The translations under genes were made by a program, and so were the position numbers. Below, piece by piece: positions 1 to 64,000 of a DNA stretch of 64,000 bases. Within the stretch, counting starts at the first letter, position 1; every line of letters begins with the position of its first letter. A model generated the notes under the pieces. It was not told the origin of the DNA. It searched no databases and worked only from the letters and a program-made list of their open reading frames with translations. The stretch covers positions 864,001-928,000 of the forward strand of contig OY969927.1 of NCBI GenBank assembly GCA_963704655.1. Reading direction: 5' to 3'. The stretch comes from an uncultured Candidatus Babeliaceae bacterium (GTDB lineage: Bacteria; Babelota; Babeliae; Babelales; Babelaceae).

Positions 1-34
1 AAAGAGCTATTATATCTGCACTTTTAATATCCAT
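1..34 (-). CDS. atpA: 5' end of probable F1 ATP synthase subunit alpha (runs off window)
   Basis: ATG at 34 reads MDIKSADIIAL..., directly downstream of atpH as in the usual gene order; only 11 codons visible. Confidence 0.5.
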   Translation of the reverse strand, partial: MDIKSADIIAL

Positions 35-40
35 AATTTT

Positions 41-595
41 TTAACCTTTGTAACAGAATGCTTTAATTTTTTGAGCGAACGTTGACTCCCACAGATAATC
101 TTGCGAAATGATTTTCATACCTGCAATAAGCTGAGGATCAACTTCAAATTCCGCATCGATTTTTTTGCCCGTTAATGCCTTGAAACTTTCAATAATTTCT
201 TTTTGCTGATCCACCGTCACCGCATCTGCCGTTATAATGGTAGCATGCTGATAACCAATAACATTAAAAAAGCGTAATACTATCAACGAAATAATGCCAG
301 GCAAGAAAGACAACCGCTCATGATCAGCTAAAATAGTTATCAACTGTTCAACTGCCTGTATCAGTTCAGGACGAGCATGTGGGGCTTTATAAGAAAATGC
401 TTTTATATACAAAACCACCTGTTTTTCATGTTCTACAATTGCATGATGCGCAAAGAACGCTAATGTATGATGATGTTTTAAAAAATAAGCAAATGCTGAC
501 AAGGCCTCAAGATCAACCGGCTGCAAATGCTCTTTATAAATTTGCAAGAAAGCGCGCGTATATTTTTTTATAATCTGCTGACGTGGCGTTTTCAT
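41..595 (-). CDS. atpH: F-type ATP synthase subunit delta
   Basis: N-terminal KKYTRAF and C-terminal EVDPQLIAGMKI...WEST typical of delta/OSCP; operon context. Confidence 0.85.
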   Translation of the reverse strand: MKTPRQQIIKKYTRAFLQIYKEHLQPVDLEALSAFAYFLKHHHTLAFFAHHAIVEHEKQVVLYIKAFSYKAPHARPELIQAVEQLITILADHERLSFLPGIISLIVLRFFNVIGYQHATIITADAVTVDQQKEIIESFKALTGKKIDAEFEVDPQLIAGMKIISQDYLWESTFAQKIKAFCYKG

Positions 596-1104
596 GCTTT
601 ACTCTTAGATTCAGAATTGCCTGGTTGAGCCTGTTCTTTTAATGCTTTAATTGCGCCTTCAAGATACTGTTTACCATTTTCTTTACAATAACGAGTAAGC
701 TCGCAACGAACTTCTTGAATAACATCTGGAGCAAGTTCGTTATAAGCATGCTGTAACTTACGCCTGTAAGCTATTATTTTCTGCTGTTCTGCGTATTCAG
801 CTTGAACACGAGTCTGCTGCTGTGCTCGTTCATGTGCAAGCTTTTCATTAAGCTCATGCGCTTGTTTCTGTTGCTGAGAAATTTTTCTAAATAATGTTGT
901 CAGATAATCTACCTGTTGTCTGAACGTTTGCATAAATATCTGAACCGTGGAAAGTTTTTGCTGTAATTGCACCATTAATGCACGTTGCTGCTGTTGCTCT
1001 TGTAGTAAATATGGCCGCACAAACTTTTTGTAAATCATCCAAACCAAGTAGATATAAAGAGCATAATGGGCACATAAAAAGAAGATATTTATGATACTAT
1101 TCAT
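592..1104 (-). CDS. atpF: F0 ATP synthase subunit b-like protein
   Basis: N-terminal TM helix then long Gln-rich coiled coil; lies between b' and delta. Confidence 0.65.
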   Translation of the reverse strand: MNSIINIFFLCAHYALYIYLVWMIYKKFVRPYLLQEQQQQRALMVQLQQKLSTVQIFMQTFRQQVDYLTTLFRKISQQQKQAHELNEKLAHERAQQQTRVQAEYAEQQKIIAYRRKLQHAYNELAPDVIQEVRCELTRYCKENGKQYLEGAIKALKEQAQPGNSESKSKA

Positions 1105-1531
1105 GAATAATCCGCTTTTTTAGATATTCAGAAAGCTCTTTAACAAGCTCTTTTTTTGCCTGTTCAGAATAAACTTCTTCCAAGTGCCTTTCTGCCGCTA
1201 ACCCTTGCGTAGGCTCAGGATGAGCGGGCTTGCCGCTCGTGGTGAGCCCTTCGAAGCGGCTCAGGATAAACTCCGTCGAACCATGCGGCGCCATATGAGC
1301 AGATCGAATAAGCTCATCTTGAAGCGCGGCAAGTTCTGCCGCTTTTTCTTGGCGCTGAGTATTAAGCTCTTCCTGCTGTTGAACAGCAGCATTTTTAAGA
1401 GCAGCACGCTCAGAGTCAATTTTCATAACCAAAGCATAGGCAGGCTTTAAAAAAAATTTTGAAAGTATCCAGTAGGCACACAGAAAATGAACCATCTGTA
1501 TGACTAATGTCGCATCAAGCACTGAAGGCAT
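1097..1531 (-). CDS. F0 ATP synthase subunit b/b' with repeat-derived in-frame segment
   Basis: LDATLVIQMVHFL...ILSKFFLKP is a typical b/b' N-terminus; 1200-1288 is palindromic repeat sequence. Confidence 0.75.
   Translation of the reverse strand: MPSVLDATLVIQMVHFLCAYWILSKFFLKPAYALVMKIDSERAALKNAAVQQQEELNTQRQEKAAELAALQDELIRSAHMAPHGSTEFILSRFEGLTTSGKPAHPEPTQGLAAERHLEEVYSEQAKKELVKELSEYLKKRIIHE
1200..1288. repeat. Compound palindromic repeat (TTCGAC-N3-GCTCA family): inverted doublet with a nested copy, inside CDS
   Basis: aaccctt..aggctcaggatgagcgg then ccgctcgtggtgagc[ccttcgaagcggctcagga..]gtcgaaccatgcgg; matches intergenic copies at 22446, 26452, 29299. Confidence 0.9.
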
Positions 1532-1769
1532 AATAGATCAAAGCAGCAGCAACACCAACAGCAGCAAGTGACGATGTTTCGATAATAGCCAAGGACGTAA
1601 TCAAAACTGGAAAAAGCTTTGAACTACTTTCTGGATATTTGGCGACATTTTCACAAGCCTTTGAGCCAACGATACCCTGAGATATTGCAGGACCCATAGT
1701 ACCTATTGCAACAGCGAAAGCAGCACCTAATAATGCCGCGATTTTTACATAAGAGACAAATTCTTCCAT
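1515..1769 (-). CDS. atpE: F0 ATP synthase subunit c
   Basis: Two hydrophobic helices, GPAISQG...KYPE loop, conserved acidic residue in AIIETS. Confidence 0.92.
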   Translation of the reverse strand: MEEFVSYVKIAALLGAAFAVAIGTMGPAISQGIVGSKACENVAKYPESSSKLFPVLITSLAIIETSSLAAVGVAAALIYYAFSA

Positions 1770-1973
1770 AGAGCACCTTATATAAAGTAGACTTTTTTAT
1801 GAGCTATATAGTGTAACTATAAACCCTTTAAGTAGAAAAATCGATCTTTTATATAATTTTTTTTAATTTTTGTAAAATGCAAAAAAACATGATAGGCTCA
1901 AGACTCCTTCTAGATCGTTATTTTTACGATAAGCATACCAAATATCTATGCATTTTAACGCTGTAAAGAACGT

Positions 1974-3659
1974 ATGAAAACAAAAAAAATTCTAATTTTA
2001 TTGTGCTTCATAGTAAGCACACGGTCATATTCGAAAGAAATTTCCCCCATCTCCACCCTGGATTTTGACGAGATTAGTCTAGATACCCTGGATGATGAAT
2101 TTAATTCCCAATATGACAAAGAAATATCGCAACTATTACAAAAGTCATGTGCAAGCAGTTGCCCAACACCAAGCCCTTCAGATCTTGTGCAATTGGTAAC
2201 AACCGGGGTACTTTTTCCTCTCAAGCTTCAAAATCTTCTTCTATTTAATCCGTATAATTATACCTATCCTCCCGTTATTAGAAATTTACACGATCTGCCA
2301 AGCTTACGCCCATGGTACGGCTGCGAAGATACGCTATGCTTGTATGGCACATTCTTTTTAAATGAAATGTTCCACGCCAATTTTACTCACTGCGGAACAC
2401 ATCTTAAAGATTACTTATTTATTGCAGAAGAGGACGCTCTGGTTGGCGAACTTTCAAGTGCATTGCCAAACATTGCCCAAATAGTGCCTCTTTTTAATAC
2501 TGCACGGCTCCAAATGCACCGTCTTGGGGTTATGCTTGGCGCCTCTAAATGCTTTGGCAACTTGCGCTTTAATGCTGCTGTACCGGTCTATTATGCAGCC
2601 TGGAATTTTTATCTCACTCCAGATCAAGTTGACGCGCTTAATAACACACCATTTTTTAATGGCGGACAACCACTTCCAAATGACCAAGTTCAAACTGTTG
2701 GATTTGCTGTCTTTGATCCGAACACCTTTATAAACAGATATCTTGTAAGTGATAAATTTGGCATTGGGGATATACGCTTATACCTCGATTATCTTTTCTG
2801 TGGTGAGACACAGTGCCCATTTAGAATTGGTGGACAACTCACGTTGCCAAACAACACGGTAATACGCCATTCAATTATGGGAAATCAATTTAGTAAATGC
2901 TACCCCGGACCTGGATTAAACCTTGCCCAAATTGCTGAGCTTGTTTGCTGTGTAGGTGCTAATGATAACCCTGATTCACTTGTCGCTAAAAATGAACTTG
3001 CCGCACTTGGGCAAAGTTATGGATTACAATTTCTTGAACGCTTAAGCGCGACAGTTATAGAAAATCAACTGGGTCAGCGCTATGTAAGTTATGGCACACT
3101 GTTTGAAAGCTGGGCCGGCATAACAGATTACACCAATTTATGTATATTTTTTGAGTGGGACCAGTTTGTTAAAGGACGTGAGGATAGACCGGTAAGACTT
3201 GTTCTTACACCAAGTCAATCACTTGACCGCGATTACGCCAATGAGGACCTTGCAAATGATAACCTTACCTTCTTGCAACAGCGCACGATGAACCTTCTCT
3301 TTCCCCCTATTGCAAATGTTCAAGTTAAAGAAGGTGATATTTTCAAGTTCCGTGTTTATTCGCAAACAAATTGGCGCGTTGTGCAATGGGATATTGGTTA
3401 CGATCTCTGGTACCAAGCACAAGAACAAGTACTTACTTGCTGCAGCTGTGCGTTACCTAATGCGCAATTAGATATTCTTTCTGCAGCTCGCCCTGCCGCA
3501 TTACAAGGTAAAATATTTGGACATTTTAATGTTATAAAAGCTCCCGATAATGAAGAAGATTTTAGTTGGCGCCTGGGCCTTAAAGGCGAAGGAACCGTTA
3601 ATAATTACGGAATCGGCAAAGATTGGCTGATTGGCATAGACTTTGTTGCCGATTTTTAA
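1974..3659 (+). CDS. Secreted Cys-rich protein, probable outer-membrane beta-barrel
   Basis: Signal peptide; GIGD and GGQLTLP motifs shared with 36532..37773; ends IGIDFVADF (beta-signal-like terminal Phe). Confidence 0.55.
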   Translation: MKTKKILILLCFIVSTRSYSKEISPISTLDFDEISLDTLDDEFNSQYDKEISQLLQKSCASSCPTPSPSDLVQLVTTGVLFPLKLQNLLLFNPYNYTYPPVIRNLHDLPSLRPWYGCEDTLCLYGTFFLNEMFHANFTHCGTHLKDYLFIAEEDALVGELSSALPNIAQIVPLFNTARLQMHRLGVMLGASKCFGNLRFNAAVPVYYAAWNFYLTPDQVDALNNTPFFNGGQPLPNDQVQTVGFAVFDPNTFINRYLVSDKFGIGDIRLYLDYLFCGETQCPFRIGGQLTLPNNTVIRHSIMGNQFSKCYPGPGLNLAQIAELVCCVGANDNPDSLVAKNELAALGQSYGLQFLERLSATVIENQLGQRYVSYGTLFESWAGITDYTNLCIFFEWDQFVKGREDRPVRLVLTPSQSLDRDYANEDLANDNLTFLQQRTMNLLFPPIANVQVKEGDIFKFRVYSQTNWRVVQWDIGYDLWYQAQEQVLTCCSCALPNAQLDILSAARPAALQGKIFGHFNVIKAPDNEEDFSWRLGLKGEGTVNNYGIGKDWLIGIDFVADF

Positions 3660-3695
3660 AAATTATACAGCCCTTTTACACTAAGGAAACAGATT

Positions 3696-4322
3696 ATGAA
3701 TAAAAAAATTCTTCTTATTTCTGCGCTCTATGCGCTACCGTGCTTTGCAAAAGATCAAATTCAGATTAACGAACCTGTAACTGGTCACGCTGAAGAGCCT
3801 ATAACGTTAGAAATAGCGGGTCTTGGCGCACTTGACCATAGCGGCATGGTAAACATTAGCAAGATTGCCGAATTTCGCGGCAAAGTTCATGGACTTATTA
3901 ATCATGTTTTTAAAGCTAAGGACCATGCATATATTTTACAAGAGTTTGTTGATTTGGAAATTGAAGGGAATCTTGACCCAGAGTTACAAAAAAAACTTTT
4001 TGATGCCTATACCAAAAAATTCTTGCAAATCTCACATTCATACTTTAATGACATTCGTCACCTTAAACCGATTCTTGTTAAAATTCTTTCTATTTGGGCA
4101 CATCAGCGCAATAGAACCGATTCATTAGTGCTGCTGTGGGCCACTATAGAAAATGGCAAAGAAGAACAATTTGTTAAAGAATATACCCCAACATTACAGG
4201 CTTTTTATACATTTTTATCTGATATTGATATGCTGTTACAAGATATTATGCATAGTTGCCCCAAGGCATACGCAAAATATCTTGAAGCTAAAAAAATAGT
4301 TGAAGAACAGCACCATAAGTAA
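3696..4322 (+). CDS. Hypothetical secreted protein
   Basis: RBS taagga, signal peptide MNKKILLISALYALPCFA. Confidence 0.75.
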   Translation: MNKKILLISALYALPCFAKDQIQINEPVTGHAEEPITLEIAGLGALDHSGMVNISKIAEFRGKVHGLINHVFKAKDHAYILQEFVDLEIEGNLDPELQKKLFDAYTKKFLQISHSYFNDIRHLKPILVKILSIWAHQRNRTDSLVLLWATIENGKEEQFVKEYTPTLQAFYTFLSDIDMLLQDIMHSCPKAYAKYLEAKKIVEEQHHK

Positions 4323-4344
4323 AATAAAAAAGAAAATTATCTTC

Positions 4345-6516
4345 ATGAGTGAACCGCAAACGGCACCTATTAAAATCTCGGGAACCATTGACCGGTTTAT
4401 CTACCATAACCAAGAAAATGGCTACGCCGTCTGCGTTGTTACTATTGAAAAGCAGCAATCTGTTACCGCTGCAGGCATTTTACCCCATACAACTGCCGGC
4501 CAAGAGGTCGAGCTTTTTGGTGAATGGGTGATGCATAAAAAATTTGGTCGCCAATTTGCTATAACCCAGTGTGTTCAAAAAATACCCTCTTCAATCACCG
4601 GGCTTAAAAAATATTTAGGCTCTGGGCTCATAAAGGGCATCGGCAAATCGTATGCAGAAAAGCTTGTTGACCATTTTGGTGACAAAATTTTACAAGTTAT
4701 CGAAGAACATCCGCGACGTTTACAAGAAGTTGCGGGTATCGGTGAAAAACGCGCTGAGCTCATAACGCAATCTTTTGCCGAACATAAAGAGGTTGCCCAT
4801 ATCATGGTCTTTTTACAAGGTTACGGTATATCGCCAGCTTATGCTGCAAAAATCTATAAACAGTACCGTGGCCGCACCATTGATATTCTTAAAGAAAATC
4901 CATACCGGCTTGCAGATGAAGTGTGGGGAATCGGCTTTAAACTTGCCGATGAAATCGCATTAAAATTAGGCTTTCAAAAAGATACCCCAAAGCGCATCTG
5001 TGCAGGGATTATTTATGCATTTCAGCTCAATGCGCAATCTGGCCATAGCTATACACTGCGCGAAGAGCTTATTACAAAAGCTGCACAACTTTTAGAATGT
5101 GATACTGACACGGTAACAACTTCACTTGAAGATTTACTTGCGCAAGAACGCATTAAGCAGATAATTTTTCATGGAAAACAGTACTGTGCGCTTATGGCAC
5201 ACTATAACGCCGAACGCTCTGTAGCGCAAAAAATACGTGACCTGTTAAGTTATCAACATGCCAATACCGTCGATAGCGCAAGCGTTTATTCGAAGTTACT
5301 CACGCAAAAACCGGGCGAAATTGCACTTAATGAAGATCAGCAACGTGGCATTATGACAATCTTTCAGCAAAAAGTTACGGTAATTACTGGTGGCCCGGGA
5401 ACAGGGAAAACGACACTTATTCGAAAATTGTTATCGATATTAGAAGAAGAAAAGATATCCTATAAACTTGCAGCACCAACCGGGCGCGCAGCAAAACGTA
5501 TCACCGAACAAACGGGCAGATTTGCAACAACGTTGCACAGATTACTTGAAATCGACCCACAAACATTTTCTTTTGTGCATAATGAATCGAATGCCTTAAA
5601 GTTACAAATGCTTATTGTTGATGAAAGTTCAATGATCGATATTTTTCTTGCAAATGCGTTATTAAAAGCTTTACCGATGCACGCATCGGTGATATTTCTA
5701 GGCGATATTGATCAGCTGCCATCTGTCGGCCCAGGAAATTTTTTAGCAGACTGTCTTGCAAGCAGCACGATCGCACGCATACGATTAACGCATATATTTC
5801 GGCAGGCACAAAATAGCTTGATCACATTAAATGCGCATCGCATCATTACTGGGCAAGCACCTGTCAAATCGAGCCCCGACACACGCAATGATTTTATATT
5901 TATTAATGAGCCCGAACCAGAAAATCTATTTAACCAGATCACTCAGTGCTATAAAACGCACTTTAAAATACATGGCATCGCGCAAGAAAACAGTGTTATT
6001 TTAACGCCCATGAACCGCGGTGTTGCAGGCAATTTTACGCTTAACCATAACTTGCAGCAATTTTTAAATGGCGCACCGGGAAAATCTGTTTCACAGGGAA
6101 ATACAACATTTAAAGTTCATGACAAAGTTATGCAAATTCGTAACAATTACGAAAAAATGGTCTTTAATGGCGACTGTGGCAACGTAGAAGATATTGACCA
6201 TCAAGAAGAGATGGTCACCATACTTTTTGGAGATAAACCTGTTCTTTATGGCTTTGATGAGTTACATGAACTTATTTTAGCCTATAGTATGACGATTCAT
6301 AAAAGTCAGGGCTCTGAGTATGACGCGGTAATTATACCCCTTTTTATGCAACATTACATGCTTCTTGCACGAAATTTATTATATACGGCAATCACGCGTG
6401 CCAAAAAATTATGTATCATTATCGGTCAACCTAAAGCTGTTCATTGTGCATTGGCACAAGCAAGAACAGTGCAACGAGTAACTTTTTTAACACAGTATAT
6501 CGATGGCACTTTATAA
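4345..6516 (+). CDS. recD2: ATP-dependent RecD-like DNA helicase RecD2
   Basis: N-terminal OB/HhH region (IKGIG), Walker A GGPGTGKT, APTGRAA, IVDESSM, GDIDQLPSV, TIHKSQGSEY, LYTAITRAK; start placed at MSEPQ. Confidence 0.95.
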   Translation: MSEPQTAPIKISGTIDRFIYHNQENGYAVCVVTIEKQQSVTAAGILPHTTAGQEVELFGEWVMHKKFGRQFAITQCVQKIPSSITGLKKYLGSGLIKGIGKSYAEKLVDHFGDKILQVIEEHPRRLQEVAGIGEKRAELITQSFAEHKEVAHIMVFLQGYGISPAYAAKIYKQYRGRTIDILKENPYRLADEVWGIGFKLADEIALKLGFQKDTPKRICAGIIYAFQLNAQSGHSYTLREELITKAAQLLECDTDTVTTSLEDLLAQERIKQIIFHGKQYCALMAHYNAERSVAQKIRDLLSYQHANTVDSASVYSKLLTQKPGEIALNEDQQRGIMTIFQQKVTVITGGPGTGKTTLIRKLLSILEEEKISYKLAAPTGRAAKRITEQTGRFATTLHRLLEIDPQTFSFVHNESNALKLQMLIVDESSMIDIFLANALLKALPMHASVIFLGDIDQLPSVGPGNFLADCLASSTIARIRLTHIFRQAQNSLITLNAHRIITGQAPVKSSPDTRNDFIFINEPEPENLFNQITQCYKTHFKIHGIAQENSVILTPMNRGVAGNFTLNHNLQQFLNGAPGKSVSQGNTTFKVHDKVMQIRNNYEKMVFNGDCGNVEDIDHQEEMVTILFGDKPVLYGFDELHELILAYSMTIHKSQGSEYDAVIIPLFMQHYMLLARNLLYTAITRAKKLCIIIGQPKAVHCALAQARTVQRVTFLTQYIDGTL

Positions 6517-7684
6517 GGGACTCTTATTACTGTTATTTACCAGCTTAGCTTTTGTATGCGGTGCTTTGTGGTACGCTGTACATACGGAAATTATTATTTT
6601 TAGTGTTCCTGCTTTTGCAGAATTTACGGTACAACAAACAGATAAAAAAACGATAGCGCTTTTTTGGTACACAGAAAAAGAAAAAATTGAAGAAAATAGC
6701 GATTGTATCTGGTCCAAAAGCAACAGTCAAAATATCAACACCGTTATTTCAACCTGGCTCTCGTGCATGCAAGATGAAGATTTGCTTGATAAGCGCATTA
6801 AACTCGAAGCGGTTGCACTTACTCCTGCAGGTAATGAAGCATGCGTATCATTTTCGCATACTCTTTTTGAACAACAGCAGAATAGTATAAAAAAATGGTA
6901 TATTCTTGAGTCTCTTTTTGCTACCTTAAAGCCGCTTTTTCCAGAACTTAAAATTATTCGATTACTTGTGCATTACCAACCACTTTATGATGAACAAATC
7001 GATTGTTCGGTGAGCCTGCCTATTACCACATTTATGCAAGATAATGAAATTAAAGCAAAATCATGGCCTGCCCTTCGAAGCTTTAGCGAAGTAGGGCACC
7101 AAAATAAGCAGAAATATACGCTGGTTATCCACCCTGCTGGTGATAAAAACAAAACGGGCCGTGTTATTGCGCGCGAATTTGAACGCAAACTTACGCGCCA
7201 ATTAGCACAAGAAATTAAGCAGATGTTAGAAAGTTCAGGGCAATTCACCGTAGCTATTACGCATGATATTGGCCAACAGATTGAGCAAGAAGAATCTGCT
7301 TCACGAGCAAATAGACTTTGTGCCGATGCGTATATACATTTGAACTGTTTTGAAAGTAAAAAGATATTGCCAGAAATAATCTGTTATTTCCCGCTGTATA
7401 ACCCGGCAACGGATTTTTGGCATAAAAAAAGAGACCCGTTAAGTCTCCAACCCATTGATAAAGCATATCTTACTAACATTAATGTCAGCTTAGCATTATG
7501 CAAAACTATCACTGAAAATCTCAAAATTATTGGCGACCAAAGGTATATTATTCATCGCCCTTATGGACTGCCACTTACACCACTCATTGGCGTTCAAACA
7601 CCAAGCTGCGTTATTGAGTGCGGCATACAAAAGCCCGAGCACATTACAGAAATTGCTTCCATAATCGCCCGGGCTTTAATTTAA
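6503..7684 (+). CDS. Membrane-anchored GerMN-like plus divergent N-acetylmuramoyl-L-alanine amidase (Amidase_3) domain protein
   Basis: N-terminal TM; C-terminal RANRLCADAYIHL, PSCVIECG resemble Amidase_3; first Zn-ligand motif altered. Confidence 0.6.
   Translation: MALYKGLLLLLFTSLAFVCGALWYAVHTEIIIFSVPAFAEFTVQQTDKKTIALFWYTEKEKIEENSDCIWSKSNSQNINTVISTWLSCMQDEDLLDKRIKLEAVALTPAGNEACVSFSHTLFEQQQNSIKKWYILESLFATLKPLFPELKIIRLLVHYQPLYDEQIDCSVSLPITTFMQDNEIKAKSWPALRSFSEVGHQNKQKYTLVIHPAGDKNKTGRVIAREFERKLTRQLAQEIKQMLESSGQFTVAITHDIGQQIEQEESASRANRLCADAYIHLNCFESKKILPEIICYFPLYNPATDFWHKKRDPLSLQPIDKAYLTNINVSLALCKTITENLKIIGDQRYIIHRPYGLPLTPLIGVQTPSCVIECGIQKPEHITEIASIIARALI
7065..7096. repeat. 32-bp palindromic repeat (CTTCGAAGCTTTAGCGAAG family), inside CDS
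   Basis: ggcctgcccttcgaagctttagcgaagtaggg identical to 25314-25345. Confidence 0.9.
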
Positions 7685-7703
7685 ATGTGATATATAAAAA
7701 AAG

Positions 7704-8015
7704 TTATGAAGCAGGTTCTAAAGATATCTTTGAAGCCTGATATGCCCAAACGCCAAAAAGCGTTGCGAAACTTAACTCTAAAAGGGCTAATGGCGAACCA
7801 TTCTGCATATCGATAATACCTTTAAAGGCCAAAACTACAGATAAGATAGCTTCAACTGCACCATCGTCAATAATTTCTTGCTTTTCAACGGCTTTTTTCC
7901 ATTCATCAACAATAGGAGTCCGATCACTCAAATTGGTAATCCTGGCTGCCGCCTGAACTGAAGTACCTAATCCAAAAGTTATAATACTTATTAAAACTAA
8001 TAATGCTTTTTTCAT
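7704..8015 (-). CDS. Secreted small protein with C-terminal hydrophobic hairpin (tandem paralog family)
   Basis: MKKALL signal peptide; KGIID...LALLELSFATLFG aligns by eye with 8044, 8463, 10200. Confidence 0.8.
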   Translation of the reverse strand: MKKALLVLISIITFGLGTSVQAAARITNLSDRTPIVDEWKKAVEKQEIIDDGAVEAILSVVLAFKGIIDMQNGSPLALLELSFATLFGVWAYQASKISLEPAS

Positions 8016-8043
8016 AATTTTCCTTATAAATTATAAAATTTTG

Positions 8044-8424
8044 CTAAGCTTGATTTGATAAGCTGTTAAGAGCCATATAACCCAAAGCTCCGATAAACGT
8101 TGCACCGGTAATTTCTAAAAGACCAAGAGGTAAAAGGTCCTGATTACCTGAATTTTTGATAACATTTCCTAAGCCGACGCAGATATCTGCAACACCTTTA
8201 ACGCCCACAACAGCTGCAAATAAACATCCGGTAATACCAGCTTCAAGTGTTATTTGTTTTGGGTTCTTTTCAAAAACTACAACAGTTCGCCCCCAAAAAT
8301 CGCTATATGTTTTTACCGTTGGCGGATAAACAGCCGCCGGAGATACAAGTATAGTAGCCGGGTGTGCTGAAGTGCTTAAACCAAGAGTAACAACGCCAAT
8401 TAAGGCTAAAAATGCTTTTTTCAT
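8044..8424 (-). CDS. Secreted small protein with C-terminal hydrophobic hairpin (tandem paralog family)
   Basis: MKKAFL signal peptide; KGVADI...GLLEITGATFIGALGY. Confidence 0.8.
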   Translation of the reverse strand: MKKAFLALIGVVTLGLSTSAHPATILVSPAAVYPPTVKTYSDFWGRTVVVFEKNPKQITLEAGITGCLFAAVVGVKGVADICVGLGNVIKNSGNQDLLPLGLLEITGATFIGALGYMALNSLSNQA

Positions 8425-8462
8425 ATTTTTTCCCTAAAATTTATTTTTTAAACTTATATATA

Positions 8463-8867
8463 TTATATTCTTGCTTTTAAATTAGTTTTGTTAGTTCGGC
8501 ATGCATCATCAAGTATTTTATAGCTTAATGCCGCCATAAATGATGTAATACCTATTTTTATAGTACCACGCGCTAAAAGTTCGCTATTATTTGAACCTGG
8601 GTTAAAAAGAGTACTTCCTAGACCCCAAGAAAGATCGAAAAGACCAGTAAGGCCCAAACTACTAAAACCTACAATCCCAGCTATCCCAATAAGACCTGCC
8701 ATTTCAGCTCCAACTGACGGATCAATAATAATAATATTCTCTATAGATTTAGGGCCAATTTGTTGTTCTCTCTGCTCTATCGCCTGTTCCAGTCTTTTTT
8801 CTACCGCCTGCACAGAGAAACCTAAACCAAGAGCCATTATACTGATAAAAGCTACTAATTTTTTCAT
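8463..8867 (-). CDS. Secreted small protein with C-terminal hydrophobic hairpin (tandem paralog family)
   Basis: MKKLVA signal peptide; TGLFDLSWG...RGTIKIGITSFMAALSY. Confidence 0.8.
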   Translation of the reverse strand: MKKLVAFISIMALGLGFSVQAVEKRLEQAIEQREQQIGPKSIENIIIIDPSVGAEMAGLIGIAGIVGFSSLGLTGLFDLSWGLGSTLFNPGSNNSELLARGTIKIGITSFMAALSYKILDDACRTNKTNLKARI

Positions 8868-8908
8868 ATTTTTTCCTTTAAAATCTCTTATTTTTAACTA
8901 TATAAATA

Positions 8909-8936
8909 ATTATGCACAAATAGCATTTTTTGTCAA
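8909..8936 (-). promoter_or_regulatory. Sigma70-type promoter TTGACA-16-CATAAT
   Basis: Read on minus strand upstream of 8867; repeated at 9407-9434 and 10099-10126. Confidence 0.65.
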
Positions 8937-8959
8937 TCTGCACTTAAAAACGCTGATTT

Positions 8960-9370
8960 TTAGCTTGCCATAGCATAATCTGCAAGAGCGCTACTTTTAG
9001 CCAGTGCTAAGATACTTGCTGCAAAGGCAGAAGCTCCAACGGTGCCTCCTAATACACTTTTCCAGCTTATATTTTTTGTTGGCTCGGTTGGATCAGGCTG
9101 TCTAGAGAACTCATAACGTAAAACAAGAAAAACTGAATAGACAGATAAAACCGCTGTTGAGGTTGAAATAAACACTATGCCGCCTTGAGTAAGCGTTTTT
9201 GGAATTGTTTTTAGCGCGTCATCAAAGATTTTTAGACCTTCGTTGACAATCTCACCCAAGCGCTCTACTGTCAGTCTATCTTCTTTTGAAAGATTAAATG
9301 TAAATGCTTCTGCAGTGTAACTAGATGAAACGCCCAATAAAAGTATTAAGCCAATAAGTAATTTTTTCAT
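8960..9370 (-). CDS. Secreted protein with two C-terminal hydrophobic helices; similar to 11323..12237
   Basis: Start placed at MKKLLIG; TQGGIVF and ASILALAKS resemble TQLGIVG and ASILGVLYS of 11323. Confidence 0.75.
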   Translation of the reverse strand: MKKLLIGLILLLGVSSSYTAEAFTFNLSKEDRLTVERLGEIVNEGLKIFDDALKTIPKTLTQGGIVFISTSTAVLSVYSVFLVLRYEFSRQPDPTEPTKNISWKSVLGGTVGASAFAASILALAKSSALADYAMAS

Positions 9371-9406
9371 AAAATAACCCTTTAATTCAAATGTATTTAT
9401 TATCAA

Positions 9407-9434
9407 ATAATACACTATTTGAATTTTTTGTCAA
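9407..9434 (-). promoter_or_regulatory. Sigma70-type promoter TTGACA-16-TATTAT
   Basis: Minus strand upstream of 9370. Confidence 0.6.
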
Positions 9435-9449
9435 TCAACCCCCATTTTC

Positions 9450-9480
9450 AAAAAAAGAGCCCCGGCGATTGCCAGGGCTC
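9450..9480 (-). terminator. Intrinsic terminator (duplicated module)
   Basis: gagccctggc-aatc-gccggggctc then T7 on minus strand; near-identical to 10143-10172. Confidence 0.85.
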
Positions 9481-9517
9481 ATAAACTATGTATTTTTGGG
9501 TACTTTTTAGAATATCT

Positions 9518-10051
9518 TTAAGCGGTACAAGCATTATACACAACAGGGGCTAATAGACCCACCATTATTGCGCCAAAAGCTGCTAATCCAAGGCTATCAA
9601 GCATTGTTGTTTTTTTTGGTGTAGGGTCCTCATCATAATAATCATTATATGCTGCAGCTAGACCAATAGATAACAGCCCGCATCCAATTGATAATCCAAC
9701 ACCTGCAAGTACAAACTCACCTGGGGTCAATTTAGCCATTGGTTCAAGACGCCTAATTATAGTATCATGAAAATTTATCATCTCTATGCGAGATTCAAGT
9801 CGATTAACCGCTACCGCTTGAGCTGCTTTTTCCAAGGCATTAACCTCAAGCCAACTAGCTCCACTAACTTTTAAGCATTCAACCTCTTCTTCAAAGTCTT
9901 TTACAACTTCACCTAAAAAACAGCTTTCTTGCCACAATGCTTCAAGCTTTTGATTTTCTGCATCAGAATAAGCCGAGTTCCATAAAGATGCAGCAATTGG
10001 TTGATTCACTGCGCATAAAGCTGCAATTACTAAAACTATATATTTTTTCAT
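9518..10051 (-). CDS. Secreted protein with C-terminal hydrophobic hairpin
   Basis: MKKYIV signal peptide; two hydrophobic segments separated by acidic loop YNDYYDEDP. Confidence 0.8.
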   Translation of the reverse strand: MKKYIVLVIAALCAVNQPIAASLWNSAYSDAENQKLEALWQESCFLGEVVKDFEEEVECLKVSGASWLEVNALEKAAQAVAVNRLESRIEMINFHDTIIRRLEPMAKLTPGEFVLAGVGLSIGCGLLSIGLAAAYNDYYDEDPTPKKTTMLDSLGLAAFGAIMVGLLAPVVYNACTA

Positions 10052-10098
10052 AAAAATTCCTTTAATTTGTATTATAAATTATACGCTTTTAATAATAA

Positions 10099-10126
10099 AT
10101 TATACGCAAATTGTAATTTTTGTCAA
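10099..10126 (-). promoter_or_regulatory. Sigma70-type promoter TTGACA-16-TATAAT
   Basis: Perfect hexamers on minus strand upstream of 10051. Confidence 0.7.
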
Positions 10127-10142
10127 TCTGACCCTCATTTTT

Positions 10143-10172
10143 AAAAAAAGAGCCCCGGCGATTGCCAGGGCC
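10143..10172 (-). terminator. Intrinsic terminator (duplicated module)
   Basis: Same hairpin and T-tract as 9450-9480. Confidence 0.85.
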
Positions 10173-10199
10173 TTTAAAAATCTAAAATTAATGGGCTAA

Positions 10200-10616
10200 T
10201 TAATTAGTTGCGCTTTGAATAGCTGCAACAGCAACGGCGCCAATTAAAGTTGCACCAGCAACTGTTAATACGCCGCGTGGGAACTCAGCGCCATCATTAC
10301 CTGCAGATATATAGCCTTTTGCAAAATCTGCTAAACCTTCAGCGACCTGAGCAACACCGCAAACACCTAAAAAAAGTGATACCATAGACGCTGAAACACC
10401 CGCGCTGAATAATGCAGCTTTTGGATCCATTTCAACATAAACCGGATATGCAGGATAAGCTGGATAAACGCTTACTGGTCTAAGGTAACCAAATGGGCCT
10501 GGGGTAATTACCACCGCGTCATAATACCCGTAAGGCGCGCAATAAAATGCTTCAGCCGGGTTACTTAACCCAAGCGTAAATATGCTTGCTAGAGCTATCA
10601 AAAAACTCTTTTTCAT
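10200..10616 (-). CDS. Secreted small protein with Tyr/Pro-rich N-part and C-terminal hydrophobic hairpin (tandem paralog family)
   Basis: MKKSFL signal; YPAYPAYP; GVAQVAEG...RGVLTVAGATLIGAVAV. Confidence 0.8.
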   Translation of the reverse strand: MKKSFLIALASIFTLGLSNPAEAFYCAPYGYYDAVVITPGPFGYLRPVSVYPAYPAYPVYVEMDPKAALFSAGVSASMVSLFLGVCGVAQVAEGLADFAKGYISAGNDGAEFPRGVLTVAGATLIGAVAVAAIQSATN

Positions 10617-10818
10617 AGTATTTTCCCTTATAATAACAGATATATGAATTCTTAATTTGTAATTTTTAGTTTAAACCTAAATGATTATATTTCAATAGTG
10701 TTCAAAATTTACCCAAAACCCGCACTTAACTTTTTTTTCTTGAGATTTACCAAACAAGTAATTATTCTACCAGTAAGAATACAATTTTTATTATTACCTA
10801 CATATAAAAGGAGTCTAC

Positions 10819-11028
10819 ATGTTTAATCTGTCCCAAAATGCAGCCGCCATTGCCAAAGGCATATTTTATGTCCTTGTGGGCATCATTCTTGGCTTAAGCG
10901 CACTGAATATTTTAACTGGCAGTGTCATGAATTATCTAATTTTAGCAATTGCAGTATATTTTATTGTGTACGGAGTTTTTCTTTCCGGTGTCTATGATAG
11001 AATATTCAGGCTTATAAATTCAAAATAA
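10819..11028 (+). CDS. Small two-TM membrane protein
   Basis: Strong RBS aaaggag; two hydrophobic helices. Confidence 0.75.
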   Translation: MFNLSQNAAAIAKGIFYVLVGIILGLSALNILTGSVMNYLILAIAVYFIVYGVFLSGVYDRIFRLINSK

Positions 11029-11052
11029 TATACAAACCAGAAAGGAAATAGC

Positions 11053-11205
11053 ATGACTTCTCCGGTTAAAGGCTATCTATACTTAGCGCTTGGCACACTG
11101 TTATTACTTATCGCCATGCCCACCATTTTAAATATCGTTTTATTCTTCATAGCAGTATTTTTTGTCCTTTCAGGCGCTGCACTTTTAAAAGACAATTGGT
11201 CATAA
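11053..11205 (+). CDS. Small two-TM membrane protein (50 aa, not in ORF track), similar to 10819..11028
   Basis: RBS aaagga; MTSPVKGYLYLALGTLLLLIAMPTILNIVLFFIAVFFVLSGAALLKDNWS*; terminator follows. Confidence 0.7.
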   Translation: MTSPVKGYLYLALGTLLLLIAMPTILNIVLFFIAVFFVLSGAALLKDNWS

Positions 11206-11209
11206 TTTC

Positions 11210-11231
11210 AGGGGCTACAATAGCCCCTTTT
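11210..11231 (+). terminator. Intrinsic terminator
   Basis: aggggcta-caa-tagcccct-ttt. Confidence 0.7.
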
Positions 11232-11322
11232 CTAATAACAGAGCCTTAAAATAAGGCCTTTTTTTTAATTTCCTAAAGTTTATGATAAACTTTAATTATA
11301 ATATTAAAAAAATAATCTTATC

Positions 11323-12237
11323 ATGGAACTCAAAATGGAAATAAAAAACAACCCTCTGTTATATTTAATAATACTAGGTTTTACCTTTACGACTTTTTTA
11401 GATGCAGCTGAAGCTTCTTCTTCAAGTTCAAGTAGCGACCAACAACAAAACGCTTCAAGCTCTTGGTTACCCAGCTGGGCCTGGGGAAGAACAACAAGCA
11501 ATTCAAACACCCCAAGTGATTATTTTGGTTTTGTCGCATCCTCAGGAAAATTAGCTACGGGTTTAGCCTGTTCAAGTGTTTTAATTTCGCAAGGCTTCAT
11601 AACTGGATCAAAATCAATAGGCACATCTTTTAAAGAGGCCACTAGAGATATGCATCTTAATGCTCATGTTAAATTCGAACCACAGAATCTTACTGATCTA
11701 AAAAGAATAAGTGAAAATTTAACCGATACAGCCTTTCACTTAACACATATAAGTGCAAAAGCGAGCATACATGATACAACGCTCAATGCTATTGATAAAA
11801 CAGTTCAAGATATCACCCAGGCTTTAGATCGCAGTTTAGAAAAAACAGACGATATAGCATACCGTATCGCAAACCCTGAAATAAGAATTTCACCTAACAC
11901 CACAACACAACTAGGCATAGTGGGCTTAGCGGCGACTACTGGTTATTTTGCAATTTCAACGCTTCAAAAAATCGCATTTAAATACATCGACAGAACAACA
12001 CAAACTCATTCAACCACCGATGTCTATATAGCATCTGGATGTAGTTTAGTTTTAGGCGCTTCAATTTTAGGTGTCTTATATAGCGGCAAACTTGCTGGCA
12101 ATACGCCACAAGTAACTCAAAAAAGAATGCGTCAGCAACAGCAACATGCAGAGATATTTGAGCTTGACGACACTGCCCCAAGCAGTAATCAAAGCAACTA
12201 TCAACAAATTGTTTTACCTAAACGCCTAACTAACTAA
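11323..12237 (+). CDS. Secreted/membrane protein with Ser-rich N-part and C-terminal hydrophobic hairpin
   Basis: Signal-like N-terminus, poly-Ser, two late hydrophobic segments. Confidence 0.75.
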   Translation: MELKMEIKNNPLLYLIILGFTFTTFLDAAEASSSSSSSDQQQNASSSWLPSWAWGRTTSNSNTPSDYFGFVASSGKLATGLACSSVLISQGFITGSKSIGTSFKEATRDMHLNAHVKFEPQNLTDLKRISENLTDTAFHLTHISAKASIHDTTLNAIDKTVQDITQALDRSLEKTDDIAYRIANPEIRISPNTTTQLGIVGLAATTGYFAISTLQKIAFKYIDRTTQTHSTTDVYIASGCSLVLGASILGVLYSGKLAGNTPQVTQKRMRQQQQHAEIFELDDTAPSSNQSNYQQIVLPKRLTN

Positions 12238-15200
12238 GTTTTGGTAAGTTGCGGTCATCAAGATCTGATTCTGGCGTAACGCGAATTAAGCGTGTAGGCG
12301 AGGCAATCTCTATGCCATTTTCGCGCAGTTTTTTAACGATTTCAAGACGAACCTGCGAGCTAATCTCCCACTGCTCCAGAACTTTATCTGCCGTTAAATA
12401 GCCACGCACCAGAAACTGATAGCCATTATCAACAAAATCATGCAACCACACAATCGGCGCAGGTGATTTTAAGATAGTATAATTGTCATGCAAAACGCTT
12501 AAAATAATATCTTTTACGCGCTGTGGATCTTTAGTATACGAAACAGTAATCATCATGTCGTTAAAGGCAAAATAGCTACGTGAGTAGTTCCAGTTGGTAA
12601 CCGCATTTAAGATAATTTGCGAGTTAGGCACAATAACCGTAACACTGTTTCTACGACGCAACACAACAGAACGTGGCGTAATATGGCGCACCACACCAAC
12701 GACATCGTCACTGATCTGTATAAAGTCGCCGATCTTAACCGGACGCTGCACCAGTATGATAAAGTATGAAAAGAAATCACGCAGTGGTTCCTGTAATGCA
12801 AAGCTCAAACCACCGATAATAATTGCAAATTTAGTAGTAAGGCCCTCTAAACCAGCATTAGAAAGACCAATAAAAACAGCTAATAAAATAATCGCATATT
12901 TAGTAAAGGCAGAAATAGTGTTCTGCACACCAACGCCAACTAAAAATGGATCGAAGACCCGTTTGAGAACAAACTGATTAATAACATAATTTAGAAATAT
13001 GCCACCCAATACAAATAAAATAATTTGTAAAAGTGAATACAACGTAACTGAAATTTCTCTACCAGCATCATCTTTAACGGCAGTTAATTCACGGTTTAAA
13101 AAATCACCAATGTCAGAGAACGTTACTCCATAACCCCAAATTGAGCCTACTGCAAAAACAAGCGCAACAACAAAAACGGCAAATGAAATAATAATAAAAA
13201 TGCCGTACCATAAGCGCCCAGAGCTGAAACGCTCACGCATAGTTTCACCCTCTTCATAATAAAAAAAGAGGTTAGATGAGGTACTTTTAAGCCTGCTATG
13301 AATCCATAAAAAGAATGGGAAAATAAGTAAGGTAAAAAATACACGGCTTAAGATATACAATACCTGCTGACCATACCCAACATAGGGATTACTCATCACA
13401 ATAATTGCAACAACGGCTAACAAGAACCCGTAATAATATTTTTCAAGATGCTCTTTTACCCATTGCCACAATGGCGTGTTATCAGGAATGTGCGCAAGAA
13501 CCTGTTTTTTGCCAATCAAAAAGATTAAACCTATTTGTATAACAATAAACATGAGGGCCAATAATATAGTCGGCAAATCTGACGTTAACGTATAATCAAG
13601 TAAAACAGCACCGCGTAAGAAATAAAGGACAACTAAGCTATATAACACGGTAGAAACAACACTAAAAAATCTACGCTCATATGATTGACTAATGATACTG
13701 TAATTTCTATAACGATTTTCACGCATAATAAAGCTTATAAATGCATGCGCTATATATAACAGATAAGGTATAGACAACAGTTCAATAAGTAATGACAAAT
13801 AGGTGTCCTGAATAATATTACCTATTACCAAAAGATAGAGAAATCCCCATATGAAAAGACCATTCATATGGATCAAAATAAACTTAATACCTAATGATAC
13901 CCATAGTCTCAAATAGACTAAAAACCCTGAGCCAGCTGTTCCTGCTTGTAAAAATTGGTACAAGTCGGGCAAGAAAAGGCGTAAGAGCATATAGATAATA
14001 CAGACCAAAATCGCATTAATAATAAACATTAATAAATATAATGGGTCCTTTAAATAATCAATGATGCCGTTAAATGCCTGTGAAAAATGTGAAAGGGTAA
14101 AATATTCAACCCCCGTTACATAAACACCATACGCAAAACGTTGTAAATCTGGCACAATATTTCTAATTTGGGACCATTCAATAGACTGTTCTGAACGTTT
14201 CCAAAAACCTTTTGTAGTAAGCTCACTCAACATCGAGGTGACATGCTTAAGCGAACCATCTATAACCGTAACAGTCGCCTGATATTTTTCAATAAGCTTA
14301 GCAGTAGTATCGATTTTTTGTCTGATATACTCTTCTGTCTCTTTTAATGATTTTTGACACTCTAAAAAGGTTACCTCATTCTCTTTAAATAATGCACGGC
14401 GCTGATCTTTCAGAGATTCCATTAACCCTTTAAGACTTTCAATCGACTTATTAAGGCGCTGCAAGCTTGAAATTGCAGCATCTCGTGAATCTGAAACCAT
14501 GCGGAGCTGAGCAGAAAGCTCACCTTTTGCAGCTTCATAGTACTTGATCGATTCATCGATATCACGGTCATTATCTGAGCGGAACTTGCGGCTCATAAAT
14601 TTATACCATGATTTTTTTATTTCAACTTCGATCGTTTCACGTTTTAATTCTGCCTTTAAATGATCGATCATCGCCTGGATATACTCTTTTGCAGTTTCAG
14701 CAAAGGAATCCTTTGCTAAATATGGATCAATCGATGTGAGCATTAACCATTGGGTAACGGTTTTGGGTTGAAAATTCCAGTCACGTAGCGCCTCAAGGTC
14801 ACTTGCAGAAAGATTATACTGTGCAACTATTTGAGCGATCTTCTTTTTTACTTCGTTTTGTACCTGAACAAGGTATTCAAGCTTTTCTTGGCGCAACTTA
14901 TTACGATCAGCAATAGACTGATTTCTTTTTTCTTCCAGCGCACTTTCTGCTTTTTTTACATATTTAAGAGGAATTACTGTTGCACGTTTAACACGTTTAT
15001 ATTCACGATCTAAAATTTCCAGCTGGGTTTTAGTAAAATGCAACTGTAAATTCGCTAATATTAAGCGATTTTCTGCCTCTTTCAATTTGAGACTCGTTAA
15101 CTCTTTACGCTGCGCTAAAAGACGTCCCTGAATATCAAGCAAGTCGCCATCAATAAGACTCGTTTGCGGCTGCTGACTGTAACTTTTTTGTTGTTTTGTT

Positions 15201-15805
15201 TTTTCTTTGATCTCAATCTGAAGCTGGTCTATCTCTTTGGTATAACGAGCCGTATCACCTTGCAACTTTTGCACAGTGTTTTTTAACTCTACCTGACGAT
15301 TTTTTGCATCTATGATCTTTTGATTAAGTTGCGCAAGCTCTTCAAAAGTATATGAGGCCCGCTCTTCGATTTTGAATTTATTAAATTGCGGGTCCGAGGC
15401 CACACCGTCAAGAATTTTTTTCATCTCTTCATAGAGCGACTTCAACTGCTGTGCAACAGCATCACGATCAACCACCAATTGAAGGAGTTGATTTAAGGAT
15501 GATACCTCTTTTGTTAGTACTTCTTTTTCATGCGCGTTAGTGGTACGCGTAAGCCGTTCATTCAAAACCTGGATATCGGCAGATATCTGTTCAAAGTCTT
15601 TTTTATATGAAGTCGCATCAAGTTGATTAATAAGATCTTGAAGATCTTTTAAAAATTTCTCATTACTCACAGTATTATTAACTACAGGAGCTTTACTTGT
15701 AAAAGCTCGAGCAACCGTATCAAACGCAAGAGCGTCAATATAGGGGAATAAAAGCAGTGCGTTAAAACGCACCAAGAGGCTAAAAAGAACTATTATTTTT
15801 TTCAT
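12230..15805 (-). CDS. Large mechanosensitive channel MscS/MscK-type
   Basis: Signal peptide, long coiled-coil region, multi-TM region, GLSFALQ...RPVKIGDFI...VIVPNS...TNW MscS core. Confidence 0.92.
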   Translation of the reverse strand: MKKIIVLFSLLVRFNALLLFPYIDALAFDTVARAFTSKAPVVNNTVSNEKFLKDLQDLINQLDATSYKKDFEQISADIQVLNERLTRTTNAHEKEVLTKEVSSLNQLLQLVVDRDAVAQQLKSLYEEMKKILDGVASDPQFNKFKIEERASYTFEELAQLNQKIIDAKNRQVELKNTVQKLQGDTARYTKEIDQLQIEIKEKTKQQKSYSQQPQTSLIDGDLLDIQGRLLAQRKELTSLKLKEAENRLILANLQLHFTKTQLEILDREYKRVKRATVIPLKYVKKAESALEEKRNQSIADRNKLRQEKLEYLVQVQNEVKKKIAQIVAQYNLSASDLEALRDWNFQPKTVTQWLMLTSIDPYLAKDSFAETAKEYIQAMIDHLKAELKRETIEVEIKKSWYKFMSRKFRSDNDRDIDESIKYYEAAKGELSAQLRMVSDSRDAAISSLQRLNKSIESLKGLMESLKDQRRALFKENEVTFLECQKSLKETEEYIRQKIDTTAKLIEKYQATVTVIDGSLKHVTSMLSELTTKGFWKRSEQSIEWSQIRNIVPDLQRFAYGVYVTGVEYFTLSHFSQAFNGIIDYLKDPLYLLMFIINAILVCIIYMLLRLFLPDLYQFLQAGTAGSGFLVYLRLWVSLGIKFILIHMNGLFIWGFLYLLVIGNIIQDTYLSLLIELLSIPYLLYIAHAFISFIMRENRYRNYSIISQSYERRFFSVVSTVLYSLVVLYFLRGAVLLDYTLTSDLPTILLALMFIVIQIGLIFLIGKKQVLAHIPDNTPLWQWVKEHLEKYYYGFLLAVVAIIVMSNPYVGYGQQVLYILSRVFFTLLIFPFFLWIHSRLKSTSSNLFFYYEEGETMRERFSSGRLWYGIFIIISFAVFVVALVFAVGSIWGYGVTFSDIGDFLNRELTAVKDDAGREISVTLYSLLQIILFVLGGIFLNYVINQFVLKRVFDPFLVGVGVQNTISAFTKYAIILLAVFIGLSNAGLEGLTTKFAIIIGGLSFALQEPLRDFFSYFIILVQRPVKIGDFIQISDDVVGVVRHITPRSVVLRRRNSVTVIVPNSQIILNAVTNWNYSRSYFAFNDMMITVSYTKDPQRVKDIILSVLHDNYTILKSPAPIVWLHDFVDNGYQFLVRGYLTADKVLEQWEISSQVRLEIVKKLRENGIEIASPTRLIRVTPESDLDDRNLPKLS

Positions 15806-16415
15806 AAGCGCACCAGGGCTCCATAATCATTGTTTTAAGTCGATCCGCATGGGGATGCAAAAGGATACATTCACGTAACCACTGTATCATTTTTTTTTCA
15901 AGAAACACATACTTTTGTTCATCGGGGAAACTTTCCCCTTGTGAATCTATACCAGAAACTACTAATGACAAAAATTCTCTGTCATGGGCATCACGCGGTT
16001 CTGGGTACATACCAATCATAATAAAAAATTTACACAAAAATAACTTTTGAAAAAAAGGTATATCGATCTCATTACTCAAAGGCTGGTAAAGCATCTCCAT
16101 TAAGCTAAAAATATTTTCAGCTTTATGATTTCGTGGGACAAAAAAATCGACAAGCTCGAGTGCATGGTGCAAAAACCAGATATTTTTAACTGCCCACTGT
16201 TGCGGAACAGCCACAACTTCAACATATTTTGCTGAATGCCAGGAGCCGTTAACGTGAGGACTATACTCAATTAATGCCCCGCGAGAAAGGTCACATGTGC
16301 GCCCTTTTTTATGCACATGCGCATGAATAGTGCCCAACTGTTGATCGAAAAAAATATATCCGTTACGCTGTGTTGTCGGCGTTTGCAGAACAATAGCATG
16401 GTGTAGTAATCGCAT
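15780..16415 (-). CDS. recO: DNA repair protein RecO (divergent)
   Basis: AIVL...FFDQQLGTI OB-fold start, ALELVDFF, LFLCKFFIMIGMYPE pattern; start placed at MRLLHH. Confidence 0.6.
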   Translation of the reverse strand: MRLLHHAIVLQTPTTQRNGYIFFDQQLGTIHAHVHKKGRTCDLSRGALIEYSPHVNGSWHSAKYVEVVAVPQQWAVKNIWFLHHALELVDFFVPRNHKAENIFSLMEMLYQPLSNEIDIPFFQKLFLCKFFIMIGMYPEPRDAHDREFLSLVVSGIDSQGESFPDEQKYVFLEKKMIQWLRECILLHPHADRLKTMIMEPWCAYEKNNSSF

Positions 16416-16491
16416 ATTTCCTGTATAATCAAGTAAGTTTTTAGTATAATACTTTAAGAATACACTATTATTGCGCACTTAAGGAACCTTT

Positions 16492-17124
16492 ATGATGAAT
16501 AAAAATAAAATCTTTTTACTCACACTTACTTTTATTACACTGCAGTGTGAAGAACGCGAAAACCCCCTGCCAGAGAAATCTCAAAATATAGAATTTTTAA
16601 AAAAATTTGCCTTTGAGGTATTGCAAGAAATGCAGCGCCAACCAGATGCTATTGTGAGTGGGGTCACCTTAGGGGATCTAGCGCATGCTCTTTCTTTACG
16701 AAATTACACAGAAGCTTCTATTGCGCACTTAACAAATTCAACACCTATAGAAAATCAACAGGTAGCATCAAGAAGTGTTACACCTGCCTCAAGACATGTT
16801 TCTCTGCAAAGCACAGATGCCTTAAGGATTTTAAGGAATCAAAACAGCTATATAGACCTACTTGAACGAGCACACAACGCTTTGTTAGCAAAAAAAATTA
16901 AAACATACACTACGCCTACCTTATTGCAGTCGGTTCCGCATTTAGCATTAACGGCTGGAACGCTTGCATATAACAACTATAAAGATAGCTTATTCCCATC
17001 ATCAAACGATGCACATACGCAAGACCCTGCCGTCTATTACACTGCAACTGGAGCGAATATACTGATTGGTTTTGGCTCAGCGTATATTGCACTTTCATTG
17101 ATCAACAGTATGATTAAACCTTAA
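16492..17124 (+). CDS. Hypothetical secreted protein with C-terminal hydrophobic segments
   Basis: RBS taagga; signal-like N-terminus. Confidence 0.7.
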   Translation: MMNKNKIFLLTLTFITLQCEERENPLPEKSQNIEFLKKFAFEVLQEMQRQPDAIVSGVTLGDLAHALSLRNYTEASIAHLTNSTPIENQQVASRSVTPASRHVSLQSTDALRILRNQNSYIDLLERAHNALLAKKIKTYTTPTLLQSVPHLALTAGTLAYNNYKDSLFPSSNDAHTQDPAVYYTATGANILIGFGSAYIALSLINSMIKP

Positions 17125-17215
17125 AGTTTTTTATCTTATCCCTCTTGTAGAAAAATAAAAATCGCTCTATGCTTATTGCGCTTTTTATCAGTTTATCTAA
17201 CAAAAGGATGATAAC

Positions 17216-17659
17216 ATGAACAAGTCAGTAAAATTTTTAGCAATTTCACTTTTAATGGTTCCTGCGCTCGTGCGCGCAGCCGATGATTCTGCACCTCAAA
17301 GCTGGTCAGCGTATGCGTGGTCAGGACTTACTTCTGGCGCTCGCGAACTTGGAACAGGCTTTGTTGGAGGTGTTGCTGGTGGCGCGTCAGCAGTTGTTGG
17401 CGGTGAGTTGGCTGATAAAGCAACTAAAAGCGGACTGGGCAAAGATGCAATTAATGCATTCGTTGTTCTTGGATCTGCAAAAGGCGCACAATGCGTTACT
17501 AAATTCACAGAAGAGCAACTTAGCATTGACAATACCAAGAAAACAGGGTTCCAAAGAGTTGCAAATTTTGCAGGCAAGGGCACTGGTTGGTTTGTAGCCC
17601 ATGTCTTTGTTGCTAGCGTTATCTCAGAAGCTAAAAAAAGAGCTGACCAACAAAACTAA
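17216..17659 (+). CDS. Secreted Gly/Ala-rich (glycine-zipper-like) protein
   Basis: RBS aaagga; signal peptide; GFVGGVAGGASAVVGG. Confidence 0.75.
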   Translation: MNKSVKFLAISLLMVPALVRAADDSAPQSWSAYAWSGLTSGARELGTGFVGGVAGGASAVVGGELADKATKSGLGKDAINAFVVLGSAKGAQCVTKFTEEQLSIDNTKKTGFQRVANFAGKGTGWFVAHVFVASVISEAKKRADQQN

Positions 17660-17673
17660 AAAAACTATTTTTA

Positions 17674-17713
17674 ATTAAAAGGCCCCAGATTTTAAAATCT
17701 GGGGCCTTTTAAT
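17674..17713. terminator. Bidirectional terminator, perfect 40-bp palindrome
   Basis: attaaaaggccccagatttt|aaaatctggggccttttaat between convergent genes. Confidence 0.85.
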
Positions 17714-17721
17714 AATTGTCT

Positions 17722-18150
17722 TTAATGCACGGTAGAAGTTACCACCGTAGATGTTGCAGCAGATGAGCTACTTTGCACACGAGCAGCTTCAAGCTGAGCG
17801 ATAGTCTCAACAAGAATGCCGGTGTATTCAATAACCGTAAATGCATTCAACTTGCCGCCAGAAGAAGCTAAAATCCCTAACGCCTCTTGCAGCGCCTGCT
17901 CAAAAAGCTGAATATCAAAAGAGTTGATCCCGGTGTTTAACTGCTGCAAAATTGTTACGAGCGCAGATGTATTTGTACTTGAGCTTAATAATGATGCGAT
18001 ATCTTGTAATACCGTAATAAGTTCAGACGAAGCTGTAACTCCTTGGCTTGACGAGGCAACATGCACATGCACATTCGCTGATGGCGCAGTTTGGGTATAG
18101 AGATTGTTGCTCAAAAGCAAACTTATAGCAAAAAAAGTTTTTTTATTCAT
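17722..18150 (-). CDS. Hypothetical secreted Ser/Thr-rich protein
   Basis: RBS taggag; MNKKTFFAISLLL signal. Confidence 0.75.
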   Translation of the reverse strand: MNKKTFFAISLLLSNNLYTQTAPSANVHVHVASSSQGVTASSELITVLQDIASLLSSSTNTSALVTILQQLNTGINSFDIQLFEQALQEALGILASSGGKLNAFTVIEYTGILVETIAQLEAARVQSSSSAATSTVVTSTVH

Positions 18151-18279
18151 ACAACTCCTAAAATAAAAATGATTTTTAAAAAAACTAATTGATCATAGTT
18201 TATTTTAAAACGTATAGCAATTTACGGTATACTTATTGTGCAAAAAAATTCAACCAAAAAAGAATGGAGATAATACAAC

Positions 18280-18969
18280 ATGAAAACTCTTACGTACACT
18301 TTCTATAGCGCGCTTATTTTTTTATCATTACACAGCATGCAAGAACTTGAACTATCAACAAAAACACTGCCAGAGAAAATATACCTGCTACATACTAAAA
18401 ATATCGGTAATGGGAATGAAAATTCACAATTTGAAGGCGTAATGAAAGAAGATGGGTGCGATTTGCATATCAGCCCAGATACTAAGGCTGCCATTACCCA
18501 AGAAATTTTCTATGATGGCATTAGAAATGCCCAAGAACATAGAAGTGCCTATATAGTTTATTTAATGAAGAAAAAATCAGAAAGAGATCTATATATTTAT
18601 CAACTATTAACAAATAAAGGGCTCAACCAAGTACCTATGCCAGCACAAGAAAAAGCGGCCCCATACCTTTATTCATTTGTAGACAACGTTTTTAATCGTA
18701 AAACAGAAAATATTCCAACACCCATCACAACTCAACCAGAATTCAAGCCAGCAAGAAGAACCAGTCAAGACGCCGTTTCACTAGACCTTGAAGTAAACTC
18801 AGGTTGGTGTTGGCCTGCACATACTAACAGCCCTACAAACAACCAGGGCAGCTCAAATGATAATTGTGCTGTGAGTTGCGCTCAACCTGAAGCACCTCAA
18901 TGCTGTGACTGTAGTGATTGGAACTGTGATTGCGGTGGTTGTGATTGCGATTGCGATGCTGGCGATTAA
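18280..18969 (+). CDS. Hypothetical secreted protein with Cys/Asp-rich tail
   Basis: RBS ggag; signal peptide; tail CCDCSDWNCDCGGCDCDCDAGD. Confidence 0.75.
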   Translation: MKTLTYTFYSALIFLSLHSMQELELSTKTLPEKIYLLHTKNIGNGNENSQFEGVMKEDGCDLHISPDTKAAITQEIFYDGIRNAQEHRSAYIVYLMKKKSERDLYIYQLLTNKGLNQVPMPAQEKAAPYLYSFVDNVFNRKTENIPTPITTQPEFKPARRTSQDAVSLDLEVNSGWCWPAHTNSPTNNQGSSNDNCAVSCAQPEAPQCCDCSDWNCDCGGCDCDCDAGD

Positions 18970-19055
18970 AATTTGTTGCAAAAGCTCTCTCTATTTTGTA
19001 TAACTACAGTCGTTGTATTTTTATACGTTTTCATGTACTTAAAAAAGGATTTATC

Positions 19056-19496
19056 ATGAAAAAAATAGTCACATTTTTAACAATTTCGCTTCTTTTTCTT
19101 AATACTACGCAGGCAGAGACTCAACAATGTTACTGCACTCAAGTCTCACAGCAAGCAATCTCCATTTTAAATAGCGAATGTACTCAAGCATTCATTAATG
19201 GTGCTGCTGTCGGCGCTGTTGCAGGATTCAGTGTGGACTTCTTATTACCCTCTTTTAAAAAATTTACAGAAACTTGGAACATACCTGCTACAACTGGTAT
19301 TTGCAGGGACCAACTAGCTGGTGAAGCAAAAGTAGCAACAGCGGCACTTGGGCTTACAGCTTTAAACAAAGCAACTTTTACAAACTTTAAATTAATGGGC
19401 GCACAACTAGTTGGGATTATCGTAGGCGCATGCGCAGCAAGTTATGTGACAAAACTCTTAACGCCAGCAGCTACCCCAGCACCACAAGTACAATAA
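19056..19496 (+). CDS. Secreted protein with hydrophobic Gly/Ala-rich segments
   Basis: RBS aaagga; start placed at MKKIVTF. Confidence 0.75.
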   Translation: MKKIVTFLTISLLFLNTTQAETQQCYCTQVSQQAISILNSECTQAFINGAAVGAVAGFSVDFLLPSFKKFTETWNIPATTGICRDQLAGEAKVATAALGLTALNKATFTNFKLMGAQLVGIIVGACAASYVTKLLTPAATPAPQVQ

Positions 19497-19606
19497 TTAC
19501 ATATGCTCTGAGCCGCGAATTATTCGCTTGAGCCACGTAAGCTCTAGTTCGAGTTTTTCTTTCGGAGATATGTGCCAATTTATAGGTAGGTGCTGCAAAC
19601 GTTTGC
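19497..19606 (-). repeat. 110-bp duplicate of the trmH 3' end
   Basis: Matches 21180-21289 with one mismatch; continues into a 38-bp palindrome 19582-19619. Confidence 0.95.
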
Positions 19607-19706
19607 AGCACTTACCTATTTTTATCGCACTCATTAAATTTTCTGGGAACATCCCCACATTTTAATCTGGTTGTAAATCAAATTGCACAGATGCCAAAAG
19701 CACTTT

Positions 19707-20144
19707 TTAGTCTTCGGTAGGAATGTTCATCCTGTCAATACGAAAAAGTAACTCTTTTTCTGGAGAACAAAGGTTAAAATGAGACTTAACGTTAAAATAA
19801 GTAAATACTATTTCTTTGGTTGGCCTACTCACTTCCCATACCGGCTCAAATTGCATACCAAAACTCCAACCATTATTATTCAATGTCATTGATGTATGGC
19901 GACCATCTTTTGAATAATCGTCATGTTCTACAGTCCCATCCTTGTTAAAACCCCAAATAGATGTACCTTCAGAACCTTTAACTACAATCTCAACTCTTTC
20001 TTCAGACACATTTTTAACTTCAACATCTCTGCCGATATTTGCCAATAATATTTTGGCATAAAGATCTTTGGCGGGAATATCAAAAGCAAATATACCTAGC
20101 GGCATTAAACTAATAAAACTAATAAGTAGAGTACATGATTTCAT
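19707..20144 (-). CDS. Hypothetical secreted protein
   Basis: Start placed at MKSCTLL; signal peptide; lies between trmH-end copies. Confidence 0.7.
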   Translation of the reverse strand: MKSCTLLISFISLMPLGIFAFDIPAKDLYAKILLANIGRDVEVKNVSEERVEIVVKGSEGTSIWGFNKDGTVEHDDYSKDGRHTSMTLNNNGWSFGMQFEPVWEVSRPTKEIVFTYFNVKSHFNLCSPEKELLFRIDRMNIPTED

Positions 20145-20218
20145 AAAATTTCCTGCTAAAAAATTATCATCCAAGATATTTTAACCAAGTTTCAGTGTAA
20201 AACATGAGCACAAAAATG

Positions 20219-20262
20219 TCACCTATGCTCTGAGCCCTTAAGCTCTAGTTCGAGTTTTTCTT
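20219..20262 (-). repeat. Degenerate, internally deleted copy of the trmH 3' end
   Basis: tatgctctgagcc plus taagctctagttcgagtttttctt, missing the segment between two tgagcc repeats. Confidence 0.85.
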
Positions 20263-20311
20263 ATGGGATTATGCGTGAAATCCCACTTAAGACTTTTAAA
20301 AAGCCACTGGT

Positions 20312-21148
20312 TTATTCGGGTAACAATGCTAAAATTTGTTTCTTATATTCAACAAATTCAGGATCGTCAAAAACCGGTAAGCTGGTCTTTAGAAAAAGCT
20401 CTCGCACTGACAAACCCGTATCACTCTCTTTTGAACATGGATTTGCCCCAAGAGTAAGCAGATTTTTTATTAAAACTTGTTTACGCTTAAGAGAAATATC
20501 CTTACTGCCCGGAAAAAAGAATTTCTCACGTTTGGAATCTGCAAGATAATGCAGTAAAGAAGTGTTATCATCGTAGTAATTGACATCAAATTGGTCGACA
20601 GTAGTAAATGTACGCAGAGCAGCAGCAAGAACATCATCTGATTTTTCATCGTGCGCACGCGCCATTGCCCAGCAAACACTTTCAAACAATTCTTCAGCAA
20701 TAAAGAGCCTTTGCGCCTCTTGAAAATCTGAAACTTTAGCCATTAATCTATCCAAATATCTAGGGAAAAGAGTAATTGCTTGGGCTTGCGTTCTGGACCA
20801 TTCAGTTATATACATAGAAGAAAAATCAAACTCCTTAAGCTCTTGCGTAAATTTGTCCCAAACATAATCACCGATTTTATCATTGTGTTCTTGAAATATT
20901 AACACGATGCGTTCATCTTCAAATGTTGCATCGGTTTGGCTGTCGATTGTTTCTAACAAAACTGATACCGGCAACTTCTGTATCCAGCTCTTTAACCCCA
21001 TCTCCCGAAGTCTCAATGCTGTTACAAGGTTGTTATTTGAGATTTTCTTCTTTTGATCTATACAAGCAACGTTATTTTGCATCCCCCGCAAATTACTGAA
21101 AATCAAAAAAATAACAAAATGTTGTATCAAAACCCTGATGTAGTTCAT
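20312..21148 (-). CDS. Secreted protein with C-terminal ankyrin-like repeat
   Basis: Signal peptide; DVNYYDDNTSLLHYLA...LIKNLLTLGANP. Confidence 0.6.
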   Translation of the reverse strand: MNYIRVLIQHFVIFLIFSNLRGMQNNVACIDQKKKISNNNLVTALRLREMGLKSWIQKLPVSVLLETIDSQTDATFEDERIVLIFQEHNDKIGDYVWDKFTQELKEFDFSSMYITEWSRTQAQAITLFPRYLDRLMAKVSDFQEAQRLFIAEELFESVCWAMARAHDEKSDDVLAAALRTFTTVDQFDVNYYDDNTSLLHYLADSKREKFFFPGSKDISLKRKQVLIKNLLTLGANPCSKESDTGLSVRELFLKTSLPVFDDPEFVEYKKQILALLPE

Positions 21149-21179
21149 ATCAAAACAATCATATTAAATTAACTCTTAT

Positions 21180-21830
21180 TTACATATGCTCTGAGCCGCG
21201 AATTATTCGCTTGAGCCACGTAAGCTCTAGTTCGAGTTTTTCTTCCGGAGATATGTGCCAATTTATAGGTAGGTGCTGCAAACGTTTGCGTAATTCATAG
21301 GCAACTATAGCAGCACTTACTGAAGCATTATAACTTTGAGTAAATCCGTACATCGGGATAGTGACATACGTATCAACATGTTCAAGAGCATAATCACTAA
21401 TACCAAGTCTTTCATTACCAAAAATTATTGCGACTTTTGTATCTAAAGGCAATTCAGAAACGGTGTATGCTTTTTGGTGCGGCGTCGTGCCAACAAGCGT
21501 ATAACCCTGGACCTTTAATGCTTCAAAACACATTTGAGTATTATTAGCACCCGGCTCTTTATAATGGTTCTCAGAGAGCCAATAATCTGCGCCTTTAGTG
21601 ATGGTAAGGCTATCATCATACTTTTTATTATCGATAATATGCACATCTTGAAAACCACAACATTCAATTGAACGCATGGCAGCGTCAACATTGTGATGAT
21701 GATAAAAATGCTCAAAGACAAAAGAGATATAGCGCGAACGATGCTCTAATTTCTCTTCTATCAACTGCACTTTATTTTCGGTAACAAGTGTTCTGAGTTT
21801 ATTACGTAACGTAATAAGATCGTGATTCAT
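21180..21830 (-). CDS. trmH: SpoU/TrmH family tRNA 2'-O-methyltransferase
   Basis: HNVDAAMRS, IFGNERLGIS, IPMYGFTQSYNASVSA SPOUT motifs. Confidence 0.9.
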   Translation of the reverse strand: MNHDLITLRNKLRTLVTENKVQLIEEKLEHRSRYISFVFEHFYHHHNVDAAMRSIECCGFQDVHIIDNKKYDDSLTITKGADYWLSENHYKEPGANNTQMCFEALKVQGYTLVGTTPHQKAYTVSELPLDTKVAIIFGNERLGISDYALEHVDTYVTIPMYGFTQSYNASVSAAIVAYELRKRLQHLPINWHISPEEKLELELTWLKRIIRGSEHM

Positions 21831-22408
21831 TATGGTTTAAAGGTATCTTCAAAGGCAAAATCTTCTACCCGCATACGGCCAGTCAATTCAAGGTCGCCTT
21901 TACGTAAATCTGGCGGAAGCTCCTGAGCATCTCCCGGGTAGCCAGCAACGATCATAGCCTCGACCGTATACGTTTCAGGAAGCGTCAAATATGCCCGCAC
22001 CCCATCGTAATCAAAGCCTTCCATTGCATGTGCAACCAAACCCATATCTGTTGCCTGCAAGGCTAAACTTACCCATGCAGACCCAGCATCAAAAGAGTGG
22101 GTACGTGATGGCCTATTATTATATGAAAAAAGATTATGTGAAAGAGCAACGATAACTACCGGAGCATTCAGCGTCCACAATCTATTTTGCGGCACTAAAA
22201 GATCTTGTAAATCATGCCATGCTTGCGAACCTTTAAGCGCATAGACATAACGCCATGGCTGATTATTATATGAAGAAGGCGCCCAACGAGCGGCTTCAAA
22301 TAACGACATAAGTATATCTTTTTCTAATGGCTTATCTGCAATGGCCCGTGGTGAATGGCGCTTAATAAAAAGAGGATTAATCTTATAATTCGCTTTTCTT
22401 TCTGGCAT
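21830..22408 (-). CDS. Nitroreductase family protein
   Basis: RHSPRA, EAARWAPSSYNNQPW, FDAGSA, AHAMEGFD. Confidence 0.93.
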   Translation of the reverse strand: MPERKANYKINPLFIKRHSPRAIADKPLEKDILMSLFEAARWAPSSYNNQPWRYVYALKGSQAWHDLQDLLVPQNRLWTLNAPVVIVALSHNLFSYNNRPSRTHSFDAGSAWVSLALQATDMGLVAHAMEGFDYDGVRAYLTLPETYTVEAMIVAGYPGDAQELPPDLRKGDLELTGRMRVEDFAFEDTFKP

Positions 22409-22445
22409 ATATATCCCCTATTTAAAACTAAACACTTATCTCCCC

Positions 22446-22528
22446 AACCCTTCGACTCTGCTTTCGCATTCGCTCAGGGTGAGCGGATTCGGGCCGCTCG
22501 TGGTGAGCGTAGTCGAATCCATGCGGCC
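22446..22528. repeat. Inverted doublet of TTCGAC-N-GCTCA palindromic repeats
   Basis: acccttcgac...gctcagggtgagcgg plus ccgctcgtggtgagcgtagtcgaatccatgcgg. Confidence 0.9.
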
Positions 22529-22532
22529 AATT

Positions 22533-23360
22533 TTAGAATAATCTAAACTTATGCTTAATCACAAAACCTTTATTTTTAGTATAACTATCCAAAACTTTGG
22601 TTAATGATGGCGTGAGTTCCTCAATCTGGCAAGCAACGCGGTTAAAATCACGATCAACAGCATTTGATATCTGGCCAATTTTTTCTTGTAAATCCGGAAT
22701 GCCATCTTTAACTTCTTGCATAATGCCACGCAAGTCTTGCAGAGCATCGTGAATGTTCTCTTCATTTGCATTAACTACACGGTCAATAGATTCAGCGCAT
22801 GAAGATACTTTTTCAGTTACCTGAACAAAACCATCGATAATTTGTTGTATCGCTTTAACACCATCAGGCCCGCCAAGTGATTCTTTTAATGACGCGGTAA
22901 CCTCTTCTATATTACCGGCAATACCATTCATTTTTTTCAAAAGGACATCTATTGATACAGAATCTTCTGTTGGCTGTTCCAGCGTGCTACCAGCAGGCAC
23001 TTTTTGTAAGCGAGAATCACCAGTTATAATCTCTAAATATTTGCCACCTAAAATGCCATTTTGTCGTATTGAAGCATACGCATCGGCATACAGATGATAT
23101 TTTTTTAAAACCATAATGCACATACGCACACGTTGCTGTTCTTCTTCAAAGATAACTTGGTCTATCCAACCAACTTTAACACCCGCAATGCGAACATCTG
23201 CTTTTTTATTTAACCCAGATATATCATGAGAATAGATACAATATTTTGCATATTGGTGTGTTGCAAAACGTAACGACCCAATCTGAAAACTCATATAAAC
23301 AAGTACACCTAATGCAGCAAGAATAAATAAACCAACTGCCGTTTCTGCTTTTAACTGCAC
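22533..23360 (-). CDS. mlaD: MlaD/MCE family lipid-transport substrate-binding protein
   Basis: ETAVGLF TM, GL...VRIAGVKVG, GILGGKYLEI, helical tail. Confidence 0.88.
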   Translation of the reverse strand: MQLKAETAVGLFILAALGVLVYMSFQIGSLRFATHQYAKYCIYSHDISGLNKKADVRIAGVKVGWIDQVIFEEEQQRVRMCIMVLKKYHLYADAYASIRQNGILGGKYLEIITGDSRLQKVPAGSTLEQPTEDSVSIDVLLKKMNGIAGNIEEVTASLKESLGGPDGVKAIQQIIDGFVQVTEKVSSCAESIDRVVNANEENIHDALQDLRGIMQEVKDGIPDLQEKIGQISNAVDRDFNRVACQIEELTPSLTKVLDSYTKNKGFVIKHKFRLF

Positions 23361-23384
23361 TTTTCTTACCCTTTTATCGTTGTT

Positions 23385-24386
23385 TTATAACCAATATAAC
23401 CGCTTTATTGTATACACAGTAGTTTTCTGTTGGTTTTGGCTCTTTTCAAGATACACACAAACCTTTTGTGTTACCGGCATACCGGCTCCATCATCCACTG
23501 TTCCATAAGATATCACATTAAAAGTGGTAACTTCAATTTTTGAAGCCAGAATTTTTTTAATGCTATCAGGTAAAACAGTATACTCTTTCTTAAACAAAGC
23601 TGCCAGCAGCTCTTTCCAAGCAGACGCCCAATTAATTTGCCCTTTATTTGTACTTAATTTTTTAATAATCTCCAACCGCTGTTTTTTTTCAAGATTCTGT
23701 TTTTCAAGCTGCAATATTTGGGCCCACGATGAAGAAATATAAAGCGGTTGTATCTTAAATTCAGCAGTTCCTAAAGTAAAAAGATCAGTGAATGCAACGT
23801 ATTCTTTATCTTCAGAATCTATATCATAAAACATATCACCAGAAAATTTGGGCGCAGTAACTTCAGTCACGTCTTCAAACGGCTTAGCCCGTTTTTGAAA
23901 AAGTTGTCCCACTGCCTGTGCAAAGTTCTCAAACGAAAATTTCTGTTGTGCAACCTTGTCAGCTAAGGCAAGTATAGTTTGTGCGTCCTGTTCTTTATCA
24001 AGCTTAATAAATTGCTTTTGTTGGAAATCATACGCTTTATTCAGATTAATTTTGCCCTCTTCAGACGATATATATACTCTAATAGCGCCGTCAATGCCAT
24101 CTTTTTCGCTAGTTAGTTTAAATGTCTGTTCAAGATCGGTATACAAAAATGGCACCAAGTTTTGATCCACTGCTTTTTTATCTATTTCCAGCGGATTGCT
24201 CAACTGTGCACGGGCAATCTCAATGCCATTTAAAGCTAACATACGCGCTTGTTGCTGTTTAACCAATACACGGTGTAAGCGGTCAAATGCAATAGCCCGT
24301 TGCAATAAACTTGTTACTAAAACTGACCCGAGTGAAATAACAAAAAGCGCCATAACTAAAACAAATCCATGTTGATTATGTTTCAT
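23385..24386 (-). CDS. gspK: Type II secretion minor pseudopilin GspK
   Basis: HGFVLVMAL prepilin-like start, QARMLALNGI, EEGKINLN. Confidence 0.85.
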   Translation of the reverse strand: MKHNQHGFVLVMALFVISLGSVLVTSLLQRAIAFDRLHRVLVKQQQARMLALNGIEIARAQLSNPLEIDKKAVDQNLVPFLYTDLEQTFKLTSEKDGIDGAIRVYISSEEGKINLNKAYDFQQKQFIKLDKEQDAQTILALADKVAQQKFSFENFAQAVGQLFQKRAKPFEDVTEVTAPKFSGDMFYDIDSEDKEYVAFTDLFTLGTAEFKIQPLYISSSWAQILQLEKQNLEKKQRLEIIKKLSTNKGQINWASAWKELLAALFKKEYTVLPDSIKKILASKIEVTTFNVISYGTVDDGAGMPVTQKVCVYLEKSQNQQKTTVYTIKRLYWL

Positions 24387-25354
24387 TTTTTACCTCCCGG
24401 CTTTTGAAGTTCAAGTTGCTTTAAAAGACCGTTAGGTTTTATTTGTGTCTGGTCAGCAGATTTGGCGGCTTGCTGAGCTGTCTGCCCAGACGCTTTTGCA
24501 CCTGCTGTTGGAGCTTCTGCTTTTGCAGGCTCTTTATTTTCTGGTACCAGTTGTTTAATTTTTGGATCAATTGGTATGAAAAATGAATAAGAAAATGGAT
24601 GTTCATGTTCAGAAGTAAAATCGCCCATGGCGCCACTAAACGTGATAATCTGTGGTAACGCTATCGGTTGTTCAACTTTGCCCTGTGCATTAGGTTGAGG
24701 CTGCTTTTTTAAAAGTTCTGCAAATGACCATGAAGATACTTCTTCAACTTTCTTCTCATTATCCTTTACCGTAATGCTCGTACATAAAATAGACGATGTT
24801 TTTATGCCAAATGCAATGGCATGGGAATAATTTTTATTCTGCCCAATTTCACGTTCAAAATCTGGCATGGATAATTCGGACGATTCTTGACGCATGAGTG
24901 TAAAATAGTTTTGATGGTGCGCATCAGGCACCATAAGGTACCGCACGCGAGCCAAGCGTGGCTTTTTAGAGCCATAGACGCCCAATAAATTTGTAGTAAC
25001 AAAGCTTAAACTTTTTAGTTTTTCATTTTCAACTTCAATCTGCAAACCAAACTTCTTAAAATATTCCTGCTGAGCTTTTTCTTGTTCTTCTTTCTTTTCT
25101 TTTGGGTTAGGAATAAAACCATAAAGCGGAACAGCCATTGATGAGATATCTTTTTGCATCTGCGAAAATAGCATTTGCTGCTGACTGTCTACCGTTATAA
25201 GTTGGTTATAGCGCCTTGATGACTGCTGTAGTAATGAGATGGTATTAAAGACCATAATTCCGACAAAGCTACTTATTGCGAGTGCTATGATAATTTCTAT
25301 AAGACTAAACCCGGGCCTGCCCTTCGAAGCTTTAGCGAAGTAGGGACGCGTCAC
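24383..25354 (-). CDS. gspJ: Type II secretion pseudopilin GspJ-like
   Basis: G|FSLIE prepilin site; position; leader contains a 32-bp repeat. Confidence 0.75.
   Translation of the reverse strand: MTRPYFAKASKGRPGFSLIEIIIALAISSFVGIMVFNTISLLQQSSRRYNQLITVDSQQQMLFSQMQKDISSMAVPLYGFIPNPKEKKEEQEKAQQEYFKKFGLQIEVENEKLKSLSFVTTNLLGVYGSKKPRLARVRYLMVPDAHHQNYFTLMRQESSELSMPDFEREIGQNKNYSHAIAFGIKTSSILCTSITVKDNEKKVEEVSSWSFAELLKKQPQPNAQGKVEQPIALPQIITFSGAMGDFTSEHEHPFSYSFFIPIDPKIKQLVPENKEPAKAEAPTAGAKASGQTAQQAAKSADQTQIKPNGLLKQLELQKPGGKK
25314..25345. repeat. 32-bp palindromic repeat in the gspJ leader
   Basis: Identical to 7065-7096. Confidence 0.9.
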
Positions 25355-25911
25355 GGTTTTACCCCCGGCTGAGTTGCAGAATTTGAGGACGCTTGAGCCG
25401 TTACTGTGGCAGCTTCGCCACTTTTTTGCTCTGTTTTTTCTTGCCCGCCGCCGCTCGCAGCTTCTCCGGCTGGCCGCTCATCCTGAGCCCGTCGAAGGGT
25501 TTGCGGCTCTTTCTCTTTCTTTGGATGATATGAATATTTTATAAGCGTGAACGTTTGCGTAGCCATAATTTTTGTCCAGGAAACAACCACTTTTTCAATA
25601 ACAAGATTTTCTATTTCAGCAAGCGGTGTACCTTCAATTGGCTCAGAAATAGTATAAACTATCTTAAAATCATCCTGCTCACGCTCGATAGTTTTTCCTG
25701 GTCCAGCAGACTGCTGTTCTGCAGGTTGCTGCTTTTCTGCGTCAACAAATGCTTGCATAGCCAACTGTTCGGCATGCCACTGTGAATTATCTTTAAAAAG
25801 CATAGTCTGCAAACTGTTTTGCAACGTTAACAAGCTGGTAATAGTAATACTGACCATCATTAATGCAATCAAAACCTCTATAAGTGAAAAGCCTGGCTGG
25901 AGTTGTCTCAT
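25351..25911 (-). CDS. gspI: Type II secretion pseudopilin GspI-like
   Basis: G|FSLIE prepilin site; position. Confidence 0.75.
   Translation of the reverse strand: MRQLQPGFSLIEVLIALMMVSITITSLLTLQNSLQTMLFKDNSQWHAEQLAMQAFVDAEKQQPAEQQSAGPGKTIEREQDDFKIVYTISEPIEGTPLAEIENLVIEKVVVSWTKIMATQTFTLIKYSYHPKKEKEPQTLRRAQDERPAGEAASGGGQEKTEQKSGEAATVTAQASSNSATQPGVKP
25474..25501. repeat. TTCGAC-N3-GCTCA palindromic repeat inside gspI tail
   Basis: ccgctcatcctgagcccgtcgaagggtt; encodes TLRRAQDER. Confidence 0.9.
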
Positions 25912-26439
25912 TTATGCCACCACAAACTGTACAAAAAAGGGATTCAGTTCCAACTCAAGCGGTTTACCTACGGCTTCATCACGCAACACAAGAGTTACCT
26001 GTTGAGATAGTCCGTCTGGCATAATATAAAACCAGACTGTTTTTAACTTGCCGCCACTTGCTTCGTCTTTGCCATCTATAATAAATTTTTCAACTTCAAA
26101 GTTATCGTTCCATACTAAAGAGTCGTTACCATAATCAGATTGCACTGTTTCAAAAACAGACTTATTTTCTGCGCCAGCTTTTTTATCTGACTCTACGCGA
26201 ATGGTAACTTTTTTTATTTGGGATTCAAAATCAAAAAAAAGTTGTGTCGGGCGGCCACTAACAAGTGCATGCGAATAGGCATTTCGAGCGAGCATATTAA
26301 GATCAGCAACAAATTTTTCTTGCTGATTATAGTTAATACGCGTTAAGCGAGGAATCTGCGTGGCCATGACTGCTACAATAGCCATGGCCACAATAATTTC
26401 TAATAAACTAAAACCCGGCTTAGTAAAAGAATGTTTCAT
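25912..26439 (-). CDS. gspH: Type II secretion pseudopilin GspH-like
   Basis: G|FSLLE prepilin site; ARNAYSHAL, FYIMPDG. Confidence 0.75.
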   Translation of the reverse strand: MKHSFTKPGFSLLEIIVAMAIVAVMATQIPRLTRINYNQQEKFVADLNMLARNAYSHALVSGRPTQLFFDFESQIKKVTIRVESDKKAGAENKSVFETVQSDYGNDSLVWNDNFEVEKFIIDGKDEASGGKLKTVWFYIMPDGLSQQVTLVLRDEAVGKPLELELNPFFVQFVVA

Positions 26440-26451
26440 AATTTACGCACT

Positions 26452-26479
26452 AACCCTTCGACAGGCTCAGGATGAGCGG
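26452..26479. repeat. TTCGAC-N3-GCTCA palindromic repeat
   Basis: aacccttcgacaggctcaggatgagcgg, intergenic. Confidence 0.9.
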
Positions 26480-26499
26480 GTCTCAGAAAGTTGTAAAGT

Positions 26500-26910
26500 T
26501 TACGCTCTTATCCATTCTGTTTCCGCTGAACCTTCACCATTGGAACCAAAAGAATAAAGTTCATAAGGAGGCTTAGTTCCTTTTGGATTAAGAATATATT
26601 GGTACTCAGCGCCCCATGGATCTTGTATCTCAGCTTCCATGTAAGGGCCTTTCCATTTTTTAGCGATGCTTTCTTCAGATGGACGATCCTTTAAATCATT
26701 CAATGATGCTGGGTATGCGCCGACATCTTGACGATATTGATCAATCTGATTTTTATACAAACGCAAATGTGATTCAGCAGCTCTGCGACGTGCTTGGCTG
26801 ATATAACTGGTTAACCCTAATGTACCACCAATCATAATACCAATAATTGCAAGCGCAATAATAATCTCGGTTAACGAAAACCCAGGTTGGGCACTTTTTG
26901 TATTAAACAT
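26500..26910 (-). CDS. gspG: Type II secretion major pseudopilin GspG
   Basis: G|FSLTE, YRQDVGAYP, WKGPY, DPWG.EYQY, YELYSFGSNG. Confidence 0.93.
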   Translation of the reverse strand: MFNTKSAQPGFSLTEIIIALAIIGIMIGGTLGLTSYISQARRRAAESHLRLYKNQIDQYRQDVGAYPASLNDLKDRPSEESIAKKWKGPYMEAEIQDPWGAEYQYILNPKGTKPPYELYSFGSNGEGSAETEWIRA

Positions 26911-26940
26911 AAAAAACTCCTAAAAATAGTGTGATTAATA

Positions 26941-28164
26941 TTAAAATCCTTCACCAAGACTCTTATTCATATTCAATAATGGCCCGGCAATTGCCATCAC
27001 CACAAACCCGACAATTAACCCCATAACCATGGTAGTAACGGGTGTAATTTTTTCAACAAGACCATCTGCATATTCGGTAACTTCAACATCATAGTAACTA
27101 CCAACCTGCAATAACATATCAGGCAAGGTGCCGCTCTCTTCACCCGTTTTAATGAGATAAATAGCAACTGCGGGGAACATGCCTGTCTCTTTCAAATATT
27201 CAGAAATTTTACCCTGCTTAATAATGCTGTCTCGCGCTTGCTGCAATTTATCAACAAGAATTTTATTTTTAATAATAGTCGTAACAATAGTAAGCGCCTC
27301 AGCTAAATTTACCCCGGCTTCTAAAAGCATGCCAAGTGTACTACTAAACTGAACAACAGCCCCCATACGCGCAAAATAGCCTGCGATAGGAACTTTTAAA
27401 ATAAAGGTGTCCCATAATCGTGCACCCGCTGCGGTTCTTTTCCACATAAGAAAGCCAACAACTGAGGCCACCAAGCCAATTAAAATCACCAAATAGTAGT
27501 TAATAACAAAAGTAGAAAGACCCATTAAAAAACGTGTTGCAAAAGGCAACTCCATCTTCATAGAAGTAAACGTGGTACTTATAGTAGGAATAACCACAAT
27601 CAAAAGCAACACGACCACACCAAGCGCAATAGCAAGTTGAATAGCAGGCATCATGAATGCACCACTAATCTTTTTACGCAGGCTTTCTGCCCGTTCAATA
27701 TAGCTGGTTAAGCGGTCAAGAATACTTTCAAGCTTTCCGCTTGCTTCACCAGCTTTTACCAATTGAACATACGTGTTTGAAAATATTTTTGGATATTTAG
27801 AAAGACCATCTGCAAGAGATTTACCCTCTTTAATATCATCTTTTAAATCAATAACAATGTTCCGCAACTGCCCTTCAGTTTGTTCAACTAATAACTCAAG
27901 AGCCTGCAAAAGCGGGACACCGGCCCTTAAAAGTACCGATAACTGTTTTGTAAAAAAAATCAGATCTTTTGAGTCAACATTTTTTTGAAAAAAATCTCTA
28001 AAAAATTTATAAAGGTTTGAACCTTCTTGACTGGCAGAGATAGTAACCGGATAAAGTCCACGCTTAACAAGCGCTTCACGCACCTGCGACAATGAAGGCG
28101 CATCAAGTGTGCCTGAAACCTTTTTTCCGTCTCTTGTAAGTGCCTTATAATAGTACAGAGCCAT
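26941..28164 (-). CDS. gspF: Type II secretion inner-membrane platform protein GspF
   Basis: FTKQLSVLLRAGVPL, AGEASGKL, TGEESGTL duplicated T2SS-F domains. Confidence 0.93.
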   Translation of the reverse strand: MALYYYKALTRDGKKVSGTLDAPSLSQVREALVKRGLYPVTISASQEGSNLYKFFRDFFQKNVDSKDLIFFTKQLSVLLRAGVPLLQALELLVEQTEGQLRNIVIDLKDDIKEGKSLADGLSKYPKIFSNTYVQLVKAGEASGKLESILDRLTSYIERAESLRKKISGAFMMPAIQLAIALGVVVLLLIVVIPTISTTFTSMKMELPFATRFLMGLSTFVINYYLVILIGLVASVVGFLMWKRTAAGARLWDTFILKVPIAGYFARMGAVVQFSSTLGMLLEAGVNLAEALTIVTTIIKNKILVDKLQQARDSIIKQGKISEYLKETGMFPAVAIYLIKTGEESGTLPDMLLQVGSYYDVEVTEYADGLVEKITPVTTMVMGLIVGFVVMAIAGPLLNMNKSLGEGF

Positions 28165-28280
28165 GGGTCACCAAAATTACCTGTATTTGAATTTTCTTGG
28201 TATCTTGAAGAAAGTCACATTTGTATGGTACCATTTTTTACGTGACGATAAAAGAATTATCTTATTATTAAAGAGAAAGC

Positions 28281-29246
28281 ATGAGTATGAAGAGATTATT
28301 ATTTATTATATCGCTTATAACCTTTGCTCATTATACATATGCACAAAGAGTTAACAAAGAGACCCTTTCAGCCTTAACAACGCCTATTGTATTTACACGC
28401 ATTGGCCTTGAATCATTTTTTGTTGAACAGTTTAACTCACCATTATATACCGAATGTGTACTACCTTCGCATTTTGGTCACCTTGCTTATTTGTTGCACT
28501 ATAGCAGTAATGTGCAAGAACCGTATGATTTCGTTTTAGGAATATTCGATATATTCCATACCCGCATGAAAGATTGCCATTGGATAAATGCTCTGTCATT
28601 TAGTTTATTACTTGACCAGCTTCCTGGATACTTACAAGATATGTGCGTCCAAAAAGAGCAGGAATTATTAGAAGAGTCAATTAAAGACATTTTATATAAA
28701 CGTCTTTTTGCCCGGTTTACTAAACTTTCAAACAACCCTATGGATGGTATCAATAGCATGGATACATTCTTAGAAACTATCGACCAAGTCGTTAAGCCAA
28801 CTGCGCACGAAATTTCTGAGCTGGTAACAAAATCGGCACAAAAACGACAAGTAAGAGAGTTACAAGAAATTGTAACCCGCTTTATTGAAAGTGCGTTAGA
28901 AAAAATTGTGTGGAACCCACAAACCCAGCACGATTCATGGGATTCTTTATGCATTCTAGCAGAGCAAATTCGCCAATTACATGATTGTGGAATTATATAC
29001 TCGCCTAAAACGCTTAACCATCTTTATTGGACACTTTTATACCGCTATGGGTACTTTTTAAGATCCACAAAAGATATTCTAAACCCAGAAGTATTTGAAT
29101 ACATCAAAGCAGATATTGGTATGCACCATTATGATTGGCTGGCTACAGCAGAAGCTGAAGAGTTCTTAACTCCTAAAAAAGAATATCTTACCTATGTCTT
29201 GTGGGAATGTATTACCGACCGAGAAGCTCAAAGGGTTTTATTATAA
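28281..29246 (+). CDS. Hypothetical secreted protein
   Basis: Long ORF with signal peptide. Confidence 0.75.
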   Translation: MSMKRLLFIISLITFAHYTYAQRVNKETLSALTTPIVFTRIGLESFFVEQFNSPLYTECVLPSHFGHLAYLLHYSSNVQEPYDFVLGIFDIFHTRMKDCHWINALSFSLLLDQLPGYLQDMCVQKEQELLEESIKDILYKRLFARFTKLSNNPMDGINSMDTFLETIDQVVKPTAHEISELVTKSAQKRQVRELQEIVTRFIESALEKIVWNPQTQHDSWDSLCILAEQIRQLHDCGIIYSPKTLNHLYWTLLYRYGYFLRSTKDILNPEVFEYIKADIGMHHYDWLATAEAEEFLTPKKEYLTYVLWECITDREAQRVLL

Positions 29247-29336
29247 CACTGCAACAAACTCAGGATGAGCGACTCGCTTAAGTACTATAGACCCACGACC
29301 GCTCGTGGTGAGCGCAGTCGAATCCATGCGGTCGTG
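29246..29336. repeat. Degenerate plus intact palindromic repeat doublet between convergent genes
   Basis: ctcaggatgagcg and cacgaccgctcgtggtgagcgcagtcgaatccatgcggtcgtg. Confidence 0.85.
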
Positions 29337-30008
29337 CTAACTTTTTTGATTGATAGACATCTGAACACTCAGCGTAAATTGCAAATCTTGTAAACCGGTA
29401 AGAATTCTTATCGCGCCTGCAAGATCACGCATTTTTTCTTCATCTGCATTATGAGTAATCTCATTAATATAAGAAAAAAGTTTTGCCAACAAATTATCAA
29501 ACTGCTTTTTTTCACCTTCAGTAGCAGATTCATACCACATCTTAACAGGGCTCATCTGCTCAATAATCTCTTGAGTAAGTTCAGGGGTTTGCTCTGTTTG
29601 TGACTTGGTGTTAACCACAGCATTAGCTTCTCCATCATTTTCTATATTTTCTGTGTCAGTCGGCTGAAGAGTAACATCGATTTCTGTTACGAGTTTCATA
29701 TTGGTTAATTGAGTGATCTCTTCAAAATCTTCTAGAAGCTTTATAAATTCATCATCAGATTTACGAATAACATTAATTGACGCATCTACTAACCGCGCAG
29801 ACCATTTATGCAATTTAGTTTTTTCATCGTGAGACGCTTGCCCGTACCATACTTTAAGATCTGGATAGCCTTGCAAAATTTCTTGCAAAAAATTCTCTTG
29901 AACTTGATTAACAACCACACCAAAATCAAGATTTTCTTCTACCAATAATTCTATATCACAAAAAGCAAATGCGTGTATACACAAAGATAATAAAAATATT
30001 TTTTTCAT
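29337..30008 (-). CDS. Secreted acidic protein with two copies of a P-x3-WY-x2-A domain
   Basis: Start placed at MKKIFLL; YPDLKVWYGQAS and MSPVKMWYESAT. Confidence 0.75.
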   Translation of the reverse strand: MKKIFLLSLCIHAFAFCDIELLVEENLDFGVVVNQVQENFLQEILQGYPDLKVWYGQASHDEKTKLHKWSARLVDASINVIRKSDDEFIKLLEDFEEITQLTNMKLVTEIDVTLQPTDTENIENDGEANAVVNTKSQTEQTPELTQEIIEQMSPVKMWYESATEGEKKQFDNLLAKLFSYINEITHNADEEKMRDLAGAIRILTGLQDLQFTLSVQMSINQKS

Positions 30009-30051
30009 AAAATCACCTAAAAGTAAAAATTGGCTACCAACGTTTTTTAGC

Positions 30052-30079
30052 AAAACAGTGCGTTTTCACGCACTGTTTT
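30052..30079. terminator. Intrinsic terminator-like hairpin
   Basis: aaaacagtgcgt-tttc-acgcactgtttt. Confidence 0.75.
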
Positions 30080-30110
30080 TTTACATAAGAAATTTAATTA
30101 AAAAATTTAC

Positions 30111-30548
30111 TTAGTTTAAATCGTCATCTGAATCATCTGAATCATCAGCATCATCAGCTGCACCTGCTTGTTGTGCTTGTAATGCTTGAGCTAATTCTTG
30201 TGACATGAAATTAATCTGTACGGACCAGTTTGTGCGTCCTGTTAAATCACTTAATGCATTAAAGAGTTGGTTATAATTAGGAGCAAATTGTCCGTAAACA
30301 ATAATATTCAATGTTGCATATTGGACACAAAGAGCATTGAATTGGTCAACATCTTCATCAGAAGCATCATTATACCAAGCAGCCAAAGCAGGATCTTGGA
30401 GTAAGTTAGAAGCTAATTGATCGCCCGCAGCATTAAGCATTGCTTGTTGTGCAGCTATTTGTTCAGCTGTTGGAACTTGACCAACGGTATCTTGCGCGAA
30501 AACCGCTGACACGCTTAACAATGCCAATGGCAAGAATAGTTTTTTCAT
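30111..30548 (-). CDS. Secreted acidic protein with one P-x3-WY-x2-A domain
   Basis: Signal peptide; DPALAAWYNDAS; Asp-rich tail. Confidence 0.8.
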   Translation of the reverse strand: MKKLFLPLALLSVSAVFAQDTVGQVPTAEQIAAQQAMLNAAGDQLASNLLQDPALAAWYNDASDEDVDQFNALCVQYATLNIIVYGQFAPNYNQLFNALSDLTGRTNWSVQINFMSQELAQALQAQQAGAADDADDSDDSDDDLN

Positions 30549-30644
30549 AAAGGTATCCTTTTTTTGTAAAAAAAATTATCTATAGACACCGTTCAGTTTA
30601 ATTTGTTTTTCTAAAAATACAACGCAGAAAAAAATAGATCTCAT

Positions 30645-30672
30645 TTGACAATCACACCTTAGTACCTATAAT
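30645..30672 (+). promoter_or_regulatory. Sigma70-type promoter TTGACA-16-TATAAT
   Basis: Perfect hexamers upstream of the GNAT gene. Confidence 0.7.
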
Positions 30673-30718
30673 TTACCATGATATTTTTCAATTAATTTAA
30701 ACAAAGAGGATTGCTTTT

Positions 30719-31363
30719 ATGAAAAATACTATAAAATTTTTATCACTTGTTATGGCAACTTTTAACTTACCGTACCTTAATAGTTATACGACTTTAGATA
30801 CAATTACTTTAAGAAATGGTAAAGAAGTCGAAATACTTGAACTGTCATCTCCAGAAGATGACAAGCTTTTTCAAAAGGGAAAACAGGTATTTTTAAAGAC
30901 TTTTGAAAAAGCTTATAGCAATTTTTCCGCGCAAGATCTTTTTTTAAATGACGAGCTTGGTTATCTTCGCAAGCTTCTTGAAGCAGCATTTGAAGACGAA
31001 GAAAATGATTTTAAAGCAAACAAAGAAGATACCCACTTCTTGGTTGCACGCGTTACAAAAACAGATAACGTTATCGGCTTTGTTGCTCATGATATTAATC
31101 CAGAAAAAAGCGAAGTTTACATTCGCCAGTTAGCTATTGCATCTGAAATGCAAGAACAAGGCCTTGGTAAAAAAATGACGCTTGGAATTATTGGCAAAAT
31201 TGCTACTAAAGCTAAGAAAGTTTTAGTTTGCACACGCAAAATCAATGAACAAGCTAAACAATTTTATTATGCGCTTGGTTTCAAAGATTCTAATATGAAA
31301 AAGGTACACCCACAATTGCCTGAAGTTAAATATCAAGGATTTGAACTTTTGCTACAAGATTAA
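30719..31363 (+). CDS. GNAT family acetyltransferase with signal-like N-terminus
   Basis: VYIRQLAI...QEQGLGK, NEQAKQFYYALGF. Confidence 0.85.
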   Translation: MKNTIKFLSLVMATFNLPYLNSYTTLDTITLRNGKEVEILELSSPEDDKLFQKGKQVFLKTFEKAYSNFSAQDLFLNDELGYLRKLLEAAFEDEENDFKANKEDTHFLVARVTKTDNVIGFVAHDINPEKSEVYIRQLAIASEMQEQGLGKKMTLGIIGKIATKAKKVLVCTRKINEQAKQFYYALGFKDSNMKKVHPQLPEVKYQGFELLLQD

Positions 31364-31393
31364 AGACTAAAGTTAAGAACTCAATAAGTATAT

Positions 31394-31420
31394 AAGGGGT
31401 CTTTTGTAGACCCCTTTTTT
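31394..31420 (+). terminator. Intrinsic terminator
   Basis: aaggggtct-tttgt-agacccctt-tttt. Confidence 0.8.
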
Positions 31421-31481
31421 ATTAAGAAAAAATCCGATACGCTAAGAAACAGTATAAAAAATTTCTTTATTAAGGACCCCC

Positions 31482-32099
31482 ATGCAAAATGTTTTAAAAG
31501 GCACACTTGAAGTCATATGCGGCTCTATGTTTTCTGGCAAATCAGAAGAATTAATCAGACGTATCCGACGCGCAGAGTTTGCACAACAGCCAGTTCAGGT
31601 TTTTAAACATAGCCTTGATACCCGCAAAACTATTGAACACATTAATGCACATAGCGGATACAAATATCCTGCAACTGCAGCAGAAAATGCCCAAGCAATA
31701 AGAAATTTCTTATTACCAGAAACGTATATTATCGCCATTGATGAAATTCAATTTTTTGATGAAAGCATAGTACCATTATGCATGGAACTTATTGCACAAA
31801 AAAAGCGTGTAATTGTTGCCGGACTTGATTTAGATTTTCGCGGCCTGCCATTTGGCAAAATGCCAGAATTATTATCTTTAGCAGACAATGTCACTAAACT
31901 TAAAGCTGTATGTAATGTCTGCGGTGCAGATGCGCACCACACGCAACGCCTTGTTGGTGGAAAACCGGCTGACTTTAATGACCCGTTAATACAAATCGGC
32001 GCAGAAGATTGCTATCAAGCCCGCTGCCGCAGCTGTTTTAAAATAACCTATAATAATCATCACGAAAGCCAAAAAGGGTTACAATTTTATGGACTATAA
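31482..32099 (+). CDS. tdk: Thymidine kinase
   Basis: GSMFSGKSEEL, IDEIQFF, AGLDLDFRG, Zn-binding CxxC pairs. Confidence 0.96.
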   Translation: MQNVLKGTLEVICGSMFSGKSEELIRRIRRAEFAQQPVQVFKHSLDTRKTIEHINAHSGYKYPATAAENAQAIRNFLLPETYIIAIDEIQFFDESIVPLCMELIAQKKRVIVAGLDLDFRGLPFGKMPELLSLADNVTKLKAVCNVCGADAHHTQRLVGGKPADFNDPLIQIGAEDCYQARCRSCFKITYNNHHESQKGLQFYGL

Positions 32100-32448
32100 A
32101 GATAAAAGTATTAAAGAACTCCAGGAAATGATTCTACAGTTTGTTGACGAGCGCAATTGGCGCCAGTTTCAAACGCCAAAAAATATGAGTATGTACCTCA
32201 GTATCGAAGCCGCTGAACTTATGGAGCTCTTTTTGTGGTGCGAAAGCTCAACGTCAAAACAAACGCTTGAAGAAAAACGTACTGACGTTGAACATGAACT
32301 TGCTGATATTTTATACTGGGTTTTAAATTTTGCGGCGCAAAACAATATTAATTTATCTCAAGTTCTTGAACGAAAAATGGAGCTCAATCGTAAAAAATAT
32401 CCTGTAGATAAAGCAAAAAATAATTCACAAAAATATACAGAGTATTAA
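32089..32448 (+). CDS. MazG-like nucleotide pyrophosphohydrolase (dCTP diphosphatase type)
   Basis: ERNWRQF.TPKN, EAAELME, ELADIL, N.KKYP. Confidence 0.9.
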   Translation: MDYKDKSIKELQEMILQFVDERNWRQFQTPKNMSMYLSIEAAELMELFLWCESSTSKQTLEEKRTDVEHELADILYWVLNFAAQNNINLSQVLERKMELNRKKYPVDKAKNNSQKYTEY

Positions 32449-32457
32449 AGATAGGTA

Positions 32458-33807
32458 ATGGCAAAACCACAAAGTTTTTATCACTGTCAAAATTGCGATT
32501 TTAAAACTATAAAATGGCTTGGGCAATGCCCGGAATGTAAGGAGTGGAACACGCTCGAACAAGGCGCAGTATCGGCCGTAACGCCGCAAGCGCAAAAGAG
32601 CGTATCTTCACGCATCATCCCTATGAAAAAGCTTGCAGATGTGCAGACAACAAGCCACAAGCGCATGATTTGCGGTATTAATGAATGGGACCGTGTTACT
32701 GGCGGTGGATTAATGCTTGGGTCATTTATTATCTTAACCGGTGACCCTGGAATTGGTAAATCAACATTAATGTTGCAAGTGGCTTTCCATTTAGCCCATA
32801 AATATGATGTTTTATACTTTTCTTCAGAAGAATCACTTGAACAAGTTAAACAGCGCGCCGAGCGCTTGAGCTGCATTCACGAAAAACTTTTATTTTCTGA
32901 CCAGGCAAACCTTGATGAAGTTATCGCAACAACATTATCGTATAAGCCGCACTTGGTTATTATCGATTCAATACAAAACTGTTACTCTTCAGATACGCAC
33001 GCATTACCCGGCTCTATTGGGCAACTTAAAGAATCTGCATTTAGGCTTATGCGCCTGGCAAAAGAGAATATGATCACCGTTATGCTCAGCGGCCATATCA
33101 CTAAAGACGGCTTCATGGCCGGCCCAAAAACGCTTGAACATATGGTTGACGCCGTCTTTTATTTACAAGGTGAGGACCGTTGGCAAACACGTGTTTTGCG
33201 TTCAGTTAAAAATAGATTCGGCACGGTTAATGAAATCGGTTTTTTTGAAATGGACGCTTCAGGGTTACAAGAAGTTTCTAATATTAACCAGCATCTTTTA
33301 GAAGAAATTTCACATTCACCCGGGTCTGTTTTAGTCAGCCACTTAGAGGGCACACGCCCGATTTTATTAGAACTTCAAGCACTTACTATTGCATCAAAAT
33401 ATGGCATGCCACAACGTGTGGTAAGCGGACTTGAATCTGCCCAAGTAGTTTTAATTGCTGCGATTTTAGAAAAATATCTTAAAGTTAAGTTAAGCGGCCA
33501 AGATATCTTTTTTAAAGTGAGTGGCGGATTCAAAATTAAAGGAAGCAGTTTAGACTTAGGGATAGCGCTGGCATTACTTTCAAGCTATTTTCAAAAACCG
33601 TTGCCAGAAAAGTGCATTGCACTTGGAGAATTAAGCTTAACCGGGCAAATTAAGCCAATTAACCATATTGGGCAACATATGAGTGAGATCGAAAAATTTG
33701 GCATCACCAAACTATTCACCGCCCGCAACCAAAAACTCCCTGCAACGTCAATTAAAGTTCACTTTTTAAGCAACGTCTTTCAGCTTCTGGAGCTTTTTAA
33801 CGATTAG
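32458..33807 (+). CDS. radA: DNA repair protein RadA/Sms
   Basis: C4 zinc finger, GDPGIGKST, KNRFG, Lon-like C-terminus. Confidence 0.96.
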   Translation: MAKPQSFYHCQNCDFKTIKWLGQCPECKEWNTLEQGAVSAVTPQAQKSVSSRIIPMKKLADVQTTSHKRMICGINEWDRVTGGGLMLGSFIILTGDPGIGKSTLMLQVAFHLAHKYDVLYFSSEESLEQVKQRAERLSCIHEKLLFSDQANLDEVIATTLSYKPHLVIIDSIQNCYSSDTHALPGSIGQLKESAFRLMRLAKENMITVMLSGHITKDGFMAGPKTLEHMVDAVFYLQGEDRWQTRVLRSVKNRFGTVNEIGFFEMDASGLQEVSNINQHLLEEISHSPGSVLVSHLEGTRPILLELQALTIASKYGMPQRVVSGLESAQVVLIAAILEKYLKVKLSGQDIFFKVSGGFKIKGSSLDLGIALALLSSYFQKPLPEKCIALGELSLTGQIKPINHIGQHMSEIEKFGITKLFTARNQKLPATSIKVHFLSNVFQLLELFND

Positions 33808-33813
33808 ATCGTG

Positions 33814-34668
33814 TTACATAATTGAACATGCCACACTTGGTAAATTAACATTTTTCAGAGAATCGAATGTTTCACGATATTCTTCAGGTATAATTCTATC
33901 GCTATAAAAATTCATTTCTTTACGCAAGAATGAAATACGTTGAGCTAAAAAATCTGGGTCTGAAACGGGTTTATCTAAAGCAAAAAGTTCATGAATCATA
34001 GGATCTACAAAGTTTTTTTCTTGTAACGTTGCATCATCAATTTGTCTCATTTTTGTATTGATTAAGCCAGCCTCTTGATGAAGTAATAACATTTTTTTTG
34101 CAGATTCAAAGTAAGCTCTCTTAAATTCACCAAGATCAAGTTCTTTGCCATCTTGAGCTATTTTTCGTAATGCAACATCAGAAGAAATTTTAGAAAAATC
34201 TAAATGTTTTTCTGGCTCGAATTGCTCGAGAACCTTTTTTAATACATTAACACCTTCGAAAACCTTTTGAGAAAAGAACTTTTTTCTCTCTTCAGCATCC
34301 ATTGAAGATACCTCTTTAAGTGTTTTTCCACCACAAACTTTTGCTATAATGCTTGCAAACATATAATCAACTTGCAGCCTTTCCAACGAAGAACCGTCAA
34401 GAATTGGTGCATTTCCCGTAGCAAAGCTAAACATATTATGCGCCTTTGCCGCAGCGGACATATTTACTGAGATAGGGTATGTCAATGGTATCGCCCCATC
34501 AAAATGTTCTGCAAAATTCTCAACGCCCTCATCTGCCAAAATTTTCAAAACTTTTCGCGTATCAGATTCAGGCAATGTTTTAAATTCAGCTAAGGTTGTA
34601 TTAGACTTATCAACTTCTGATGCGAATGCAGGCGAAATTAAAAACAACCCAATTAATAATTTTTTCAT
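33814..34668 (-). CDS. Hypothetical secreted protein
   Basis: MKKLLIG signal peptide, RBS aaagga. Confidence 0.75.
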   Translation of the reverse strand: MKKLLIGLFLISPAFASEVDKSNTTLAEFKTLPESDTRKVLKILADEGVENFAEHFDGAIPLTYPISVNMSAAAKAHNMFSFATGNAPILDGSSLERLQVDYMFASIIAKVCGGKTLKEVSSMDAEERKKFFSQKVFEGVNVLKKVLEQFEPEKHLDFSKISSDVALRKIAQDGKELDLGEFKRAYFESAKKMLLLHQEAGLINTKMRQIDDATLQEKNFVDPMIHELFALDKPVSDPDFLAQRISFLRKEMNFYSDRIIPEEYRETFDSLKNVNLPSVACSIM

Positions 34669-34735
34669 ATTTTCCTTTTAAGTAATAAGTGCTTGAAAAG
34701 TATCATCTGAACGCATTATAGCATAAATATGATAT

Positions 34736-35320
34736 TCAACAACCACCAACCTGCAAAAGCAGTTGTATAATTTTTTTATTACCCATAATCTTTGCAAGCT
34801 CTATTGGCGTTAGACCTAGCCTTTGTGAATATGGGTTATGGAGTTGATTTCTATCAGCGCCATAATCCAAAAGTAACTTTATTATTTTGATATCAACATT
34901 TCTGCAAATAGCGTAAGAAAGCGCGTTTGTATTTAACGTATTATATCTTGAATCATTAAAGATCAGAGGGCCCTCAAAAACAATATTTGGGTATGCACCC
35001 GCTTCAAGCAGAAGCTTTACCCCTTTATATGAATGTGCATAAATAGCACCGGCCAAAGGACAATACCCCATGCTGGGAAATTTATTTGCATAGACATAAT
35101 CTGGGCTATACCCATTTGCAAGCTCTTTTGCCATTAATACCGCCAAACCCCTATACGCATACATAATAATGGGCGGCACAATATCATAAAAATATTCATT
35201 ATAATCACATCGAGCAGGCGGAAAAGAGAAGCTTTTTTCTGCATCTAATCTAAGTACTTCAAAAGATTCTGCAGGCACTGGTATAAAAAAGCAAACTAAC
35301 ACGAAGAAACCTAAACGCAC
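34736..35320 (-). CDS. Secreted ankyrin-repeat protein
   Basis: PLAGAI...VKLLLEAGA, ALSYAI...IIKLLLDYGA, TPIELA. Confidence 0.85.
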   Translation of the reverse strand: MRLGFFVLVCFFIPVPAESFEVLRLDAEKSFSFPPARCDYNEYFYDIVPPIIMYAYRGLAVLMAKELANGYSPDYVYANKFPSMGYCPLAGAIYAHSYKGVKLLLEAGAYPNIVFEGPLIFNDSRYNTLNTNALSYAICRNVDIKIIKLLLDYGADRNQLHNPYSQRLGLTPIELAKIMGNKKIIQLLLQVGGC

Positions 35321-35398
35321 GTAACCTCTTTAAAAATTATAATAATTACCTTACAATTTGATGAAGTCTTAATTAAACCTCTCTATGTAGAAGATAAT

Positions 35399-35728
35399 AT
35401 GGCAACACAAAGATACTTACTTCTGCTTTTATTCTTACCAATTTTAACAGTAAAAAAGCTACAAGCATTAGAAATAGATAAAGCTGAAATGATTGCTATC
35501 GAATTACTTGCAAATATCAAAAAGAACCCTCCAATTACCACTCAGCCACCATGGAAATGCAGGGTATGCGGTAACGACTGCGCTCACAAGAGCCGTCTAA
35601 AAGCACATCTTTATATCCATTATCCCAAAAGTAAACCATTTGTATGCACAGCTAGATTTTGCAATTTAAGATTTGCAGATAAAACCCATCTAAATTCACA
35701 TCTACAAAGACATAATAGCCAAAAATAG
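35399..35728 (+). CDS. Secreted tandem C2H2 zinc-finger protein
   Basis: CRVC...LKAHLYIH, linker YPKSKPF, CTARFC...F...LNSHLQRH; hydrophobic N-terminus. Confidence 0.85.
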   Translation: MATQRYLLLLLFLPILTVKKLQALEIDKAEMIAIELLANIKKNPPITTQPPWKCRVCGNDCAHKSRLKAHLYIHYPKSKPFVCTARFCNLRFADKTHLNSHLQRHNSQK

Positions 35729-35732
35729 TAGT

Positions 35733-35791
35733 TTAAAACGCGTAGGTAAATTGCAAGCCAACAGAACTTGTTAAATCGCCTGCTTGCCATT
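35733..35791 (-). repeat. Diverged duplicate of the 3' end of gene 36532..37773
   Basis: 49/60 identity to 36532-36591 by manual alignment. Confidence 0.85.
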
Positions 35792-36511
35792 TCAAGATTT
35801 ATGGTTTTTAAGTATAGAGCTAAAGCTTTCACCAAAAAAATCGCCATTTTCAGTATCTTTAATATGCGCATAATCTAATGCAGAAAGCCCATCGATCGAA
35901 TTAGTAATTAATGGATCCGCACCTGCTTTCAATAAAACCTCAAAAGCTTTTTTATTTCCTGAAGTAATACAAAGCATAAGTGGTGTAAGCCCTCGACTAC
36001 CAGGCCCAGCCCACCAATGTGAAACATTCACACCCGCACCATAATCTATAAGTAACTTAATAATACGAATATCTGCGTTTGTAAAAATCGCAAAGTGAAG
36101 AGGAAAAGTATTTCGAGCGTTAAAACCTTTTAAATACAGAGCATGTGTAAATAAAAGGGGTGCCTCAAATGGGATGCTTGTCCTTGCACCATTTTCCAAT
36201 AATAATTTTACACATTCATAGGAATTTGAATAAATTGCAGCACAAAGAGGGTTTACCCCAGCATGCGGCTGCTCTATCCCAACGACTAAATTAACATTAG
36301 ACCCAAGGAGTATATCTTGCTTAAGAGCATCGTAATCCCCTTTATATGCATCGACTATAATTGCCGGCATATCTTCCCAATCTTCAATAGCATGCGGCAA
36401 AAAAAAGTCATTTGATACTGGCACAGGTAAATCGAGATAATTACAATCAACCCAGCCAATCGCAAAAACAACAGTAGATAATGTCACAAATAAAATATTT
36501 TTTGTCTTCAT
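35792..36511 (-). CDS. Secreted ankyrin-repeat protein, paralog of 34736..35320
   Basis: NPLCAAI...VKLLLENGA, PLHFAI...IIKLLIDYGA, TPLMLC. Confidence 0.88.
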   Translation of the reverse strand: MKTKNILFVTLSTVVFAIGWVDCNYLDLPVPVSNDFFLPHAIEDWEDMPAIIVDAYKGDYDALKQDILLGSNVNLVVGIEQPHAGVNPLCAAIYSNSYECVKLLLENGARTSIPFEAPLLFTHALYLKGFNARNTFPLHFAIFTNADIRIIKLLIDYGAGVNVSHWWAGPGSRGLTPLMLCITSGNKKAFEVLLKAGADPLITNSIDGLSALDYAHIKDTENGDFFGESFSSILKNHKS

Positions 36512-36531
36512 GATACACCTAATTTTAATAA

Positions 36532-37773
36532 CTAGAAAGCATACGTAAGCTGCAAGCCGACAGAACTTGTTACAATCGCACGCTTGCCATTAAAGCCGTA
36601 TTTTCCAAACAGCATAAGGTTCGGGCGTGAGCCGGAAGTTTCATACTGGTTAAACTCATAATTAAGTTTAAATATAAACTGGTGCGTAGTGTATTCTTGT
36701 ACACTTTCAGCATCGTTTATAATCTGGAAATTACCATAATTTGTTACTGGATAATATGTATCGTCATTATGCTTAAAATATTGATACAATAAAGAAGCGC
36801 TTAGGCCCTGGTAAATGCTGCGTTTTTCAAGCATAAAAGTGTATTGCTGAGTAAAACCGGGGTCAACATATACGCGGTCCTTGGCGATTAATAAAAGATC
36901 TGTTTGTGCAATATCAGTTTTAATTCTGCGTGTTTTGGTATTACCAAATAGTTGCAAAAACTCTAAATCTATCATAAAGCGCCAGTCATAATTCATAAAC
37001 AAATTTAAGTTTCCACCAAAATATACCCCATAGCCTTGATCATACCCAAAAGGTAATGCAAGAAGTTTAGAAATATCCTCTTTTTTACCGGTAGGAAAAT
37101 TTAAACCACCACGTACACTTAAGCGAACATTACGCAAAACAGGCTTCATCTGCCAAAAATCTTGTTGCCATTTTACAAAAACAACGGTATCACCAAAACC
37201 AAGGCGCTTCCAGCCATTATACAAATCTATGCAACCAACTTGACCCACAGTAGAAAGCAGCTGAGGAAAATTATTATTTTCAAATTCAGTGTGCTTATTT
37301 TCTTCCGTCCAACAAATATCACTTAAGCTCGCATATAAAAATGGCACATACCCATGGAGCGAAACATTATGCGCCAATTTCGCCTGAAGACCCAACATAC
37401 CATTTAAGGGAATCGTTAGCGTTGCGTGTGGTATGAATATGCCATGGGTTAGATTATCGTCGTTTACATCAAAAATTTGTGCGTATTGCCCTGCTTGGGT
37501 TTCTGGAGCAAAACCCTTAAATGCGGCAATAGCATCTTGGGTGCAATTAAAAAGCTGCAACACATTCGAACTACCGCCGGTTTTTGGATTAAAAGCTTGC
37601 GCTGAACAAATACCTTCATAACCAAGCTGAAAACTAAAGCGTGTTTCGTTGCGCGGGTCCGGCTGCAAAAAAATATTGTACGGCTGTAAAACGTTTGTTC
37701 TAAAAACTGCATCTACATTAATAATGAGTATGCTAAAAAGTATATATATACCATAACGAATGTTCATATTCAC
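36532..37773 (-). CDS. Probable outer-membrane beta-barrel protein
   Basis: Signal peptide; GFGD, GGLNFPTG; ends VGLQLTYAF. Confidence 0.6.
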   Translation of the reverse strand: MNMNIRYGIYILFSILIINVDAVFRTNVLQPYNIFLQPDPRNETRFSFQLGYEGICSAQAFNPKTGGSSNVLQLFNCTQDAIAAFKGFAPETQAGQYAQIFDVNDDNLTHGIFIPHATLTIPLNGMLGLQAKLAHNVSLHGYVPFLYASLSDICWTEENKHTEFENNNFPQLLSTVGQVGCIDLYNGWKRLGFGDTVVFVKWQQDFWQMKPVLRNVRLSVRGGLNFPTGKKEDISKLLALPFGYDQGYGVYFGGNLNLFMNYDWRFMIDLEFLQLFGNTKTRRIKTDIAQTDLLLIAKDRVYVDPGFTQQYTFMLEKRSIYQGLSASLLYQYFKHNDDTYYPVTNYGNFQIINDAESVQEYTTHQFIFKLNYEFNQYETSGSRPNLMLFGKYGFNGKRAIVTSSVGLQLTYAF

Positions 37774-37790
37774 TACCTATTTTGTCTCAT

Positions 37791-40541
37791 TTACTGATGC
37801 ACTACCAAACCAAAATCACCCGGAATTACCCACGAACCAAGGCCCGAAATGCGTTGTACCTGACCAACTGAATTTGCATCTACCTCTGAATAAAATCCAC
37901 CACTTTGTGGCACCCGAACCCTAAAGCCTTGCTTAAGCGCTTGAGGTAACGATTGCACAAAAAGTTGTTGTAAAAGATACCTGCTCCGAGAAACTGACCA
38001 GAGCATACCATCGGTATAGAAAAAGTTTCTATACGAACCGATGTTAACAAAAAATGTTGGTCTATTTGGTATAAAAAAATCATTGAAAAGTTGCACAGTA
38101 GCATCAGTAACACCTGCAGGATCATAGGTAATAACATAACGATACATGCGTGCTTGGTCCCGACTGACATTCCCAGAAAGAACATATAGATTTCCAGAAA
38201 CTCCCGGTGGAGTTAGATATAAATCCGTTGCGTTGCCTGTTTGCGTAACCGGCCATAAACGCGTTGCGCATCCGGTGCTTTCTGGCATTACTACTTGTTG
38301 CCAATTCATATCTGTTTGTGAAGTTGCCGTTGCTACTGATACCCCATTGCCTGAACGCAATAAGCCTGAACTTGATGCAAGAACCACGAGTGGCTCGCAA
38401 ACGATAACATCTGAAAAAAAATATGATTTATGAGGTAAACTTATAGATGGATCCTGAATCGAGTTCAGGATGACACCGCCACGTGTATTTGCCGTTGCTA
38501 AATTAACTGAACTAAATGGCACTGTTTGATTAATAATGTCTGATGTTAATCTCACGCGCTCAAAAAGTGTGTCAGTTAAAACATATAATGAGCCATTTTG
38601 TGCTATAAGTTTGCGCACGTTACTGTAGTTTCCCACTTTTTGCCAAACTAATTCAGAAGAGAGTCCAGCAAAATTTTGAGTAATTGAACCATCTGGAATT
38701 CCAGTTCCATCTTGCAATGCTAAAACAGCTAACCCGCCATTTCCGCCAACTACAATCCATGAATTGCCGCCACATGAAACAACTGCTGCAGCAATTATTG
38801 CTTGTAAATTACCTAATGCGCCCCCGGTCATGCTGATATATTCAGCTGGTGCCACAAAAGAATTAAGCGTTCCATCTGTAGAAGTATAGGTATCTGGATA
38901 TGCTGTTACCGGAGTTAATGTAACGCCTATGTCTGCAGCTGTTTCACCCAAAATAACGGTATTTAATCCCGTAAAAATAGTTGCACTGCTGCGTGAACCA
39001 TCAGCTTGTGAAAAAAATGGCGCTGTTGATGAAATATCGATAACGCCCTGAATCCCGCCCTGCTTTTGTGGCAGTGTGCTATTTAAAAGTTGTGCAAGCT
39101 GAGTTCCATTTTTTTCCCAAGATGTTGCCACCACCGATTGCACCGAAGATGTAAAAGCAGTCGAGTACCAAAATTGTGAATTTCCACGGTCGTATACGGC
39201 TGTTTCCGGAATACCCTGAGAATTTACTGCACGCTGCCAATTTGTCCAACCAGAGATTACTGCATTATTATTAAAAATTGCTTGCGAATAGAAAATGCCA
39301 GATGCTTGGTCCGTTGAGCCAGTTACGGTAATAATCACCGAATCTCCAGCTGTATATAACGAAGTTATTGTTCCCGGGGCACTTCCACCGCCGACAATAG
39401 CAGGAATGCTTGATGGGGTATAAAGATCACCTTGTTGTGTTGCAGGCACATTAAACTGGCGCTGACTTAAGAAATTTGTTTGTGGCACTGAATTTATAGA
39501 CGCTAATGCGCCAAATGAAGTTATGGGTAGCGCATATACATTTATCGGATCCTGATTTACAGATCCAACGCCACCTACTACCACTAAATATTGTGTTCCA
39601 ACTGATGGCAATAATGTTGAAAGAAAATGGATACTAATCTGAGTATTTGCGCCCGTGCCTGCAATAATTGAATCGTTTGTTACGGCACTTGCAGTAACAA
39701 CTGGCGCAAGCGCTAAAAACGGCGCACCAACTTCATTTAATGAGAAAAGCACCGCAACAGCACCATCGGTATCATTTGGGCCACCTAAAACATCAAAACC
39801 TGCAAATAGAGTACCTACATTTTTTTCATCTAATGCTGGTATTTGCTTATAGGTTGATACATAAAGGGTTGGATTTGTAAGCGACTGCAAAGGCGAACCG
39901 ATTGCAAGAGGTGCATTAATATTAATAGCTACGGGTAAAGAAAAATTAATAGTATCACCAGATGTTTGCGTTGGTAATAGGTCTGCAAAAGATACACCGC
40001 CCCCGACATCTCCAAAAGTACCACCTTGCGGGCTTACTGCAGCGTACATAGTCCCTTGAACCGAACCAACGATAGCGTCAATATTGCTTACAGGTGCACT
40101 GTTTGTATCCAGCAATTGTGATGATATTGTTAGTAACGGGTTATTATTTTGAGTATATGAGCTAATAACATAGACATGATTCGGGTCACCTTCTATAACT
40201 ACAGCTGGTAGCCCGTCAGTTTCAAATGATTTTCGCCCTGTGTTTGCAAGCAATTTTATTTGAGCGCCATATAATGGGTTAGGTTGGGAAGTGCCTTGAA
40301 TATAAATATTTTCTGGCGTTATTCCAGCAAAGGCTGCTGATCCTGGCCCTGCCACTGCAACAGAAAAAGCTGCTGCTTCACCCAAACTTGCCACAGATGA
40401 GCCAATAAAAAATACCTTATTCAACTGAGCAAACGCGGTCGTGCCTATGGGGTTAGGGAGATTATAAACAGTTCCTGCATTGAGCGATCTCATGCAAAAA
40501 AATATGAAAAAAAGTGATATGAAATTTCGTATCATACGCAT
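37791..40541 (-). CDS. Large secreted beta-rich surface protein (possibly propeller-like)
   Basis: Signal peptide; G/S/T/V-rich, low charge; contains a repeat-derived segment. Confidence 0.75.
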   Translation of the reverse strand: MRMIRNFISLFFIFFCMRSLNAGTVYNLPNPIGTTAFAQLNKVFFIGSSVASLGEAAAFSVAVAGPGSAAFAGITPENIYIQGTSQPNPLYGAQIKLLANTGRKSFETDGLPAVVIEGDPNHVYVISSYTQNNNPLLTISSQLLDTNSAPVSNIDAIVGSVQGTMYAAVSPQGGTFGDVGGGVSFADLLPTQTSGDTINFSLPVAININAPLAIGSPLQSLTNPTLYVSTYKQIPALDEKNVGTLFAGFDVLGGPNDTDGAVAVLFSLNEVGAPFLALAPVVTASAVTNDSIIAGTGANTQISIHFLSTLLPSVGTQYLVVVGGVGSVNQDPINVYALPITSFGALASINSVPQTNFLSQRQFNVPATQQGDLYTPSSIPAIVGGGSAPGTITSLYTAGDSVIITVTGSTDQASGIFYSQAIFNNNAVISGWTNWQRAVNSQGIPETAVYDRGNSQFWYSTAFTSSVQSVVATSWEKNGTQLAQLLNSTLPQKQGGIQGVIDISSTAPFFSQADGSRSSATIFTGLNTVILGETAADIGVTLTPVTAYPDTYTSTDGTLNSFVAPAEYISMTGGALGNLQAIIAAAVVSCGGNSWIVVGGNGGLAVLALQDGTGIPDGSITQNFAGLSSELVWQKVGNYSNVRKLIAQNGSLYVLTDTLFERVRLTSDIINQTVPFSSVNLATANTRGGVILNSIQDPSISLPHKSYFFSDVIVCEPLVVLASSSGLLRSGNGVSVATATSQTDMNWQQVVMPESTGCATRLWPVTQTGNATDLYLTPPGVSGNLYVLSGNVSRDQARMYRYVITYDPAGVTDATVQLFNDFFIPNRPTFFVNIGSYRNFFYTDGMLWSVSRSRYLLQQLFVQSLPQALKQGFRVRVPQSGGFYSEVDANSVGQVQRISGLGSWVIPGDFGLVVHQ
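38444..38477. repeat. 34-bp GTCATCC...ATCCATC palindromic repeat inside CDS
   Basis: Reverse complement ggtgtcatcctgaactcgattcaggatccatcta; related copy at 42371-42404. Confidence 0.85.
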
Positions 40542-40572
40542 AGTTAATATGTACTCTCTTTAAAACCGTTTT

Positions 40573-40650
40573 AATACTTCGACAAGCTCAGTATGAGCGG
40601 TTTTCTTGGCATTCGTTCAACGTCGCTCATCCTGAGCCTGTCGAAGGGTT
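40573..40650. repeat. Inverted doublet of TTCGAC-N3-GCTCA palindromic repeats
   Basis: aatacttcgacaagctcagtatgagcgg and cgctcatcctgagcctgtcgaagggtt. Confidence 0.9.
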
Positions 40651-40796
40651 GGCGACGATAGATTTTTTTTAACTCTATAATTATTGCTATATACTAACGC
40701 GACTGGTTGATTTTGGCTATTTAAATTAGATGATTTTTAGGTTATATTTAATCTTTGAGTAAAATATAATTTTCAAAAAAATAAAAAGTTACAAAG

Positions 40797-42332
40797 ATGC
40801 ATACAAAACTCTATTCTGCAACAGTTATTGGCGTAAACGCGTATAAAATTGAGATTGAAGTGGACCTTTCATTCGGCATGCTTCAATTTTTTCTTGTAGG
40901 CTTACCAGATCTTGCAATTAAAGAAAGTAAACAACGCGTTATTACGGCGCTTAAAAATTGCGGCTATGCGCTGCCAGAAAGAAAAATTACGGTTAATCTT
41001 GCACCGGCCCATATCAAAAAAGAGGGGTCCCTGTTTGACGTTGCTATTGCACTCGGCATTATTTACGCGGCAAATTTATGCGATTATGATGCCACATTTT
41101 TGAATGAAACTTTTTTTATTGGTGAACTTTCACTTGATGGCCGCATAAAACCGATACTTGGGGTTTTGGCTATAGCTTTTGATGCTCACAAACTCGGCAT
41201 TAAACGCATTATTGTTCCAATTGAAAATGCAGTTGAAGCGGCATTGATTGATGGGCTTGAAGTTATTGCGGTGGATCACCTTACTGATATTGTTAAAATA
41301 CTTAGAAAAGAAGCCCCACTTGCAGTATATGCGCGCAAGAACCTAGAAACACTCAAACAAAAACAACTTCTTGATTTAGCTCAAGTTAAAGGGCAAATGC
41401 AGGCAAAACGTGTTTTACAAATCGCTGCAGCAGGCAGACACAATCTACTTTTTGTCGGTTCACCAGGTTCTGGTAAAACCATGCTCGCGCAACGATTAAT
41501 TACCATTATGCCGCCGATGTCATTTAACGAAATGCTTGAAACAAGTAAAATCTATTCAATTTGTGGCAAACTTCCAGCTGAGCAACTTATTTCAGAACGC
41601 CCCTGCCGAGCGCCGCACCATACCATTTCATCGCCTGGATTAGTCGGAGGAGGTTCGACCCCACAGCCAGGTGAAATAAGTTTGGCACATAACGGCATTC
41701 TCTTTTTAGATGAATTTACCGAGTTCAAACGCCCTACACTTGAAGTATTACGTCAACCTCTAGAAGAGCGTATGGTCACGATTTCTCGTGCACAACAAAC
41801 ACTTTCATTTCCGTCATCATTCTTGCTTGTTGCGGCTCTTAACCCATGCCCATGTGGATACTATGGTGATGCGAATAAAGAATGTTCTTGCAATCAAAAA
41901 CAAATTCAGAATTATATGCAAAAATTATCTGGGCCATTGCTTGACCGCATCGATTTACAGGTCTACTTGCCAAGCGTTAAATACGAAGAGACTCAAAATA
42001 CCCAGCCGGCAACATCATCTGCAGATTTATTTGCAAAAGTTTCTATAGCACGTGAACGGCAACTTAAACGCTTTGGCACCCAGACAATGTATAATGGTTA
42101 TATGACGCCTGAAATGATCGAAGAGCACTGTAAAGTTACTGCAGAAGCGCAGAATCTCATTAAAAAGGCTTTTGAAACGTTGCATTTAAGCATGCGCGGA
42201 TACCACAAGCTGCTCAAAATCTCGCGTACTATTGCAGATCTTGAAGACAGCGAAGATATTTTGCCAAAACATGTGCAAGAAGCACTTATGTACCGCTCTA
42301 TAGATAAATCACTTAATGCATTACAGCATTAA
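40797..42332 (+). CDS. comM: YifB/ComM Mg-chelatase-like AAA+ ATPase
   Basis: VGLPD, TVNLAPA, GSPGSGKTM, PHHT, GEISLAHNGILFLDE, NPCPCG, SGPLLDRID. Confidence 0.95.
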   Translation: MHTKLYSATVIGVNAYKIEIEVDLSFGMLQFFLVGLPDLAIKESKQRVITALKNCGYALPERKITVNLAPAHIKKEGSLFDVAIALGIIYAANLCDYDATFLNETFFIGELSLDGRIKPILGVLAIAFDAHKLGIKRIIVPIENAVEAALIDGLEVIAVDHLTDIVKILRKEAPLAVYARKNLETLKQKQLLDLAQVKGQMQAKRVLQIAAAGRHNLLFVGSPGSGKTMLAQRLITIMPPMSFNEMLETSKIYSICGKLPAEQLISERPCRAPHHTISSPGLVGGGSTPQPGEISLAHNGILFLDEFTEFKRPTLEVLRQPLEERMVTISRAQQTLSFPSSFLLVAALNPCPCGYYGDANKECSCNQKQIQNYMQKLSGPLLDRIDLQVYLPSVKYEETQNTQPATSSADLFAKVSIARERQLKRFGTQTMYNGYMTPEMIEEHCKVTAEAQNLIKKAFETLHLSMRGYHKLLKISRTIADLEDSEDILPKHVQEALMYRSIDKSLNALQH

Positions 42333-42370
42333 AAAACCGTAGCAACTAAAGTAAGCATCGAATTCAAAAA

Positions 42371-42404
42371 GGTGTCATCCCCGGCTCGATCGGGAATCCA
42401 TCTA
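42371..42404. repeat. 34-bp GTCATCC...ATCCATC palindromic repeat
   Basis: ggtgtcatccccggctcgatcgggaatccatcta, intergenic. Confidence 0.8.
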
Positions 42405-42423
42405 ATTTGAAAAAAACTTTATT

Positions 42424-43011
42424 TTACGCCCTTTCGCTTTTAAGCGCCACACAACTATAAACAATAGTTGGCACGATATAAAATTGTGAGACTAAGATAC
42501 TTATAAAAACTAAAACTAAAATATCCATCTGATAAAAAACTAAAAGAGGTATTAATAAAAAAAGCGGGCAGAGCATTGTAATAATTTTTACAATTCGCAA
42601 ATACAATAATGTTTTATCATTTAAAAAATGCGCCTTCTTTAAAATAGCTATTGCCCATCCTGGCGCAAAAAGAGCGAATATCAGACTAACACCAAAGAAG
42701 ATCAAGCCCATCATCATGCAACCTTTTATGCATGAGCGCGGCAAAAAAAATTGCACACCCAAAATAAGATCCGGAACAATACCTGCAACAATCAACCCTG
42801 GAATGCGAGTGATTAACCCTATTATTAAAACAATGAAAAAAGCGCCTATAAGAGGCGCAATGAGCATTAAATCTGAAATTTCAGGATTGTAAGGCACCGT
42901 AGAATGAATCAACATAAAAGAAAGATAAATCTCCAACGCAACCATGATAGCTACAATAAAATTCAATGCCGCTCTTTGGTCAAGATTTAAAGATAGTTTC
43001 GACATACCCAT
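42424..43011 (-). CDS. Hypothetical multi-pass membrane protein
   Basis: About six hydrophobic segments. Confidence 0.7.
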   Translation of the reverse strand: MGMSKLSLNLDQRAALNFIVAIMVALEIYLSFMLIHSTVPYNPEISDLMLIAPLIGAFFIVLIIGLITRIPGLIVAGIVPDLILGVQFFLPRSCIKGCMMMGLIFFGVSLIFALFAPGWAIAILKKAHFLNDKTLLYLRIVKIITMLCPLFLLIPLLVFYQMDILVLVFISILVSQFYIVPTIVYSCVALKSERA

Positions 43012-43060
43012 TCCCCTTTTTGTGGTAAAATAATAGAAAAATTAAAACTATGGACCCGCC

Positions 43061-43088
43061 AACCCTTCGACAGGCTCAGGATGAACGG
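43061..43088. repeat. TTCGAC-N3-GCTCA palindromic repeat
   Basis: aacccttcgacaggctcaggatgaacgg. Confidence 0.9.
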
Positions 43089-43119
43089 GTTTTATTTCAT
43101 TGTAACAAACAAAGATAAA

Positions 43120-43497
43120 ATGATACTAGCTTTAGGTATAGATTCGGTAGATATAGACAGGTTTAAAAACTGGCAAAATTATAGCAAAAAACAACTCGGG
43201 CGGTTTTTTAGCCAGACAGAAATAGACTATTGCATATCGGGGCCAAAAAAGAGCGCTGAGCGCTTTGCTGTTCGTTTTGCGGCGAAAGAAGCACTATTTA
43301 AGTCAATCAGCCAGTTTTACCCAGAAAAGGGCTTCCGGCTGCTATTTGTTGCCAAAAATTGTGAGGTTATAAAAACTCTTGCTGCTCCAGAGCTATCTGT
43401 CGATTGGAACGCGCTTAACCTACCGAAACTTAAAGTACTCATAAGCCTTACACACACCAGACAAACAGCATCAGCTGTGGTTATCCTTCAAGAATAA
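43120..43497 (+). CDS. acpS: Holo-[acyl-carrier-protein] synthase
   Basis: LGIDSVDI.RF, RFAAKEA, ISLTH; start placed at MILALG because ATG 43081 lies in the repeat. Confidence 0.92.
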   Translation: MILALGIDSVDIDRFKNWQNYSKKQLGRFFSQTEIDYCISGPKKSAERFAVRFAAKEALFKSISQFYPEKGFRLLFVAKNCEVIKTLAAPELSVDWNALNLPKLKVLISLTHTRQTASAVVILQE

Positions 43498-43529
43498 CAG
43501 AATAAGTTTGTTAATATGCTGTTTTTTAA

Positions 43530-43557
43530 TTGACAAAGGTTAATTTGAGCGTATTCT
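43530..43557 (+). promoter_or_regulatory. Sigma70-type promoter for tRNA, TTGACA-16-TATTCT
   Basis: Directly upstream of tRNA-fMet. Confidence 0.7.
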
Positions 43558-43575
43558 AGAGAATAGAAATTGTAT

Positions 43576-43652
<77 letters not shown>

Positions 43653-43664
43653 GTCTTCGCCCTT

Positions 43665-43691
43665 CCGCTCATCCTGAGCGCAGTCGAAGGA
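43665..43691. repeat. TTCGAC-N3-GCTCA palindromic repeat just after tRNA
   Basis: ccgctcatcctgagcgcagtcgaagga. Confidence 0.88.
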
Positions 43692-43863
43692 CGTCTGGCA
43701 CGGCCAGATTTCACTTATCCCCTTCTCAAATCTACCAGACGTATTATCTAATAAATTTGTTTAATAATTTCAAACAAAAACCCATTATATTGCTTTTTAT
43801 CGACCCAAACTGATAAAATAAAGATAATTAGAGAATAAATAATTATTTTAAAGGGTTTATATA

Positions 43864-45048
43864 ATGAAGAATCGTCTATTTTTGCTCATCACTTGCGTAA
43901 ATTTTTGTACCATTAGTGCAATGCAAGAGGATTTCCCAGCTTCAACACCTCCACAAAGTCCTCGGGCACGATCGTATAGTTTTATCGAACAAGAAGAAGC
44001 TGTACAACAAAATTTAAATGATCTTGAACTTTGCAAAATGCAGCTTTCTAGCCAAGATAACCAGCAAAAAATTGAAGATGGCAAGTTATTGTTAAAACAA
44101 TTTTATTTTGAAAAACCCTTAAAACAGGCCATAACCAAAAAGCTGGGCCTGGCAGTTCCATTACAACGACTAACCCCAGAAGAGCTTGCTGAAAAACAAA
44201 GAATTAATAGCGTTCTCATGGCACCATTTACACAAAAGGCAGAAAATATCATCTGGGCACTCTATGATATAGCAGCAAAGATACATAACAAATATTTTAC
44301 CGAAGGCACATTTGTTATTGAAGATAAGGGTTTAAAGCTCTTAAACTATCTTGTTTCATTAGAAAACAGACCAGGCGGTTCGTATACACGTATCTCGACC
44401 CATTTTAAAGCCTATAAAACTCAACATTATGGCCTTGATTTAGAGAACCTTCCCTGCAATAAGCATACTATTTTATTTGGCCACTTGAACCAGGACAGAA
44501 TTTTTATTAAGCCAGAAAACCATGGTACCAAGAATATCACAGATACTATAGAACATGGAAAAGAAACAATTATCGCCCAAGCAAGAAAAATTGAGTGGCT
44601 CAGAGAACTTTTCAGTTTAGCATCTGATCAAAGCGAAGAATTTAAAAAGGAAAGAATTCCAAGTGATATGATCAAGAAGTTTAGCGACTTAATCAAAAAA
44701 CTTGAGCCTGATAAAGAAACTCAAAAACTTCATATCGAGTCAGTAAAAAATTTTGGGGTACAAAAAATAGTTGCGCTTCTTCAAGAATACATCAATAACT
44801 TCCCGAAGTTCCAACAAATAATTCATGAGCAACCAGCTACCCTTTCTGAAAGTTGGGAAGAAGTTACCAAGCAAGACGTTAATGTATTGCGTGACTTACT
44901 TAATGAAACAGTAGATTTCTTGGATGAACTAGCAACCCTAGACAATATCGCCCTGCGCTCAGGATATGAAGTTATCATTACTCAAACTGATATCAAACGT
45001 GCATTGGGTCTTACTACTCAAGCACCAGAACAAGAAGAGGTTGATTAA
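43864..45048 (+). CDS. Hypothetical secreted protein, possible enzymatic effector
   Basis: Signal peptide; clustered polar motifs RISTHF, HYGLD, ILFG, KPENHG. Confidence 0.75.
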   Translation: MKNRLFLLITCVNFCTISAMQEDFPASTPPQSPRARSYSFIEQEEAVQQNLNDLELCKMQLSSQDNQQKIEDGKLLLKQFYFEKPLKQAITKKLGLAVPLQRLTPEELAEKQRINSVLMAPFTQKAENIIWALYDIAAKIHNKYFTEGTFVIEDKGLKLLNYLVSLENRPGGSYTRISTHFKAYKTQHYGLDLENLPCNKHTILFGHLNQDRIFIKPENHGTKNITDTIEHGKETIIAQARKIEWLRELFSLASDQSEEFKKERIPSDMIKKFSDLIKKLEPDKETQKLHIESVKNFGVQKIVALLQEYINNFPKFQQIIHEQPATLSESWEEVTKQDVNVLRDLLNETVDFLDELATLDNIALRSGYEVIITQTDIKRALGLTTQAPEQEEVD

Positions 45049-45049
45049 A

Positions 45050-45370
45050 ATGAAAAAAATAGTTTTTATACTCAGCGTCATGACAGTAAATTATTCATGT
45101 TTGTTTAGTGCAGAAACCCAAGCAAATGAAACAAACAAGCTTTGTTTTACTGAAAAGTGTCAAAAATTAAAAGAATCAATTTTACAAAGGTCCAGAACCC
45201 GAGCACGTGCAAAAAAACAAGTAATACGAAAACCCAAAAAAGTGCAAAACGTTGAAGATATCAGCGAATTATTTGCCCAAGGCATGGTTTTGGAAAAACC
45301 AGAGGCCTCTCGCTCTGACATCAAAGGCAAGGGCCGACTCATTTCAGAACCCGAAGAAGAATTTGCATAA
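45050..45370 (+). CDS. Small secreted basic protein
   Basis: RBS gagg, start placed at MKKIVF; basic cluster RSRTRARAKKQVIRKPKKV. Confidence 0.7.
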   Translation: MKKIVFILSVMTVNYSCLFSAETQANETNKLCFTEKCQKLKESILQRSRTRARAKKQVIRKPKKVQNVEDISELFAQGMVLEKPEASRSDIKGKGRLISEPEEEFA

Positions 45371-45371
45371 A

Positions 45372-45398
45372 AAAAGGGGCGGAAAAACCGCCCCTTTT
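45372..45398. terminator. Bidirectional intrinsic terminator
   Basis: aaaaggggcgg-aaaaa-ccgcccctttt between convergent genes. Confidence 0.85.
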
Positions 45399-45415
45399 GC
45401 ACAAAATGCACTATT

Positions 45416-45886
45416 TTAATCTTTAGGTGCTTTGTTCTCTTTTACCCATTTATCTAAAACGCCATTAATGAACTTATGCGCATCGCTTTCGGCATAGCCT
45501 TTTGCAAGCTCAATAGCCTCATTAATAACAATAGAATAATCAAGCTTGGTGTGCACAAGCTCCCAAACTGCCATACGTAAAATAATCCGGGTCATACACC
45601 CAACACGCTCAAACTTCCAATTATCCAACAAAGGCTTAATCTGCTCATCAAGCTCAGTTTGCGCATCAATAATAGCTTGCGCTTGAATTACTAAGGCACT
45701 TGTCGGCTCGATAATGCAATCAAAACCACGTGAAAAATTATCTACAATAGCATCCAAGCTTACTTGGTAGTCAAAAGAGTCTGCTGCATACAAAAGATGC
45801 AATATCAAAGCACGCTGATCTCGCGCAGAAAGAGTATCGCAGGACTCCTGCTGATCTACAGGTGCCGTACTATGATGATTATCCAT
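45416..45886 (-). CDS. nusB: Transcription antitermination factor NusB
   Basis: NWKFER, ILRMAVWEL, INEAIELAK, FINGVLD. Confidence 0.93.
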   Translation of the reverse strand: MDNHHSTAPVDQQESCDTLSARDQRALILHLLYAADSFDYQVSLDAIVDNFSRGFDCIIEPTSALVIQAQAIIDAQTELDEQIKPLLDNWKFERVGCMTRIILRMAVWELVHTKLDYSIVINEAIELAKGYAESDAHKFINGVLDKWVKENKAPKD

Positions 45887-45891
45887 AATTA

Positions 45892-46464
45892 TTACTTTTT
45901 AACGCGTTCGATGTATCGGGAATCACGGGTATCAACTTTAACAATATCACCTTCATGAACAAAAAGTGGCACTTGTAATACAAGGCCGGTGTCCATGGTT
46001 GCTGGTTTTGTGGCACCACCTTGGGCCGTATCACCTTTTACGCCAGGGATAGTTTCAACTACCTTAAGCTCCATAAATAATGGGGCAGCAACTGAAATAG
46101 GCTTTCCAGAAAAATACAGCACGCTATATACGGTCTGTTCTTTAAGGAAATCTAAAACTTCTTCCAATTGCTCTTTAGTTAAAGCCACTTGGTCATAGTT
46201 GTCTTGGTCCATAAATTGGTACAAGTTGCCATCTTTATACAAATAAAGCATATCGCGAAATTCAAGGTCTGGAGTTTGAAATTTCTCTTCAACTCTGAAA
46301 GTCTCTTCATGCACTAAATTCGTGATCAAATTACGCATTTTAGTACGCGCATATGCCCCACCTTTACCAGGCTTAACATGATGGTAGTCAACGATGGTAT
46401 AAGGCTCGCCTTTATATAAAATTTTACTACCTTTTCTAAAATCACCTGCTAAAATCACGTGCAA
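45892..46464 (-). CDS. efp: Elongation factor P
   Basis: HVKPGKGGA, PGVKGDTAQG.TKPA, VPLFV, YIER. Confidence 0.97.
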   Translation of the reverse strand: MHVILAGDFRKGSKILYKGEPYTIVDYHHVKPGKGGAYARTKMRNLITNLVHEETFRVEEKFQTPDLEFRDMLYLYKDGNLYQFMDQDNYDQVALTKEQLEEVLDFLKEQTVYSVLYFSGKPISVAAPLFMELKVVETIPGVKGDTAQGGATKPATMDTGLVLQVPLFVHEGDIVKVDTRDSRYIERVKK

Positions 46465-46516
46465 TCCTTACGAAATTATCTAGAAAAAAACCGATTTTTA
46501 CTCATACTTATTACTA

Positions 46517-47200
46517 TTATAGAAAATTTGAACTAATTTGGCGATAGCATCCAACAGGCAATTTTTCAAGCCCATAAGAACCAAAACGAACTCGTTTAAG
46601 TTCACGTACTTTATAGCCTAAATGTTCAAAAATGCGCCTAATAACACGATTTTTACCACTATGAATAGTGATTTTAAGATGTATTTTACTTTTCTGTAAG
46701 ACAACCTTGTCAAGTCTCACCATGCCATCAACAAGCCTAACGCCCTTAAGTATCTGATTATAATCAATATGATCAAGGGGCTTATTAAGGACAACTTGGT
46801 ACTCTTTTTTAATCTCAAAGCTCGGATGCGAAAGCTTTTGAGCCCAATCACCGTCATTGGTAACCAATAAAAGACCCGAACTATCTTTATCTAAGCGCCC
46901 TACGGTAAAAAGCTTAACTTTTTTAAACGCGGGTAAAAGATCAAAAATCGTTTTACGGTCCTGCTCATCTGAATTTGTACAAATATATCCAGCAGGCTTA
47001 TGAAGCATAATATAAATTTTAGGCTCTAGTTTTACCACTTTGCCTTTTACCTTAACAACGTCACCGTCATTAACCAACGTGTTAAGTTCTTCAACAGTAA
47101 CACCATTAATCGTTACTAACTGCTGTCTTATAAGAAGAACAGCATCACGACGAGAACAAACGCCCGCATGGGCCATATATTTAACAAGCTGCATTACCAT
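46517..47200 (-). CDS. RsuA/RluB family rRNA pseudouridine synthase
   Basis: S4 domain AGVCSRR, HKPAG, VGRLDKDSSGL, GKNRVIRR. Confidence 0.93.
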   Translation of the reverse strand: MVMQLVKYMAHAGVCSRRDAVLLIRQQLVTINGVTVEELNTLVNDGDVVKVKGKVVKLEPKIYIMLHKPAGYICTNSDEQDRKTIFDLLPAFKKVKLFTVGRLDKDSSGLLLVTNDGDWAQKLSHPSFEIKKEYQVVLNKPLDHIDYNQILKGVRLVDGMVRLDKVVLQKSKIHLKITIHSGKNRVIRRIFEHLGYKVRELKRVRFGSYGLEKLPVGCYRQISSNFL

Positions 47201-47203
47201 ATG

Positions 47204-47992
47204 CTATGCCCTTTCAAGTGATGCAAGGCCTAGATGACGAGAGCGTTCAAACATCAGGTTACAAGCGGTTAAAGTAACAATAAAATAGATTATGGCCAAT
47301 CCATAACCATACGCCAGATGTGGCATAGAGATACGTCCCTCTAAAACAAATATTCTTAAAGCTTCAAAGATATAATTCACCGGAAGAATTTTTGCTACTG
47401 ATTGGATCCACGCAGGCATAATGGATAGTGAGTAATACGCCCCAGAAAATGGCACAGATAACCACCCAAAAACCCAAACAAGCCGTTGTGCATGAACACC
47501 AAAATACATAAGTACGGTAATAGAAAGGCTGGAAATGGCCCAGCCAAAAATCATTAAAGGGATAATAAAGGCCAAGAGCATTAAACCCATATTCAAAAGA
47601 TATACGCCAAAGATAAGCCATGAAACAGTTGTTGCAAAAGCAAGCAATAAAGCTGTCTGTATGCAACCACTTACCATTGCGCCACAGAACCATTCATTAA
47701 ACGTTAATGGAGCCGCAAAAAGGTTAATAATGTTACGTGCCATCATTTCGTATAAAAAATTTGTTGCGTTATTAAAATATGAGTACAGGTATACACGCAT
47801 CATCACAACCGTTAAAACAGAAAGCTGTGCTTGTACCGGAGATTGGCTATTTTTGGCCATAACAATTCCAACACCGCCCCAAATCATAATATCCAGCAGT
47901 GGCCAGAAGATAAAATCTATGAGGTCTTCAAATTTTAAAAAGCGCGAAAAAAAGTACCGCTTTGCAATAAGCATAATACGCTCAATATTCAT
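47204..47992 (-). CDS. ABC-2 type exporter permease
   Basis: FWPLLDI.IWG, FSGAYY, six TM; paralog of adjacent permease. Confidence 0.88.
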   Translation of the reverse strand: MNIERIMLIAKRYFFSRFLKFEDLIDFIFWPLLDIMIWGGVGIVMAKNSQSPVQAQLSVLTVVMMRVYLYSYFNNATNFLYEMMARNIINLFAAPLTFNEWFCGAMVSGCIQTALLLAFATTVSWLIFGVYLLNMGLMLLAFIIPLMIFGWAISSLSITVLMYFGVHAQRLVWVFGWLSVPFSGAYYSLSIMPAWIQSVAKILPVNYIFEALRIFVLEGRISMPHLAYGYGLAIIYFIVTLTACNLMFERSRHLGLASLERA

Positions 47993-47995
47993 AGA

Positions 47996-48784
47996 TTATG
48001 ACCCCTCAAGCCGAGCAAGGCCATTTTTGCGGCTCGCGTGAAAGGACCATACAAATATCGAAATCGCCAAAGAAATATACACAATAGTTAATAACACACC
48101 TGCACCTAAAACAGTCAAATCTATCGTGTTACTCTGTAAATATATGCGCAAAACTTTAAACATATAGGTCATGGGCACACAATAAGCAATTACTTGGGCC
48201 CAAAATGGCATAATCTCAATGGGATAATAGACCCCAATAAAGGGCACAAAGAACCACCCCATTACCCACACCAGTTTTTGGGCAGAATTTCCCCAGGTAA
48301 CTAATGTCGATGACGTTAATAAACCGATAGAGTACCCAGAAAAGAGCAATAAAAAAAATAAAAGTAAAAAGACAGGCCCAACGGCAAAAATTGATATATT
48401 ATACAAAAACCATACCACAAAAACGCCAAAAGATGCGCCAATAAGAGCATTAATGCCTCCAACTATCATATGCGCAGCAATCCATTCTTGAATAGTAACA
48501 GGCGTAACAAAAAGATTGATAAGATTACGTGACCATAACTCAGAAAGAAAATTATAGGAAACATCCAAGTTTGCGCGGTAAACAGCTTGCCATAAAACCA
48601 AGCTTGTTAAAATAATAACGGCATACTGCGGGTTATCGGTACTTTTTGCCATCCATGAACCGGCAAAGCCCCAGATGAGAATATCAAAAAGTGGCCAATA
48701 GAAAAAATCTGTTAACGGGTCCGGGCCACGAAAGGTGAGTAAAAAGGTTCGACGAACAAGCGCTGCAATGCGTGTACCATTCAT
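47996..48784 (-). CDS. ABC-2 type exporter permease
   Basis: YWPLFDILIWG, ELWSRNLINLF, GVYYP. Confidence 0.88.
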   Translation of the reverse strand: MNGTRIAALVRRTFLLTFRGPDPLTDFFYWPLFDILIWGFAGSWMAKSTDNPQYAVIILTSLVLWQAVYRANLDVSYNFLSELWSRNLINLFVTPVTIQEWIAAHMIVGGINALIGASFGVFVVWFLYNISIFAVGPVFLLLFFLLLFSGYSIGLLTSSTLVTWGNSAQKLVWVMGWFFVPFIGVYYPIEIMPFWAQVIAYCVPMTYMFKVLRIYLQSNTIDLTVLGAGVLLTIVYISLAISIFVWSFHASRKNGLARLEGS

Positions 48785-48793
48785 AGCATATCC

Positions 48794-49705
48794 TTACTTA
48801 GAAATCTGTAAGAAATAATCTTCTAGCGTCGGCTTATCAATAGTAATCTGATTATACGTCAACCCTGCTTGCGCAAGTCGAATCAAATAATCAGCAATGG
48901 CATGCTCTTCAAATTTTGCGCAAACCACTGAACCTTCAGCATGCGCAGGTATTCCCTGTAAATTGCACCAGTCAATAACAGCCTGAGGATTTTCAACAAT
49001 AAGTTCTACACGAGCAAGGCCAGCAAGAGATGCTAGTCGCTCTGGTGTATCATGCGCTATAATAATGCCTTTTTTCAGAACCAGGACATTATCACAAATC
49101 TGAGCAACTTCATCCATTTTATGCGAAGTAAAAAGAATCGAAACGCCCTGCTGCTTTTGCTGCTCTTTAATAAATAGCAGAACTTCTTGGGCAACATCAG
49201 GATCAAGCGAAGCAGTTGGCTCATCAAGCAACATAACCTTTGGCTCGATACAAAAAGCCTTAATAAGCATAACACGGGTCATTTGCCCGGCAGACAAGGT
49301 GCCCGCACGGCGATCTTTTAAATGCCACATATCAAACTTTTTAAGTAAGCGCTCTAAGCGCTCTTTTAAAGTAGCTCTGGAAACGCCATAAAGCTGTCCA
49401 TAAAAGAAGAGATTTTCATAAACAGTAAGTTTACCCGGCAAACTTACATAGGTTGAAGCAAAGCCAACCTTGGATAAAATCTCTGACCGATGGGTTTCTA
49501 AATTTTTACCAAAATAGCTTATTTCACCTGAAGTTGGGGCCATGGTACTTAAAAGCATCTGAATCGTCGTGGTCTTTCCGGCACCATTTGGGCCAAGAAA
49601 GCCTAAAACCTGCCCTTGGGCAAGCTCAAACGAAATGCCGTCAACAGCTACAAAATCAGGATTTGAAAATTTTTTATAGAGATTCTTTACGCGTAAAATA
49701 GTCAT
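48794..49705 (-). CDS. ABC transporter ATP-binding protein (ABC-2/DrrA-like)
   Basis: GPNGAGKTT, LSAGQ, LLDEPT, PTLEDYF. Confidence 0.94.
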   Translation of the reverse strand: MTILRVKNLYKKFSNPDFVAVDGISFELAQGQVLGFLGPNGAGKTTTIQMLLSTMAPTSGEISYFGKNLETHRSEILSKVGFASTYVSLPGKLTVYENLFFYGQLYGVSRATLKERLERLLKKFDMWHLKDRRAGTLSAGQMTRVMLIKAFCIEPKVMLLDEPTASLDPDVAQEVLLFIKEQQKQQGVSILFTSHKMDEVAQICDNVLVLKKGIIIAHDTPERLASLAGLARVELIVENPQAVIDWCNLQGIPAHAEGSVVCAKFEEHAIADYLIRLAQAGLTYNQITIDKPTLEDYFLQISK

Positions 49706-49972
49706 AGTACCTAATAGTATAATAAACGGTATTAATTTTGTATATTATAAGATTATTTTGCCCAAGGCGGCACTTTTACCTTGAAAATACCACTTTTAAC
49801 CCATCCAGACGACATTTAACCCCCACCTATTGCTAAAAAAAACAATATTTATGCCAAACTATTGCTATTTTATTAAGGGCTCAGCATAATAACTGGGCAA
49901 ATTTTTTTATGTAGATTCTCCCAAAATAATACGCTAGTCTATTCATACATGTTCACAAACTCAGGGAGAATT

Positions 49973-50473
49973 ATGGATATCTTTAAACAAAAAACATGGT
50001 CGCCTTTTGCCGTAGGCGCGTTAATCGGCACGCTCATGGTGGCATCATTCTATTTTACCGGAAAGTTTTTGGGGATCTCGTCAGCATTTGTTGAAATTGC
50101 TACAATTTTTTCTACGTTGATTTCGCACCAAGCTTTTTCAATGGTAAATTTTTGGCAGGAAAATATCGAACTAGTAACCATAGCCGGTGTTATTATCGGC
50201 GCATTTTTATCAAGCTACTTTTCAGATAACTTTACCAAAGATCTTGTACCAAGTCTTTGGAGTAAAAATTTTGGTAATTCTTTTTCTAAACGCGCTCTTT
50301 TTGCATTTATTGGCGGCGTGATAATAATTTTCGGCGCACGTTTAGCCGGCGGTTGCACATCGGGTAAATCGATCGCATCAGGGCTTCAGCTTATTGTACC
50401 AGCCTGGATATTTACCTGCTGCTTATTTGCAGCTGCAAGCGTTACCGCATTTTTATTGTATCGAAATAAATAG
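49973..50473 (+). CDS. YeeE/YedE family sulfur-compound transporter half
   Basis: FGARLAGGCTSG motif; start placed at MDIFKQ. Confidence 0.88.
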   Translation: MDIFKQKTWSPFAVGALIGTLMVASFYFTGKFLGISSAFVEIATIFSTLISHQAFSMVNFWQENIELVTIAGVIIGAFLSSYFSDNFTKDLVPSLWSKNFGNSFSKRALFAFIGGVIIIFGARLAGGCTSGKSIASGLQLIVPAWIFTCCLFAAASVTAFLLYRNK

Positions 50474-50484
50474 AGAGTAAAAAC

Positions 50485-51012
50485 ATGATGAACATTCTTT
50501 TAGCCTTATTATTTGGGATTATTTTTGGGTTTTTATTACAAAAAGGTAACGTAAGCAACTTTAATGTTATTGTTGGCCAACTACTTTTTAAAAATATTAT
50601 CGTTTTAAATATTATCATGACGGCTATTATTGTTGGCGGCACGTTGATGTACGCATTAGTCGATTTAAACTTTATGAGCGCACTGCCCTTAAAAGCATCA
50701 AGTATGTATGGCTCGGCAATTGGCGGCCTTATTTTTGGCGTGGGCATGGCGGTTTTAGGCTATTGCCCGGGAACAGCGCTTGCTGCAATTGGGCAAGGAT
50801 CGAAAGATGCATTATTTGGCATTCTTGGCATGGCCACCGGCGCATTGTTATTCATTAAATGTAGCGACTTTCTGAAATCTACCATCTTGATCGATACACC
50901 AAACAATACTACTCTGCCGAATCTTTTAGGCGTATCACCCTATCTGATTTTTTTAATACTTGCGCTTGTTACCTTCGGTATAAACATGATATTTAATAAA
51001 ACGCGCGCATAA
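50485..51012 (+). CDS. YeeE/YedE family sulfur-compound transporter half
   Basis: FGFLLQKG, GGLIFGVG...GYCPGT. Confidence 0.88.
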   Translation: MMNILLALLFGIIFGFLLQKGNVSNFNVIVGQLLFKNIIVLNIIMTAIIVGGTLMYALVDLNFMSALPLKASSMYGSAIGGLIFGVGMAVLGYCPGTALAAIGQGSKDALFGILGMATGALLFIKCSDFLKSTILIDTPNNTTLPNLLGVSPYLIFLILALVTFGINMIFNKTRA

Positions 51013-51022
51013 AAAGATTAAC

Positions 51023-51113
51023 TTCTGGGCAATTGGTTGGAAAAATTGTAGACTTTTTCCAACCATAAAACTTTATCTTTAAGGGCCCGCCATGAATCCA
51101 GAAAAATTAAATA
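51023..51113 (+). repeat. Left direct repeat (copy of glyA upstream region and first 7 codons)
   Basis: 51059-51113 identical to 58062-58116 (55 bp); match extends to 51023/58026 at constant offset 7003. Confidence 0.95.
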
Positions 51114-51137
51114 CTTATAAATAATACGCACGCTTTT

Positions 51138-52124
51138 TTAGAAATCACAAAGTGATCTAATATATGGAATACCCAAAATAAAAGTTGCAATGGTAGTCCC
51201 TGCGCTAGCCATAGTGAATAATGATGACACCAAATGCACTTTATCATATATATCTCTTTTAGGGGCATCAGAATCTTTAGCACCTTTATACCCACGAGGA
51301 TACGATTTTATTTTTTTAATAAGTTGTACATCATCCAATGGTGCTTTAAATATAGCAATTAATTTTACCTGGCTTACAAAATCTTCAAGTTCTCGAATAC
51401 TCATGCCATCACTATAATATGCTAAATCATTTATGATATTTTTATCTTGATTTACCTCATATTTTTCAAACAAATTCATTAGGACTTCTTTCCTCATTTC
51501 TTTATTTGGTTGATCAATCTTTAACCGTTGTTGTTCTGGGAACCTACTGACAAATGCAGGGCTCAGTTTTTCGTACCTATTTGTTGCACAAATTATAAAA
51601 TAACGCGGATCATACTTAAATTTATCCAAATAAAGCCACAATTCCTGCATAGCTTTATTGTCTTCAACCCTAGATTCGTCAGAACCAACAATAGCTATTG
51701 CATCGATTTCATCGATAAAAATAACAACAGGTCTTCCACTTCCTGCCATCATTTCAAAAGCCTGACCCATTTCTTTTTTAATATTTTCAGCACCACTGCC
51801 AGCATACTTAGTAACAATTGATGGCGCGTTTATATGAACAAACTCACAATTTGCTACATTTGCTATCTGTCGTGCGAGCGTCGTCTTACCATTTCCTGGA
51901 GGCCCATACAAAAGTAATCTATTAGGAATTATAAGCGGTTTGGTAAAAGCATCTGAATCTACGAAGGTGATATTTTCGATTAACGGAATGCTTAACATTT
52001 TTACAATGTAATAAACTATCTCATGTTGCAAATAGATTGAATTATTTATTTCCCTAATATCTGCGCAACAAAACGTCTGCATAAAAATCGATATTAATAA
52101 CATTATATAAGAAAAAATATGCAT
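51138..52124 (-). CDS. Classical-clade AAA ATPase with N-terminal signal/anchor and C-terminal hydrophobic segment
   Basis: LLLYGPPGNGKT, pore loop TKYAG, IFIDEID, ATNR...SRF. Confidence 0.9.
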   Translation of the reverse strand: MHIFSYIMLLISIFMQTFCCADIREINNSIYLQHEIVYYIVKMLSIPLIENITFVDSDAFTKPLIIPNRLLLYGPPGNGKTTLARQIANVANCEFVHINAPSIVTKYAGSGAENIKKEMGQAFEMMAGSGRPVVIFIDEIDAIAIVGSDESRVEDNKAMQELWLYLDKFKYDPRYFIICATNRYEKLSPAFVSRFPEQQRLKIDQPNKEMRKEVLMNLFEKYEVNQDKNIINDLAYYSDGMSIRELEDFVSQVKLIAIFKAPLDDVQLIKKIKSYPRGYKGAKDSDAPKRDIYDKVHLVSSLFTMASAGTTIATFILGIPYIRSLCDF

Positions 52125-52133
52125 AAAATCCTT

Positions 52134-53153
52134 TTATTTACATCTCCTACATTTACAATAATCTGCAGAGTCCCTAGTTATATAATCATAAGCACCAACA
52201 GCGATCATATTGCCTACTAATCCAGGTAATCCTCCAGAAAACGCTCCGGCAAGAATGAAGACTGTTCTACCTGAATTTTTATTATCGCGAGCTATTGATC
52301 GTTTTTTTTCAATAATTTTTTCTAAAATTTCTTTACGCGTAAGCTTAGAATCGAATATCTGGGTTTTATTGATTTCAGCTATGAGGTTTTCTAAATCACG
52401 AATACTCAATGTATTACTATGGTAGGCTAAACAACTAAACCACTGATCTGCAATATCGGCATCATAATCTTTAGAAAATTTTATCAACATTTTCTCGCGC
52501 ATTGCTTCGCCTGGGTTATCAATATGTATCTTATGATCTTCTTCAAAGCGACTTAGAAAAACACTGTTCAAATCATCGAATCGATTTGTGGTACAGACTA
52601 CAAAAATACGCGGGTCATTTTTAAATTTATCTAAATATTGCCATAATTCTTGCAAAGCTCTTTCATTATCAGATGCTGAATCGCCTTTTCCTGTTATAGC
52701 AATAGCATCAATTTCATCTATTAACATAACGATGGGTCGCCCACTTTCGACAACCTTATCTAAAGCTTTTTTAAATTCTTTTTTAATATTTTCAGAACCA
52801 CTCCCTTGAAATTTCGTAACGATTCCTGGAGCACTAATATGAACAAATTCACAATCAGCAGCATCTGCGATTTCTCTGGCTAATGTTGATTTTCCGTTTC
52901 CAGGGGGCCCATACAAAAGCAATCTATTTGACACAACTAATGGTTTTGTAAAAGATACTGGATCTACCTCTAATATTGATTTTGCTAATGGCCTACTTAA
53001 AGCTTTAATAATATAACTTATTTGTTTAAACTGTGAGCCAACTATCAATTCTGTCTTGACTTTGGAAGCCGTTACCTGTACTGTTTCAGATCGACTATAA
53101 GAAAAAAAATGTGTACACAATAACAAGAAAATCAAACACGCTGAATTTAACAT
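52134..53153 (-). CDS. Classical-clade AAA ATPase with N-terminal signal/anchor and C-terminal hydrophobic segment (paralog)
   Basis: LLLYGPPGNGKS, TKFQG, MLIDEID, TTNR...SRF. Confidence 0.9.
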   Translation of the reverse strand: MLNSACLIFLLLCTHFFSYSRSETVQVTASKVKTELIVGSQFKQISYIIKALSRPLAKSILEVDPVSFTKPLVVSNRLLLYGPPGNGKSTLAREIADAADCEFVHISAPGIVTKFQGSGSENIKKEFKKALDKVVESGRPIVMLIDEIDAIAITGKGDSASDNERALQELWQYLDKFKNDPRIFVVCTTNRFDDLNSVFLSRFEEDHKIHIDNPGEAMREKMLIKFSKDYDADIADQWFSCLAYHSNTLSIRDLENLIAEINKTQIFDSKLTRKEILEKIIEKKRSIARDNKNSGRTVFILAGAFSGGLPGLVGNMIAVGAYDYITRDSADYCKCRRCK

Positions 53154-53250
53154 TATGGCCCATTCTAAATTTGATTCTTAAAAAAATAATAATTAAAAGA
53201 TACAAAAACATTGAAATAAAATCAATTAAGTAAAACAAAAAGATTAATTT

Positions 53251-55734
53251 ATGAAAAAAAATTATCAATTATTTCTATCTCTGATTTTTTTCACACTTTC
53301 TATCACTAATATCCTATCAAGATCTCAATTTAAAACTGCTACAAGTAGCTATGAAACTTACGCTCCTTCAACAGTGTTCACGGCTGGTGCGCTAATTTAT
53401 ACCGCCGCACAAGATTATTTTAAAGCACGTGGCTATTTATTCTCCACAAGCCAAGAAGTACAAGCTCAGATGCTCAAGATGTCGAATCAAGAATGGAAAT
53501 CTTTTGTTGAAACTAGTTTACTTAACGGCAAAAGCATAGAATCATTAACCTTTGCAGAACGACAAAAACTTTTTACAGCATATGAATTATATCAATATGA
53601 TGGCTACAGGCTATTAATGGCATCATTACCAGAATTCAAAAATTTTATATTGGGAAGCACCTACCAGCCAAGTAATGAGCAAAAGAAGTATTATAAAACT
53701 CCCATGCTCTACTCCAAGCAAAACCTTAAACTTATTTCTAGATACTATGATGGGAGGGTTACCCTAACTGGACAAGAAATTAATGACTTGCCTGATACCT
53801 TAAATGGTGAATCAATAGCCACTATTATCGGCAGGCAGGCCCCTAGGACATTTGGTGAATTTATGAATGAAGAAGCGGGTTATAGGACAAATTTACCTGC
53901 CCATTTTGACCCACGTCAACACCCTTTAGGATTATCAGCTGAAAAACAGCAAGAACTTGTTCGTGAGATAAAAAACAACTTTGCTGGCATACAAAATAAT
54001 AATTCTTTATTCGCCCCTCAAGTAGCAACGCAAGCGGATATTAAAGTTTTGCCTGTATTATCGCAAGATACATTACACATGTGCGAAGAAAAAAATATAG
54101 ATATTAACTTATTTTCCGCCACCTATGGAACAGTGGAGCAAAGTATTTTACATCAACAGTTTATTGATATCATTAACAAATCTGCAACAATCTATGTGCG
54201 TTATGAAAATTATAGTGAAGTTAAAAAATTAGCTCTTGGCGCAACACAATATAGTTTGGCAGGTATTTCACTTACCAAATCAAACAATATTCCCTTAGCA
54301 CAAGCTGCTCATAAAGCAGCAAGTTCTATTATTGCGCTCTTAGATGGCGTGCGTGAAGCTTGCGGCGATAAATTAAGCCAAGTTTGTAGTGCAGTAAGAA
54401 ACCCGGTGCAATTTGGGCGAGATATTGCAGATTTAGCACTCAATGCAAGCTCAGAAATTGCTATTTTTACTACGCAAGCACTTAATAACCCTGAAGTTCA
54501 AAAAACTATACTCACGATAATTGCCGATCCGCACCCTAGCTTTGCTATTAACTCAATTATTGCTACTAAAGTATGCAAAGAACTTGATACATACATGAAA
54601 ACACATACTATTGAACAGGCAGCTCATGCACTAGGAAAAGAAGCTACAGATCTCGTTCTTGATGCAATGATTTTTAATGCCGCCGGCAGAGCCGTTAAAA
54701 CTTTAAAAATCACCCAAAAATTAGGGTATGCAGGAAGACAAGCAGCAAAATTAGTCGGCTACTCGGTCATTAATAAAGCTGAAACTATAGAAAAAGCCAC
54801 ATTACTTTTAGCAGAAGCATCTCCAGAAGCTCTATCGGTCAACCCTATCGTACGCGCAGCCGTCGCTTCAGAAATTAAGTGTACACAGGCCATAAAAGAA
54901 ATAGGTTTTAAAACATTACCCAAAACAGTAACCCCTTTAGTTGAAGAATTAATCGCAGGCAATGGCCTTCCCAAATCATTTATTCCAAATACCAATACCT
55001 TAACTCTTGCACTTCAAGAAAATGGTGTTTACGAATTAAGCAAAACTGCAGACATTTTTGGAAATAAGTGGCAAAAAATCACAGCTGCCGGCGAAGAATT
55101 TTGGCAAATAACTCCGGCAAATAGCAAAGGAAGAGAATTCTTATTGCAGACCGAAAAAGAACTTATACAATCACCTGAAGCAATCTTTTCTGTTGAACCA
55201 ATTGTACCAACTCAAAGTCCTGTCTTTATCCCTGCTGTAATAACAGACGCAAACATGGGAATACCTCAAAAGACAGTCCGGATCGCAGAGTGTACTGAGA
55301 TAAAAGATGCACAATATATAACACTTCAAACAGGTGAAAGATGCCGCATCCCCTATCCAGAAAATGGCGTTACGAGGGAAATTGTATGGGGTCCTAAAAA
55401 ATATCAAGAAATTCGAGCTTTAAAAGATGACGTCGAAGTAATTGCACAAAATGTAAATATGCCCGTACATAAAATTCAACGAATTAAAAGTCATCTTTTT
55501 TATGACGACCATATTTTAAGAGATGGTAGCATTCGACCTTTTGACCCAAACTCTGAAATTGCAGCTGCCTGGGACCGTTTATACCGAGGCGACTTTGTTA
55601 AAAATGATATCCAACTATTAGAGCATGAATACTTTGAATCTAGATTTGAACGTTTATTTAAAACAGATTATGATACCGCCCACAAGGCAGCGCAAGATTT
55701 AAAAAGAGGCAGGCCTTGGGAATCTAACAAATAG
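53251..55734 (+). CDS. Secreted polymorphic-toxin-like protein with His/Glu-rich C-terminal domain
   Basis: Signal peptide, long Ala-rich helical trunk, terminal ~110 aa with IKSHLF..DH, FDP, AWDRL, LEHEYFE, AH; followed by small genes. Confidence 0.7.
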   Translation: MKKNYQLFLSLIFFTLSITNILSRSQFKTATSSYETYAPSTVFTAGALIYTAAQDYFKARGYLFSTSQEVQAQMLKMSNQEWKSFVETSLLNGKSIESLTFAERQKLFTAYELYQYDGYRLLMASLPEFKNFILGSTYQPSNEQKKYYKTPMLYSKQNLKLISRYYDGRVTLTGQEINDLPDTLNGESIATIIGRQAPRTFGEFMNEEAGYRTNLPAHFDPRQHPLGLSAEKQQELVREIKNNFAGIQNNNSLFAPQVATQADIKVLPVLSQDTLHMCEEKNIDINLFSATYGTVEQSILHQQFIDIINKSATIYVRYENYSEVKKLALGATQYSLAGISLTKSNNIPLAQAAHKAASSIIALLDGVREACGDKLSQVCSAVRNPVQFGRDIADLALNASSEIAIFTTQALNNPEVQKTILTIIADPHPSFAINSIIATKVCKELDTYMKTHTIEQAAHALGKEATDLVLDAMIFNAAGRAVKTLKITQKLGYAGRQAAKLVGYSVINKAETIEKATLLLAEASPEALSVNPIVRAAVASEIKCTQAIKEIGFKTLPKTVTPLVEELIAGNGLPKSFIPNTNTLTLALQENGVYELSKTADIFGNKWQKITAAGEEFWQITPANSKGREFLLQTEKELIQSPEAIFSVEPIVPTQSPVFIPAVITDANMGIPQKTVRIAECTEIKDAQYITLQTGERCRIPYPENGVTREIVWGPKKYQEIRALKDDVEVIAQNVNMPVHKIQRIKSHLFYDDHILRDGSIRPFDPNSEIAAAWDRLYRGDFVKNDIQLLEHEYFESRFERLFKTDYDTAHKAAQDLKRGRPWESNK

Positions 55735-55742
55735 GGAAAAGC

Positions 55743-56048
55743 ATGTACATTATTATGCATAAATTAAATGAAGATATATTGTATGTTACATACAAAATTG
55801 AAACGGATATTACCGCAGGACAATATATCAATGAACAAGGGAAAGAAAGAACTTCCTTTAAAACAATATTTGCTTATTGTAAGTTGAATAAACAGACTGA
55901 AGAGTTTTTTCTAGATATCAATAAAACTAATCCCTATTTTTTAGAACCGAATTCTCGAGAAATACGGCATGCGATGGCACAATTAATAAAAAGGGTCAGA
56001 GAGAAACAGCCATTTGAACAATCAATACACATTGCAACCGGGGGCTGA
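55743..56048 (+). CDS. Putative cognate immunity protein
   Basis: 101 aa, 8 bp after toxin stop, no signal peptide. Confidence 0.55.
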   Translation: MYIIMHKLNEDILYVTYKIETDITAGQYINEQGKERTSFKTIFAYCKLNKQTEEFFLDINKTNPYFLEPNSREIRHAMAQLIKRVREKQPFEQSIHIATGG

Positions 56049-56063
56049 CAATATCAGTGCAGA

Positions 56064-56437
56064 ATGAATAAAACAGCTATTCCTTTTGAAGAGTTTGAAA
56101 AAGCGGTTATTCGAAAGATTCTTGAGAAGAAGAGTGATGTGAATGAAATATTATGGGAACAATATATGGCATCTCAAGTAATTAAAAGAAATTTTACTGG
56201 AGTTGGGTTTTTTACCGATTTTAAAATACCAAAGGATGTGCCCCATGCTACTGAATTAATCGATCGTAGCTATGAAGATGTGGTAGCAAGTATAAATGGG
56301 TAGCACTTTCGATTTTGGGTTTGTTTTTATTCTTAGAAGATGGCATCATCTCGTGTTTAGAGGGTTATACGTGGGCTGACGCATGGCCAGAAACTATAAA
56401 AAACTATGATCTGAAACATTCCGATAATATTCTTTAG
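56064..56437 (+). pseudogene. Frameshifted immunity-like gene
   Basis: RNFTGVGFFTDF then, after removing one G (~56298-56300) and one T (~56324-56328), FVLFLEDGIISCLEGYTWADAWPE...*. Confidence 0.7.
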
Positions 56438-56511
56438 ACGCTATAAGTTATAGAATAAACAATGCATTTTCTACCCGCAACAAGCATGCTACTTAAAAAA
56501 ATGAAGGAATT

Positions 56512-57124
56512 ATGGAACATATTAAATCTATTTTACGTAATATTGAAAATAACCCAACTGAAGAAAATTCTATCGTATATTTTCCCGTATTGCGTGATTC
56601 AATTAACAATTCTTTAAAAGAGATACAACAATGCGATATATCAGAGCAAGCCGGTAATCAATTTAACCTATTAGAGGATATTGATTTTATTTTAACAAAA
56701 TTAACTTTTAAAGAAGTATCACTTCCAGAAGACTTAAAAAAAATTATTATTGACTTTGATCGCATAAACAGTCAAAAAATGGCGAGAATATTTATTTGAT
56801 AGAATTAAAAGTGAAAATTACTCTTTAAACAGCAAACCCCTACTATTAGATATAATTAATAATTTATTAGCAAAAATTGAATTTTGTGAAAATATTGAAA
56901 CTGCAAATATGTATTTTGATTTACTTCAAGATGCCCAATCGCGTGTATGCATTTTAGCTTTTGTAAAAAAAATAGAGGTATCCACTCAATTTTGGAAGTT
57001 TATTAAAGATTTCGATCGAATAGATGATAATGAATGGCGAGAATACCTATTTAATAAAATTAAAAAACACGAATATTCATTAGATGCGATACCAGCTTTA
57101 GATGAGCGGTTCTATAGCAAATAA
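56512..57124 (+). pseudogene. Frameshifted immunity-like gene with internal duplication
   Basis: Removing one A from A6 at 56774-56779 fuses two ORFs; repeat DFDRINSQKWREYLFDRIK / DFDRIDDNEWREYLFNKIK. Confidence 0.75.
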
Positions 57125-57165
57125 TAAGTATAGAAATTTTTATGTGGCTCTAAAGATAATAAAAC

Positions 57166-57531
57166 ATGGTAATCGTCAAAAAAATAACCCGATGTGGCGA
57201 TGGGTCTTGCCAAGAGGCCGACATTATCATTTCTGATGGGCAATTTGAAATATTGTGTTTTTGCCATCCCTGCTCATTGCAAGAAGGCCAAGAAATAACA
57301 TGGTCTCTTTACCCATTTAATGCAGATAATATTATGCGACCTTTTGAAAAAACTTATAAAGTGGAAAAAATTTTAAATGATTATTTTGCTTATAATTTCA
57401 TTGGTAAATTAATTGATAAAAAAAAGGGTATTGTTATTGTCGGCAAAATTAAATTTATGCTTGGTGGAATTCCACAAGATATTGAAGAATATGAGTTTAT
57501 ATCATTTAGCTGTTGCAGGGTTGATGTATAA
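57166..57531 (+). CDS. Putative orphan immunity protein
   Basis: 121 aa beta-rich, EADIIISDG..LCFCHPC; position in array. Confidence 0.55.
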   Translation: MVIVKKITRCGDGSCQEADIIISDGQFEILCFCHPCSLQEGQEITWSLYPFNADNIMRPFEKTYKVEKILNDYFAYNFIGKLIDKKKGIVIVGKIKFMLGGIPQDIEEYEFISFSCCRVDV

Positions 57532-57554
57532 ACTTTAAAAATCCCGCGGTAAAT

Positions 57555-57899
57555 ATGTCAAATTTTATTTTAAAAAACGATGTACCAATTTTACATTGCT
57601 CAAATTGGGCTTTGGAACTATTTCATGATTCTCTGAAAGCGGTAATCTATGAGCAAGGTTTGGAGAATAACAAAAAACTTATTAATTTTCTAGAAAAAAT
57701 CGATCAAGGTACCTATGGAAGAGGCTGTATTTATATTGAATTGAACGATTATTTTAATGATGATTTAGATAAATTACCCGTGCAGCTTCTTTATGATCTA
57801 ACAACTAAAACAATAGAAAAGATTGAACAACAATATTTTGGCGAATATCGAGAAAATTATTTAGCACTTTTAAATGGATTTAAAGACAAAATCTTATAA
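57555..57899 (+). CDS. Putative orphan immunity protein
   Basis: 114 aa acidic helical protein; position in array. Confidence 0.5.
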   Translation: MSNFILKNDVPILHCSNWALELFHDSLKAVIYEQGLENNKKLINFLEKIDQGTYGRGCIYIELNDYFNDDLDKLPVQLLYDLTTKTIEKIEQQYFGEYRENYLALLNGFKDKIL

Positions 57900-57943
57900 C
57901 ATCAAAGTGAACTTTTTTAACTTAAATATTGCTTTAAATTCCC

Positions 57944-57971
57944 AACACTTCGACTTCGCTCAGTGTGAGCG
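57944..57971. repeat. TTCGAC-N3-GCTCA palindromic repeat
   Basis: aacacttcgacttcgctcagtgtgagcg. Confidence 0.88.
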
Positions 57972-58025
57972 ACGGCTGATGCCCCGTCCAGAAATTAAGA
58001 CATTTTTTCCCTTATAACCATTCTT

Positions 58026-58116
58026 TTCTGGGCAATTAAAATATAAAATTGTACACTTTACCCAACCATAAAACTTTATCTTTAAGGGCCCGCCATGAAT
58101 CCAGAAAAATTAAATA
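58026..58116 (+). repeat. Right direct repeat (actual glyA start)
   Basis: Counterpart of 51023-51113. Confidence 0.95.
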
Positions 58117-59333
58117 TCGTTGATCCGGAAATTTTTTCGATCATTCAAAAAGAAGAAAATCGCCAACAGCATGAAATTGATCTTATAGCCTCAGAAAATT
58201 ATGCATCACAGGCTGTGCGCGAAGCAACCGGATCAGTTTTAACTAATAAATATGCAGAAGGTTATCCAGGAAAAAGATATTACGGCGGATGCGAATTTGT
58301 CGATATGGCAGAAAATCTTGCCATAGAGCGTTGTAAAAAAATATTCGGTGCCGATCATGTCAATGTGCAACCGCACGCAGGTTCACAGGCAAACATGAGC
58401 GCATACGCAGCACTTTTGCAACCGGGCGATACTATTTTAGGCATGGCACTTGCAGCTGGCGGCCACTTAACGCATGGACACGGCGTAAATTTTTCTGGTG
58501 GATTATATAAAGCGATACAATATGGCGTTAACGCAGAAACTGGGTTATTAGATTACGCTGAAATTGAAAAACTTGCCCACGAACATAAACCTAAATTGAT
58601 TATTGCAGGCGCTTCGGCGTATTCAAGAACTATCGATTTTGAACGCTTTGCTGATATTGCACAATCTGTCGGCGCATATTTTATGGCAGACATTGCCCAT
58701 ATTGCGGGCCTTGTAGCGGCCGGTTTACACCCAAGCCCAATTCCGTATGCTGATATTGTCACCAGCACAACGCATAAAACATTACGTGGCCCACGCGGTG
58801 GACTTATTATGTGCAAAGCACAACACGCATCTGCTGTTGACCGCTCTATTATGCCGGGCTTACAAGGCGGCCCTTTTATGAATAGCATTGCAGCAAAAGC
58901 GGTTGCATTTCATGAAGCACTACAGCCAGATTTTATTCATTATCAAAAACAAATTATAAAAAATGCGCACGCTATGGTAAAAGCAGCTTTAGAAAATGGC
59001 TTTGATATTGTTACCGGCGGCACAGATAACCATATGTTTATTATCGATTTACGTTCAAAAAAAGTTAACGGCCGTGTCGCAGAAGCTGCACTTGCTGCTG
59101 CGGGAATTTCTGTCAGCAGAAGTTGCATTCCAAATGATCCAGAAAAACCATGGATCACCAGCGGCATCCGCATCGGCACACCGGCAATTACCACACGCGG
59201 CATGCTTGAACTGCAGGCACATGAAATCATGAACCTTACGCACGAAGCTATAATTAATGCGCTTGTTCCTGAAAAATTAGCAGAAATAAAAAAACTGGTA
59301 CAAGAACTTTGTATACAATTTCCATTACAGTAG
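58095..59333 (+). CDS. glyA: Serine hydroxymethyltransferase
   Basis: [41 protein letters not shown]. Confidence 0.98.
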
Positions 59334-59340
59334 AAAATTT

Positions 59341-59377
59341 GGCCGCATGGATTCGACTTCGCTCACCACGAGCGGCC
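59341..59377. repeat. TTCGAC-N3-GCTCA palindromic repeat (long variant)
   Basis: ggccgcatggattcgacttcgctcaccacgagcggcc. Confidence 0.9.
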
Positions 59378-59408
59378 GCTTCAAAAACTTAATTATTTAG
59401 GTAATGTT

Positions 59409-60380
59409 ATGAATAAACTTACTACGAGTGTTATTATCTGCACGCGTAATAGATTACAGGATGTGCTCACTTTTTTGCCGACATTAATTACGCAAACAGA
59501 ACCTGCAACTGAACTCATTTTTGTTGATAGCAGCACCGAGCCACTAGAAAATATTGCTGAATTTAAAGCGTTATTTAATACCCAAAATTTTCCGCACACA
59601 CATTTAGTCTACTTGCATACGCAACCGGGACTCACGTTTCAACGCAATTGTGGCATCGAAAAAGCAAAAGGGGATATTATCTTCTTTTTTGATGACGATG
59701 TAACACTCGATAATAATTATCTTGAAACCATGCGTAAAACGTATGAAAATAATCCAGATTATGCTGGCGGCATGGGGACAGTAACAAATCTTAAAGCTTA
59801 TAGTTTTAATCTCTATCGTATATTTAGGCTTCTCTTTTTACTTGATCGCAATGATTCATCAGGAAACTTCACCATTTCTGGTATGCCCACACATACGTAT
59901 GGCAATAGTAATTTTTCTCATGTTCAAGTTCTTGGCGGCTGTTGTATGAGCTTCAGATCTTGGGCATTACAACAACAAAAATTTGATGAAAAGCTGAGAT
60001 TTTATGGCTACATGGAAGACTGTGATATCTCAAAACGACTTTCGGATACTTACCCATTATTTTTTCAGCCTGCGGCTAAACTTGCGCATCATGAAAGCTC
60101 GCTTAATAGAGATAAATTAAAAAATAACCGTGCTATGTTTATCGCAAATTATAGTTATCTTTTTTTTAAAAATTTCTATCCTCAAGCTCGCTGGAAGATT
60201 CTTTTTTATTATTGGACGGTGCTTGGTCTTCTTCTTGAAGGAATACTGCGGATTGATAGAGAGGTATTTTTTGGTTATCTGTGGGGACTAAAGCATGTGT
60301 TACGCACGCGCGCAAAACAGCCTTATTGCCCAAATATATCAGTACAAAATAGACCGCATACGCCACAGCATAGCTCGTAA
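59409..60380 (+). CDS. Glycosyltransferase family 2
   Basis: SVIICTRNR, RNCGI, FFDDD, GCCMSFR, FDE...MEDCD. Confidence 0.92.
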   Translation: MNKLTTSVIICTRNRLQDVLTFLPTLITQTEPATELIFVDSSTEPLENIAEFKALFNTQNFPHTHLVYLHTQPGLTFQRNCGIEKAKGDIIFFFDDDVTLDNNYLETMRKTYENNPDYAGGMGTVTNLKAYSFNLYRIFRLLFLLDRNDSSGNFTISGMPTHTYGNSNFSHVQVLGGCCMSFRSWALQQQKFDEKLRFYGYMEDCDISKRLSDTYPLFFQPAAKLAHHESSLNRDKLKNNRAMFIANYSYLFFKNFYPQARWKILFYYWTVLGLLLEGILRIDREVFFGYLWGLKHVLRTRAKQPYCPNISVQNRPHTPQHSS

Positions 60381-61569
60381 AACAGCCGTAAATTCCATAA
60401 ATCGGAACAAGCGCAGAAGAAAGAGCTATATTTGTAAGTGCTGCTGCAACCATAGTAACTAAGAGATAATAGCTTTTTTTCTTAAATAAAATTATCGATG
60501 ACGTAAAATAAGTCCCCATCAAAAAAATATTTGCGATAAATACAACAAATGCACCGGGAATAGCGGCATAATAAATTTGTGGTAAAAAATAGAAAGCCAG
60601 TGGCCTTAACACTATATATCCAATAGAACCTGCAACAAAAAGTGCCGCCATACTCAGCCACATCAACCGTTTATTTCCAGACTCTGTGGTTTCTACGGTA
60701 TCTGTATTTTGATTAAATGCTGTCATGATTCTGGGCAAATAGGCACCGCTTAATGGATATAAAATAAGTAGATTAAAAAGTGGCGAAACATACTCTGCAA
60801 AAGAATATACGGCAATATCAGCAAGATCCGCATGCCATGCTAACACCCATCTATTACCTGATGCCAAGAGTAACCCCGCAATAACTGTGGGCATTAACGG
60901 CGCACCTTTTGACAATAAGCTGCCACTGTTTTTTACTCCACGCTGCAGATTAAAATATTCAAACAATTTCTTTGAATAATAAAGTTTTCCCGCATAACAA
61001 ACTATAACAAAATAGCTTATTAATTGGGCCAACATAACGAGTTCTATGCCAGCATTAAAAACATAAACCGCTATAACAGACACCACAAAAATAAAGATGG
61101 CAGAAACTGATTTTATTAAAGTTACATGCACGCTGCGTAATGTATACATAAGTGCCTGAAAAAAAAGCTCGGTAAAAAAGGTTAAAAAAGTAAGAACCAT
61201 AACACAGCAATAGATAAGCGGTGTGGCGCGCCCGGCAAAAAGATAGCTATTCAATAGCTTGAAACCAAACAGCGCGAATATAAAAAAAAACGCACTGAAT
61301 ACTAAATAGACAACAATGCTATCATTTACAAATTCTTTTCTCTCTCTTGAACAGAGATTAAAAAATTCGATCATAAAAAGTTGTCGCAACCCAAACGAGA
61401 TAACCGTTGATAATAAGAGTATTGTTGAAAATGATAAGCTTAAAAGCCCAACTTCCTGTGCAGGCATATGGTACATCAAAAACAGCATGAGGCCGATATT
61501 ACTCAGCTGTGCCAGCACTGAACCAAGACTATAGACCAAAAAATCTTTAATAAACTCGCGTGATATCAT
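60166..61569 (-). CDS. wzx: Polysaccharide flippase (Wzx/MOP family)
   Basis: About 12-14 TM segments; adjacent to glycosyltransferases. Confidence 0.8.
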   Translation of the reverse strand: MISREFIKDFLVYSLGSVLAQLSNIGLMLFLMYHMPAQEVGLLSLSFSTILLLSTVISFGLRQLFMIEFFNLCSRERKEFVNDSIVVYLVFSAFFFIFALFGFKLLNSYLFAGRATPLIYCCVMVLTFLTFFTELFFQALMYTLRSVHVTLIKSVSAIFIFVVSVIAVYVFNAGIELVMLAQLISYFVIVCYAGKLYYSKKLFEYFNLQRGVKNSGSLLSKGAPLMPTVIAGLLLASGNRWVLAWHADLADIAVYSFAEYVSPLFNLLILYPLSGAYLPRIMTAFNQNTDTVETTESGNKRLMWLSMAALFVAGSIGYIVLRPLAFYFLPQIYYAAIPGAFVVFIANIFLMGTYFTSSIILFKKKSYYLLVTMVAAALTNIALSSALVPIYGIYGCFTSYAVAYAVYFVLIYLGNKAVLRACVTHALVPTDNQKIPLYQSAVFLQEEDQAPSNNKKESSSELEDRNF

Positions 61570-61582
61570 CCGGGCATAACTT

Positions 61583-62914
61583 TTATCTTCTTAAAAATAG
61601 TTTTTTAAATACCATGAGACTCATATACAAAAGCTGTAACCCACTTTTAAAAAATGCTATTCCAGGTGCGCCATACGTTCTGCTTTTATAATGTACCGGC
61701 ATATCCAATATCTTTAAGTTATTGTACGCGGCCCCGCATAAAATATCAAAATCGCCAAATGGATCGACATCTCCAAAAAATGCTTTGCTTGAAGATATAA
61801 TCTTCAAATCTTTTTTAAAGAAAACTTTTGTTCCACACAATGTGTCTTTTACACGCTGGCCAATTAGGTATGAAATCATAAACCCGAACGTCCAGTTCAC
61901 GAGCCAATTAATCATCTTCATGGCCTGTGAATCCATTGAATACACAAGCCGTGAGCCATTAATACACTCACCTTTACCTGAGGCTAACGCCTCATAAAAC
62001 TTTGGCAACTCTTCTGGAATAACGGTGATATCACCATCTAAAATCATAATAATATCACCCTGTGCACGGGCAAACCCCTCTTCAACGGCATTCTTTTTAC
62101 CTTTTGCAGACTGCACAAACCAGGTAATCTTTTTATCAGGATATTTATCGACCATTTCTTGCATAACTTGAGTAGTTGCATCTTTGGAATGGCCATCGAT
62201 TAATAATAGTTCTGTAAAGGTTCCCATATTCGGTGTACGCGCTATAGCGCCTTCAATATTCCCCGCTTCATTTTTGCACGGAATAATAACGGAGACAGAA
62301 TACTCAGCACGCTTATTTTCTGCCGCAATACGCACTATAAACAAGCGCATTAAACAAAGTGTAGAAATTAGTGGCAACCGCGCTACAAGATAATTTAAAA
62401 AATCGGCAAGCAACGGCACGCCCGTAGAAAGTAACATCTCTCTTTTTTCTATAACGATATCGAGCCCTGTAAGATTACAAAAAAGCTTAAGGTCTTGTGG
62501 CATTATCGGCACAAGCGAATATGAATATTCAATAACTATGCGAGTGTCCGCGGTGCAAAAACGCTGTATCATTCTAAATAAATCTTGAATATCATCAGCA
62601 TTCTTAATAAAATTTGCACCGATAATTATATAATCAAACGTTTGATTTTCTGGAACCGCTTGTAAAGAATCACAGAACGAGCCGTTTGGCGAACTAAAAA
62701 TTGAACTAAAAGAGCCTTCATCAACACCAATGGCATAAGCAGGCTTGCAGGCACGTAAAATAAACCCATCGGCACAACCAATATGCAACACTCTGAGGTT
62801 TTCCGGAACGGTGTAAGCATACAGTCGTTCAATAAATGCATAATAATAAACGTATCTTGAATACGATTTTAAAAACTTTTCTGCTTTACTTAAAAGCGCC
62901 GCCACATGCTCCAT
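61583..62914 (-). CDS. Methyltransferase-like domain fused to GT2 (Dpm1-like) glycosyltransferase
   Basis: VLHIGCADG; SVIIPCKNE, ILDGD, DTLCGTK, DPFGDFD. Confidence 0.88.
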   Translation of the reverse strand: MEHVAALLSKAEKFLKSYSRYVYYYAFIERLYAYTVPENLRVLHIGCADGFILRACKPAYAIGVDEGSFSSIFSSPNGSFCDSLQAVPENQTFDYIIIGANFIKNADDIQDLFRMIQRFCTADTRIVIEYSYSLVPIMPQDLKLFCNLTGLDIVIEKREMLLSTGVPLLADFLNYLVARLPLISTLCLMRLFIVRIAAENKRAEYSVSVIIPCKNEAGNIEGAIARTPNMGTFTELLLIDGHSKDATTQVMQEMVDKYPDKKITWFVQSAKGKKNAVEEGFARAQGDIIMILDGDITVIPEELPKFYEALASGKGECINGSRLVYSMDSQAMKMINWLVNWTFGFMISYLIGQRVKDTLCGTKVFFKKDLKIISSSKAFFGDVDPFGDFDILCGAAYNNLKILDMPVHYKSRTYGAPGIAFFKSGLQLLYMSLMVFKKLFLRR

Positions 62915-63031
62915 AATGCTCCTTACATTGTATTTGACGACTTAGCGTAAATCAGAAAGAGACAAGTGACAAGCCCTAAGAATAAATTGCATATTTTTTA
63001 ATCATTACGCCCTACAAATGGACATATTCAT

Positions 63032-63916
63032 TTATTCTAACAAGCGTCTATATAAACCTTTTGTTTCTAATATTTCTTCGGAATACCTATCTTTTAGGTA
63101 TTTATTCCACAAATATGGATATGTTGCGTTTATCCATTCATCAATTTTCTTACGTTCTGCTGCAGAAAGTTTGTAAGAATGGAAAAGAATATCATTACCT
63201 TGTGATTGGCTGCCGCCATTATAATCGTAAACTTTTAAAGCCGTTTTCTTATGATATTCATATTGAAGCATAAAATCTTCTAAACCACTTAACGGATCTT
63301 TTAAAAATAAAAGAGCTTTGGTCATAACCTGCGCAGGGTCACTTATCATATCTTCATAATAGAGTAAAATCTTTTTATCTTCGGCCCATTCGTCATATAC
63401 CTTAAGGTCATCAAAATATATCTCAAAATTCTTGAATATATGTCCCGTTGATAAATTATCGACGTCTGGCTTTCCCACATGACGAATGATAGCCTCTTTT
63501 GGATTACGTATAACAAAAATTAAAAGATCTTGCTTTGGATTATATTTGAATTTTGAAAAATTCAGTTCTTTGCGATTATGCACTTTCCAAATGGGAGCTT
63601 TGGAAAAATTTAAAGAATGACCAACCATAAGGCCAATAGGCAAATTTGAAGGATTTGCAGTACTCCAAAAGTGGGCAGTTGGCCTTCCAGTAAGAACTTC
63701 TAGCCAATAACGTGACCAGGTATTACCCGACCTTGGGTATGATAAAAGATAGATTCTAGGGTTACTCGCTGCTATCATTTGCTGAATAACAGGTTTACTT
63801 TTAGTGCAAAATCCATACCCAACTGCAGCATCAAAAAAATCAATATCGCAAGATGATAAAATACTATTAAAAAAAAATAAATGCAGCAAAAGCATATTAC
63901 GAGTAAGTAATTTCAT
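63032..63916 (-). CDS. Sulfotransferase domain protein with signal-like N-terminus
   Basis: LLSYPRSGNTW (5'-PSB), IRNPKE (3'-PB), YYEDM; start placed at MKLLTR after RBS ggag. Confidence 0.85.
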   Translation of the reverse strand: MKLLTRNMLLLHLFFFNSILSSCDIDFFDAAVGYGFCTKSKPVIQQMIAASNPRIYLLSYPRSGNTWSRYWLEVLTGRPTAHFWSTANPSNLPIGLMVGHSLNFSKAPIWKVHNRKELNFSKFKYNPKQDLLIFVIRNPKEAIIRHVGKPDVDNLSTGHIFKNFEIYFDDLKVYDEWAEDKKILLYYEDMISDPAQVMTKALLFLKDPLSGLEDFMLQYEYHKKTALKVYDYNGGSQSQGNDILFHSYKLSAAERKKIDEWINATYPYLWNKYLKDRYSEEILETKGLYRRLLE

Positions 63917-64000
63917 ATACATCTCCCTAAAATATCCCACCCTAGAAATGCAGAAAATGCCTAATAATAGCCTATCGCCAATTTATTACAAAAAGCAATA

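Follow-up and report, generated by a model that had tools for sequence, protein, structure and literature searches.

A putative Sec-dependent polymorphic toxin locus with AAA ATPases as candidate accessory genes in a Candidatus Babeliaceae genome

Among the closest described systems is MafB/MafA/MafI of Neisseria, which the available part of a comparative survey (PMC3482391) assigns to the class of toxins built from a signal peptide plus a lineage-specific N-terminal domain. The same part of that survey treats ClpV of the type VI system and the Cdc48-like ATPase of the PVC/eCIS particles as AAA+ motors of delivery machines. A different kind of AAA protein is on record for Babela massiliensis, in which a signal-peptide AAA family occurs in fusion with a permuted Ulp1-like peptidase (PMC4378268); in the portion of that report accessible to us toxins or immunity genes are not mentioned as neighbours of the AAA genes, and the phylum is described as having the Sec and type II systems only. 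A class of toxins repeatedly accompanied by exported ATPases of the unfoldase type would be a testable candidate for the step by which the many signal-peptide proteins of this phylum reach their targets. The literature that we searched contained no paper on polymorphic toxins in Dependentiae, nor on such toxins in Babelota, and none linking AAA ATPases to Sec-dependent polymorphic toxins.

Here we describe a locus found in a window of 64,000 nucleotides, by which we mean the whole stretch of DNA analysed (GCA_963704655.1 OY969927.1:864001-928000, from an uncultured Candidatus Babeliaceae bacterium; positions are counted from its first letter). The genome of 1.3 Mb contains two TLC nucleotide transporter genes, and by a crude measure 761 of its 1350 ORFs have a hydrophobic N-terminus, features consistent with an energy-parasitic intracellular bacterium. 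We read the locus, with a probability of about 0.6, as one for polymorphic toxins that depend on Sec, belonging to a phylum-specific class in which AAA ATPases serve as accessory genes of the toxin trunk.

An islet flanked by a duplicated glyA 5' end

The locus occupies an islet of 7003 bp, low in GC and flanked by two copies of the 5' end of glyA (Table 1). Two paralogous AAA ATPases are separated by a divergent gap of 97 bp from a signal-peptide protein of 827 aa, behind which come six small ORFs of at least 71 aa (101, 79, 95, 71, 121 and 114 aa); the original prediction, which was made from the bare sequence, had located every one of these elements where we find them, and had counted five small genes in place of six.

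Table 1. Features of the islet and its borders (positions in the window)
Feature	Position	Strand	Remarks
Left direct repeat	51023..51113	.	duplicate of the sequence upstream of glyA and of the gene's first 22 nt
AAA ATPase A, 328 aa	51138..52124	-	PF00004, E 3.7e-31
AAA ATPase B, 339 aa	52134..53153	-	PF00004, E 3.4e-30; paralog of A with the same layout
Divergent intergenic gap, 97 bp	53154..53250	.	between ATPase B and the candidate toxin gene
Candidate toxin gene, whole, 827 aa	53251-55734	+	classical N-terminal signal-like sequence
Signal peptide and lineage-specific trunk (aa 1-682)	53251..55296	+	no Pfam/NCBIfam match
C-terminal candidate toxin domain (aa 683-827)	55297..55734	+	conserved core aa 716-815 = 55396-55695
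Cognate immunity-like gene, 101 aa	55743..56048	+	family conserved downstream of the toxin domain
Frameshifted small gene	56064..56434	+	79-aa ORF 56064-56303; presumed continuation 56276-56434 in another frame (three-frame translation)
Tandem pair of decayed genes from a single ~145-aa family	56512..57124	+	95-aa ORF plus 71-aa ORF; internal repeat D3
95-aa ORF	56512-56799	+	frameshifted near its end
71-aa ORF	56909-57124	+	second copy, N-terminally truncated
Orphan immunity-like gene, 121 aa	57166..57531	+	Lysinibacillus match
Orphan immunity-like gene, 114 aa	57555..57899	+	homologs in the phylum
Right direct repeat	58026..58116	.	genuine glyA upstream region plus start codon
glyA	58095-59333

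The core of the direct repeat extends over 72 nt at 96% identity (51042-51113 against 58045-58116, a spacing of 7003 bp), with a weaker extension leftward to about 51023/58026 that brings the total to some 90 nt, and the identity stops abruptly past the first 22 nt of glyA. In the whole 1.298-Mb genome the repeat is present in these two copies only. The GC content, taken in windows of 500 nt, is 0.26-0.39 within the islet as against 0.38-0.43 in the flanking genes. Direct repeats duplicating the end of a target gene, combined with low GC, are features of an integrative islet, and we propose that the whole unit was acquired by an insertion 22 nt into glyA, which would have brought with it a replacement 5' end. 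Searches of the islet ORFs against Pfam and NCBIfam found no integrase or recombinase, and neither a tRNA nor a known RNA family was detected in the islet. Scans for promoters and terminators gave nothing above chance, promoter-like matches in the 97-bp gap being no commoner than in shuffled sequence. An empty insertion site is not demonstrable in the congener, because the synteny differs there. Metagenome contigs from three studies cover, at low depth, scattered parts of the islet; one of them spans the left junction and none skips the islet. Since the covered fragments from all three studies are identical to the islet, its sequence is no oddity of assembly.

Trunk, toxin domain and immunity-like genes

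The 827-aa protein matches no family of Pfam or NCBIfam at E <= 0.1. As had been anticipated, Pfam reveals no Rhs, CdiA, LXG, VgrG, PAAR or MafB trunk, and the sole hint of MafB is a language-model lead to a MafB cluster with a score of 0.86, under the trust level of the tool; the PT-TG pre-toxin domain was found neither in aa 561-720 of the protein nor in the homologs checked. What characterises the protein is its modularity. Compared with the ortholog in a congener (P0001, and contig 21 of genome G003), the trunk is 48-49% identical over aa 1-610, after which the C-termini are unrelated, and two trunk paralogs within another genome (G203), 80.5% identical across 626 aa, likewise diverge beyond that point. 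The middle of the trunk, approximately aa 270-520, is common to 20 other signal-peptide proteins of the phylum, and when the entire protein was used as the query of a homology search, seven of the eight matches were limited to its last 14-20%.

The domain at this C-terminus belongs to a large family, whose cluster representatives number 1250 at E <= 1e-3, 434 at E <= 1e-10 and 25 at E <= 1e-30, and in which it is nearly always C-terminal. Ten long carriers that were scanned bear RHS repeats (three), a VgrG hub domain (one), LysM (one) or nothing recognised (five), while WXG100 was found on 3 of 18 carriers, these three being type VII secretion targets of Paenibacillus. The loci with the domain that were retained, 80 in number, come from Bacillota, Cyanobacteria, Pseudomonadota and other phyla. 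The invariant residues of the family, D, I, K, H, W and an H-E pair, are all present in the 827-aa protein. An alignment-based AlphaFold model of the domain reached a pLDDT of 86 and was adopted in place of a single-sequence prediction (pLDDT 49.6), which was discarded. With this model no relative of solved fold was found (Foldseek best E 0.64; VIA-align best Z 3.5); SAMHD1 was dropped at TM scores of about 0.16, and the only matches of a profile search of solved structures were rejected, those to TPR as repeat-driven artefacts and that to goose-type lysozyme at E 0.24. Pfam has no model for the domain, nor does any family recur in more than two of 39 homologs. Because a solved fold relative and a Pfam model are both lacking, the activity of the domain is only a guess, and our guess is a metal-dependent hydrolase with a cytoplasmic target. 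Weak helix-turn-helix matches occur among the same 39 homologs and are recorded as a lead only.

The gene directly behind the toxin domain is the candidate for a cognate partner. Within the phylum a member of the same family of about 100 aa lies no more than 19 nt downstream of the toxin domain in 17 of 22 ORFs, and in two further cases the family member is either 322 nt away or cut by the end of the locus; outside the phylum the ORF that follows is matched by the HMM of the immunity family in 52 out of 79 cases. These homologs were gathered from the loci themselves, a word-based search with the 101-aa protein having returned itself only. Modelled as a complex, the toxin domain and the 101-aa protein give a median score of 0.82, compared with 0.00 for the best of three controls; the corresponding mark was reached in a benchmark by 58 of 80 solved complexes and by 2 of 110 mismatched pairs, counts which hold only roughly here because our own alignments were used. 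The runs share at least 68% of their contacts, the pLDDT of the partner is at least 89, and the predicted interface takes in the conserved residues H85, F95-D98, H123, E124, E127 and H142 (domain numbering). On the evidence of this model, the 101-aa protein is predicted to sit over the conserved His/Glu patch of the toxin domain.

Four of the remaining small ORFs (114, 121, 95 and 71 aa) match genes that are placed after other toxins elsewhere. Over 107 aa the 121-aa ORF shares 43% identity with one lying directly behind a 402-aa protein in a toxin/immunity island of Lysinibacillus (L143). Homologs of the 114-aa ORF are found in 10 other genomes of the phylum, and in 7 of the 10 loci the upstream ORF carries a common C-terminal domain unlike that of the 827-aa protein; two of these upstream ORFs match the trunk HMM, and in two loci an AAA gene is next door. 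The second of the two decayed tandem copies, the 71-aa ORF, shares 48% identity, and the first, the 95-aa ORF, 25%, with a 145-aa ORF behind an 899-aa trunk-like gene (G002), and a further match of 53% is found in G005. For the 79-aa ORF neither Pfam, NCBIfam nor the homolog search provided a family; together with its presumed continuation we take it to be one broken gene, on account of a C-terminal motif and not of any match. In all, three of the six small ORFs are decayed (79, 95 and 71 aa), and the islet yielded no fragment of an orphan toxin.

The polymorphic toxin architecture put forward in the original prediction is borne out by the conserved trunk, the swappable C-terminal domain, the cognate downstream gene and the orphan immunity-like genes. 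The "immunity array" it described stands in so far as such orphan genes are present, although half of the array has decayed. The epithet "undescribed", on the other hand, is too strong for the toxin/immunity pair, which represents a family widespread across bacterial phyla; the domain may figure among the 24 toxin families announced as new in the available part of a 2026 report (PMC13483458). In our proposal, the 827-aa protein would be exported via its signal peptide, with a helical toxin domain of about 140 aa and its conserved His/Glu/Asp cluster held behind the trunk, and the product of the 101-aa gene would cover this cluster by binding, thereby shielding the producer. The remaining small genes, decayed in part, would then be immunity genes for other tips borne by the same trunk family in relatives, and may be the trace of earlier tip replacement or of a defence against the toxins of neighbours.

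A toxin of this design could also be aimed at the eukaryotic host and not at rival bacteria, the downstream protein merely guarding the producer prior to export. The resemblance of the genome to that of an obligate intracellular energy parasite speaks for such a target, as does the occurrence in amoeba symbionts of polymorphic-toxin-like effectors turned on the host (Zhang et al. 2012, PMC3482391). However, according to the same source, as far as its available text goes, intracellular pathogens are mostly devoid of immunity genes and so are their host-directed sets, whereas the islet retains a cognate gene and orphans besides; moreover, in free-living bacteria the same domain and immunity family travel on RHS, VgrG and WXG100 carriers, which is the pattern of bacterium-against-bacterium conflict. 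We therefore consider a host target rather unlikely as an alternative to a bacterial one, while noting that each is compatible with the other. The keeping of toxin-immunity pairs and orphan genes by a bacterium of intracellular type suggests that such conflict takes place between bacteria inside host cells.

AAA ATPases and their linkage to the trunk

Both ATPases classify as classical AAA ATPases (PF00004) and they are 47.5-49% identical to each other. In ATPase A a hydrophobic signal-like N-terminus precedes a single AAA domain of the classical kind, and the C-terminal part has a hydrophobic segment; in ATPase B this segment is followed by a basic tail. The catalytic motifs, Walker A, Walker B, the pore-loop aromatic, the sensor-1 N and one arginine finger, are kept, the single arginine (SRF) standing at a place where many AAA proteins have two. 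Among solved structures, ATPase B comes nearest to the D2 domains found in VAT, Cdc48 and p97, at an E of about 1e-35. ATPase A is 68% identical to a gene adjoining the trunk ortholog in G003, a genome in which three AAA genes are arranged divergently beside that ortholog and the third copy has lost its Walker A. The tree places the A/B duplication before the split from G003, and it rules out one ancient A/B pair, most pairs being lineage-specific tandem duplicates. A hydrophobic N-terminus is seen in 38 of 40 members of the family, and a hydrophobic C-terminal segment in 22 of 40. Throughout, signal peptides and membrane segments were called by crude hydrophobicity alone, and by this measure 761 of the 1350 ORFs of this genome have a hydrophobic N-terminus, so that shared export signals are weak evidence.

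The linkage of the ATPases to the trunk is documented by gene order. In 21 trunk-like loci, taken with flanks of about 8 kb, an AAA ORF directly adjoins the trunk-like ORF in seven (L031, L069, L081, L082, L084, L086 and L087), and in an eighth (L073) it lies about 2 kb away. The adjacent loci belong to four families (f1, f8, f19 and f21), with both divergent and co-directional layouts. Against a baseline of 1.5%, a rough binomial estimate for 7 of 21 is 1.5e-8, which overstates the case because relatives are not independent. Starting instead from the AAA genes, a signal-like ORF of at least 650 aa directly adjoins in 6 of 14 wide loci (baseline 6%, rough p 1e-4), and such a large ORF is found past one small ORF in one further locus and 4 kb off in another. 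Two of these large neighbours end in EndoU nuclease matches below threshold (E 3.9e-4 and 0.0064; 21.2 and 17.3 bits, at a cut-off of 25.3). At the level of genomes, a trunk or toxin match and an AAA match co-occur in 13 against 5.5 expected (Fisher p 7e-4, again with relatives that are not independent). The check suggested along with the original prediction, recurrence of ATPase-trunk adjacency with variable C-termini and variable downstream genes, thus gave a positive answer in several families of the phylum. The linkage is real; it is not obligatory.

This last qualification leaves room for a different role of the ATPases, which, the toxin/immunity reading being right, could be separate host-directed effectors piling up in the same variable islands with no part in the handling of toxins. 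The available text on Babela massiliensis, from the one paper on signal-peptide AAA proteins of this phylum that our search brought up, indeed reads its signal-peptide AAA family as secreted into the amoeba (PMC4378268), and the AAA pairs have arisen through local duplications that happened many times over, which is also how effector families expand. AAA paralogs are, furthermore, mostly found away from trunk-like genes: the trunk HMM matches in none of 28 AAA loci with 1.5-kb flanks, the large neighbour is absent at 5 of the 14 wide loci, and an AAA gene is missing within about 8 kb at 13 of the 21 trunk-like loci, as it is within about 6 kb at all four wide loci sharing the toxin domain only (G120 twice, G121 and G012). 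Yet the direct adjacency far exceeds both baselines, is maintained in four families and in both gene orders, and survives changes of the toxin tip and of the immunity genes, and no Ulp1/C48 peptidase or other effector domain was found in the 10 longer AAA members. On balance we judge independent effectors to be unlikely, slightly more so than a host target of the toxin.

If the ATPases are instead accessory genes of the trunk family, as we favour, they would be motors of the classical unfoldase type, which could unfold, release or move the toxin following Sec export. The original prediction gave them a comparable, and likewise conjectural, role in processing, unfolding or delivering the toxin. 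The most likely topology would place such a motor outside the cytoplasm, because the N-termini are signal-like and a putative membrane segment occurs at the C-terminus of roughly half the family; there, host ATP could be accessible to an energy parasite. The TLC nucleotide transporters of the genome, together with its two secretins, are in keeping with this reading. An explicit version of this idea, in which an AAA ring, anchored in the inner membrane or released, runs on host ATP reaching the periplasm and unfolds toxins, pulls them over the outer barrier or strips off immunity proteins, is speculative and, in its full form, improbable.

That the islet is a decaying, non-working remnant, with toxin and ATPase frames open by chance or newly inactivated, is very improbable, for although three of the six small ORFs are frameshifted or truncated and the third AAA copy of G003 is defective, no lesion affects the 827-aa frame, either ATPase or the genes of 101, 121 and 114 aa, the invariant residues of the toxin domain and the ATPase motifs are all present, and identical fragments recur in the metagenome contigs of three studies.

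Comparison with known systems

Toxins of the WXG100/LXG (type VII), Rhs and VgrG (type VI) kinds share with the islet the C-terminal domain itself, at 40-57% identity, and the immunity family of some 80-100 aa directly downstream, in Paenibacillus, Lysinibacillus, Bacillus, Listeria, Xenorhabdus, Nostoc and others; their delivery modules are wholly different, and no comparable AAA partner was seen among the carriers scanned. The toxin domain and its immunity partner thereby form a large family, ranging from Bacillota to Cyanobacteria, that has no Pfam model or solved fold and is ready for biochemistry.

In overall organisation the islet is closer to the MafB islands. In both, a Sec signal peptide precedes a trunk confined to one lineage, the polymorphic C-terminal toxin domains have an immunity gene directly downstream and orphan genes thereafter, and a conserved, non-polymorphic accessory gene, whose product is exported or, in the islet, putatively so, is found upstream. 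They differ in that Pfam does not match MafB-N/DUF1020 in the 827-aa protein, in that the accessory genes are one to three classical AAA ATPases whereas that of MafB is a lipoprotein, and in that the bearer is a bacterium of intracellular type with a reduced genome. With the AAA family of Babela massiliensis, a member of the same phylum on the assignment made in the original prediction, the islet ATPases have in common atypical, here putative, signal peptides, expansion and a position beside a second conserved family, but at 328-339 aa they are too short for a peptidase domain, and C48 is unmatched in the 10 longer relatives as well.

As putatively dedicated to the delivery of effectors, the islet ATPases may be likened to other unfoldase-type AAA(+) proteins, namely ClpV, the PVC/eCIS ATPase and HSP101. 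Genes for a phage-tail sheath, tube or baseplate, such as accompany the first two, are not found in the islet, and unlike motors of the ClpB type the islet ATPases are single-domain classical AAA proteins, for which a ring, a channel or translocation is hypothetical. ATP-driven motors outside the bacterial cytoplasm would be unusual, and it is solely the dependence of this cell on ATP from its host that makes one plausible. In Plasmodium, HSP101 of the PTEX translocon is exported by means of a signal peptide and works outside the parasite cytoplasm on host-derived ATP; the islet ATPases would resemble it in both respects, putatively being exported by a signal peptide and supplied with ATP by the host. 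If this likeness holds, the AAA ring would be to these bacteria what the exported HSP101 motor is to the malaria parasite, and would represent a new route of protein export or activation.

The islet inserted at glyA

The locus is a real and intact polymorphic toxin and immunity locus carried on an islet, a segment inserted between two copies of the 5' end of glyA. According to the ORF list, the divergent ATPase and 827-aa genes are separated by a gap of 97 bp, and six small ORFs lie on the plus strand, the last of them ending at 57899.

Genes of the islet and its right flank (window positions)
Feature	Position	Strand	Remarks
AAA ATPase gene (ATPase A)	51138-52124	-	328 aa, ORF list
AAA ATPase gene (ATPase B)	52134-53153	-	339 aa, ORF list
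Large ORF	53251-55734	+	827 aa, classical signal-like start
glyA	from 58095		right of islet

On either side of the islet stands one copy of a 72-nt direct repeat (51042-51113 and 58045-58116, 96% identity), which comprises the glyA upstream region together with exactly the first 22 nt of glyA and extends more weakly leftward to about 51023/58026. The copies lie 7003 bp apart, and no further copy occurs in the 1.298-Mb single-contig genome. The GC content is 0.26-0.39 in the islet, as against 0.38-0.43 in the flanks, and no integrase, tRNA or known RNA was found within it. The original prediction, made from the sequence alone, thus had the coordinates and the inventory right except for the small genes; these are present in the islet, but number six rather than five, and some are frameshifted or truncated.

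Several other features of this neighbourhood were observed. Within the AT-rich spacer that separates the right repeat from the last small ORF, a short GC-rich stretch (57940-57990) stands out; it matches neither an RNA family nor a tRNA. Directly upstream of the islet are two adjoining half-size membrane ORFs of 174 and 175 aa (49949-50473 and 50485-51012), a pair kept in the congener G003, there without an adjoining glyA. A glycosyltransferase-like ORF (59409-60380, plus strand) and a multi-pass membrane ORF (60166-61569, minus strand) converge with a 3' overlap of about 215 nt, unusually long for convergent genes. About 11-25 kb before the window start (G000:C1:839000-853000) a serine-recombinase-like ORF of 489 aa and several small ORFs form a cluster that looks like a mobile element and to which no link of the islet was found.

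A polymorphic toxin with its immunity genes

The 827-aa protein belongs to no family in Pfam or NCBIfam and has no paralog in its own genome. Among 5.8 billion proteins searched, eight matched it: a trunk ortholog, P0001 (744 aa), aligns at 49% identity over 77% of the query and has an unrelated C-terminus, and in the other seven the similarity is limited to the final 14-20% of the query, their N-terminal parts being unrelated. A phylum-wide genome search found matches in 41 of 261 genomes, most of them to residues 716-815 alone, within proteins of 600-1450 aa, and the remainder weak and confined to the mid-region (about aa 270-520). All of 20 trunk-like ORFs from relatives have a signal-like start and a common mid-region, with C-termini that are unrelated or patchily in common. 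Two trunk paralogs of one genome, G203 (L070 on contig 42 and L080 on contig 76), share 80.5% identity over 626 aa, beyond which they have mutually unrelated ends of about 150-190 aa, a textbook replacement of the toxin tip. The polymorphic toxin architecture originally proposed is thus borne out, the P0001 and G203 trunks being conserved and their C-termini different; on sequence comparison the 827-aa protein is a polymorphic toxin and its trunk (aa 1-682) a new family.

The toxin domain (aa 683-827) is widespread. When 1.84 billion representatives were scanned in full with HMMER, 1250 clusters matched at E <= 1e-3, 434 at 1e-10 and 25 at 1e-30, the match lying almost always at the extreme C-terminus of proteins of about 100 to 5865 aa. 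Among ten long carriers scanned, RHS repeats are present in three, the VgrG hub domain in one and LysM in one, no domain being found in five, and three Paenibacillus carriers are annotated as WXG100 type VII secretion targets. The 80 loci kept, one genome per species, come from Bacillota, Cyanobacteria, Pseudomonadota, Myxococcota, Acidobacteriota and others. Two fetched loci, L007 (G190 contig 90) and L090 (CAZPZX010000090.1), are apparently one 1904-nt contig, which is titled 'uncultured Pseudomonadota' and which the genome set places in the window's phylum.

In an alignment of 39 members D58, I62, K77, H79, W105, H123 and E124 (domain numbering) are invariant and H85, D98, R107, E127, E131 and H142 nearly so, and with this alignment AlphaFold yielded a confident helical model (pLDDT 86.1, pTM 0.78). 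No fold relative of this model was found by Foldseek (best E 0.64) or by a structural search among 48,161 chains (best Z 3.5), no Pfam family recurs among the 39 members, and the protein atlas holds unnamed clusters only, besides one, scoring 0.88, in which 37% of members have a pyocin S domain. Because of its His/Glu/Asp cluster, we regard the domain as a putative metal-dependent hydrolase.

The toxin stop codon is followed after 8 nt by the start of a 101-aa ORF. Of 22 ORFs carrying the toxin domain in the phylum, 17 have an ORF of 93-114 aa starting at most 19 nt downstream; in the remaining cases it lies at 322 nt (one), is cut by the locus end (one) or is absent (three), and 18 of the downstream ORFs align with the window's 101-aa protein as one family. 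Outside the phylum the HMM of this family matches the next downstream ORF in 52 of 79 cases, and most of the non-matching cases have a similar-sized ORF there. The predicted complex of the toxin domain with the 101-aa protein has a median score of 0.82 (best of three controls 0.00), on a calibration whose mark 58 of the 80 solved complexes attain, as do 2 of the 110 mismatched pairs, and which holds only roughly, own alignments having been used. At least 68% of contacts are common to the runs, the partner pLDDT is 89 or more, and the predicted interface includes H85, F95-D98, H123, E124, E127 and H142, so modelled that the 101-aa protein fits an immunity protein blocking the active site. The toxin-immunity family as a whole is widespread and uncharacterised.

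In G005, a genome of the same genus, a 120-aa ORF (L169:11309-11671) matches the immunity family (E 1.7e-11) with no recognisable toxin domain upstream and may be an orphan immunity gene; some 2 kb from it stands a lone AAA gene with 52% identity to ATPase B.

The other small genes had been read as an immunity array, which is real in kind, but half of it has decayed. Homologs of the 114-aa ORF occur in ten other phylum genomes (11 of 261 with the window's); in seven of these ten loci the ORF directly upstream has a common C-terminal domain, unlike the window's, two of these upstream ORFs, one from a congener (3.9e-29) and one from another genome (5.5e-4), match the trunk HMM, and an AAA gene adjoins in two. 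The 121-aa ORF has 43% identity to an ORF of a Lysinibacillus island (L143, NZ_JBNNLZ010000003.1), where that ORF comes immediately behind the gene of a 402-aa protein; the island includes the toxin domain in two orphan copies, each accompanied by its immunity gene. One family of about 145 aa, which follows an 899-aa trunk-like gene in the congener G002 and is present in G005 too, is represented in the islet by the 95-aa ORF, a frameshifted copy, and the 71-aa ORF, a truncated one. The 79-aa ORF is apparently frameshifted and has no recognised relatives.

Besides the 121-aa homolog, the L143 island has an apparent deaminase-type toxin fragment. A second family of toxin tips, with a conserved 'EFID ... 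WDVKT' stretch, was seen on trunk-like proteins of the phylum (L184-L193, from G001, G149, G150, G230, G110, G190 and G186), and a homolog of the 114-aa ORF always comes next; the motif resembles a restriction-endonuclease-type (D/E)xK site.

The AAA ATPases and their linkage to the trunk

Each ATPase is a classical AAA protein with a single domain, most closely related among solved structures to the D2 domains of VAT, Cdc48 and p97 (E ~1e-35), and retains Walker A, Walker B, the pore-loop aromatic, sensor-1 and one arginine finger. In the congener G003 three AAA genes, one without Walker A, adjoin the trunk ortholog and are divergent from it.

The supposition that the ATPases travel with the toxin holds in part. 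Of 21 trunk-like loci, each fetched with flanks of about 8 kb, seven have an AAA ORF immediately beside the trunk-like ORF, with varied layouts and tips, and one has it about 2 kb away, but 13 have none. The positive loci belong to families f1, f8, f19 and f21 and include divergent and co-directional layouts; four widely fetched loci sharing only the toxin domain have no AAA gene. Starting from the ATPases, found in 35 of 261 genomes at E <= 1e-22, the trunk HMM matched at none of 28 loci, within flanks of only 1.5 kb. Among 14 wider AAA loci a signal-like ORF of at least 650 aa is the direct neighbour in six, usually followed by small ORFs, lies past a single small ORF in one and at 4 kb in another; a 587-aa signal-like ORF is two small ORFs away in one, and five have none. 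Two of the large neighbours (L171:5069-7933 in G093 and L176:10731-13934 in G019) are signal-peptide proteins whose C-terminal ends match the EndoU nuclease toxin domain of bacteria below threshold (E 0.0064 and 3.9e-4, respectively).

In the window's genome the neighbour is an AAA gene in about 1.5% of cases and a large signal-like ORF in about 6%; against these baselines, rough binomial estimates are 1.5e-8 for AAA beside trunk and 1e-4 for a large signal-like ORF beside AAA, and trunk or toxin hits co-occur with AAA hits in 13 genomes against 5.5 expected (Fisher 7e-4), all of which values are overstated because related genomes are not independent. That layouts and toxin tips vary argues for a link that is actively kept. 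The tree derives the ATPase pairs from repeated local duplication, ruling out one ancient A/B pair; in the window's genus the duplication is older than the split from G003. The partnership with putatively exported classical AAA ATPases is, at the level of sequence, recurrent but non-obligatory.

By crude hydropathy 38 of 40 ATPase family members have a hydrophobic N-terminus, a measure of the kind by which 56% of the window genome's ORFs are signal-like, and 22 of 40 have a hydrophobic C-terminal segment, which in ATPase B precedes a basic tail. Should the N-terminus act as a signal peptide, the motor would lie outside the cytoplasm, where it would normally be of no use; the genome, however, encodes TLC nucleotide transporters, so host ATP must get to the periplasm, and it also encodes two secretins. 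Because of the hydrophobic ends, the transporters and the secretins, we favour an extracytoplasmic helper role, in which the ATPases would unfold, release or move the toxin. In the Babela paper (PMC4378268) proteins of a related kind are interpreted as being released into the host.

Relation to described toxin systems

A 2026 paper describes WXG-type carriers with 24 new families of toxins (PMC13483458); like these carriers, the Paenibacillus carriers of the toxin domain have an N-terminal region of about 250 aa, and the domain may be one of the 24 families. Neisseria MafB/MafA is the prototype of a class in which signal-peptide toxins have N-terminal domains peculiar to a lineage and are accompanied by a conserved accessory gene whose product is exported (PMC3482391). 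Unlike in that system, the 827-aa protein is not a MafB member by Pfam and the accessory is an AAA ATPase, of which we found no description in such a role in the literature searched. The MafB/MafA-type class is the closest described concept, and the window's locus would work like it.

Follow-up and report, generated by a model that had tools for sequence, protein, structure and literature searches.

Within the 64,000-nucleotide stretch of DNA analysed here (the window), which belongs to a protist-parasitic bacterium of the Dependentiae, two adjacent open reading frames, ORF1 and ORF2, encode proteins in which a signal-peptide-like hydrophobic N-terminus precedes an AAA ATPase module and an uncharged C-terminal helix (Table 1). 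The two proteins share 48% identity over 261 residues and are tandem paralogues. An earlier, sequence-only reading had described both as ORFs with a Walker A motif, a Walker B motif, an aromatic pore loop and a TNR...SRF signature, and all of the strings that it quoted were located at checked coordinates, with TNR...SRF present in ORF1 and in ORF2. Searches against Pfam returned AAA-type domains only for both proteins (PF00004, E-values of 3.7e-31 and 3.4e-30 and scores of 108.7 and 105.6 bits for ORF1 and ORF2, respectively, against a gathering cut-off of 21.2) and no match to a peptidase domain, bearing out the earlier statement that neither protein carries a protease domain. The ORF2 protein ends in a Cys/Lys/Arg-rich sequence, CKCRRCK.

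Table 1. Positions of the genes, motifs and island boundaries within the window.
Feature	Coordinates	Strand	Description
ORF1	51138..52124	minus	328 aa; signal-like N-terminus and AAA module, then a Ser/Thr/Ala-rich helix at the C-terminus
ORF1 residues 1-21, MHIFSYIMLLISIFMQTFCCA	52062..52124	minus	signal-peptide-like hydrophobic N-terminus; no Lys/Arg before the core
ORF1 Walker A, GPPGNGKT	51882..51905	minus	Lys in 73/73 family members
ORF1 pore loop 1, KYAG	51798..51809	minus	aromatic (Tyr/Phe) in 70/73; Gly in 62/73
ORF1 Walker B, IDEID	51702..51716	minus	Asp in 73/73; Glu in 72/73
ORF1 Arg194, single retained arginine finger	51543..51545	minus	Arg in 72/73; preceding position Asp/Ser/Thr in 68/73
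ORF1 Arg244, lid	51393..51395	minus	Arg in 71/73; aligned with the Ala of 'GAD' in an archaeal VCP-like ATPase (PDB 5vc7)
ORF1 C-terminal uncharged helix, VHLVSSLFTMASAGTTIATFILGIPYI	51159..51239	minus	residues 296-322
ORF2	52134..53153	minus	339 aa; signal-like N-terminus and AAA module, then a Gly/Ala-rich helix at the C-terminus
ORF2 residues 1-20, MLNSACLIFLLLCTHFFSYS	53094..53153	minus	signal-peptide-like hydrophobic N-terminus; no Lys/Arg before the core
ORF2 Walker A, GPPGNGKS	52887..52910	minus	string and coordinates checked
ORF2 pore loop 1, KFQG	52803..52814	minus	string and coordinates checked
ORF2 Walker B, DEID	52707..52718	minus	string and coordinates checked
ORF2 C-terminal uncharged helix, TVFILAGAFSGGLPGLVGNMIAVGAY	52188..52265	minus	residues 297-322
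Accessory island, 7,003 bp	51114..58116		absent from the same-genus genome
Left direct repeat copy, ~105 nt	51010..51113	plus	glyA promoter region and first 22 nt of the coding sequence
Right direct repeat copy	58013..58116	plus	runs into intact glyA (SHMT), start 58095

The ATG of ORF1, at position 52124, lies 9 nt past the stop codon of ORF2, and because the two genes are adjacent and so closely spaced they are probably co-transcribed. A scan of positions 50900-53400 returned fewer promoter-like sites than shuffled sequences did and one terminator-like site, inside ORF2. The public gene call for ORF1 (P0001, 314 aa) places the start codon at Met15, with loss of the hydrophobic N-terminus. 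The longer start is better supported, since an AAGGA motif is found 4 nt upstream of its ATG and since the closest homologues, P0002 and P0003, carry a hydrophobic N-terminus right from their start.

ORF1 and ORF2 are accessory genes on an island bounded by direct repeats; a genome of the same genus lacks the whole segment, and its flanking proteins are approximately 90% identical. Besides ORF1 and ORF2, the island contains six small orphan ORFs and a gene for a signal-bearing orphan protein of 827 aa. The divergent 827-aa protein has no Pfam match. Among 25 other genomes from its taxonomic family a single one gave a match, confined to the C-terminal domain, and the protein was rejected as a conserved partner on this count; the one conserved feature of the family's neighbourhood is tandem duplication. 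Sequencing runs yielded short, low-depth DNA contigs that matched, some of them agreeing perfectly with portions of the island, but none showing a joint across it. In lying on a repeat-flanked island, in being patchily distributed and in occurring as tandem arrays, ORF1 and ORF2 behave like host-interaction genes.

To describe the family to which the two proteins belong, we used 73 distinct members, and all named ones come from Dependentiae/TM6. Single genomes contain up to nine matches at E <= 1e-40 (in genome G144; these are matches, not copy numbers). The ESM Atlas returned generic AAA clusters only, and a locus scan of genome contigs with back-translated patterns, which amount to generic AAA motifs, led mostly to archaeal or other unrelated AAA genes (77 of 79 distinct loci), only L031 and L032 looking related. 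We found no published description of the family in the main texts of the literature on AAA proteins of Dependentiae, Chromulinavorax or Babela and on secreted or tail-anchored AAA+ proteins.

Judged by its residues, the motor looks catalytically competent, as the Walker A, Walker B, pore loop and arginine finger positions are kept almost throughout (Table 1) together with the sensor-1 Asn (72/73). On the evidence of the alignments, the family appears to depart from the layout of the classic clade, whose members have two arginine fingers, no sensor-2 arginine and a lid motif 'GAD': only a single arginine finger is retained, the other finger position (in the alignment to VAT) being Arg in just 1/73, and an Arg occupies the sensor-2-like position, at the column of the 'GAD' Ala. 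This active-site layout is relevant to the AAA mechanism, and at ~300 residues the family offers a minimal motor for structural work. An AlphaFold2 model (mean pLDDT 86) gave the AAA modules of archaeal Vps4, spastin, PAN and p97 as best Foldseek matches. In a tree that includes FtsH, PAN, Cdc48 (D1 and D2) and CdvC, the family lies outside all of these, on a classic-AAA branch of its own. The assignment to classic-clade, threading-type AAA ATPases made in the sequence-only reading is thus corroborated by Pfam PF00004, NCBIfam, structure-profile and Foldseek matches and by the conserved motifs.

Among fold matches, archaeal Vps4/CdvC and the 'meiotic' group rank best (Vps4 4d81/4d82, E 2.7e-16; spastin 6p11 and 3b9p), CdvC is the best NCBIfam match of ORF1, and the second region of homology of ORF1 and ORF2 lacks the Pro-Gly insertion of Cdc48 and FtsH. 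With scores of 113.6 (ORF1) and 90.0 bits (ORF2) for NF041006, however, the two proteins fall far below the CdvC cut-off of 650, have no Pfam match to an MIT domain, retain one arginine finger and sit on a separate branch; to our knowledge, Vps4/CdvC and spastin proteins possess neither a signal peptide nor a C-tail. Among solved structures, the best profile matches are VAT/p97-Cdc48/Afg2 modules (5vc7, E 2.3e-81, to D1 and D2), with which the family shares the Walker motifs, the pore loop and sensor 1. ORF1 and ORF2 differ from VAT/p97-Cdc48 in having one AAA module instead of two, no N-domain, 'LDRFG' in place of 'LRPGRFD', the family's Arg for the lid Ala and a branch apart from D1 and D2. 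As in FtsH, a classic AAA module would be joined to a membrane, but the two proteins lack the M41 peptidase domain and the N-terminal pair of membrane helices, branch separately and reach scores of 84.5 and 81.5 bits for the NCBIfam FtsH model TIGR01241, whose cut-off is 600; the genome encodes FtsH-type proteins as well. Msp1/ATAD1 is likewise a minimal single-ring classic AAA with one terminal membrane helix and no protease domain. Its N-terminal anchor is uncleaved and its ring faces the cytosol, whereas the N-terminal segment of ORF1 and ORF2 looks cleavable and any tether would be C-terminal.

Across the family the N-terminus resembles a Sec signal peptide. A hydrophobic core, itself unconserved in sequence, is found in 69/73 members; the uncharged run has a median length of 18 residues (range 12-27), Lys or Arg precedes the core in 63/73, and the net charge over the next 15 residues is zero or negative in 51/73. 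Many members contain what reads as an AxA cleavage site with acidic residues behind it (such as ...NPAIA/DENAY or ...APVIA/DQMP), and in some there are long Pro/Glu/Gln-rich linkers between the signal-like segment and the AAA module. The module follows that segment in all 73 members with no other strongly hydrophobic segment between the two. ORF1 and ORF2 themselves are among the ten members without Lys or Arg ahead of the core, and ORF2 carries a net charge of +1 over the 15 residues after it, which leaves its orientation signal ambiguous. The simple -3/-1 cleavage rule was satisfied in 71/73 members, often inside the h-region, and is non-discriminating for that reason. The best N-terminal 13-residue window falls below zero in only 40/73 members on an approximate Hessa-type scale. 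In the AlphaFold2 model the N-terminal segment forms a helix predicted with confidence (pLDDT 91 and 80 over the first two ten-residue blocks). By a heuristic, 494 of the 987 ORFs of at least 150 aa in this genome have a signal- or anchor-like N-terminus; this count comes from the stricter of two rules, the laxer hydrophobicity threshold having flagged 62% of all ORFs. Since about half of the ORFs qualify, such an N-terminus is not unusual for this organism and marks envelope proteins as much as effectors.

At the other end of the proteins, a small-residue-rich uncharged helix (KD17 >=1.2) is present in 60/73 members, with a median uncharged run of 24 residues and a median of 10.5 residues after it; Lys or Arg follows the helix in 51/60, and the mean net charge is +1.03 after versus +0.5 before. 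The hydrophobic ends noted in the sequence-only reading are therefore real and, being kept across the whole family, more than chance, but its C-terminal segments (LVSSLFTMASAGTTIATFILGI in ORF1, VFILAGAFSGGLPGLVGNMIAVG in ORF2) proved to be marginally hydrophobic. Their Kyte-Doolittle 17-residue means (1.52 for ORF1 and 1.71 for ORF2) are similar to those of strands in the AAA core. On the approximate Hessa-type scale, the best 19-residue tail window comes to +1.9 kcal/mol in ORF1 and +5.1 in ORF2, with a family median of +4.8 and values below zero in 2/73, compared to a median of +0.4 for control membrane helices from the window's transporters. The tails are too weakly hydrophobic for a confident call as transmembrane anchors, and this weakness makes a Sec stop-transfer unlikely and would let the proteins pass the inner membrane. 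A small-residue stripe or amphipathic periodicity is weak (z >1.64 in 14/60; 0.27 for ORF1 and 1.02 for ORF2). The last 60 residues gave no NCBIfam match to a C-terminal sorting domain at E-values up to 10, and no Rhomboid, Exosortase_EpsH or Sortase match was obtained in the organism's own genome (96% complete); with neither domain nor matching enzyme, sorting by the GlyGly-CTERM/rhombosortase, PEP-CTERM/exosortase and LPXTG/sortase systems was rejected.

With two genes each for a secretin and for an ATP/ADP translocase (TLC), this genome is equipped for protein export and for the uptake of host ATP. As the translocases must draw on periplasmic ATP, the periplasm is probably not ATP-free, which casts doubt, for this organism, on the earlier premise of a periplasm devoid of ATP; periplasmic ATP is itself deduced from the two TLC genes.

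Taken together, the signal-like N-terminus and the weakly hydrophobic end helix suggest a site of action beyond the bacterial cytoplasm, with host ATP as the energy source. We tentatively favour, at a probability of roughly 0.45, that ORF1 and ORF2 are exported, host-directed, membrane-tethered unfoldases. According to this model, they would be minimal classic-clade AAA+ unfoldases made with an N-terminal Sec-type signal peptide, through which the AAA module is proposed to leave the bacterial cytoplasm; release towards the host would most likely proceed via the type II secretion system or outer-membrane vesicles. Inside the host the subunits would assemble into a ring that burns host ATP and threads target proteins past the aromatic pore loops, while the weakly hydrophobic C-terminal helix may serve as a membrane tether. 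Export itself, its route, the target membrane, ring assembly and the substrates are the parts of the model that we infer. Bacteria are without ATP beyond their cytoplasm, which is why AAA+ unfoldases are usually regarded as machines of the cytoplasm. HSP101 of the Plasmodium PTEX and the mitochondrial i-AAA protease Yme1 are AAA+ unfoldases that work outside the compartment of their synthesis, in a space of an intracellular parasite or an organelle that contains ATP. HSP101 has a signal peptide, a two-ring ClpB-type architecture and a separate pore protein, and Yme1 an N-terminal anchor and a protease domain; their likeness to ORF1 and ORF2 is an analogy of logic, with homology limited to the AAA fold. 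Dependentiae take up ATP from the host, and a very large part of their proteome is exported. If the model is right, these parasites would station unfolding machines powered by ATP within the host or within an envelope of their own that is filled with ATP, and effectors or envelope machines of a new class would be defined by the combination of signal peptide, bare AAA motor and tether helix.

For Babela, a family of AAA proteins that bear signals had already been published (Pagnier et al., 2015; PMC4378268). The parts of that report considered here describe nine signal-bearing AAA-Ulp1 proteins of Babela massiliensis, an expanded, lineage-specific family proposed to act in the amoeba cytoplasm and to be secreted by type II, the only secretion system there (Pagnier et al., 2015). 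With these proteins ORF1 and ORF2 share the phylum and an AAA domain placed after a predicted signal peptide, which is atypical in the Babela proteins; they differ, in a comparison by description only, in that the Babela proteins carry a fused permuted Ulp1-like C48 peptidase (Pagnier et al., 2015) whereas ORF1 and ORF2 have no second domain and a weakly hydrophobic end helix. Of the options in the sequence-only reading, export is the one favoured by the sequence signals (a median uncharged run of 18 residues, Lys or Arg before the core and a non-positive charge after it) and by this Dependentiae precedent.

Against export count the missing Lys and Arg before the cores of ORF1 and ORF2, the +1 after that of ORF2, the need for the ring to form after export, and the fact that a signal, a C-terminal helix and a following Lys or Arg (51/60) also make up a type I inner-membrane layout. 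This layout is the basis of a periplasm-facing motor, analogous to the mitochondrial i-AAA that faces the intermembrane space, in which the signal crosses the inner membrane, the C-terminal helix and its basic flank act as anchor and host ATP drives the unfolding or moving of envelope proteins. The signal-like N-termini (69/73), the charge rise across the C-terminal helix, the basic, Cys-rich ORF2 tail and the periplasmic ATP implied by the two TLC genes agree with it, but we consider it unlikely: the tails are far less hydrophobic than the control membrane helices (+4.8 versus +0.4 kcal/mol on the approximate scale, below zero in 2/73), rendering stop-transfer doubtful, and the genes are accessory, island-borne and patchy, unlike core envelope machinery. 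We know of no periplasmic AAA+ unfoldase in bacteria. An equally low probability attaches to a cytoplasmic motor held by an uncleaved N-out anchor, with Msp1/FtsH-like extraction or unfolding by a cytoplasmic ring and a C-terminal helix that re-enters the membrane. Characterised AAA unfoldases almost always act where ATP is produced or taken up, the N-terminal helix is confidently modelled by AlphaFold2, and N-out insertion would be possible for ORF1 and ORF2 given their lack of Lys and Arg before the core and the +1 in ORF2. The charges of the family are nevertheless opposite to those of an N-out anchor, the h-regions are short, with a 13-residue window below zero in only 40/73 (approximate scale), and several members have long Pro/Glu/Gln-rich linkers typical of exported proteins. 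The basic flank that follows an Msp1-type N-anchor is not a feature of the family, ORF2 alone being ambiguous, and the membrane-anchored cytoplasmic extractase of the sequence-only reading also has against it that no second membrane segment precedes the AAA domain. Should the N-terminus be a plain anchor after all, the finding would shrink to a lineage-specific membrane AAA protein.

Two further proposals concern the assembly of the ring. At the far end of the scale, we regard as very improbable a translocase made of one polypeptide, in which the six small-residue-rich C-terminal helices of an exported hexamer would insert jointly into a membrane below the ring, which could be that of the bacterial envelope or of the host, and host ATP would drive unfolded proteins first through the ring and then across this membrane; by analogy, it would be a bacterial counterpart of the PTEX export machine of Plasmodium. 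Somewhat less remote, though still quite unlikely, is an obligate form of the heterohexamer raised in the sequence-only reading, in which ORF1 and ORF2 are co-evolved subunits of one mixed ring. Their 9-nt spacing, 48% identity and intact catalytic motifs fit such a pairing, but the best matches of ORF2 are ORF1-group proteins (43-52% identity), no ORF2 orthologue occurs among 257 retrieved proteins, and ORF2 appears in the tree as a long-branched sister of the ORF1 group. Many members in the loci retrieved, moreover, have no family paralogue within the ~4 kb covered, and tandem copies in other genomes cluster by genome, indicating that the duplications arose independently.

ORF1 and ORF2 are tandem, paralogous AAA ATPases (48% identity across 261 residues), each with a signal-like N-terminus and a weakly hydrophobic C-terminal helix. 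Both match Pfam PF00004 (AAA, E about 1e-30), and the Pfam search recovered no peptidase domain in either, in agreement with the sequence-only reading that they lack a protease; the motif strings quoted there were likewise all found in both translations. The top NCBIfam matches are CdvC, PAN, CDC48 and FtsH, all with scores far under the family cut-offs. Because 9 nt separate the ORF2 stop from the ORF1 start and an AAGGA lies 4 nt 5' of the ORF1 ATG, the two genes probably form a single transcription unit. Scanning their surroundings for promoters and terminators added nothing. One public gene call places the ORF1 start at Met15, with which the hydrophobic N-terminus would be lost. Based on the position of the Shine-Dalgarno sequence and on the closest homologues, we favour the longer form, which would start at the upstream ATG.

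An alignment of 29 sequences and a profile search against 1.84 billion representatives defined a family of related proteins, mostly of 300-460 residues with a single AAA module, in which all named relatives of ORF1 and ORF2 are from Babeliales, TM6 or Dependentiae. In a FastTree analysis of 99 AAA cores the family forms a 75-row clade (support 99) containing a subclade of seven rows (support 100), composed of ORF1, ORF2 and the homologues P0002-P0006, with ORF2 as the long-branched sister to the others; among the proteins retrieved, none was closer to ORF2 than the ORF1 group. In an IQ-TREE 'quick' tree, with references drawn from our own search matches and Msp1, katanin, Bcs1 and Yme1 left out, a branch with SH-aLRT 99 separates the family from FtsH, PAN, Cdc48 D1, Cdc48 D2 and CdvC. 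The AlphaFold2 model (mean pLDDT 86) revealed an ordinary AAA module with a helical lid, beyond which residues 283-288 form a disordered linker ahead of a long C-terminal helix, and its top Foldseek matches were archaeal Vps4, spastin, PAN and p97. Among the 73 distinct members scored, the Walker A Lys and Walker B Asp are invariant (73/73 each), the Walker B Glu, the sensor-1 Asn and one Arg of the second region of homology are each present in 72, the pore-loop aromatic residue in 70, and Asp, Ser or Thr at the neighbouring finger position in 68. A motor of the ORF1/ORF2 type is almost certainly functional as a threading ATPase. A lid Arg (Arg244 in ORF1), found in 71 of the 73, aligns with the Ala of 'GAD' in an archaeal VCP-like ATPase, a column that we take to be the sensor-2 position; classic AAA proteins lack sensor-2. 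Our literature searches did not find the ORF1/ORF2 architecture with this active-site variant. Signal-bearing AAA proteins of Dependentiae as such have been in print since 2015, in the Babela paper (PMC4378268).

A hydrophobic N-terminal core (Kyte-Doolittle mean over 12 residues at least 1.6, first 50 residues) is present in 69 of the 73 members, the four exceptions including a fragment (P0006), a copy without the N-terminal segment (L110_414, with an in-frame stop in its match) and P0036, a gene called from the wrong start, whose near-identical counterpart at locus L111 has the signal. The uncharged run has a median length of 18 residues (range 12-27). Lys or Arg stands ahead of the core in 63/73 members, and the core is followed in 51/73 by 15 residues of net zero or negative charge. 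The sequence of the segment itself is unconserved; in many members AxA-like sites come before acidic residues, and in several a Pro/Glu/Gln-rich linker stands ahead of the AAA module. We predict that the family N-terminus behaves as a Sec signal peptide; ORF1 and ORF2 themselves have no basic n-region. At the other end, 60 of the 73 members carry an uncharged helix with a 17-residue Kyte-Doolittle mean of at least 1.2 (the mean reaches 1.5 in 47 and 1.8 in 21), with a median run of 24 residues, a median of 10.5 residues beyond and, in 51 of these 60, at least one Lys or Arg past the helix. Its Gly, Ala, Ser and Thr content is 37% and its hydrophobicity is only marginal: on a Hessa-type scale, the most favourable 19-residue stretch comes to +4.8 kcal/mol at the median, compared to +0.4 for the window's transporter helices and +11 for the soluble AAA core. 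A small-residue helical stripe in the C-tails had no statistical support, and no C-terminal sorting domain or sorting enzyme of known kind was found in the C-tails or in the window's own genome.

This genome (G000), a single contig of 1.298 Mb, encodes two TLC ATP/ADP translocases and two secretins, a set in line with published work on the phylum, whose members are described as energy parasites of protists. By a crude, simple-rule heuristic, 494 of its 987 ORFs of at least 150 aa, about half, have a signal- or anchor-like N-terminus, near the 44% reported for Chromulinavorax destructans (PMC6561590). A profile scan of 151 Dependentiae genomes returned matches in 113, which is not a family count, because at E 1e-40 the profile also picks up FtsH as well as further AAA proteins. 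Places at E <=1e-60 occur in 11/151 genomes, and adding the weaker places that were fetched and fell inside the family clade brings the genomes with a member to at least 17, a non-exhaustive figure. Matches at E <=1e-40, which are not copy numbers, reach nine per genome (G144). Family genes form tandem arrays in genomes G144, G090, G114 and G035, and similar arrays in G095 and G108 fall in a neighbouring clade outside the family. Tandem copies cluster genome by genome in the tree, and an in-frame stop was flagged at three listed family places.

In G059, a 94% complete genome of the same genus, genes for EF-P, RluB, two ABC-2 permeases and an ABC ATPase adjoin glyA (SHMT), from which the ABC ATPase gene is separated by about 270 bp. 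Identity to the counterparts in the window is about 64% for the permeases and about 90% for the other proteins. The content of the window's 49.7-58.1 kb is wholly missing at this place in G059. In the window itself, a direct repeat of ~105 nt (96% identity over a 72-nt core) flanks exactly 7,003 bp. As the repeat comprises the promoter region of glyA together with 22 nt from the start of the coding sequence, the segment was inserted at the 5' end of glyA. Besides ORF1 and ORF2, the island carries six small orphan ORFs and the gene for an orphan protein of 827 aa with a signal; GC across 52-58 kb is 0.31-0.37, compared to about 0.38 elsewhere. No tRNA gene lies near the island, and its other ORFs contain no Pfam domain and hence no integrase. 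The 827-aa protein matched nothing in Pfam or NCBIfam; its last ~135 residues, and only these, recur at 48% identity in a 1450-aa open frame of genome G152. In its layout, with a putatively modular C-terminal domain and then small genes, this part of the island resembles polymorphic toxin-immunity loci. Beside the island lie two adjacent half-size Sulf_transp (PF04143) genes, the first matching the C-terminal half of the Pfam model and the second the N-terminal half; neither was matched in the syntenic stretch of G059, and the second was not found in two same-genus genomes.

Coordinates of the features (window positions unless prefixed G000)
Feature	Position	Strand
Sulf_transp gene pair	49949-51012	plus
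Direct repeat, copy 1	51010-51113	
ORF1, 328 aa	51138-52124	minus
ORF2, 339 aa	52134-53153	minus
827-aa protein, signal-like N-terminus	53251-55734	plus
Six small orphan ORFs, lowest-GC part of the window	55743-57899	plus
Direct repeat, copy 2	58013-58116	
787-aa protein	G000:C1:244585-246948	
895-aa FtsH-type protein	G000:C1:536564-539251	
Third small signal-bearing AAA protein	G000:C1:643331-644338	

The reading that we rank first, with a probability of about 0.45, is that ORF1 and ORF2 are exported and host-directed, because the signal has been kept through deep divergence, the two genes show the behaviour of accessory genes for host interaction, the tail is not strong enough for an obvious stop-transfer anchor and the Babela AAA-Ulp1 proteins offer a precedent: the Babela paper proposes the same fate for these signal-bearing proteins (PMC4378268). 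A type I-anchored motor that faces the periplasm and runs on host ATP brought in by the bacterium would suit the topogenic signals as well as export does, but it accounts less well for the accessory distribution and for the weakness of the tail, and we consider it unlikely. A cytoplasmic, N-anchored motor seems to us just as doubtful, being contradicted by the family-wide charge pattern, although the uncharged n-regions of ORF1 and ORF2 would permit it for these two proteins. The remaining probability falls to other arrangements. Whether ORF1 and ORF2 form an obligate heterohexamer is a question separate from location, and we regard such an assembly as quite improbable.

Other AAA proteins were noticed along the way. 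The third small signal-bearing protein of G000 has 'DY' instead of 'DE' in Walker B and no C-terminal helix, and may be a hydrolysis-dead relative. Other Dependentiae have groups of ~330-aa proteins composed of a signal, ~100 residues and an AAA module with no tail; such groups at loci L015, L018, L020, L021, L024 and L026-L029 fall outside the family clade. Among the top profile matches (P0121-P0133) are very long proteins, reaching 2,350 aa, with 4-8 AAA modules apiece; many of these start with a hydrophobic segment, and the family's LW..LD motif is absent from them. The 787-aa protein begins with a signal-like segment and has a long region at its N-terminal end, a hydrophobic stretch in the interior, an AAA module of divergent sequence and a C-terminal region like that of FtsH. 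The 895-aa FtsH-type protein has two complete tandem AAA modules before its M41-like part, and similar open frames of ~890 aa recur in many of the scanned genomes of the phylum.
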